From Myxococcales bacterium (GTDB lineage Bacteria; Myxococcota_A; UBA9042): a stretch of DNA of 12,056 nucleotides. Of the stretch, positions 1-12,056 are shown piece after piece. Each line of letters begins with the position of its first letter. The stretch's first letter is position 1. The position numbers were made by a program, and so were the translations under genes. A model generated the notes under the pieces. The model had not been told where the DNA came from, did not search any database, and saw nothing but the letters and a program-made list of their open reading frames with translations. The stretch lies in NCBI GenBank assembly GCA_037441385.1, contig JBBISH010000158.1, forward strand, positions 1-12,056, given 5' to 3'.

Positions 1-144
1 CGCCGCACCCCGCGCCGCACCCCGCGCCGCACCCCGCGCCGCACCCCGCGCCGCACCCTGCGCCGCACTCCGGGCCGCACTCCGCATCGCACGACGCCCC
101 GCATCGCGTGCCGCATGAGACGGCGCACCCGGCGACCCACGATG
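1..144 (+). repeat. 12-bp coding tandem repeat CGCCGCACCCCG, degenerating to the right
   Basis: Four perfect units at 1-48, a one-mismatch unit at 49-60, then increasingly diverged 12-nt units to about 144 that keep a His codon every fourth codon. The array probably continues left of the window. Confidence 0.95.
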
Positions 145-860
145 GCGGCGAGCACACCAAGACTGCCGGGCCGGCTGCGGATCCCGCGGGCCCGCACCTT
201 GGCAGCGACGGCGGCGGACCTGCCGCAGCCGGGCCACATGACGCAGGCGGAATTACGGAATCCCACTTGGGCGACGCCTTGGCGCCGCACGCGTCAGCAT
301 ATGCGGGAGGCCCGGCTGTGGCGTTGGAGCCCAGCCTGACCTCGATGGACGCCTACCGGGCTGCAGCCGGAGTCGCGGCGGGTAGCGTTGGGGCCCCAAC
401 GGGTGGGGCGTCTGTCAACCCGCGGTTGGCCAACGAACTCGACTTGCGTGGCCTGTCGCGGACGCCGTCGGCCATCGCGCCCACCCCGGTGCCCATGGAC
501 GACGCCCACCACGGCACGGAAAGTAGCGGGGGCGAACGCGATCCAACCGGCCTCCACTTGGGCATACCGCAGATTGGGACGCCACAGGTTCACTCGGTTC
601 ACGTTGCGGCGGACGCGCTTGCGGCGCCCCATCTTGCGCCGGTGCCCGAGTTGCCGCACGTACCCGACTTGACGCATGACGGCGACTTGCGACCGACCCC
701 GCTCCCCAGTGGTCACCACAGTTTTGGGCCCATCGATACAGATCTTGACTTTGGCGATCACGATCGCGGGCTCATCGTCGACCACGGCGGCGCTGGACAT
801 GGGGAACACGTTGGCGCGGACCTTGGCAGCGACGATGCACATGACCACCATGGCTTGTGA
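1..860 (+). CDS. Partial (5'-truncated) His/Pro/Gly/Asp-rich low-complexity protein, probably disordered; positional and compositional analogue of IniB/Rv0340-type proteins
   Basis: The frame of the 108..860 ORF is open from position 3: (PHPA)5-PHSG-PHSA-SHDA-PHRV-PHET-AHPA-THDG..., so the GTG at 108 is probably internal. I count 34 His in 285 residues. It ends ...SDDAHDHHGL, TGA 858-860. Third codon positions are mostly G/C. The IniB-like label rests only on composition and position next to an IniC-like gene. Confidence 0.7.
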   Translation, partial: PHPAPHPAPHPAPHPAPHPAPHSGPHSASHDAPHRVPHETAHPATHDGGEHTKTAGPAADPAGPHLGSDGGGPAAAGPHDAGGITESHLGDALAPHASAYAGGPAVALEPSLTSMDAYRAAAGVAAGSVGAPTGGASVNPRLANELDLRGLSRTPSAIAPTPVPMDDAHHGTESSGGERDPTGLHLGIPQIGTPQVHSVHVAADALAAPHLAPVPELPHVPDLTHDGDLRPTPLPSGHHSFGPIDTDLDFGDHDRGLIVDHGGAGHGEHVGADLGSDDAHDHHGL

Positions 861-958
861 GGCAACCTGGATGATCGCTGCTTCTGCGTCGGTCGGTCGT
901 GCGTGGGCGAGCGCGCCCCAGGTTCGCCGCACCGAGCTAGGCGGCGCGAGAGATTGCA

Positions 959-2638
959 ATGCGGTTGGCGTTTACCCTTGACGACTACCAGCGTGCGGTC
1001 GAGTCGTTTGCCCGGCGGCTGCCCGATTTGCTGGCGCGGACGTCCGAAACGGCCGACTTGGCGGTTGATGTCGAGCGCTTGGCCATCGCCGAGACGCTGC
1101 GCGCCCGCTTTACCGTCGCCGTGGTCGGCCAGATGCGTGCTGGCAAATCGACGCTGCTCAACGCCTTGATTGGCCGCGACTTGGCGCCGACCGGCATCAC
1201 CGAGACTACCGCGACGGTCAACTGGTTTCGCTGGGACCCCGGCGAGCGCACGCAGGCGTTTCGCGTGCACTGGGCCGACGGCAGCGAGGCCGACTTCCCG
1301 CTGGCCGCCATCGCCGACTGGTTGCACGCCGGGGCCCACACCGCCACCACGCGGTGGCTCGACTTCTTTAGTTCGTCCGCGTTCTTGCAGACGGCCTTCC
1401 TGGTCGATACACCGGGCACCCGCAGCACTCTGGATCGCCACGAGCAGGCCGCGCACAGTTTTGTCGAGGGCGAGGCCGCCAGCGGTCGGGCCGACGCGAT
1501 CTTGTACGTGGTCAACCCCGTGGCGCGCGAGAGTGACCGCGACCTGCTGGCGCAGTTTGGCGACCTGACGCGGATGGCGGGCGCCAGCGTGCACAACAGC
1601 ATCGCCGTGGTGCAGAAGTGGGAGCACCTGGACCAGGGCCCGTGGCAGTCGGCCGACCCCGAGGCGGAGATTGCCCGCAAGTGCGCCCACATGTTCGAGC
1701 AGCTGCGCACCCAGGTCGCGGCGGTGGTGCCGGCGAGCGGGATGTTGGCGCGCTGTGCGGCGGACCCGGCCAACGGTCCGGCGTGGGAAGTCCTGGCGCG
1801 CATGGCCGCCCAGTGCGACGACGACGATTTCGAGGTGCTGACCGATTCGGAGGACCTGTTCTGTGAAGCAGACGAGGTGTTTGCCGGTGGCGTGCCCAGC
1901 CAGTTGGAGCGGCAGGCAGTGGTGCGGCAGATCCCCTGGCCGGCGGTGCGGCTGAGTCTGCGCGAGGCGCGAAGGCGGCGCCTGGGCGATGCGGCGGCGC
2001 TGCTGGGTCGGGTCCGCGCGCTGAGCGGCATCGACGCGCTGGCGCAGCTGCTGGGCGAGCGCTTCTTGAAGCAGGCGGCGCTCATCAAGGCCAACACCGT
2101 GTTGCGGCGGGCGTGGCTGCCGTGCCAAGTGGCGCTGGCCCGTTTGGGCGCCACGGATCAGCACCTGCGCGACGAACTGGGCCACTGCCAGGCGCTGCGG
2201 CAACGCCTAGCTGCGGTCGCCGATGCACCGCTGCGGGGCGAGCTCGACGTCTTCGTCAGCGCCCGCGAACTCGAGCTGCGCGCCGCCGTCCAGCGGGTCC
2301 GCGAACTGCGGGCCGACCTGGATCAAGTGCGCGAGGAGGCGCTGCGCAACCACGAGGCCCTGGACGGCGACTTGCGGACCATCGGCCTCTTGCTCGAGAC
2401 CCCGGGTCTTTCGCCCGCGGAGCGAGGCATGGCGCTGCAGGTCTGTGGCCGTCAGGGGCACGCCATCGCCAGCCGCCTGGGCCTGCCGGCCGACGCGCCC
2501 ATGGCGGTGCTCGTCGAAACGGCGGAGGAACGACTTGCCTGGGCCCAGGCCCGCAGTGGTCGCGGCGCGCGCCACGGGCCGATCTTTGCCCATATCGCCG
2601 AGCGGCTGGGGCAGATGCTCGAAGCGTTGGAGGCGTAG
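959..2638 (+). CDS. Bacterial dynamin-like GTPase (Dynamin_N domain), IniC-like, 559 aa
   Basis: G1 GQMRAGKST (from 1127), G2 region APTGITETTATVNWFR, G3 DTPG (1406-1417), atypical G4 QKWE (1613-1624). The segments VVPASGMLA and SGIDALAQLLGERFLKQAALIKANTVL resemble mycobacterial IniC as I recall it. Helical/coiled-coil C-terminal half with no clear TM segment. Confidence 0.9.
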   Translation: MRLAFTLDDYQRAVESFARRLPDLLARTSETADLAVDVERLAIAETLRARFTVAVVGQMRAGKSTLLNALIGRDLAPTGITETTATVNWFRWDPGERTQAFRVHWADGSEADFPLAAIADWLHAGAHTATTRWLDFFSSSAFLQTAFLVDTPGTRSTLDRHEQAAHSFVEGEAASGRADAILYVVNPVARESDRDLLAQFGDLTRMAGASVHNSIAVVQKWEHLDQGPWQSADPEAEIARKCAHMFEQLRTQVAAVVPASGMLARCAADPANGPAWEVLARMAAQCDDDDFEVLTDSEDLFCEADEVFAGGVPSQLERQAVVRQIPWPAVRLSLREARRRRLGDAAALLGRVRALSGIDALAQLLGERFLKQAALIKANTVLRRAWLPCQVALARLGATDQHLRDELGHCQALRQRLAAVADAPLRGELDVFVSARELELRAAVQRVRELRADLDQVREEALRNHEALDGDLRTIGLLLETPGLSPAERGMALQVCGRQGHAIASRLGLPADAPMAVLVETAEERLAWAQARSGRGARHGPIFAHIAERLGQMLEALEA

Positions 2639-3730
2639 ATGCCATCGCCCACCGCCCGCATCGCCATCGACTTTGGCACTACCCGCACCAAGGCCGCCTA
2701 CCTGGACCCGCAGACTGGCCGGGCGCGGATGGTAATGCTGGGGCACGGCGTGCCGACGCTGCCGTCGCTGTTCTTCCTGGAGCGTGGCCAGCCGCCGCTG
2801 CTCGGTTACGAGGCCGAGGCCTGGATCGAGCGCGAGCCGGCCGGTGCCGTGCGGGTCCTGAAGCGCCGGCTTCGCGAGGTCCGCGTGCGGGCCGGTCGCA
2901 CCGAGATTTCGCCGACCGAGCTGCTGGGCCTGTTGCTCGCCCGCATCCGGCAGCGGGTGGGCGAGGAGGTCACGGCCTTTGGCGGCGTGATGCCGGACGA
3001 GGTGGTGCTGACCCTGCCGGCGGCGGGCTCGGGCGCTGGGCCCAACGTCGAGAAGGTGATGCACGATGCGGCCAAGGAGGCTGGCTTTGCCAAGGTGACG
3101 CTGGTCTCCGAGCCCGAGGCCGCGGCCCTGGCCTACGTCCGCGACGCTGGCGCCCAGGCCCCGGACCTGCTGGTGGTGCTCGACTGCGGCGGCGGCACGG
3201 TGGACTGGACCTGTCTGCAGCGCCGGGAGGGACGGCTTGTCCCGATGACCGAGTGCCCGCCCGGCGGCGACGACAAGGTGGGTGGCGAGTTCGTCGATGA
3301 CGAGTTGCTTGCCGTAGTGCGGGCGCGCGTGGACCAGAGCGGCGACGAGGCGGCGGCGACGGAGCTGGAGCGGCGGCAAGAGGCGCTGGTCGGCCATCTG
3401 CGCGGGCTGCGCGAGCGGTTCTGCCTGGGCCGCGGTCGGCAAGTGGCGGCGGGCGATGCGCTGCACTTGGGTGGTTTGACGGTGGCCCTGGGTGCCGAGG
3501 AGGTGCGGCTGGTCGTCGAGCGGCGGTTCGTCGACCAGGTGTGCCTGGGCTTTGGCCGGTACTTGGAGAGTGTGCGGCGACATGGGGGTGTGGCGGAACC
3601 GACAGTGTTGTTGGTGGGTGGCGCGGCGCGGATGCTTGGGTTGCGGGAGGCGTTGCAGGAGCGGTGTGGGTGTCGGCCGGTCGGCTGGGAGGAGAGTGAC
3701 TTTGCGCCGGTTTTGGGGGCGGCGGGGGTG
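2639..3730 (+). repeat. Copy 1 of a ~1.09-kb duplicated Hsp70-NBD coding module (paralogue at 5051..6140)
   Basis: Similarity starts exactly at the ATG (ATGCCATCGCC.ACCGCCCGCATCGCCATCGACTTTGGCAC) and ends shortly after CCGGTTTTGGGGGCGGC (PVLGAA). 70 of the first 80 residues are identical by manual count. Confidence 0.95.
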
Positions 3731-4870
3731 GGGGTTGAGGGGCTGAGATCCGCGGAAGACCCGATGCCCAGGGAAGAGGACACGGTTGAGACAGCCAAGC
3801 CGCCGACGCAAAAGGCGTCGGTCGCAGTCGAGGAGCAGCCCGCAACCGACAATCCGGAGGCGCTCGCAAAGGAACCTGTCATCGACGAACGCCTGCCGGA
3901 GATGGTGGCTCTGCGCCAGGTGCCGCCGCAGCACAAGCCGGCAGAGGGCGACGATTCCACCTTGACCGCACGGGCCAGCGAGACGCCAGGCAAGGCCGCA
4001 CCGCGACGGAGATGGATGTGGATCGCCTTGGTCCTCGTGGGCGCAACGCTCCTGGCCCATCAGGCTGGTCGGGTGTTGGCCGAGATCATGGCTAGGGTCA
4101 TCACGCAGGCCGATGCCAGTCAGACGCAATGGGAACGGGAGGTCGAGACTTCGGTGGCTGAGGCGGCTCCAGCAGCGGCGCCGGCGCCGGCAGTGGTGGT
4201 CGATGCGGCCGCAGCGCCCGTCCAGCAACTGGTGCCGACGGCCGATGTGGTCGAGCGGAGCGTGGGGGAGTCGGATGTGACGGTGGTGCCTGCCGAGGCT
4301 GCGGCGCCCCATGGTCCGGTCGAACTGAGCGATGCGCAGAAGGAGGCGGTGAAGCTGGCGAGCTTGGCTGAGAAGGCGAGCACCGCCAAGCTGAGGGTGT
4401 TGTACCTGAAGAAGGCCATCGAGAAGGACCCGGGGGAGCGGCAGTACAAGACGGCGCTTCGCAAGGCCGAGGCAGACCTGGAGGCGCAGACGCCGGTCGT
4501 GGCAAAGCAGGCGCCGGATGTGGCAGGGCCAACGGTGAAGATCAACGGCCACGAGTGGCAACGCGGGGACGCGGAGCGGCGGATGGACTGGACTGAAGCC
4601 AAAGCGTACTGCGCCGAGTTGAACTTGGCGGGTGGCGGCTGGCGGCTGCCGACCTTGGAGGAGTTGAAGGGGCTCATCGACAAAGGCCAGCCGACCTCGC
4701 CGAGCATCGTCACGGCCTTGCGGGCCACGACGCCGTCAGCATTTAGTGGCTACTGGTCCGGCGCGCACGCGTTGTCCGCGCTGGACCAAGCCTGGGGAGT
4801 CGACTTCAGCTGGGGCAACAGCTACTTCTATGACGACTGGCGCAAGAACCGCGTACGGTGCGTACGCTGA
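2639..4870 (+). CDS. Hsp70-family ATPase domain + linker + single TM helix + Ala/Pro/Val stalk + TPR-like helical hairpin + C-terminal Lcl/DUF1566 (C-type lectin fold) domain, 743 aa
   Basis: Hsp70 NBD motifs in order: IAIDFGTTRT (phosphate-1), LKRRL, VVLTLPA, SEPEAAALAY, LDCGGGTVD (phosphate-2), GGEFVDDEL, VLLVGGAARM (adenosine), APVLGAA. No substrate-binding domain follows. TM: PRRR-WMWIALVLVGATLLA (from 4013). TPR-like: YLKKAIEKDPGERQYKTAL. Lcl motifs: WQRG..MDWTEAKAYCAELNLAGGGWRLPTLEELKGL, YWS, AWGVDF..G, VRCVR*. The ATG directly follows the upstream TAG, with GGAGG just before. Confidence 0.92.
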   Translation: MPSPTARIAIDFGTTRTKAAYLDPQTGRARMVMLGHGVPTLPSLFFLERGQPPLLGYEAEAWIEREPAGAVRVLKRRLREVRVRAGRTEISPTELLGLLLARIRQRVGEEVTAFGGVMPDEVVLTLPAAGSGAGPNVEKVMHDAAKEAGFAKVTLVSEPEAAALAYVRDAGAQAPDLLVVLDCGGGTVDWTCLQRREGRLVPMTECPPGGDDKVGGEFVDDELLAVVRARVDQSGDEAAATELERRQEALVGHLRGLRERFCLGRGRQVAAGDALHLGGLTVALGAEEVRLVVERRFVDQVCLGFGRYLESVRRHGGVAEPTVLLVGGAARMLGLREALQERCGCRPVGWEESDFAPVLGAAGVGVEGLRSAEDPMPREEDTVETAKPPTQKASVAVEEQPATDNPEALAKEPVIDERLPEMVALRQVPPQHKPAEGDDSTLTARASETPGKAAPRRRWMWIALVLVGATLLAHQAGRVLAEIMARVITQADASQTQWEREVETSVAEAAPAAAPAPAVVVDAAAAPVQQLVPTADVVERSVGESDVTVVPAEAAAPHGPVELSDAQKEAVKLASLAEKASTAKLRVLYLKKAIEKDPGERQYKTALRKAEADLEAQTPVVAKQAPDVAGPTVKINGHEWQRGDAERRMDWTEAKAYCAELNLAGGGWRLPTLEELKGLIDKGQPTSPSIVTALRATTPSAFSGYWSGAHALSALDQAWGVDFSWGNSYFYDDWRKNRVRCVR

Positions 4871-4888
4871 GCCCCGACGATTCGACAC

Positions 4889-4904
4889 GCTCCGCGAGCG
4901 GAGC
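4889..4904. other. Short GC-rich inverted repeat GCTCCG-CGAG-CGGAGC just downstream of the Lcl-domain gene
   Basis: Perfect 6-bp stem with a 4-nt loop, starting 18 nt after the stop at 4870. No following U-tract, so not a classical intrinsic terminator. Confidence 0.5.
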
Positions 4905-5014
4905 AAACCCAAAAGCATCCTGCTGGCCGGCGATCCGCCGGGATCTCGACCCCTGTCAAGTCGATTTTCCCTGGAACCGGTGGGTAGCAGCAGGCTTTCG
5001 TGCCCGCTCTGCCC

Positions 5015-5043
5015 TTGCCTCGCACCCCAAACCGCAGCACAAT
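5015..5043 (+). promoter_or_regulatory. Putative sigma70-type promoter for a leaderless transcript of Hsp70 copy 2
   Basis: TTGCCT (5015-5020), 17-nt spacer, CACAAT (5038-5043), then 7 nt to the ATG at 5051. There is no Shine-Dalgarno sequence before this ATG. Confidence 0.45.
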
Positions 5044-5050
5044 CCCGGCC

Positions 5051-6140
5051 ATGCCATCGCCAACCGCCCGCATCGCCATCGACTTTGGCACCACCCGCAC
5101 CAAGGCCGCCTACCTGGACCCGCAGACCGGTCGGGCGCGCCTCTTGACCCTTGGGCACGGTACCCCGGCGATGCCGTCGCTGTTCTTCCTGCAGCCCGAC
5201 CAACCGCCGCTGCTGGGCCACGAAGCCGAGGCCTGGATCGAGCGCGAGCCGGCCGGTGCGGTGCGGGTGTTGAAGCGCCGGCTGCGCGAGCGGCAGACCG
5301 CGCCGGTGGCACCCGCATGTCGCCGACCGAGCTGCTGGCCGCCCTCTTGCTCCGCATCCGTGAGCGGGTTGGCGACGAGGTCCCGGCCTTTGCCGGCCAG
5401 GCGCCCGACGAAGTGGTGCTGACGTTGCCAGCCGCGGGTTCGGGCGCCGGGCCGCACGTCGAAAAGGTCCTGCGCGACGCGGCGCACGAGGCCGGCTTTG
5501 CCAAGGTGACCCTCATCTCCGAGCCCGAAGCGGCGGCCCTGGCCTATGCCCGCGAGGTGGGTGAGCAAGCACCGGAGCTGCTGGTTGTCCTCGACTGCGG
5601 CGGGGGCACGGTGGACTGGACCTGCCTGCAACGCCAGGGCGGGCGCCTCGTGCCGATGACCGAGTGCCCGCCCGGCGGCGACGACAAGGTGGGGGGCGAG
5701 TACGTCGACGATGAGCTGCTGGCAGTGGTGCGCGAGCGGGTCGACCAGAGCGGCGATGCGACGGCGATGGCCGACTTGGAGCGGCGGCAAGAGGCGCTGG
5801 TTGGGCATTTGCGCGGGCTGCGCGAGCGGTTCTGCATCGGTCGCGGCCAGCGGGTGGCGACGGGCGACACGCTGCACCTGGGAACGCTGGCGGTGGCGCT
5901 GACACCGGCGGACGTCCAGGCGGTGCTGGGTGAACGCTTCGTCGATCAGGTGTGCCTGGGCTTTGGTCGATACTTGCAGAGCGTGCGGCAGCACAGCGGT
6001 GTCGCAGCCCCCACCGTGCTGCTGGTGGGCGGGGCGGCGCGGATGCTCGGGCTCAGGGAGGCCTTGCAGGAACGCTGCGCGTGCAAGCCGGTGTGGTGGG
6101 AGAATAGTGACTTTGCACCGGTTTTGGGGGCGGCTTGGGT
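5051..6140 (+). repeat. Copy 2 of the duplicated Hsp70-NBD coding module
   Basis: Colinear with 2639..3730, with long identical stretches such as CCGATGACCGAGTGCCCGCCCGGCGGCGACGACAAGGTGGG and GGAGCGGCGGCAAGAGGCGCTGGT. Confidence 0.95.
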
Positions 6141-7281
6141 TGGGCTGGTCGCGGCCGCGGCCGCACAGCGAGAGGCAGGCGAAGCGCCCACACCAGAGAA
6201 GGAGGATGCGGCCCAGGTGCCGGTCGCGACGGCCCACGGGACGGAGCAGGCTGCTGCAGAGGAACCGCGCGAGGTTGCGGGCGAGCCGCCGAACGAGGGT
6301 GAGTCCTTCGCCGACGAGGTGCATCGGGAGCCGCCTGCTCCCGTTGCGCGGCGAGTTGGTCGTCCATGGCTGGTGGCGCTTGGGTTGGTGGGGACCGCAG
6401 CGCTGGGGATGACGGGTTTGATGAAGTGGTCGAAACCGATGGAGCCGCCGCGCGCGTGGGTTGCGCCGGGGCCAGCCCTGGGCCTGGGCGCCGAGCCCCA
6501 AGATGCGAACGGGTCGCCGTCCACGGCGCGGGACTCTGGCACTGGCACCGCGGAGGCGGTGGCGGACCGGGGCGACCGACCGAGCGCCACGGACACCGCC
6601 TTGGCACGACCAGAGCCGTCGGCCCAGCCAGCCGAAACCAAACCGCAACTCGACGCCACGATTTGGGTGGTGCTGCCGGCCAGTCCCGGCGACGGCCGTG
6701 CCTTGCGCGCAATCATGCGACAACCCGTCACGTTCGCCGAGTACGCCGAATGTGCCGGCGCCGGTGCCTGCCCGCCCGCACATTGGGAGGACGACTACTG
6801 CTTTGATTTGAACGGTAAAGTTCGACTTCCGCCCGAGACACGCCTGCCCAAGGCGCCCGCCGTATGCGTCGATTGGGACCAAGCGCGGGCTTGGTGCCGC
6901 TGGGCCGCGGGCAAGTCAGGCGTCGAAGCAAGTCGGGCGTCGCTTCCCGCCGCGTGGGATCTGCTCGACCTGCCGGCAGGCGCCGAGAAACCAGCGGCGG
7001 CAGAGGGCAACTGGATCACTTTCGAATGGGCTGAGGACTGTTGGGGCACGGCCGCCGCGCCGCCCGTGGGCCGCCGTCCTGTTCAAGACTGTGTGTTCGC
7101 CAAGGACGCGCCGTATGGCGAGCTGCCAGGGCGTCGCAAGACCCAAGTCCGGGTCGTTGGCAGTGGCTCGGCCCGCGAGAGCGCGCCCACCAACAGCGCG
7201 AGCAAGGATGTAGGGTTCAGGTGTGCCATTTGGGATCCAGACCTGGAGCCGGCCGGAAAGGGCCGACCGCGGGAGCCGTGA
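5051..7281 (+). pseudogene. Second Hsp70-NBD + TM + FGE-sulfatase (SUMF1/EgtB/PvdO-like, C-type lectin fold) protein, interrupted by a 1-nt frameshift near 5297 (true pseudogene or sequencing error); 743 aa if restored
   Basis: The N-terminus MPSPTARIAIDFGTT...LKRRLRERQ is in the frame of ORF 5000..5422. The rest (RAGGTRMSPTELL...) is in the frame of ORF 4858..7281. Alignment to copy 1 (GAG GTC CGC GTG CGG GCC GGT vs GAG CGG CAG AC- CGC GCC GGT) shows one missing base. TM: RRVGRP-WLVALGLVGTAALGMTGLM (~6367-6423). FGE-like motifs: VTFAEYAECAGAGAC, PAVCVDWDQARAWCRW, GN....EWAEDCW, VGFRCA. Confidence 0.88.
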
Positions 7282-7433
7282 ATGCCGTTGCCGTGTTTCC
7301 GATGCGTACGAGGTGGCGGTCGCTGGCCGTTCGCTACGACCACCGAATCCGCTTGGAGGGGCCTCATGGCGAGTGCAAAAAGCGGCTGGGGGGCAACGGC
7401 TTGCAGGTACCGGACAGAATTCGGAGTGGCATC

Positions 7434-8771
7434 ATGAGCGGTGGGGTCGACAAAACCAGCCGCGGCCTTGCCTGGCGCGCCACGCATCTAGCCGCCCTGC
7501 CGTCTCTGCTGCTTGCGGTCGTGGTGGCTGTCGCACCGGCGCCGGCAACCGCGGCCTGCAAGACAGACCAATCGTGCCAAAGTTGTGCAGACCGACTGCG
7601 CGACAGGCACGGCTGCTGCCCCGGCTGCTGGTATGTGTCGGACGCAGAGCGGGACGCCCAGCGCGCGAAACAGCGCGCCACGGAGGAAGCGGAGAGGGCG
7701 CGGGCAGCCGAGGAGCGTGCTCGCGCCGAAAGCGAGCGCGCTGAGCGACAGCGCGCGGTGGCCGAAGAACGTCGCCGTGCCGCCCGCGAGGCCGATCGAC
7801 GCGAGGAGGCGGCGCGCAAAGAGGCCGAGTCCGAGCGACGCGCGCGCGAGGAGGCCGAGTCGCGGAGCAAGGCGGCGACGGAGGCCGCCAAGCGCGAAGA
7901 GTTGGCTCGCCGTCGCGCCGAAGAACGCGCCAAGCAGGTCGAGGCCGAGCGCGAGCAGGAGCGCTTGAAGCTCGCGGCGAAGGCGGAGGAGAGGGCGGCT
8001 GCAGAAGCCACCGCGGCCCGCGAGGCGAGGTTGCTGGCCAAGTGCCAGCGCGACGAGGAAGATGCCGACTGCGTGGCGCTCCAAAAAGACTGTCACGACC
8101 GAGGCTTCCTGCGCGACGATGAGCTGTGCAAAGCACTTGGCTGGGCGGATCCGGACGACATGTGGAGCGGTCTAGTGCCGCGGGGCGTCGGAATTGGCGG
8201 GTTTCATGCCGAGTTGGGAACAGGGTTCCCGCTTCCAACTGCGGAAACCGTGCAACCCAAGCTCGTGGCGACCTTGTTGCAGCTACGGGGTCTCCAGCTT
8301 GCCGAGCCCTTCTTGTTGGGCCACGTTGGCTTGGGCTACTGGGGGAATCTGGCGTTTTCAGTCATCGGGAGCCAACCTTGGATTCTTGGCGCGGGAGCTG
8401 GGTTTGGCGTTGGCCCCAGCCTATTCTTGGGCAGTCACGTGGTCTTGTGCGTCGGGCCGGGTCTGGTGGCGAACGGCACTTCGGAAGGGGATCCCTACTT
8501 CGCGAGCACATTGGGTGTGATGCCGCGGGCACTGGTGCTCTACCGCTCGGTGTCTCGGACCTACCTGTACGTCAGTGTCCAGCCGACGTGGGACTTGGCC
8601 GGGCGCACAAAAGCAGCCAGTTTCGCGGATGAGTGGCGCTTCGATGTCGCTGCCGGCACCCGCGACTTCGAACTCGGTCTGTGGTTTGATGACATCCCTC
8701 ACGCCTACGCAACGTTTGGGCTCAGCTTTGGTTTCGGCGACCACGAGGCTTTTGTGGGTAGGAATCGCTGA
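7434..8771 (+). CDS. Secreted/outer-membrane hypothetical protein: signal peptide, Cys-rich N-terminal module, long E/R/A/K charged helix, 4-Cys module, C-terminal beta-barrel-like domain (~445 aa)
   Basis: GGAG at 7423-7426 precedes ATG 7434. Signal peptide-like LAALPSLLLAVVVAVAPAPATA, then CKTDQSCQSC...GCCPGC (6 Cys), about 130 aa of ERARAAEERARAESERAERQR-type helix, KCQRDEEDADCVALQKDC..C, then Gly/aromatic alternating strands (LLGHVGLGYW, ILGAGAGFGVG, TYLYVSVQPTW, WRFDVAAG, FELGLWF, YATFGLSFGF). An alternative in-frame GTG at 7278 overlaps the upstream stop. The ORF-track start at 7041 overlaps the upstream gene and is unlikely. Confidence 0.75.
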   Translation: MSGGVDKTSRGLAWRATHLAALPSLLLAVVVAVAPAPATAACKTDQSCQSCADRLRDRHGCCPGCWYVSDAERDAQRAKQRATEEAERARAAEERARAESERAERQRAVAEERRRAAREADRREEAARKEAESERRAREEAESRSKAATEAAKREELARRRAEERAKQVEAEREQERLKLAAKAEERAAAEATAAREARLLAKCQRDEEDADCVALQKDCHDRGFLRDDELCKALGWADPDDMWSGLVPRGVGIGGFHAELGTGFPLPTAETVQPKLVATLLQLRGLQLAEPFLLGHVGLGYWGNLAFSVIGSQPWILGAGAGFGVGPSLFLGSHVVLCVGPGLVANGTSEGDPYFASTLGVMPRALVLYRSVSRTYLYVSVQPTWDLAGRTKAASFADEWRFDVAAGTRDFELGLWFDDIPHAYATFGLSFGFGDHEAFVGRNR

Positions 8772-8913
8772 TGGCGAGCACGGGAGCCGGTGCCGCCCCA
8801 GAAATCTGGCCTGGCGGGAGTCGTGGATCAAAGTTCCCGCCCCGGCGCTGGCCACCACTACCGCCATGGCGCCGTGCCCATGGCGGGCCAGCCCGCGCTG
8901 CAGAGGGCGAGCC

Positions 8914-9513
8914 ATGAAGCGATGGACATCGATGACGGCGCGGACCCTGCTTCTGGCGTCTTGCAGCCCCTATGGGGCACCGCCCACATCCACGTCCCCC
9001 GTCGTCGCCGCACCGCCGGCACCTCTGTGTGCGCCCTTGGCGGCGGGGGCTAGCCATGCCACGCTGACGTATCACGTTGCTGCGCCCATCGCCGAGCCGA
9101 CTCCAGTGCCTACTGCCCAAGCCATGTCGGATCGCTTGATCGCCGCCGGAGCGTCGGGGGGCGACTTGCAGGTGTCCTTGGCGTGGAATGGCGCAAACGA
9201 CCTTGACCTGCATGTGGCGATGCCGTGCGGCAAAGAGTTGTCGTTTCGCGATGAGCACGACTGCGGCGGGCGGCTCGACGTCGACGCCAACTCGCGGCGC
9301 ATCGTGGACGATCCGGTCGAAAACGCCTTTTGGCCGGCCGGGGGCGCCGAGGCGGGCAACTACGTGGTGTCTGTGGAGCACTACAACCGGAACGATGGGC
9401 CCCTCGCCGTCAGCTACGCCGTCCGGGTCGTGATGGGCGGACGCTCGCAGACCTACACGGGGACGGTGCTTGCCAAGGAGCAGGTCGAGGTGGTTCGATT
9501 CGACTGGCGGTAG
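8914..9513 (+). CDS. Probable lipoprotein with a C-terminal DUF2135/YfaP-like beta-sandwich domain (~199 aa)
   Basis: GAGGG precedes ATG 8914. MKRWTSMTARTLLLASC gives a lipobox-like LASC with Cys17, although the h-region is short. A Pro/Ala/Thr tether follows, then LQVSLAWNGANDLDLHVAMPCG...GGRLDVDAN...PVENAFW...GNYVVSVEHY, the pattern typical of DUF2135/YfaP domains. The start codon is less certain than the domain. Confidence 0.8.
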   Translation: MKRWTSMTARTLLLASCSPYGAPPTSTSPVVAAPPAPLCAPLAAGASHATLTYHVAAPIAEPTPVPTAQAMSDRLIAAGASGGDLQVSLAWNGANDLDLHVAMPCGKELSFRDEHDCGGRLDVDANSRRIVDDPVENAFWPAGGAEAGNYVVSVEHYNRNDGPLAVSYAVRVVMGGRSQTYTGTVLAKEQVEVVRFDWR

Positions 9514-9553
9514 CCCTTCACCCTACTTGGCTCAGCCGCGCACGAGGCCGCCT

Positions 9554-11509
9554 ATGGATTTTGCCATCAACACGCAACTGGACGACCTTGCGGCGCGGGC
9601 GCTCAACTGCGCGCGCTCGGCCGGTGTGGCGGTCACCGACGACTTGGCCCAAGCGTTGGCGGCGCCGATTCCGTCGGCCGGCGCAACCGTGGCGGTGGTG
9701 GGCGAAATCAAGAAGGGCAAGTCGTCGATCGTCAATACGCTGCTGCGTCATCCGCACGCGTCGCCGGTCAGCTCGGATGTCGCAACGTCCGTGGCCTTGC
9801 GCTTCCGGCATGGCCCGGCGGCGACGGTAGTGTCGTTCTACCAGGACGAGGCTGGCGTTGCCGCGCCGCCCCTCACCATCCTACCTAGTCAGGTCGCCGA
9901 TTTTGCCACAGAGGCCGGAAACCCGGGCAATGTCAAATGGGTCGACCTGCTCGACGCCACGCTCCCGGCGCCGCTGCTGGCGCGCGGCCTGATCCTGCTC
10001 GACACGCCGGGCTTGGGCGGCTTGCACCGCAATCACGCTGCCGTGACGTGGCGCCACCTGCACAGCGTGGACGCCGTGCTATTCGTGACGGACTCGGTTG
10101 AGGCCGTGTTTTCGCGGCACGAGCTGGAATTCTTGCGACGAATCGCCGCGCTTGGCAAGTTCGTTGCCTTTGTGCAGGCCAAGTGCGACCTGGCGAGCCG
10201 CCAGCAGATCGAAGGCTTCCGCGACCGCAACCTTGCCATCCTTGCCGAGGCGCTGGGCCGCGATCCCCAGCAAGTTCCGTATTTCTTGACGAGCACGCAC
10301 CTTGCCCAGCGAGCGCTGGAGCGACCACAGCTCCGGCAGAAGTACTGGTCGAGCAGCGGTTTTGCCGACCTGGAGCAGTTTCTGGTGGGCCAGTTGCTGC
10401 CGGCCCGCGGCCGCGCCGCGCAGTGGAATCGGGTGCGCCAGGCGACTCTGCTGGCTCGGTCGGCGGCAGCCGTGGCCCGCGAACGCCATGGCCAAAACGA
10501 CCAACAGACGGTTGCGGCGCTGCAGCAAGCCCACGAAGCCGTGCGCTCGCGCGTCGAGCAGGTCAGCGAGCGGATTGAACGTGGTTTTGCCAAAGTGCAC
10601 GAGGCGTGGCTGTCGGGTATGGCCACCCTGCAGGAGCAAGCCCTGACCAAGCTGCAGGCCGATTTGGCGCCCGGCGCGGTGGGGCCGGTCTGGAAGACGG
10701 TGTCTGCCGAACTGGAGCTGTTGCTGGCCGAGCCGCGCACGGCCGTGGAGCGCGCCGAGCAACTGCTTGATCGGGCGCGCGAACTGGCGACAGAGCGCGT
10801 CGTGGCGGCGGCAACCTCGGCGCGCAGCGAGGCGTTGCGTCAACTGGCCAAGGCGGCGAGCGAACTGGGCGACACCGCGCAAGCTCCCGCGAAGGTCGAC
10901 ACCCACGAGGTGCGCGCCCTGCCCAAGGACCGCGTCTTCGACGTTCGCCAACTGACCGACCCGGAGGTGAGCCGGCTCGACCACGTCCTCACCAGCCTGG
11001 GCCTGGCCGGCACGATTGCTACCATGGTCGGCGCCGCCTTGCCGGGCGTAGGCTGGGTCGCCGGTGGCGCGGTCCTGGTGTGGATGACGCACCGGCGGAG
11101 CCACGCGGCGCAGCAGCGGCAGGCTACCGTCTTGCGAGCGCAGCTCATCGACTTGCTGCAGCGCGAGTTGCGCTCTGCCGCCATCGCTGGTCAGCAGGCC
11201 GTCGCTAGCCTGTTGGGCCAGCTTGGCCGGGAAGGCGCGCGGCTCCTGCGGGGCATCGTGGAGCAGCAGCGATTGCAGGCCGAGGCTGACCGTGCGTGGC
11301 TGCAGCGCGAGCGCGAGCGGGTCGTGCAGGGGCAGGAACAGAGCCAGCGCGACCTGGTGGCGACGTTGGCGACGGCCGCAGCCATCGAAGCCACGGCCAA
11401 GGCGCTGGCCGAGCAGATGCAGCGCCGGCAAGTCAGCTCGCCAGAGGGGTTGGGGGCGTCCAACGACGCGGCCGAGCCGACGCAGGCTGGTACCGTTTCA
11501 GAGCCGTGA
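9554..11509 (+). CDS. Bacterial dynamin-like GTPase, IniA-like, with a hydrophobic membrane-inserting segment (~651 aa)
   Basis: GAGG precedes ATG 9554; the ORF-track start at 9470 overlaps the upstream gene. G1 GEIKKGKSS (from 9701), G2 DVATSV, G3 DTPG in LLARGLILLDTPGLGGL (10001-10012), DAVLFVTD, G4 AKCD (10178-10189), SGFADL. Long helical neck/trunk and a hydrophobic stretch VLTSLGLAGTIATMVGAALPGVGWVAGGAVLVWM (~10985-11086) followed by HRR. Confidence 0.92.
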   Translation: MDFAINTQLDDLAARALNCARSAGVAVTDDLAQALAAPIPSAGATVAVVGEIKKGKSSIVNTLLRHPHASPVSSDVATSVALRFRHGPAATVVSFYQDEAGVAAPPLTILPSQVADFATEAGNPGNVKWVDLLDATLPAPLLARGLILLDTPGLGGLHRNHAAVTWRHLHSVDAVLFVTDSVEAVFSRHELEFLRRIAALGKFVAFVQAKCDLASRQQIEGFRDRNLAILAEALGRDPQQVPYFLTSTHLAQRALERPQLRQKYWSSSGFADLEQFLVGQLLPARGRAAQWNRVRQATLLARSAAAVARERHGQNDQQTVAALQQAHEAVRSRVEQVSERIERGFAKVHEAWLSGMATLQEQALTKLQADLAPGAVGPVWKTVSAELELLLAEPRTAVERAEQLLDRARELATERVVAAATSARSEALRQLAKAASELGDTAQAPAKVDTHEVRALPKDRVFDVRQLTDPEVSRLDHVLTSLGLAGTIATMVGAALPGVGWVAGGAVLVWMTHRRSHAAQQRQATVLRAQLIDLLQRELRSAAIAGQQAVASLLGQLGREGARLLRGIVEQQRLQAEADRAWLQRERERVVQGQEQSQRDLVATLATAAAIEATAKALAEQMQRRQVSSPEGLGASNDAAEPTQAGTVSEP

Positions 11510-11639
11510 TGGCCCGATTGGCGCGGGCGATATCCGTTCTCTGCGTGCTCGGGCGAGTGCGGAATCCGTTCTCGATCAGCCAGAGAGGTTGTAGGTCGGG
11601 GCCCCGGGATCAGCGGATCGCCGTCCGGGACGTTGGCTG

Positions 11640-11664
11640 ACCGACGCACTGTACCGACGCACTG
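11640..11664. repeat. Direct repeat ACCGACGCACTG x2 separated by 1 nt
   Basis: Exact 12-mers at 11640-11651 and 11653-11664. Confidence 0.7.
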
Positions 11665-11866
11665 GGCTTCACGGATCCGGCAACCGCCACCGGCCCAAAC
11701 ACCGCCGCCAAGTCGAGCACCGCCGCGTCGAAGGGCGGCAGCACCGGGGCTGTGTCAGGGCGAGGGGGTCTGCTGGGGCACCGATCAGAAACCCAGTCCT
11801 GGGGGGCAAACGTCGCGGCGGGTCGCGGCTGTGCCTGGTTCGTTGGGCCCGCTTGCGACCCACTGA

Positions 11867-12056
11867 GAGGGTGTGTACATATTATTCAGCCCCGAGCCGT
11901 GCCGTGATGAGGCGAATCATGGCGAGCGTCATCCAGGCCTTGCTGCTTGCGATCGTCTCTTCGTAGTCCTTTGACAGCCGACGGTTGCGCGACATCCACG
12001 CTAGCGTGCGTTCGACGATCCAGCGCCAGCGCACGACGACGAAGCCGGTCGGCTGC
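11867..12056 (-). mobile_element. One end of an IS5-family insertion sequence (IS1031-group-like), truncated by the window edge
   Basis: The transposase C-terminus is followed closely by a terminal-IR-like end reading GAGGGTGTGTACATAT on the + strand from 11867, flanked by TGA (11864-11866). This fits the GAG end and TNA target known for the IS1031 group. The other end is outside the window, so neither IR nor target duplication can be confirmed. Confidence 0.85.
11882..12055 (-). CDS. tnp: IS5-family transposase, C-terminal 57 aa (partial)
   Basis: Manual minus-strand translation [57 protein letters not shown], containing the IS5 RWxVERT..W...RRL.KDYE signature. It is absent from the supplied ORF track because the start lies outside the window. 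Confidence 0.93.

Follow-up and report, generated by a model that had tools for sequence, protein, structure and literature searches.

Mycobacterial iniBAC encodes two different dynamin-like GTPases, IniA and IniC, together, and a dnaK-like gene in the M. smegmatis ini locus is mentioned in passing in Boot 2017. In Campylobacter jejuni, DLP1 and DLP2 (5OWV; PMC6104087) form an adjacent heterotypic pair in an operon whose third gene encodes an HcpA-like beta-lactamase; Liu, Noel and Low 2018 report a DnaJ-like domain on a dynamin-like protein (DLP) beside Nostoc BDLP1, which hints at an Hsp70 link. Jilly et al. 2018 (PMC5827413) describe a cyanobacterial "chaperone clade" of BDLPs with a DnaK-domain protein encoded directly downstream and propose that Hsp70 activity is tied to membrane remodeling; their account is confined to cyanobacteria and genomic context and describes no variable tails, peptidase or fusions. 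Eleos/LeoA-LeoBC, as modeled in PADLOC, is a dynamin-like GTPase pair without an Hsp70-like component. DO-GTPase/GAP1 systems (Kaur, Burroughs, Iyer and Aravind 2020, PMC7159879) combine paired GTPases with HSP70-family proteins, some of which lack the peptide-binding domain, and with variable sensor/effector modules, including FGS domains; DO-GTPases are, however, a separate TRAFAC family, and the term dynamin is absent from PMC7159879.

We analyzed a window of 12,056 nt, the entire contig JBBISH010000158.1 of an uncultured myxobacterium, in which ORF calls gave seven genes, all on the + strand. Sequence comparison indicates that the window carries a widespread uncharacterized module in a permuted and expanded form that has partly decayed; the conserved core of this module elsewhere runs DLP-B (membrane-anchored, IniA-like), DLP-A (soluble) and an Hsp70-like NBD with a variable tail. 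The gene order in the window is DLP-A, an NBD-TM-Lcl_C protein, a second NBD-TM-FGE-like protein, an orphan secreted protein (X), a DUF2135-like lipoprotein (Y) and DLP-B. The first-pass annotation had placed ∼6.9 kb between the dynamin genes of this co-directional set, the DLP-A stop against the Hsp70A start (TAG-ATG at 2636-2641) and 40 nt between Y and DLP-B (stop at 9511-9513, ATG at 9554), all of which hold, the 40 nt exactly. Gene gaps of 98-180 nt are also present, and no terminator-like sites lie between the genes of the window.

Table 1. Features of the window, with positions counted from its first nucleotide.
Feature	Position	Strand	Description
ORF0	3..860	+	3' part of gene, His/Pro/Ala/Gly-rich low-complexity protein; open at window 5' end
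DLP-A (first dynamin, DLP1)	959..2638	+	soluble dynamin-like GTPase, 559 aa; Dynamin_N 1.4e-17
Hsp70A	2639..4870	+	743 aa; HSP70 3.8e-11, Lcl_C 1.1e-18
Hsp70B	5051..7281	+	tandem paralogue of Hsp70A, frameshift near 5297-5301
Gene X	7434..8771	+	secreted orphan protein; ATG and signal-like N terminus
Gene Y	8914..9513	+	lipoprotein, lipobox LLLASC, Cys17; all-beta DUF2135-like domain
DLP-B (second dynamin, DLP2)	9554..11509	+	IniA-like GTPase; Dynamin_N 1.5e-13
Dispersed repeat copy, ∼95 bp	11772..11867	.	genome-wide matches
Insertion sequence end	11866..12056	-	near-identical copies at other contig ends

The module shares a GTPase pair with iniBAC, the C. jejuni operon and Eleos. Unlike iniBAC, it has an NBD partner with variable tails and, in its canonical cassette, a papain-like peptidase; it is found in Myxococcota, Planctomycetota, Proteobacteria and others, and no IniR-like regulator was seen in it. 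Its third gene encodes an Hsp70-like ATPase instead of the C. jejuni beta-lactamase. With the cyanobacterial clade it shares a downstream Hsp70-type gene. GAP1, which defines the DO-GTPase systems, is absent from the window by profile search. The first-pass annotation knew of no description of this architecture, which is nearly right: in print, dynamin/DnaK-like adjacency was found only in the passing mentions of Jilly 2018 and Boot 2017. A module found across many phyla yet never studied might account for the way bacterial dynamins become activated.

Neighborhood searches bore out a conserved dynamin/NBD co-occurrence from both directions. Among 27 NBD-seeded genome loci (E ≤ 1e-29), 23 have a dynamin gene nearby, 21 by tblastn and the others (L020 and L033) as a Dynamin_N gene by Pfam; the remaining four offer <2.7 kb of upstream sequence. 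Among 44 DLP-A-carrying metagenome loci, an NBD gene is present in 21/26 with ≥500 bp downstream, not seen in the other 5, and present in 5 further loci with shorter flanks; DLP-B occurs in 37/42 with ≥500 bp upstream. Natural NBD-Dynamin_N fusions (P0023, P0024, P0025 and L022:4854-8219) and a DLP-A-NBD-Sel1 fusion (P0061) exist, and in L051, from an actinobacterium, a DLP-A-like, a DLP-B-like and an NBD gene follow one another. In the 6.6-Mb genome of our myxobacterium, the only DLP-A gene, the only DLP-B gene and both genes of the NBD family sit on this 12-kb contig, which in itself places the link beyond chance. Thus, we conclude from these gene neighborhoods that the dynamin/Hsp70-NBD link is far beyond chance.

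The idea that the dynamin pair as a rule encloses cargo did not survive: in most loci the two genes adjoin, in the order DLP-B, DLP-A, NBD, and they are adjacent in the nearest relatives (L014, L058 and L059). By this comparison, the seven-gene enclosing layout is local to the window. A papain-like peptidase, U, which retains a Q/C/H/N-D catalytic set, often lies upstream of the core; it is absent from the window yet accompanies the core in ∼34/74 loci, and the module may therefore lack a part here.

The module is spread over at least six phyla, with 30-50% identity, the range also seen among DLP-A orthologues, and DLP-A has 724 representative clusters (E ≤ 1e-30). Full-length DLP-A orthologues occur in 3/401 genomes of the phylum (DLP-A query), and the NBD family in 1/10 congeners and 0/30 other relatives. 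In one congener (G003), the genes are scattered, with DLP-A alone on a 5-kb contig and NBD and DLP-B convergent. Cyanobacterial NBD matches from a pattern scan are weak and have no DLP nearby.

From its sequence, the core ATPase is an Hsp70 fold in which a variable C-terminal domain replaces the substrate-binding domain. The fold and catalytic motifs are those of DnaK/HscA, and among solved structures DnaK NBDs match best (1.4e-12). The ATP-site motifs DFGTT, DxGGGT and GG are invariant across the family alignment, as are D11, G13, T14, K18, D182, G184-G185 and G327-G328 among 25 NBDs. However, both Hsp70-like proteins of the window lack the substrate-binding domain and lid (the Pfam HSP70 match ends near profile position 376/599), score 62-71 bits against NCBIfam cut-offs of 620-823, and carry a TM helix and foreign C-terminal domains. 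Among 44 tails, there were 6 Sel1, 4 FGE-sulfatase, 3 TPR and 2 Ank, one each of Lcl_C, Big_2, beta-helix and Zn-ribbon, and 25 with none; WD40 tails also occur. The majority of tails consist of repeats of cytoplasmic type. Membrane anchoring of the NBD, proposed by the first-pass annotation, is predicted for both proteins of the window but is a minority state in the family (14/56 NBD ORFs in a crude hydropathy scan). Tandem NBD paralogues recur (three in L014, two in L024) and bear different tails, and we conclude from these sequences that the tail is replaced freely.

Hsp70A comprises an NBD (∼2639-3790) that also matches MreB_Mbl (7.7e-7), a linker, a TM helix (∼4004-4078) with RRR on its N-side, a coiled segment and an Lcl_C/DUF1566 domain (4550-4867). 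The helix is the single hydrophobic one that hydropathy places after the NBD in each protein, and the predicted lectin-fold ectodomains beyond it were borne out for the window. The reading of two NBD/TM/ectodomain genes stands for Hsp70A and fails for the second, which is frameshifted. Its start had been placed at GTV 4858; the true ATG lies in a different frame, at 5051. Hsp70B has an NBD, a TM helix (∼6367-6423) and a degenerate FGE-sulfatase-like domain (∼6709-7008) that covers only positions 38-124 of the 255 in the profile (2.9e-7). A 1-nt deletion relative to Hsp70A disrupts its frame, splitting the match into 5051-5296 and 5290-6210; the DNA alignment averages 84% identity and contains a single 1-nt gap at this point. 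An independent Logan contig (run X1, probably the source sample) covers 5230-5682 with no gaps and no differences, so the frameshift was not introduced by this assembly. Initiation at an internal ATG (5317) would yield a 654-aa product without the phosphate-1 motif. The paralogues are 57-100% identical to ∼residue 360 and ≤40% beyond, with unrelated tails, and Hsp70B is probably a decaying duplicate.

Both GTPases and the Hsp70-fold ATPase retain nucleotide-binding motifs. In DLP-A, GQMRAGKS and DTPG are intact and no hydrophobic segment was found; its closest PDB match is the C. jejuni DLP chain 5owv_C (5.4e-10), with similarity confined to the first ∼140 residues matched. DLP-B is IniA-like, as first annotated, with IniA (6j72, 1.8e-17) as its closest PDB match, which covers the G domain only. 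A hydrophobic hairpin at ∼10985-11080 is shared by 12/13 DLP-B family members, usually with an FPP turn, and by about none of 10 DLP-A. Hydrophobicity thus indicates that DLP-B is membrane-anchored via the hairpin and DLP-A is soluble.

We consider it reasonably probable, from the sequences and a modeled complex, that the tail is the sensor, that the Hsp70-fold ATPase is the switch and that the DLP-A/DLP-B pair remodels the inner membrane. The variable C-terminal domains have the appearance of input modules: the tail would bind a signal or site, the Hsp70-fold domain would serve as an ATP-driven switch or assembly platform acting on DLP-A, and the pair would then remodel or reseal the inner membrane. 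The tails of this myxobacterium, in which a lectin-fold domain of the Lcl_C or FGE type follows the TM helix, are predicted to be outside the inner membrane, so that the periplasm or envelope would be the source of the input. Alternatively, an NBD that lacks a substrate-binding domain could have the dynamins themselves as its target, for example to disassemble them, instead of passing on a signal. Complex prediction for DLP-A and NBD, a check suggested by the first-pass annotation, passed weakly: median ipSAE was 0.58, against 0.00 for the best of three controls, with partner pLDDT ≥80 and ≥63% of contacts shared between runs. In calibration, the mark was reached by 116/157 solved complexes and 2/215 mismatched pairs, but with ipSAE ≤0.60 by only 18/157 solved complexes and both passing mismatches, counts that hold roughly here because our own alignments were used. 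The prediction therefore lends weak support to a DLP-A/NBD association.

A possible but doubtful alternative is an immune (conflict) system, with the Hsp70-fold ATPase and variable tail as an NLR/STAND-type sensor-switch; phage or another invader would be sensed and the dynamin pair, with U where present, would seal or sacrifice the membrane. Patchy occurrence within the phylum, spread over at least six phyla at such identity, repeat or lectin tails that vary among tandem paralogues, and the catalytic set of U are consistent with immunity, as are neighbors such as RES-Xre (L034), ParE (L020), SocA/Panacea (L039), GAP1-N2 (L036, adjoining the module), nSTAND1 with an integrase (L040) and HEAT_CxxC_PD-DEXK at 5e-110 (L016). 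Dynamins serve in phage defence, a role on which there are papers for DynA, and an Aravind-lab preprint states that in tripartite systems the place of STAND NTPases can be taken by HSP70-like NTPase domains. PADLOC, also suggested earlier, gave weak Eleos matches to both dynamins (DLP-A to LeoA, 2.1e-11, and LeoBC, 1.7e-10, both partial; DLP-B to LeoBC, 3.2e-15, residues 166-593), which are not specific, since Der GTPases in the flanks match equally well; no PADLOC model matched the NBD proteins. Moreover, 122 flanking ORFs at nine loci yielded only 3-4 convincing defence matches, the module was not found on viral contigs or plasmids, the window flanks hold only the insertion sequence end and dispersed repeats, and no killing effector is evident.

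Envelope-stress repair of the iniBAC type, in which dynamins would reseal or shed damaged inner membrane, is a further minority possibility; the Hsp70-like protein would be a localization/turnover factor with merely tethering tails, and might for instance release dynamin assemblies much as Hsc70 uncoats clathrin. The IniA relationship of DLP-B, the envelope-facing tails of the window, L051, and the mycobacterial dnaK-like gene (Boot 2017) and cyanobacterial DnaK-domain gene (Jilly 2018) point this way. A housekeeping system, however, would be expected in most relatives, not in the 3/401 phylum genomes obtained with the DLP-A query; tethering alone poorly explains tail turnover and tandem paralogues, and the cytoplasmic peptidase of the canonical cassette would have no role.

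It is very improbable that all seven genes form one envelope-spanning machine with X (outer membrane) and Y (lipoprotein) as structural parts: co-direction, short gaps without terminator-like sites, the signal peptide of X, the lipobox of Y and dispersed-repeat copies flanking the presumed unit are consistent with it, but it is largely refuted by the related loci, as 74 of them contain no homologues of ORF0, X or Y, 40 relatives lack X, the Y domain is unlinked elsewhere and the nearest relatives have side-by-side dynamins. On this comparison, ORF0, X and Y are local passengers, contrary to their earlier inclusion in the module.

Gene X has no Pfam match even at E 5. It combines a signal peptide, Cys-rich motifs, a long charged helix and a Gly/hydrophobic-rich C-terminal part; its single-sequence AlphaFold model is confident only for the long helix 70-206 and did not confirm the earlier label "beta-barrel-like." The AlphaFold model of Y (pLDDT 38) is unusable, and its Atlas feature matches are small hypothetical proteins, including one cluster (score 0.92) in which 19% of members carry DUF2135, no more than a lead. 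The Y domain occurs in 8/40 relatives, mostly within 900-1460 aa ORFs, where the dynamin module is absent.

ORF0 (A 16%, P 14%, G 14%, H 12%) has no Pfam, NCBIfam or PADLOC match. Like iniB, it is a gene for a repetitive low-complexity protein upstream of the dynamins. Contig C163 terminates in the same PHPA-type repeat and bears the 5' part of such an ORF, so the start and TM helix of ORF0 are probably at its end. The ∼95-bp repeat has no Rfam family, folds no better than shuffles (z 0.26) and has ∼30 genome-wide matches (81-98% identity), including C163:10390-10478; a copy on C163 lies upstream of the presumed ORF0 start. The insertion sequence end breaks the contig; it contains a minus-strand ORF fragment (11882-12055), which by sequence type we take to be the 3' end of a transposase ORF, and copies 99-100% identical to it end several other contigs.

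The first-pass annotation had called for a gene neighborhood check of dynamins against the Hsp70-like nucleotide-binding domain (NBD), and the link between them is kept in both search directions. A word-indexed search with NBD residues 1 to 385 found 29 proteins at E ≤ 1e-10, whose C termini carry FGE-sulfatase, Big_2, WD40, TPR, or Lcl_C domains; in three of the 29, Pfam confirmed a fusion with a dynamin G domain. When an alignment of 25 of these proteins (A2) was scanned against genomes, one for each species, 38 loci came up, 27 of them with an NBD match at E ≤ 1e-29. Dynamin genes were found by tblastn in 21 of the 27; two loci missed by tblastn (L020 and L033) have a Dynamin_N gene according to Pfam, and in the remaining four the sequence upstream is <2.7 kb long. 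Genes usually follow the order DLP-B (the hairpin-anchored dynamin), DLP-A (the soluble dynamin), and NBD, with stops and starts that often overlap or abut. Weak NBD matches in cyanobacteria, Streptomyces, and others (L042 to L050; <90 bits) were excluded from these counts as nonmembers, and no DLP was found near them. A single-protein pattern scan of genome contigs with Hsp70A, the first NBD protein of the window, gave no match.

In the reverse direction, an alignment of ten DLP-A orthologs (A3) was scanned against metagenome contigs, yielding 45 loci, with DLP-A recognized by profile in 44; the profiles used here were built from loci of the first scan, so that the two directions are not fully independent. 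An NBD gene is present in 21 of the 26 DLP-A loci with ≥500 bp of downstream sequence (the exceptions are L055, L082, L088, L093, and L097) and in five further loci with shorter flanks. DLP-B is found in 37 of the 42 DLP-A loci with ≥500 bp upstream, and two distinct DLP genes lie side by side in most genome loci, forming a heterotypic pair. Among 1.84 billion representatives, a profile search identified 724 DLP-A-type clusters at E ≤ 1e-30, and the best 150 of these include a DLP-A-NBD-Sel1 fusion (P0061).

A Victivallales MAG (L022; 4854 to 8219 and 8667 to 10625) encodes four dynamin G domains, in DLP-B, DLP-A, an NBD-dynamin fusion of 1,121 amino acids, and an extra DLP past a small ORF. 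In a close relative, a Myxococcales MAG (L041; 7944 to 11391), the locus looks degraded: DLP-A, on the minus strand, matches residues 1 to 380 only; directly next to it, on the plus strand, is an NBD fragment of 70 residues, after which comes DLP-B on the minus strand.

Adjacency and fusions make a DLP-A/NBD pairing likely beforehand, which matters for structure prediction, as the calibration of the tool indicates that most passes at the level reached here are false, except where the pairing is likely to begin with. The predicted complex had a median score of 0.58 (best of three controls, 0.00), a partner pLDDT of at least 80, and at least 63% shared contacts. The model lends weak support to a DLP-A/NBD complex.

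Both dynamins of the window have a dynamin-type G domain. Dynamin_N matches DLP1, the DLP-A of this locus, with 64.7 bits and DLP2, its DLP-B, with 51.6 bits (Pfam cutoff, 27), and the P-loop and DxxG motifs read GQMRAGKS/DTPG in DLP1 and GEIKKGKS/DTPG in DLP2. A hydrophobic hairpin near residues 480 to 530, usually with an FPP turn, is found in 12 of 13 DLP-B proteins and is missing from 9 of 10 DLP-A members, suggesting that one partner is membrane inserted and the other soluble. Dynamin-like_hel_bact occurs among the relatives in L030 and L037 only. The labels IniA and IniC had been proposed for the pair. The former may fit DLP2, for which IniA is the best PDB match, over residues 34 to 256 only; the best solved match of DLP1 is a Campylobacter jejuni DLP chain.

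The two NBD proteins of the window, Hsp70A and Hsp70B, match HSP70 over its nucleotide-binding half only, the match ending by profile position ∼376 of 599. Both belong to the NBD family, with the IDFGT..RTK and LDxGGGTxD motifs and genes beside DLP-A/DLP-B; against the family profile, built from alignment A2 and therefore containing Hsp70A itself, they score 454 and 341 bits, compared to 111 to 121 bits for other Hsp70-type genes of the genome. The phosphate-1, phosphate-2, and adenosine motifs of Hsp70 are kept in all 25 aligned NBDs, and the family has no substrate-binding domain. Judged by these features, the NBD is predicted to be an ATPase and not a classical chaperone. A canonical DnaK or HscA was rejected on the missing substrate-binding domain and on NCBIfam scores far under the family cutoffs (HscA, 70.6 versus 708.55 bits; DnaK, 48.4 versus 822.55).

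What follows the NBD is variable. In both window proteins, it is one hydrophobic helix and then a lectin-fold family, Lcl_C in Hsp70A (1.1e-18) and a partial FGE-sulfatase in Hsp70B (2.9e-7); identity between the two per 30-residue block is 57 to 100% up to residue ∼360 and at most 40% thereafter. Tails differ even among tandem paralogs, being of unknown type, FGE-sulfatase, and Big_2 in the three copies of L014, a near relative, and Lcl_C and Sel1 in the two copies of L024. A Pfam domain is present in 19 of 44 complete tails, with eight different kinds represented. A crude hydropathy scan placed a transmembrane segment in the tails of 14 of 56 NBD ORFs, and the membrane-anchored, presumably outward-facing form of the window is a subtype. 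One tail, in a Thermoguttaceae MAG (L038; 6021 to 7748), combines a cyclophilin-type prolyl isomerase (2.6e-49) with an FGE-sulfatase (8.3e-38).

Features of the window (contig C158)
Feature	Position	Strand	Remark
ORF0	3-860	+	5′ end open; rich in His, Pro, Ala, and Gly
DLP1 (DLP-A)	959-2638	+	dynamin-like GTPase
Hsp70A	2639-4870	+	Hsp70-like NBD protein
Hsp70B	5051-7281	+	frameshifted
X	7434-8771	+	signal peptide
Y	8914-9513	+	lipoprotein
DLP2 (DLP-B)	9554-11509	+	dynamin-like GTPase
Dispersed repeat, ∼95 bp	11772-11867		3′ part of contig
Insertion sequence end			closes contig C158

The window is contig C158 in its full length of 12,056 bp and comes from a genome of 6.6 Mb in 221 contigs (91% complete; G+C, ∼70%). 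In this genome, DLP-A and DLP-B are each encoded once and the NBD family twice, and all these genes lie on C158. The seven genes were correctly read as codirectional, and both the TAG-ATG abutment at 2636 to 2641 and the 40-nucleotide gap ahead of DLP2 are exact. Hsp70B starts not at 4858, where a long ORF is listed, but at an ATG at 5051 that lies in another frame. The Hsp70B frame is broken by a 1-nucleotide deletion relative to Hsp70A near 5297 to 5301. A Logan contig assembled independently from run X1, which is probably the source sample, spans 5230 to 5682 without gaps or differences; thus, the break is not a product of this assembly. A scan of the window for promoters and terminators, uninformative for a high-GC myxobacterium, gave three terminator-like sites and a single promoter-like one; shuffled sequences had more, and none of the sites is intergenic. 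No Rfam family matched anywhere in the window. The locus of a congener (G003) has sigma-54/FHA regulators, Ser/Thr kinases, and Dicty_CTDC repeats, in keeping with a myxobacterial origin.

The two dynamin genes of the window are 6.9 kb apart. In the nearest relatives, they are adjacent (L014 and L059), swapped (L058), or scattered (G003), and tblastn found no match to ORF0, X, or Y in any related locus. The apparent dynamin pair enclosing cargo is therefore a local rearrangement in a lineage with fluid gene order, and the seven genes do not form the single unit that had been proposed. We conclude that this copy of the module is partly decayed and not typical of it.

A further gene accompanies the dynamins elsewhere. 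In about 34 of 74 related loci (e.g., L016:5243-6370, L030:5441-6313, and L039:6544-7494), the gene immediately upstream of DLP-B encodes U, a protein of ∼290 amino acids. Its copies are 35 to 58% identical across phyla, match Peptidase_C39_2 of Pfam weakly, with E values down to 2e-10, and share invariant Q...TC, DHA, and ND(P/S)G motifs, which resemble a papain-like Cys/His/Asn-Asp site; U is a conserved, putative papain-like peptidase of the cytoplasm. The nearest relatives (L014, L015, L058, and L059) do not encode it, and it has no match at E ≤ 1e-8 in the 91%-complete genome of the window, so the window was rejected as a canonical four-gene cassette of U, DLP-B, DLP-A, and NBD. Cultured carriers of the four-gene cassette include Belnapia mucosa (L018) and Aporhodopirellula aestuarii (L036).

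Several known systems were compared. Eleos (LeoA plus LeoBC) was rejected because the LeoA match on DLP1 covers residues 9 to 93 only. LeoBC matches the window dynamins at 1e-10 to 1e-15, with the PADLOC model aligned to DLP2 residues 166 to 593, but Der GTPases match the LeoA and LeoBC models as well, and the dynamin genes of the window are nonadjacent. The DO-GTPase/GAP1 systems (Kaur et al., 2020) were rejected since the window GTPases are Dynamin_N proteins and no GAP1 domain is present in window proteins; the DO-GTPase/HSP70 systems of the same study likewise differ in GTPase family. A GAP1-N2/GAP1-M protein of the DO-GTPase conflict systems is encoded 2.5 kb downstream of the module in Aporhodopirellula aestuarii (L036:15009-17759). 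Earlier reports describe, in cyanobacteria, a "chaperone clade" of BDLPs followed by a gene for a DnaK-domain protein (Jilly et al., 2018; PMC5827413), a dnaK-like gene next to iniR in Mycobacterium smegmatis (Boot et al., 2017; PMC5760070), DLPs in pairs and a Nostoc DLP with a DnaJ-like domain (Liu, Noel, and Low, 2018; PMC6104087), HSP70 within other GTPase systems (Kaur et al., 2020 and 2021), and, in a 2026 preprint, HSP70-like NTPases that can stand in for STAND NTPases. Kaur et al. (2021) yielded nothing specific on the dynamin/NBD module, and searches of open full-text literature found no study of it. We regard the module as a novel variation on the dynamin pairs of bacteria.

From the observed associations, we infer each step of a relay that is the best-supported reading: the tail would bind a signal or site, the Hsp70-fold domain would serve as an ATP-dependent switch or platform acting on DLP-A, and the DLP-A/DLP-B pair would act on the inner membrane. 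Of the first-pass interpretation, this keeps the partnership of dynamin with Hsp70 and the tails as sensor-like parts but not the seven-gene unit. More tentatively, the module may be a new kind of surveillance system, in which an Hsp70-fold ATPase switch replaces a STAND/NLR NTPase, sensor tails are exchangeable, the peptidase licenses the response, and the heterotypic dynamin pair is the membrane effector; in most lineages the sensors would be repeats in the cytoplasm, and in this myxobacterium lectin-fold domains in the periplasm. Two roles of the module compete. An immune one seems possible but doubtful. Distribution is patchy: among 401 genomes of the phylum, full-length DLP-A orthologs occur in 3, and a single one of 10 congeners has the NBD family. 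No DLP-A relatives, however, were found on viral contigs or plasmids. Spread across phyla, tail turnover, and a peptidase as part of the module are consistent with immunity, as are the conflict genes scattered beside some loci, but PADLOC gave only three to four convincing matches among 122 flanking ORFs, and its matches, mostly generic, were not counted as defense island support. The other role, envelope repair, is about as likely as the immune one; the IniA-like character of DLP-B points to it, as do dnaK-like genes connected to ini and BDLP loci in the literature.

Returning to the tail-to-dynamin relay, the module is a concrete candidate for what determines where and when bacterial dynamins act: a dedicated Hsp70-fold ATPase with an exchangeable input domain, fused to dynamin in some organisms. 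We know of no receptor or activator for IniA/IniC, DynA, LeoABC, or the C. jejuni pair; with a three- or four-gene cassette, the question of dynamin activation becomes testable. Were the surveillance reading true, bacterial dynamins would have a dedicated receptor explaining their recruitment; were the immune reading true, an Hsp70-based sensor-switch with a dynamin effector would join the known designs of prokaryotic immunity. The window itself, rearranged, without the peptidase, with one broken paralog, and from an uncultured organism, is of lower value.

No match to X was found in 40 related genomes; X had been called beta-barrel-like and does have a signal peptide, but its AlphaFold model, made without alignments, is usable for one long helix only. 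Y, for which such a model is unusable (pLDDT, 38), carries the motif DLDLHV...GGRLDVD and is predicted to be all beta. Only an Atlas lead likens its domain to DUF2135; 8 of 40 relatives have this domain, mostly within ORFs of 900 to 1,460 amino acids and in genomes without the module. Pfam searches at E values up to 5 gave nothing credible for X or Y. A ∼95-bp repeat, with 81 to 98% identity in about 30 other places in the genome (including C163:10390-10478, on another contig) and one copy on either side of the presumed ORF0-to-DLP-B unit, matches no Rfam family and folds no more stably than shuffled sequences. The same PHPA-type tandem repeat is found at 1 to 76 of the window and at 11317 to 11392 of C163 (L052), and C163 and C158 are probably neighbors split in assembly. 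ORF0 probably starts at the end of C163, which encodes a transmembrane helix, and the joined gene would probably encode a membrane-anchored, His-rich, disordered protein. Farther upstream on C163 are a putative porin-like ORF and a putative RND-type transporter ORF, both recognized by eye.

Follow-up and report, generated by a model that had tools for sequence, protein, structure and literature searches.

Gene content of the locus

The window, that is, the whole 12,056-nucleotide stretch analysed, carries two neighbouring genes for proteins with an Hsp70-type nucleotide-binding domain (NBD; paralogues 1 and 2) between two genes for dynamin-like GTPases (DLP-B and DLP-A). We assigned the following features:

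3..860, + strand: 5'-open ORF for a His/Pro/Gly/Asp-rich low-complexity protein (translation)
959..2638, + strand: DLP-B, dynamin-like GTPase, 559 aa (Pfam Dynamin_N, 1.4e-17)
2639..4870, + strand: paralogue 1, 743 aa (NBD, linker, helix, spacer, Lcl_C)
2639-3724, + strand: NBD of paralogue 1
3725-4012, + strand: acidic Pro-rich linker of paralogue 1
4013-4072, + strand: predicted hydrophobic helix of paralogue 1, followed by an Ala/Val-rich spacer
about 4550-4867, + strand: Lcl_C domain of paralogue 1
4871..5050, no strand: intergenic spacer between the paralogues, with flat codon-position GC
5051..5293, + strand: N-terminal 81 codons of paralogue 2, from ATG 5051, with the phosphate-1 motif IAIDFGTT and LKRRL
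5291..5316, + strand: site of a 1-nt deletion in paralogue 2 that causes a frameshift (DNA alignment with paralogue 1)
5305..7281, + strand: remainder of paralogue 2 in another frame, with the rest of the NBD to 6135, then an acidic linker
6364-6429, + strand: predicted hydrophobic helix of paralogue 2 (hydropathy)
6709-7008, + strand: Pfam match of a divergent FGE-sulfatase-like domain of paralogue 2
7434..8771, + strand: 445-aa protein; hydrophobic segment at the N-terminus, Cys-rich stretch, Gly-rich C-terminal part
8914..9513, + strand: putative lipoprotein, 199 aa, MKRWTSMTARTLLLASC...
9551..11509, + strand: DLP-A, full-length IniA/BDLP-type dynamin-like GTPase, 652 aa from ATG (Pfam Dynamin_N, 1.3e-13)

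The TAG stop codon of DLP-B directly abuts the ATG of paralogue 1. DLP-B (codon-position GC 0.74/0.50/0.88) has invariant G1 and DTPG motifs, HKWE at the G4 position and no hydrophobic segment. Its family profile matched the Campylobacter DLP (5owv_C, 2.9e-19) and IniA (6.8e-11) in the GTPase region only, and DLP-B itself matched PADLOC LeoA (2e-11) in its N-terminal part only. A TTG further upstream, at 9470, also lies in the open frame of DLP-A. Hydropathy placed a paddle-like hydrophobic segment at residues 519-537 (679-aa form), and residues 166-593 matched PADLOC LeoBC (3e-15). The DLP-A family profile aligned with IniA (6j72, 3.2e-42; profile positions 11-630, chain residues 6-599) and with Nostoc BDLP (2j68, 2.6e-34). 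Paralogue 1, DLP-A and DLP-B each have an uninterrupted, full-length frame, and their third-position GC is 0.82-0.88.

The first ORF starts within a 12-nt tandem repeat (1-115) coding PHPA repeats. It matched no Pfam, NCBIfam or PADLOC family and had a weak tblastn match in one related locus only, upstream of the DLP-B gene (L032). This low-complexity repeat-protein gene, upstream of the first DLP in the window, may resemble iniB. The 445-aa protein contains a long Glu/Arg/Ala coiled-coil-like region; it matched nothing in Pfam at E ≤ 1, and neither a homologue nor a tblastn match in related loci was found. The putative lipoprotein has 17 hypothetical relatives and no significant Pfam family. 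It is not homologous to the C39-like peptidase found at the same position in related loci. No GrpE or DnaJ matches were found in the window.

Domain plan of the two NBD proteins

Paralogue 1 matched Pfam HSP70 over residues 78-233 (3.8e-11), NCBIfam HscA over residues 81-349 (1e-19) and Pfam Lcl_C over residues 638-743 (1.1e-18; 68 bits against a cut-off of 34.9); a secondary Pfam match to MreB_Mbl (7.7e-7) was poorer than that to HSP70. The family profile aligned with DnaK NBD residues 1-348 (2v7y, E = 1.2e-38) and stopped at the last NBD helix, which is APVLGAA in paralogue 1, as the initial annotation had proposed. The Lys in LKRRL and the Glu in SEPEAAA correspond to DnaK K70 and E171, and D11, D182, T187, D189 and G327-G328 are likewise kept. 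These positions were at least 90% conserved across 70 family members, and every catalytic residue is intact in paralogue 1. Neither Pfam nor the PDB profile alignment gave a substrate-binding domain (SBD), an interdomain linker motif or a lid in the paralogues. By these alignments, the NBD of paralogue 1 is complete with its hydrolysis residues and the SBD is absent, which supports the earlier view that these proteins are not chaperones, at least not canonical ones.

The linker of paralogue 1 is 96 aa long (14% each of E, A and P; net charge −6) with PRRR at its end. We observed one hydrophobic segment, at residues 459-480, whose Kyte-Doolittle 19-mer score of 1.61 is marginal (~16 uncharged residues). 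The 15-residue flanks contain 5 K/R (N-terminal flank) and 2 K/R (C-terminal flank). The plan first described for paralogue 1 (NBD, acidic Pro-rich linker, basic stretch, one helix, Lcl_C) was recovered by Pfam, NCBIfam and hydropathy, with the helix score marginal. From the Pfam domains, hydropathy and the NBD's need for cytosolic ATP, we infer a lectin-type fold and an N-in/C-out topology.

Paralogue 2 has the same domain plan, as annotated, but as assembled is not the intact gene it was taken for. Its N-terminal frame goes on, no longer in register, until it meets a stop at 5420-5422, and the frame switches because one base is missing relative to paralogue 1. The alignment placed this gap after 5298, the exact spot being arbitrary within a divergent stretch. 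The nucleotide-binding motifs, reported as kept in both paralogues, are all present in paralogue 1, but IAIDFGTT and LKRRL of paralogue 2 are not in frame with the remainder of the gene. The gene-caller version (P0007) is a 654-aa protein from an ATG (MSPTELL) to the stop at 7281. A 453-nt contig from another assembly of run X1 spans 5230-5682 at a depth of 11.2 with zero differences; it is not independent of the reads, because X1 may be the source sample. GTG 4858 was rejected as an artefactual start, as 4858-5050 lacks a codon-position GC signal. The spacer between the paralogues (0.66/0.64/0.66) had no terminator-like site over 4871-5050.

The 81-aa piece of paralogue 2 matched NCBIfam HscA (3e-4) and shares 87.5% aa identity with paralogue 1 (dN/dS 0.205 over 80 codons); the NBD remainder is 80% identical (dN/dS 0.208 over 280 codons). 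Both pieces are thus under purifying selection (dN/dS about 0.2). The frameshift is recent, and the product is probably inactive in the sampled population. Downstream lie a 76-aa linker (net charge −8, ending ARRVGR), a hydrophobic segment scoring 1.72 and the FGE-sulfatase match, which reached 31.7 bits against a Pfam cut-off of 23.3 and covers only profile positions 38-124 of 255. The two window copies are sisters on the NBD tree (support 100), yet carry different terminal domains.

The NBD family and its dynamin neighbours

A search of 1.84 billion proteins gave 164 representatives at E ≤ 1e-30; among the best 150 of these, 130 match the NBD and 20 the Lcl_C part only. Both genes are members of a distinct, little-studied family. 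Across 119 representatives the C-terminal modules were Sel1 (13), FGE-sulfatase (8), TPR (6), WD40 (4), beta-helix (2), Lcl_C (1) and H-lectin (1); ankyrin and a cyclophilin-FGE combination were added by the locus proteins. On the NBD tree, the 12 FGE rows amount to 12 changes and the 12 Sel1 rows to another 12. The tree indicates that the NBD is a constant head whose C-terminal module has been repeatedly swapped. Some members consist of the NBD only (P0016, P0070, P0074, P0112). Tandem copies with unlike C-termini were seen in L009, which has 3 copies, in L017, with Lcl_C and Sel1 ends, and in 9 of 44 metagenome loci. Matches of the scanned family proteins to the Pfam HSP70 profile went no further than about position 381 of 599; the exception is the N-terminal half of P0159, a full canonical Hsp70 fused to a family NBD. 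Secondary Pfam matches to MreB_Mbl reached 1e-19 in relatives, and some members matched FtsA or Alp7A. The family was found in only 2 of 37 genomes of the order, and truncated family genes occur in three loci (L014, L031, L032).

We took a hydrophobic 19-mer scoring at least 1.6 as the membrane-helix criterion, applied to long representatives only. Such a segment follows the NBD in 35 of 115, several being C-terminal tail anchors. The closest same-genus relative (P0038) has no clear helix (1.24). In most members FGE-sulfatase or Lcl_C directly follows the NBD (P0014, P0084, L017:5968-7548), leaving no room for a helix, and these domains are therefore presumably cytoplasmic. Among the seven helix-bearing clade members, the positive-inside bias was seen in five, with one tie and one opposite. 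The transmembrane 'receptor' plan, as predicted by hydropathy, belongs to the window's small clade and not to the whole family. Because most members lack a membrane helix, transmembrane signalling cannot be the family-wide mechanism.

Published passages on bacterial metacaspases list as their commonest partner domains those of the NBD family (PMC3501461), and passages of the kinase-atlas preprint describe FGE-sulfatase on one bacterial Ser/Thr kinase family. This common pool of C-terminal modules (WD40, TPR, Sel1, FGE-sulfatase) puts the NBD where a known sensor-type architecture has its 'head'. The head here is an Hsp70 NBD, unlike in the kinases and metacaspases, and the likeness is one of architecture, not homology. 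The initial annotation cast the NBD as a receptor signalling domain; the slot is supported, and a transmembrane receptor would apply to the small clade only. It also called FGE-sulfatase a common kinase partner; in this genome, by coordinates, none of 16 FGE-sulfatase matches shared an open frame with any of 71 kinase-domain matches.

The dynamins are the strongest functional clue at the locus and were underplayed at first. Both DLPs were found in 14 of 25 genome loci, one in 4 and neither in 6, three of these six being contigs under 4.4 kb. Fourteen metagenome loci have 3.5 kb or more of upstream sequence; 13 of them have a DLP, 11 have both and 10 have the C39-like gene. The usual gene order is C39-like peptidase, DLP-A, DLP-B, NBD. 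In L021 and L027 the NBD gene shares 4 nt with the end of DLP-B, which, like the abutting codons in the window, points to translational coupling. The window differs: the C39-like gene is absent, two NBD genes lie between the DLPs, and two genes for unrelated exported proteins precede DLP-A, which is downstream. At least 6 of the 119 representatives, and also P0026-28, carry Dynamin_N on the C-terminal side of the NBD; P0097 shares 39% identity with DLP-A across 254 aa (E = 9e-39). The family is syntenic with an IniA/BDLP-type dynamin pair and sometimes fused to a DLP-A-like GTPase.

A proposed dynamin-linked role and comparison with known systems

We consider it reasonably probable that the SBD-less Hsp70-type ATPases are sensor/adaptor subunits of the IniA/BDLP-type dynamin pair and not protein-folding chaperones. 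The window NBD would be cytoplasmic and tethered to the inner membrane by its single helix, and the Lcl_C or FGE-like (C-type-lectin-related) domain would bind an envelope or foreign ligand outside. The ligand state would be relayed to the NBD, whose ATP/ADP cycle would control the recruitment, assembly or GTPase activation of DLP-A/DLP-B on the membrane, with fission, repair or vesiculation as the output. Tandem paralogues with unlike outer domains would provide several inputs to one dynamin pair. The biological role may lie in repair under envelope stress, by analogy with IniA or DynA, or in immunity against phages, by analogy with Eleos.

Several observations count against the sensor/adaptor reading: the marginal helix of paralogue 1, the lack of a clear helix in P0038, the uneven positive-inside bias in the clade, the mostly helix-less family, the non-canonical window, the frameshift in paralogue 2, the lack of a PADLOC model match for P0001 or either piece of paralogue 2, and the 6 of 25 genome loci without a DLP.

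Hsc70 acts in uncoating, which offers a loose analogy for an alternative that we regard as unlikely but worth weighing: the NBD would use ATP to assemble or dismantle dynamin oligomers, and the C-terminal domain would only anchor or localise it, carrying no signal. The DLP fusions, the tight operon coupling and the strictly conserved catalytic residues fit this idea, as do the NBD-only members and the membrane anchoring of about a third of long members, several by plain tail anchors without an outer domain. However, canonical Hsp70 remodelling requires the SBD that is absent here. Anchoring alone also poorly explains why C-terminal modules of the ligand-binding type are swapped so rapidly and without clustering, or why tandem copies are kept when nothing but this module distinguishes them.

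The shared actin/Hsp70 fold and the secondary MreB_Mbl, FtsA and Alp7A matches would suit an NBD that polymerises on the membrane like MreB, ParM or FtsA, as a track or platform for the dynamins. We judge this improbable: Pfam ranks HSP70 above these families in paralogue 1 and, apart from rare cases such as P0166, in most of the scanned relatives, all 60 PDB matches listed are Hsp70-family chains with DnaK the best (1.2e-38), and the Hsp70-specific K70 and E171 equivalents are conserved.

It is more doubtful still that these proteins are independent chaperones or holdases, with the C-terminal domain replacing the SBD for clients of their own (e.g. envelope glycans or proteins) and the dynamin neighbourhood reflecting shared regulation only. 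In the window, the membrane would separate the NBD from the binding domain, with a 76-96-aa disordered linker between them; with the Hsp70 interdomain linker motif also missing, Hsp70-type allosteric coupling is implausible. The order of NBD then binding domain does mimic Hsp70, P0159 joins a full canonical Hsp70 to a family NBD, and passages of a cyanobacterial review propose a chaperone link (PMC5827413), but the dynamin fusions argue for direct partnership. We give very little credence to a degenerating remnant with neither copy functional, despite the frameshift (also in the X1 contig), the missing C39-like gene and rearranged order, the truncated genes elsewhere and the presence in just 2 of 37 genomes, since paralogue 1 and both DLPs are full-length with high third-position GC, dN/dS between the copies is about 0.2 and the catalytic residues of paralogue 1 are all intact.

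The sensor/adaptor reading can be set against known systems. Canonical Hsp70s (DnaK, HscA, HscC) and the NBD-only E. coli YegD share the NBD fold class and catalytic residues with the window paralogues, which lack the interdomain linker, SBD and lid of the canonical proteins. Scores against NCBIfam cut-offs were all far below (HscA 70.6/708, DnaK 48/822, YegD-type NF008673 27/331 bits), and identity to the long Hsp70 genes of the same genome was 29-31%. Conflict systems built on DO-GTPases and GAP1, which in passages of Kaur et al. 2020 (PMC7159879) include HSP70, GrpE and SBD-less HSP70, differ in their GTPases, those of the window being Dynamin_N/IniA-type with DTPG. No window ORF matched GAP1 models; a neighbour in L027 does.

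Eleos (LeoA + LeoBC) is described in passages of bioRxiv 2022.12.12.520048 as a two-gene dynamin-like anti-phage defence system. The PADLOC LeoBC model is matched by DLP-A-type proteins over almost its full length (3e-15 in the window, down to 9e-25 in L010), and DLP-B matches the N-terminal part of LeoA; these are weak matches, for which PADLOC sets no cut-off. Eleos differs in having no Hsp70-like or peptidase component. The PADLOC candidate PDC-M61B was matched by 31 of 70 family NBDs (best 2e-13) but not by P0001.

In the 'chaperone group' of cyanobacterial DLPs (Jilly et al. 2018, PMC5827413), a gene for a DnaK-domain protein lies downstream of the DLP and the authors propose a functional link. 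Their passages on this group treat the neighbour as an Hsp70 chaperone and mention no SBD loss, variable C-termini, membrane anchoring or fusions. A passage of PMC6104087 reports a DnaJ-like domain on the DLP adjoining Nostoc BDLP1; both published links between bacterial DLPs and Hsp70 parts fit the sensor/adaptor reading.

Mycobacterial iniBAC differs in that the published locus has no Hsp70-like component (the word 'Hsp70' occurs 0 times in PMC6715688 and PMC10240201), DLP-B resembles solved DLPs in its GTPase domain alone, and the window has two NBD genes between its DLPs. The likeness lies in the two dynamin-like GTPase genes per cluster (IniA/IniC) and in the DLP-A profile, which spans the whole of IniA (6J72/6J73 structures; E = 3.2e-42), a protein that mediates membrane fission according to PMC6715688.

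Gene layout of the window and its dynamin-like GTPases

The window (~69% G+C) is one entire contig of an assembly with 221 contigs, 6.6 Mb in total and 91% completeness. Third-position GC supported a single run of genes on the + strand across it.

Predicted genes of the window (position, strand, description)
3-860, +, 5'-open reading frame rich in His, Pro, Gly and Asp (from third-position GC and translation)
959-2638, +, DLP-B, dynamin-like GTPase
2639-4870, +, paralogue 1, Hsp70-like
5051-7281, +, paralogue 2, Hsp70-like, in two frames
7434-8771, +, coiled-coil-like protein of 445 aa with a hydrophobic start
8914-9513, +, putative lipoprotein of 199 aa
9551-11509, +, DLP-A, second dynamin-like GTPase

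The DLP-B stop codon directly adjoins the paralogue 1 start codon (ATG). Between paralogue 2 and the downstream DLP-A gene there are 2.3 kb. Scans of the window's intergenic regions for promoters and terminators gave nothing, and an Rfam scan matched no family. Among the window's frames scanned with Pfam, none matched a GrpE-like or J-domain family.

We observed that the DLP-A family profile aligned end to end with mycobacterial IniA (3.2e-42; profile positions 11-630 of 633) and also matched Nostoc BDLP (2.6e-34). DLP-B matched solved dynamin-like proteins in its GTPase domain only. The G1 (GxxxxGKS) and DTPG motifs were invariant in both families, and TKxD was found in DLP-A. At the G4 position, where dynamins have (T/N)KxD, DLP-B and its relatives have HKWE (DLP-B alignment A7), so that one of the two DLPs may handle nucleotide differently.

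The contig begins within a 12-nt tandem repeat (1-115, 9.6 copies) that gives the PHPA repeats of the frame at 3-860. The sole relative of this frame, a weak match, lies upstream of DLP-B in the related locus L032, just as the frame itself does in the window. The placement of the window's frame would recall that of the repeat protein IniB of iniBAC. The 445-aa protein has a hydrophobic segment at its N-terminus, a stretch rich in Cys, a coiled-coil-like region of Glu, Arg and Ala whose coding sequence includes a 30-nt repeat (7812-7887), and a C-terminal part rich in Gly. It matched no Pfam family, and a homologue search returned none. The putative lipoprotein starts with a lipobox-like LLLASC and ends in a domain without a Pfam family that is common to 17 hypothetical proteins of ~300-340 aa.

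Architecture of the two Hsp70-type proteins

Paralogue 1 matched HSP70 (3.8e-11), MreB_Mbl (7.7e-7) and Lcl_C (1.1e-18) in Pfam. A family profile of 70 members, aligned to DnaK, matched residues 1-348 of the DnaK nucleotide-binding domain (NBD) (2v7y; E = 1.2e-38). This alignment stops at APVLGAA, the last NBD helix, exactly where the initial annotation had placed the end of homology. The catalytic residues named there were also right: LKRRL supplies the equivalent of DnaK K70 (K75), and SEPEAAA that of E171 (E158). D11, D182, T187, D189 and G327-G328 are kept as well, and across the 70 family sequences these positions reach 90% conservation or more. The elements expected of an actin/Hsp70-fold NBD were found: the catalytic Asp, Lys70 and Glu171, together with the DxGGGT (phosphate-2) and adenosine motifs.

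The hydrophobic interdomain linker of Hsp70, its β-sandwich substrate-binding domain (SBD) and its helical lid were not found in the sequence of either paralogue; the Pfam HSP70 match ends no later than profile position 376 of 599 in both. NCBIfam matches of paralogue 1 to HscA (70.6 bits vs an equivalog cut-off of 708.55) and DnaK (48.4 vs 822.55) were sub-threshold and confined to the NBD region. The claim that these proteins are not canonical chaperones is borne out by the missing SBD, both in Pfam and in the DnaK alignment, and by the scores under the equivalog cut-offs. Neither paralogue had a Pkinase match in Pfam, and the 71 kinase-domain matches in the genome all lie outside them. The genome is thus rich in kinase domains, and likewise in FGE-sulfatase domains (16 matches, a few of them within long frames of 1000-1350 aa); judged by coordinates, the two kinds of match never fall in one frame.

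Past the NBD, both paralogues continue into 76-96 acidic, Pro/Ala-rich residues. The linker of paralogue 1 is 96 aa long (E, A and P 14% each; net charge -6; PRRR at its end). It is followed by a single hydrophobic segment of marginal hydropathy (Kyte-Doolittle 1.61), an Ala/Val-rich spacer and Lcl_C (PF07603; residues 638-743; profile positions 10-117 of 117; 68.1 bits vs a gathering cut-off of 34.9, and 71.5 bits when the C-terminus was scanned alone). The linker of paralogue 2 is 76 aa long (net charge -8; ending in ARRVGR), and its hydrophobic segment reaches 1.72 on the same scale. Its C-terminus matched FGE-sulfatase (PF03781) at 31.7-34.5 bits vs a cut-off of 23.3, over profile positions 38-124 of 255 only. 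Sequence searches of both outer domains against the PDB gave nothing significant; the FGE-like end matched PvdO at E = 0.18. Judging from its sequence, we treat this end as a probable divergent binding fold and not as an enzyme. In a multiple alignment, Lcl_C and FGE-type ends had a motif around (S/D)W.(E/D)A.A(Y/F)...(R/S)LPT.(E/A)EW in common.

Both paralogues had been described as keeping their NBD motifs. This held for paralogue 1; in paralogue 2, which is not intact, the motifs are present but spread over two frames. The listed frame, which opens at GTG 4858, gives a meaningless translation over ~150 codons. The real N-terminus, MPSPTARIAIDFGTT...LKRRLRE, begins at ATG 5051 in the other frame. 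P0007, the protein as predicted by the gene-caller (654 aa, starting at MSPTELL), would be without the phosphate-1 loop and the K70 equivalent. A DNA alignment of the paralogues showed one base absent from paralogue 2 in a divergent stretch, placed after 5298. Third-position GC was of coding type in both pieces of paralogue 2 and not in 4858-5050. Because dN/dS relative to paralogue 1 was ~0.2 in both pieces (0.205 for the 80-codon and 0.208 for the 280-codon comparison), we take the frameshift to be recent. A 453-nt contig (depth 11.2) from another assembly, of run X1, covers 5230-5682 with zero differences and zero indels, although X1 may be the source sample and its contigs may come from the same reads as the window assembly. 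The deleted site falls within sequence that only paralogue 2 has, which excludes mis-threading between the two copies as its cause. An assembly artefact is unlikely, with the deletion inside a paralogue-2-unique unitig at depth 11.2 (reads possibly shared). Nor did any observation suggest programmed frameshifting.

A dynamin-associated family with varied C-termini

A phmmer search of 1.84 billion representatives returned 164 at E ≤ 1e-30; among the best 150 of these, 130 matched the NBD and 20 the Lcl_C part only. The NBD was nearly always N-terminal in the 130. The window proteins have this N-terminal NBD together with the signature motifs IDFGT[ST]RTK, LDCGGGTxDW and CPPGGD, and both paralogues nest within the family tree. 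The ESM Atlas held only generic NBD-only 'Hsp70 family protein' clusters, and a cluster look-up of eight relatives gave singletons with uninformative names. The family was patchy, found at 1e-30 in 2 of 37 genomes of the order (2 of the 24 of good quality). Searches with the NBD gave no tblastn match in plasmids (limit 1e-20) or phages (limit 1e-10), and viral contigs gave two remote matches only (20-21% identity).

We scanned 119 representatives with Pfam (E ≤ 1e-8 for 73 proteins and E ≤ 1e-10 for 46). No family NBD in the scanned proteins continued beyond HSP70 profile position ~381 of 599. Two proteins have further Hsp70 units ahead of the family NBD: P0159 (999 aa) a complete Hsp70 of canonical type, SBD included (matched over profile positions 1-544 of 599), and P0123 (1031 aa) a second Hsp70 unit.

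C-terminal domains among 119 family representatives (domain, number)
Sel1, 13
FGE-sulfatase, 8
TPR, 6
Dynamin_N (fusions), 6
WD40, 4
beta-helix, 2
Lcl_C, 1
H-lectin, 1
CobW, 1
EF-Tu-like GTPase, 1
Zn-ribbon, 1
no recognisable domain, remainder

Further C-termini came from 21 locus proteins: ankyrin, cyclophilin with FGE-sulfatase, pectinesterase-like, and Lcl_C straight after the NBD. On a tree of 123 NBD rows (IQ-TREE, quick mode), C-terminal class was unclustered: the 12 FGE rows needed 12 changes, at least 7 of them forced by well-supported branches, and the 12 Sel1 rows needed 12, at least 9 forced. Dynamin fusions were the only clustered class (8 rows, 4 changes). The two copies in the window form a sister pair (support 100), and P0008-P0012, P0037 and P0038 join them in a 9-row clade (support 99).

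Most of this clade has a hydrophobic segment after a long linker. Across the family, crude hydropathy found such a segment after the NBD in only 35 of 115 long representatives, several of them tail anchors, and in most members FGE-sulfatase or Lcl_C follows the NBD without a helix. The helix being scarce family-wide and common in the 9-row clade, the transmembrane layout is a feature of that clade.

We observed an association with dynamins. Across 25 genome loci, DLP-A-like and DLP-B-like genes both lay beside the NBD gene in 14, one DLP in 4, and one locus was cut at a contig edge; a DLP was absent from 6, three of which are contigs of <4.4 kb. A DLP was present in 24 of 44 metagenome loci. 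In 14 of these loci the contig extends 3.5 kb or more upstream of the NBD gene; 13 of them had a DLP, 11 had both and 10 had a C39-like gene in front, whose product (~290-316 aa) has a Peptidase_C39_2-like domain in which Cys and His motifs are conserved. The genes usually run C39-like, DLP-A, DLP-B, NBD. Examples of the C39-like (papain-type, cytoplasmic) peptidase genes are L021:5441-6313, L012:4908-5849, L030:6544-7494 and L019:2049-2933. As a speculation, the long disordered NBD linkers could be substrates of this peptidase. The window departs from the canonical order in having DLP-A downstream of the NBD genes. The frame in front of DLP-A (8575/8914-9513) is not homologous to the C39-like peptidase, and one query of the 91%-complete genome found no homologue.

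Two or three NBD genes occur together in 9 of the 44 metagenome loci and in loci L009 and L017, and the tandem copies of L017 end differently (Lcl_C vs Sel1). In P0097 the fusion partner of the NBD is a GTPase that shares 39% identity with DLP-A (E = 9e-39); Dynamin_N also follows the NBD in five other representatives and in the family proteins P0026-28. In L014, L031 and L032 the NBD gene of the family is truncated or a mere fragment (open frames of 363, 200 and 79 aa), and the L032 fragment adjoins a truncated, oppositely oriented DLP-B. Module decay or rearrangement seems common, or these fragments are assembly faults.

Possible function and known systems

Bacterial dynamins (IniA/IniC, DynA, LeoABC/Eleos) have links with drug tolerance and phage defence as well as with vesicle release and membrane repair. 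Because the NBD is constant and intact, the C-termini are shuffled and of binding type, tandem copies differ, and the NBD is coupled or fused to dynamins, the reading that fits best is a nucleotide-switch sensor or adaptor for the DLP pair. We infer the membrane topology of the window proteins; the recognition domain of the 9-row clade would sit outside the membrane. This outer domain would bind a ligand, the signal would pass to the NBD, and the NBD would feed it to the DLP pair and so control the dynamins.

Other readings draw on some of the same data. Synteny and fusion with dynamins would also suit an NBD that remodels the DLPs; the shuffled C-termini and differing tandem copies are better matched by the sensor or adaptor. 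An actin-like scaffold would agree with the fold and the MreB_Mbl match, set against the better HSP70 match and the conserved Hsp70-type Lys and Glu. An independent holdase would agree with the domain order, an NBD followed by a binding domain, set against the fusions to dynamins. That the window is a decaying locus would account for the broken paralogue 2, and is weakest given the full-length frames of paralogue 1, DLP-A and DLP-B.

A tentative extension of the sensor or adaptor reading, which we consider doubtful, is that the Hsp70 NBD might be the general nucleotide switch of a modular four-gene surveillance system, made up of a C39-like peptidase, a dynamin pair and one to three NBD sensors whose recognition domains are interchangeable; in clades like that of the window the recognition domain would have moved across the membrane. 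If so, no Hsp70-based transmembrane receptor would have preceded these, and they would gate membrane repair by dynamins, or an abortive remodelling of the membrane, upon envelope damage or phage.

The family, a conserved partner that is at times fused to a dynamin and combines a switch-type ATPase head with exchangeable binding domains, is a concrete candidate for the input that would tell bacterial dynamins when and where to act. It would also mean that the Hsp70 ATPase domain is reused outside protein folding. Two cultured strains carry the module, Belnapia mucosa T6 (L012) and Aporhodopirellula aestuarii ICT_H3.1 (L027), so the idea is directly testable.

The PADLOC candidate model PDC-M61B matched 31 of 70 family NBDs, the family protein P0001 not among them; P0001 and both pieces of paralogue 2 matched no PADLOC model. 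Among seven loci examined, the module neighbours a type III restriction enzyme in L019 (L019:9408-11231), an IetA-like ATPase and a GAP1-N2/GAP1-M protein in L027 (L027:13697-17759), and a SocA/Panacea antitoxin in L030 (L030:15230-15859). With the Leo matches described below, these hint at a defence context, and are few and uncontrolled. By analogy, the IniA and DynA precedents, as far as the accessible text of that work goes, would point equally to envelope-stress repair.

The proposal that the paralogues are receptor-like ATPases, with the Hsp70 NBD in the place of a kinase, is partly borne out as an architectural analogy, but describes a clade-specific variant of a dynamin-partner family; the underlying architecture was right overall, with the second copy broken. 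The idea is interesting and testable but not unprecedented. SBD-less HSP70 genes occur in DO-GTPase/GAP1 systems, according to the accessible part of Kaur et al. 2020 (PMC7159879). We rejected membership in these systems: GAP1 (GAP1-N/M/C) was absent from the window's frames, and the GTPases are dynamin-type. The Pfam GAP1-N2/GAP1-M models do match L027:15009-17759. We also rejected the Hsp70-like CnuD proteins of CoCoNuT systems, which, in the accessible text, retain the NBD/SBD unit and have McrB-type GTPases as partners (PMC11090510). The accessible text of the IniA and IniC papers (PMC6715688, PMC10240201) does not mention Hsp70. The open-access literature, supplements excluded, gave no description of the family architecture, the C39-like partner or the four-gene module.

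In PADLOC models that have no curated cut-off, the Eleos LeoBC model matched DLP-A (3e-15) and was nearly full-length in DLP-A-type proteins; the LeoA model, likewise without a curated cut-off, matched DLP-B (2e-11) over residues 9-93 only, the start of LeoA. A cyanobacterial DLP 'chaperone group' has a DnaK-domain gene downstream, in the accessible part of PMC5827413. The accessible part of Liu et al. 2018 (PMC6104087) describes a DnaJ-like domain on a DLP adjoining BDLP1, and a Sel1-type HcpA-like gene within the cj-dlp operon.
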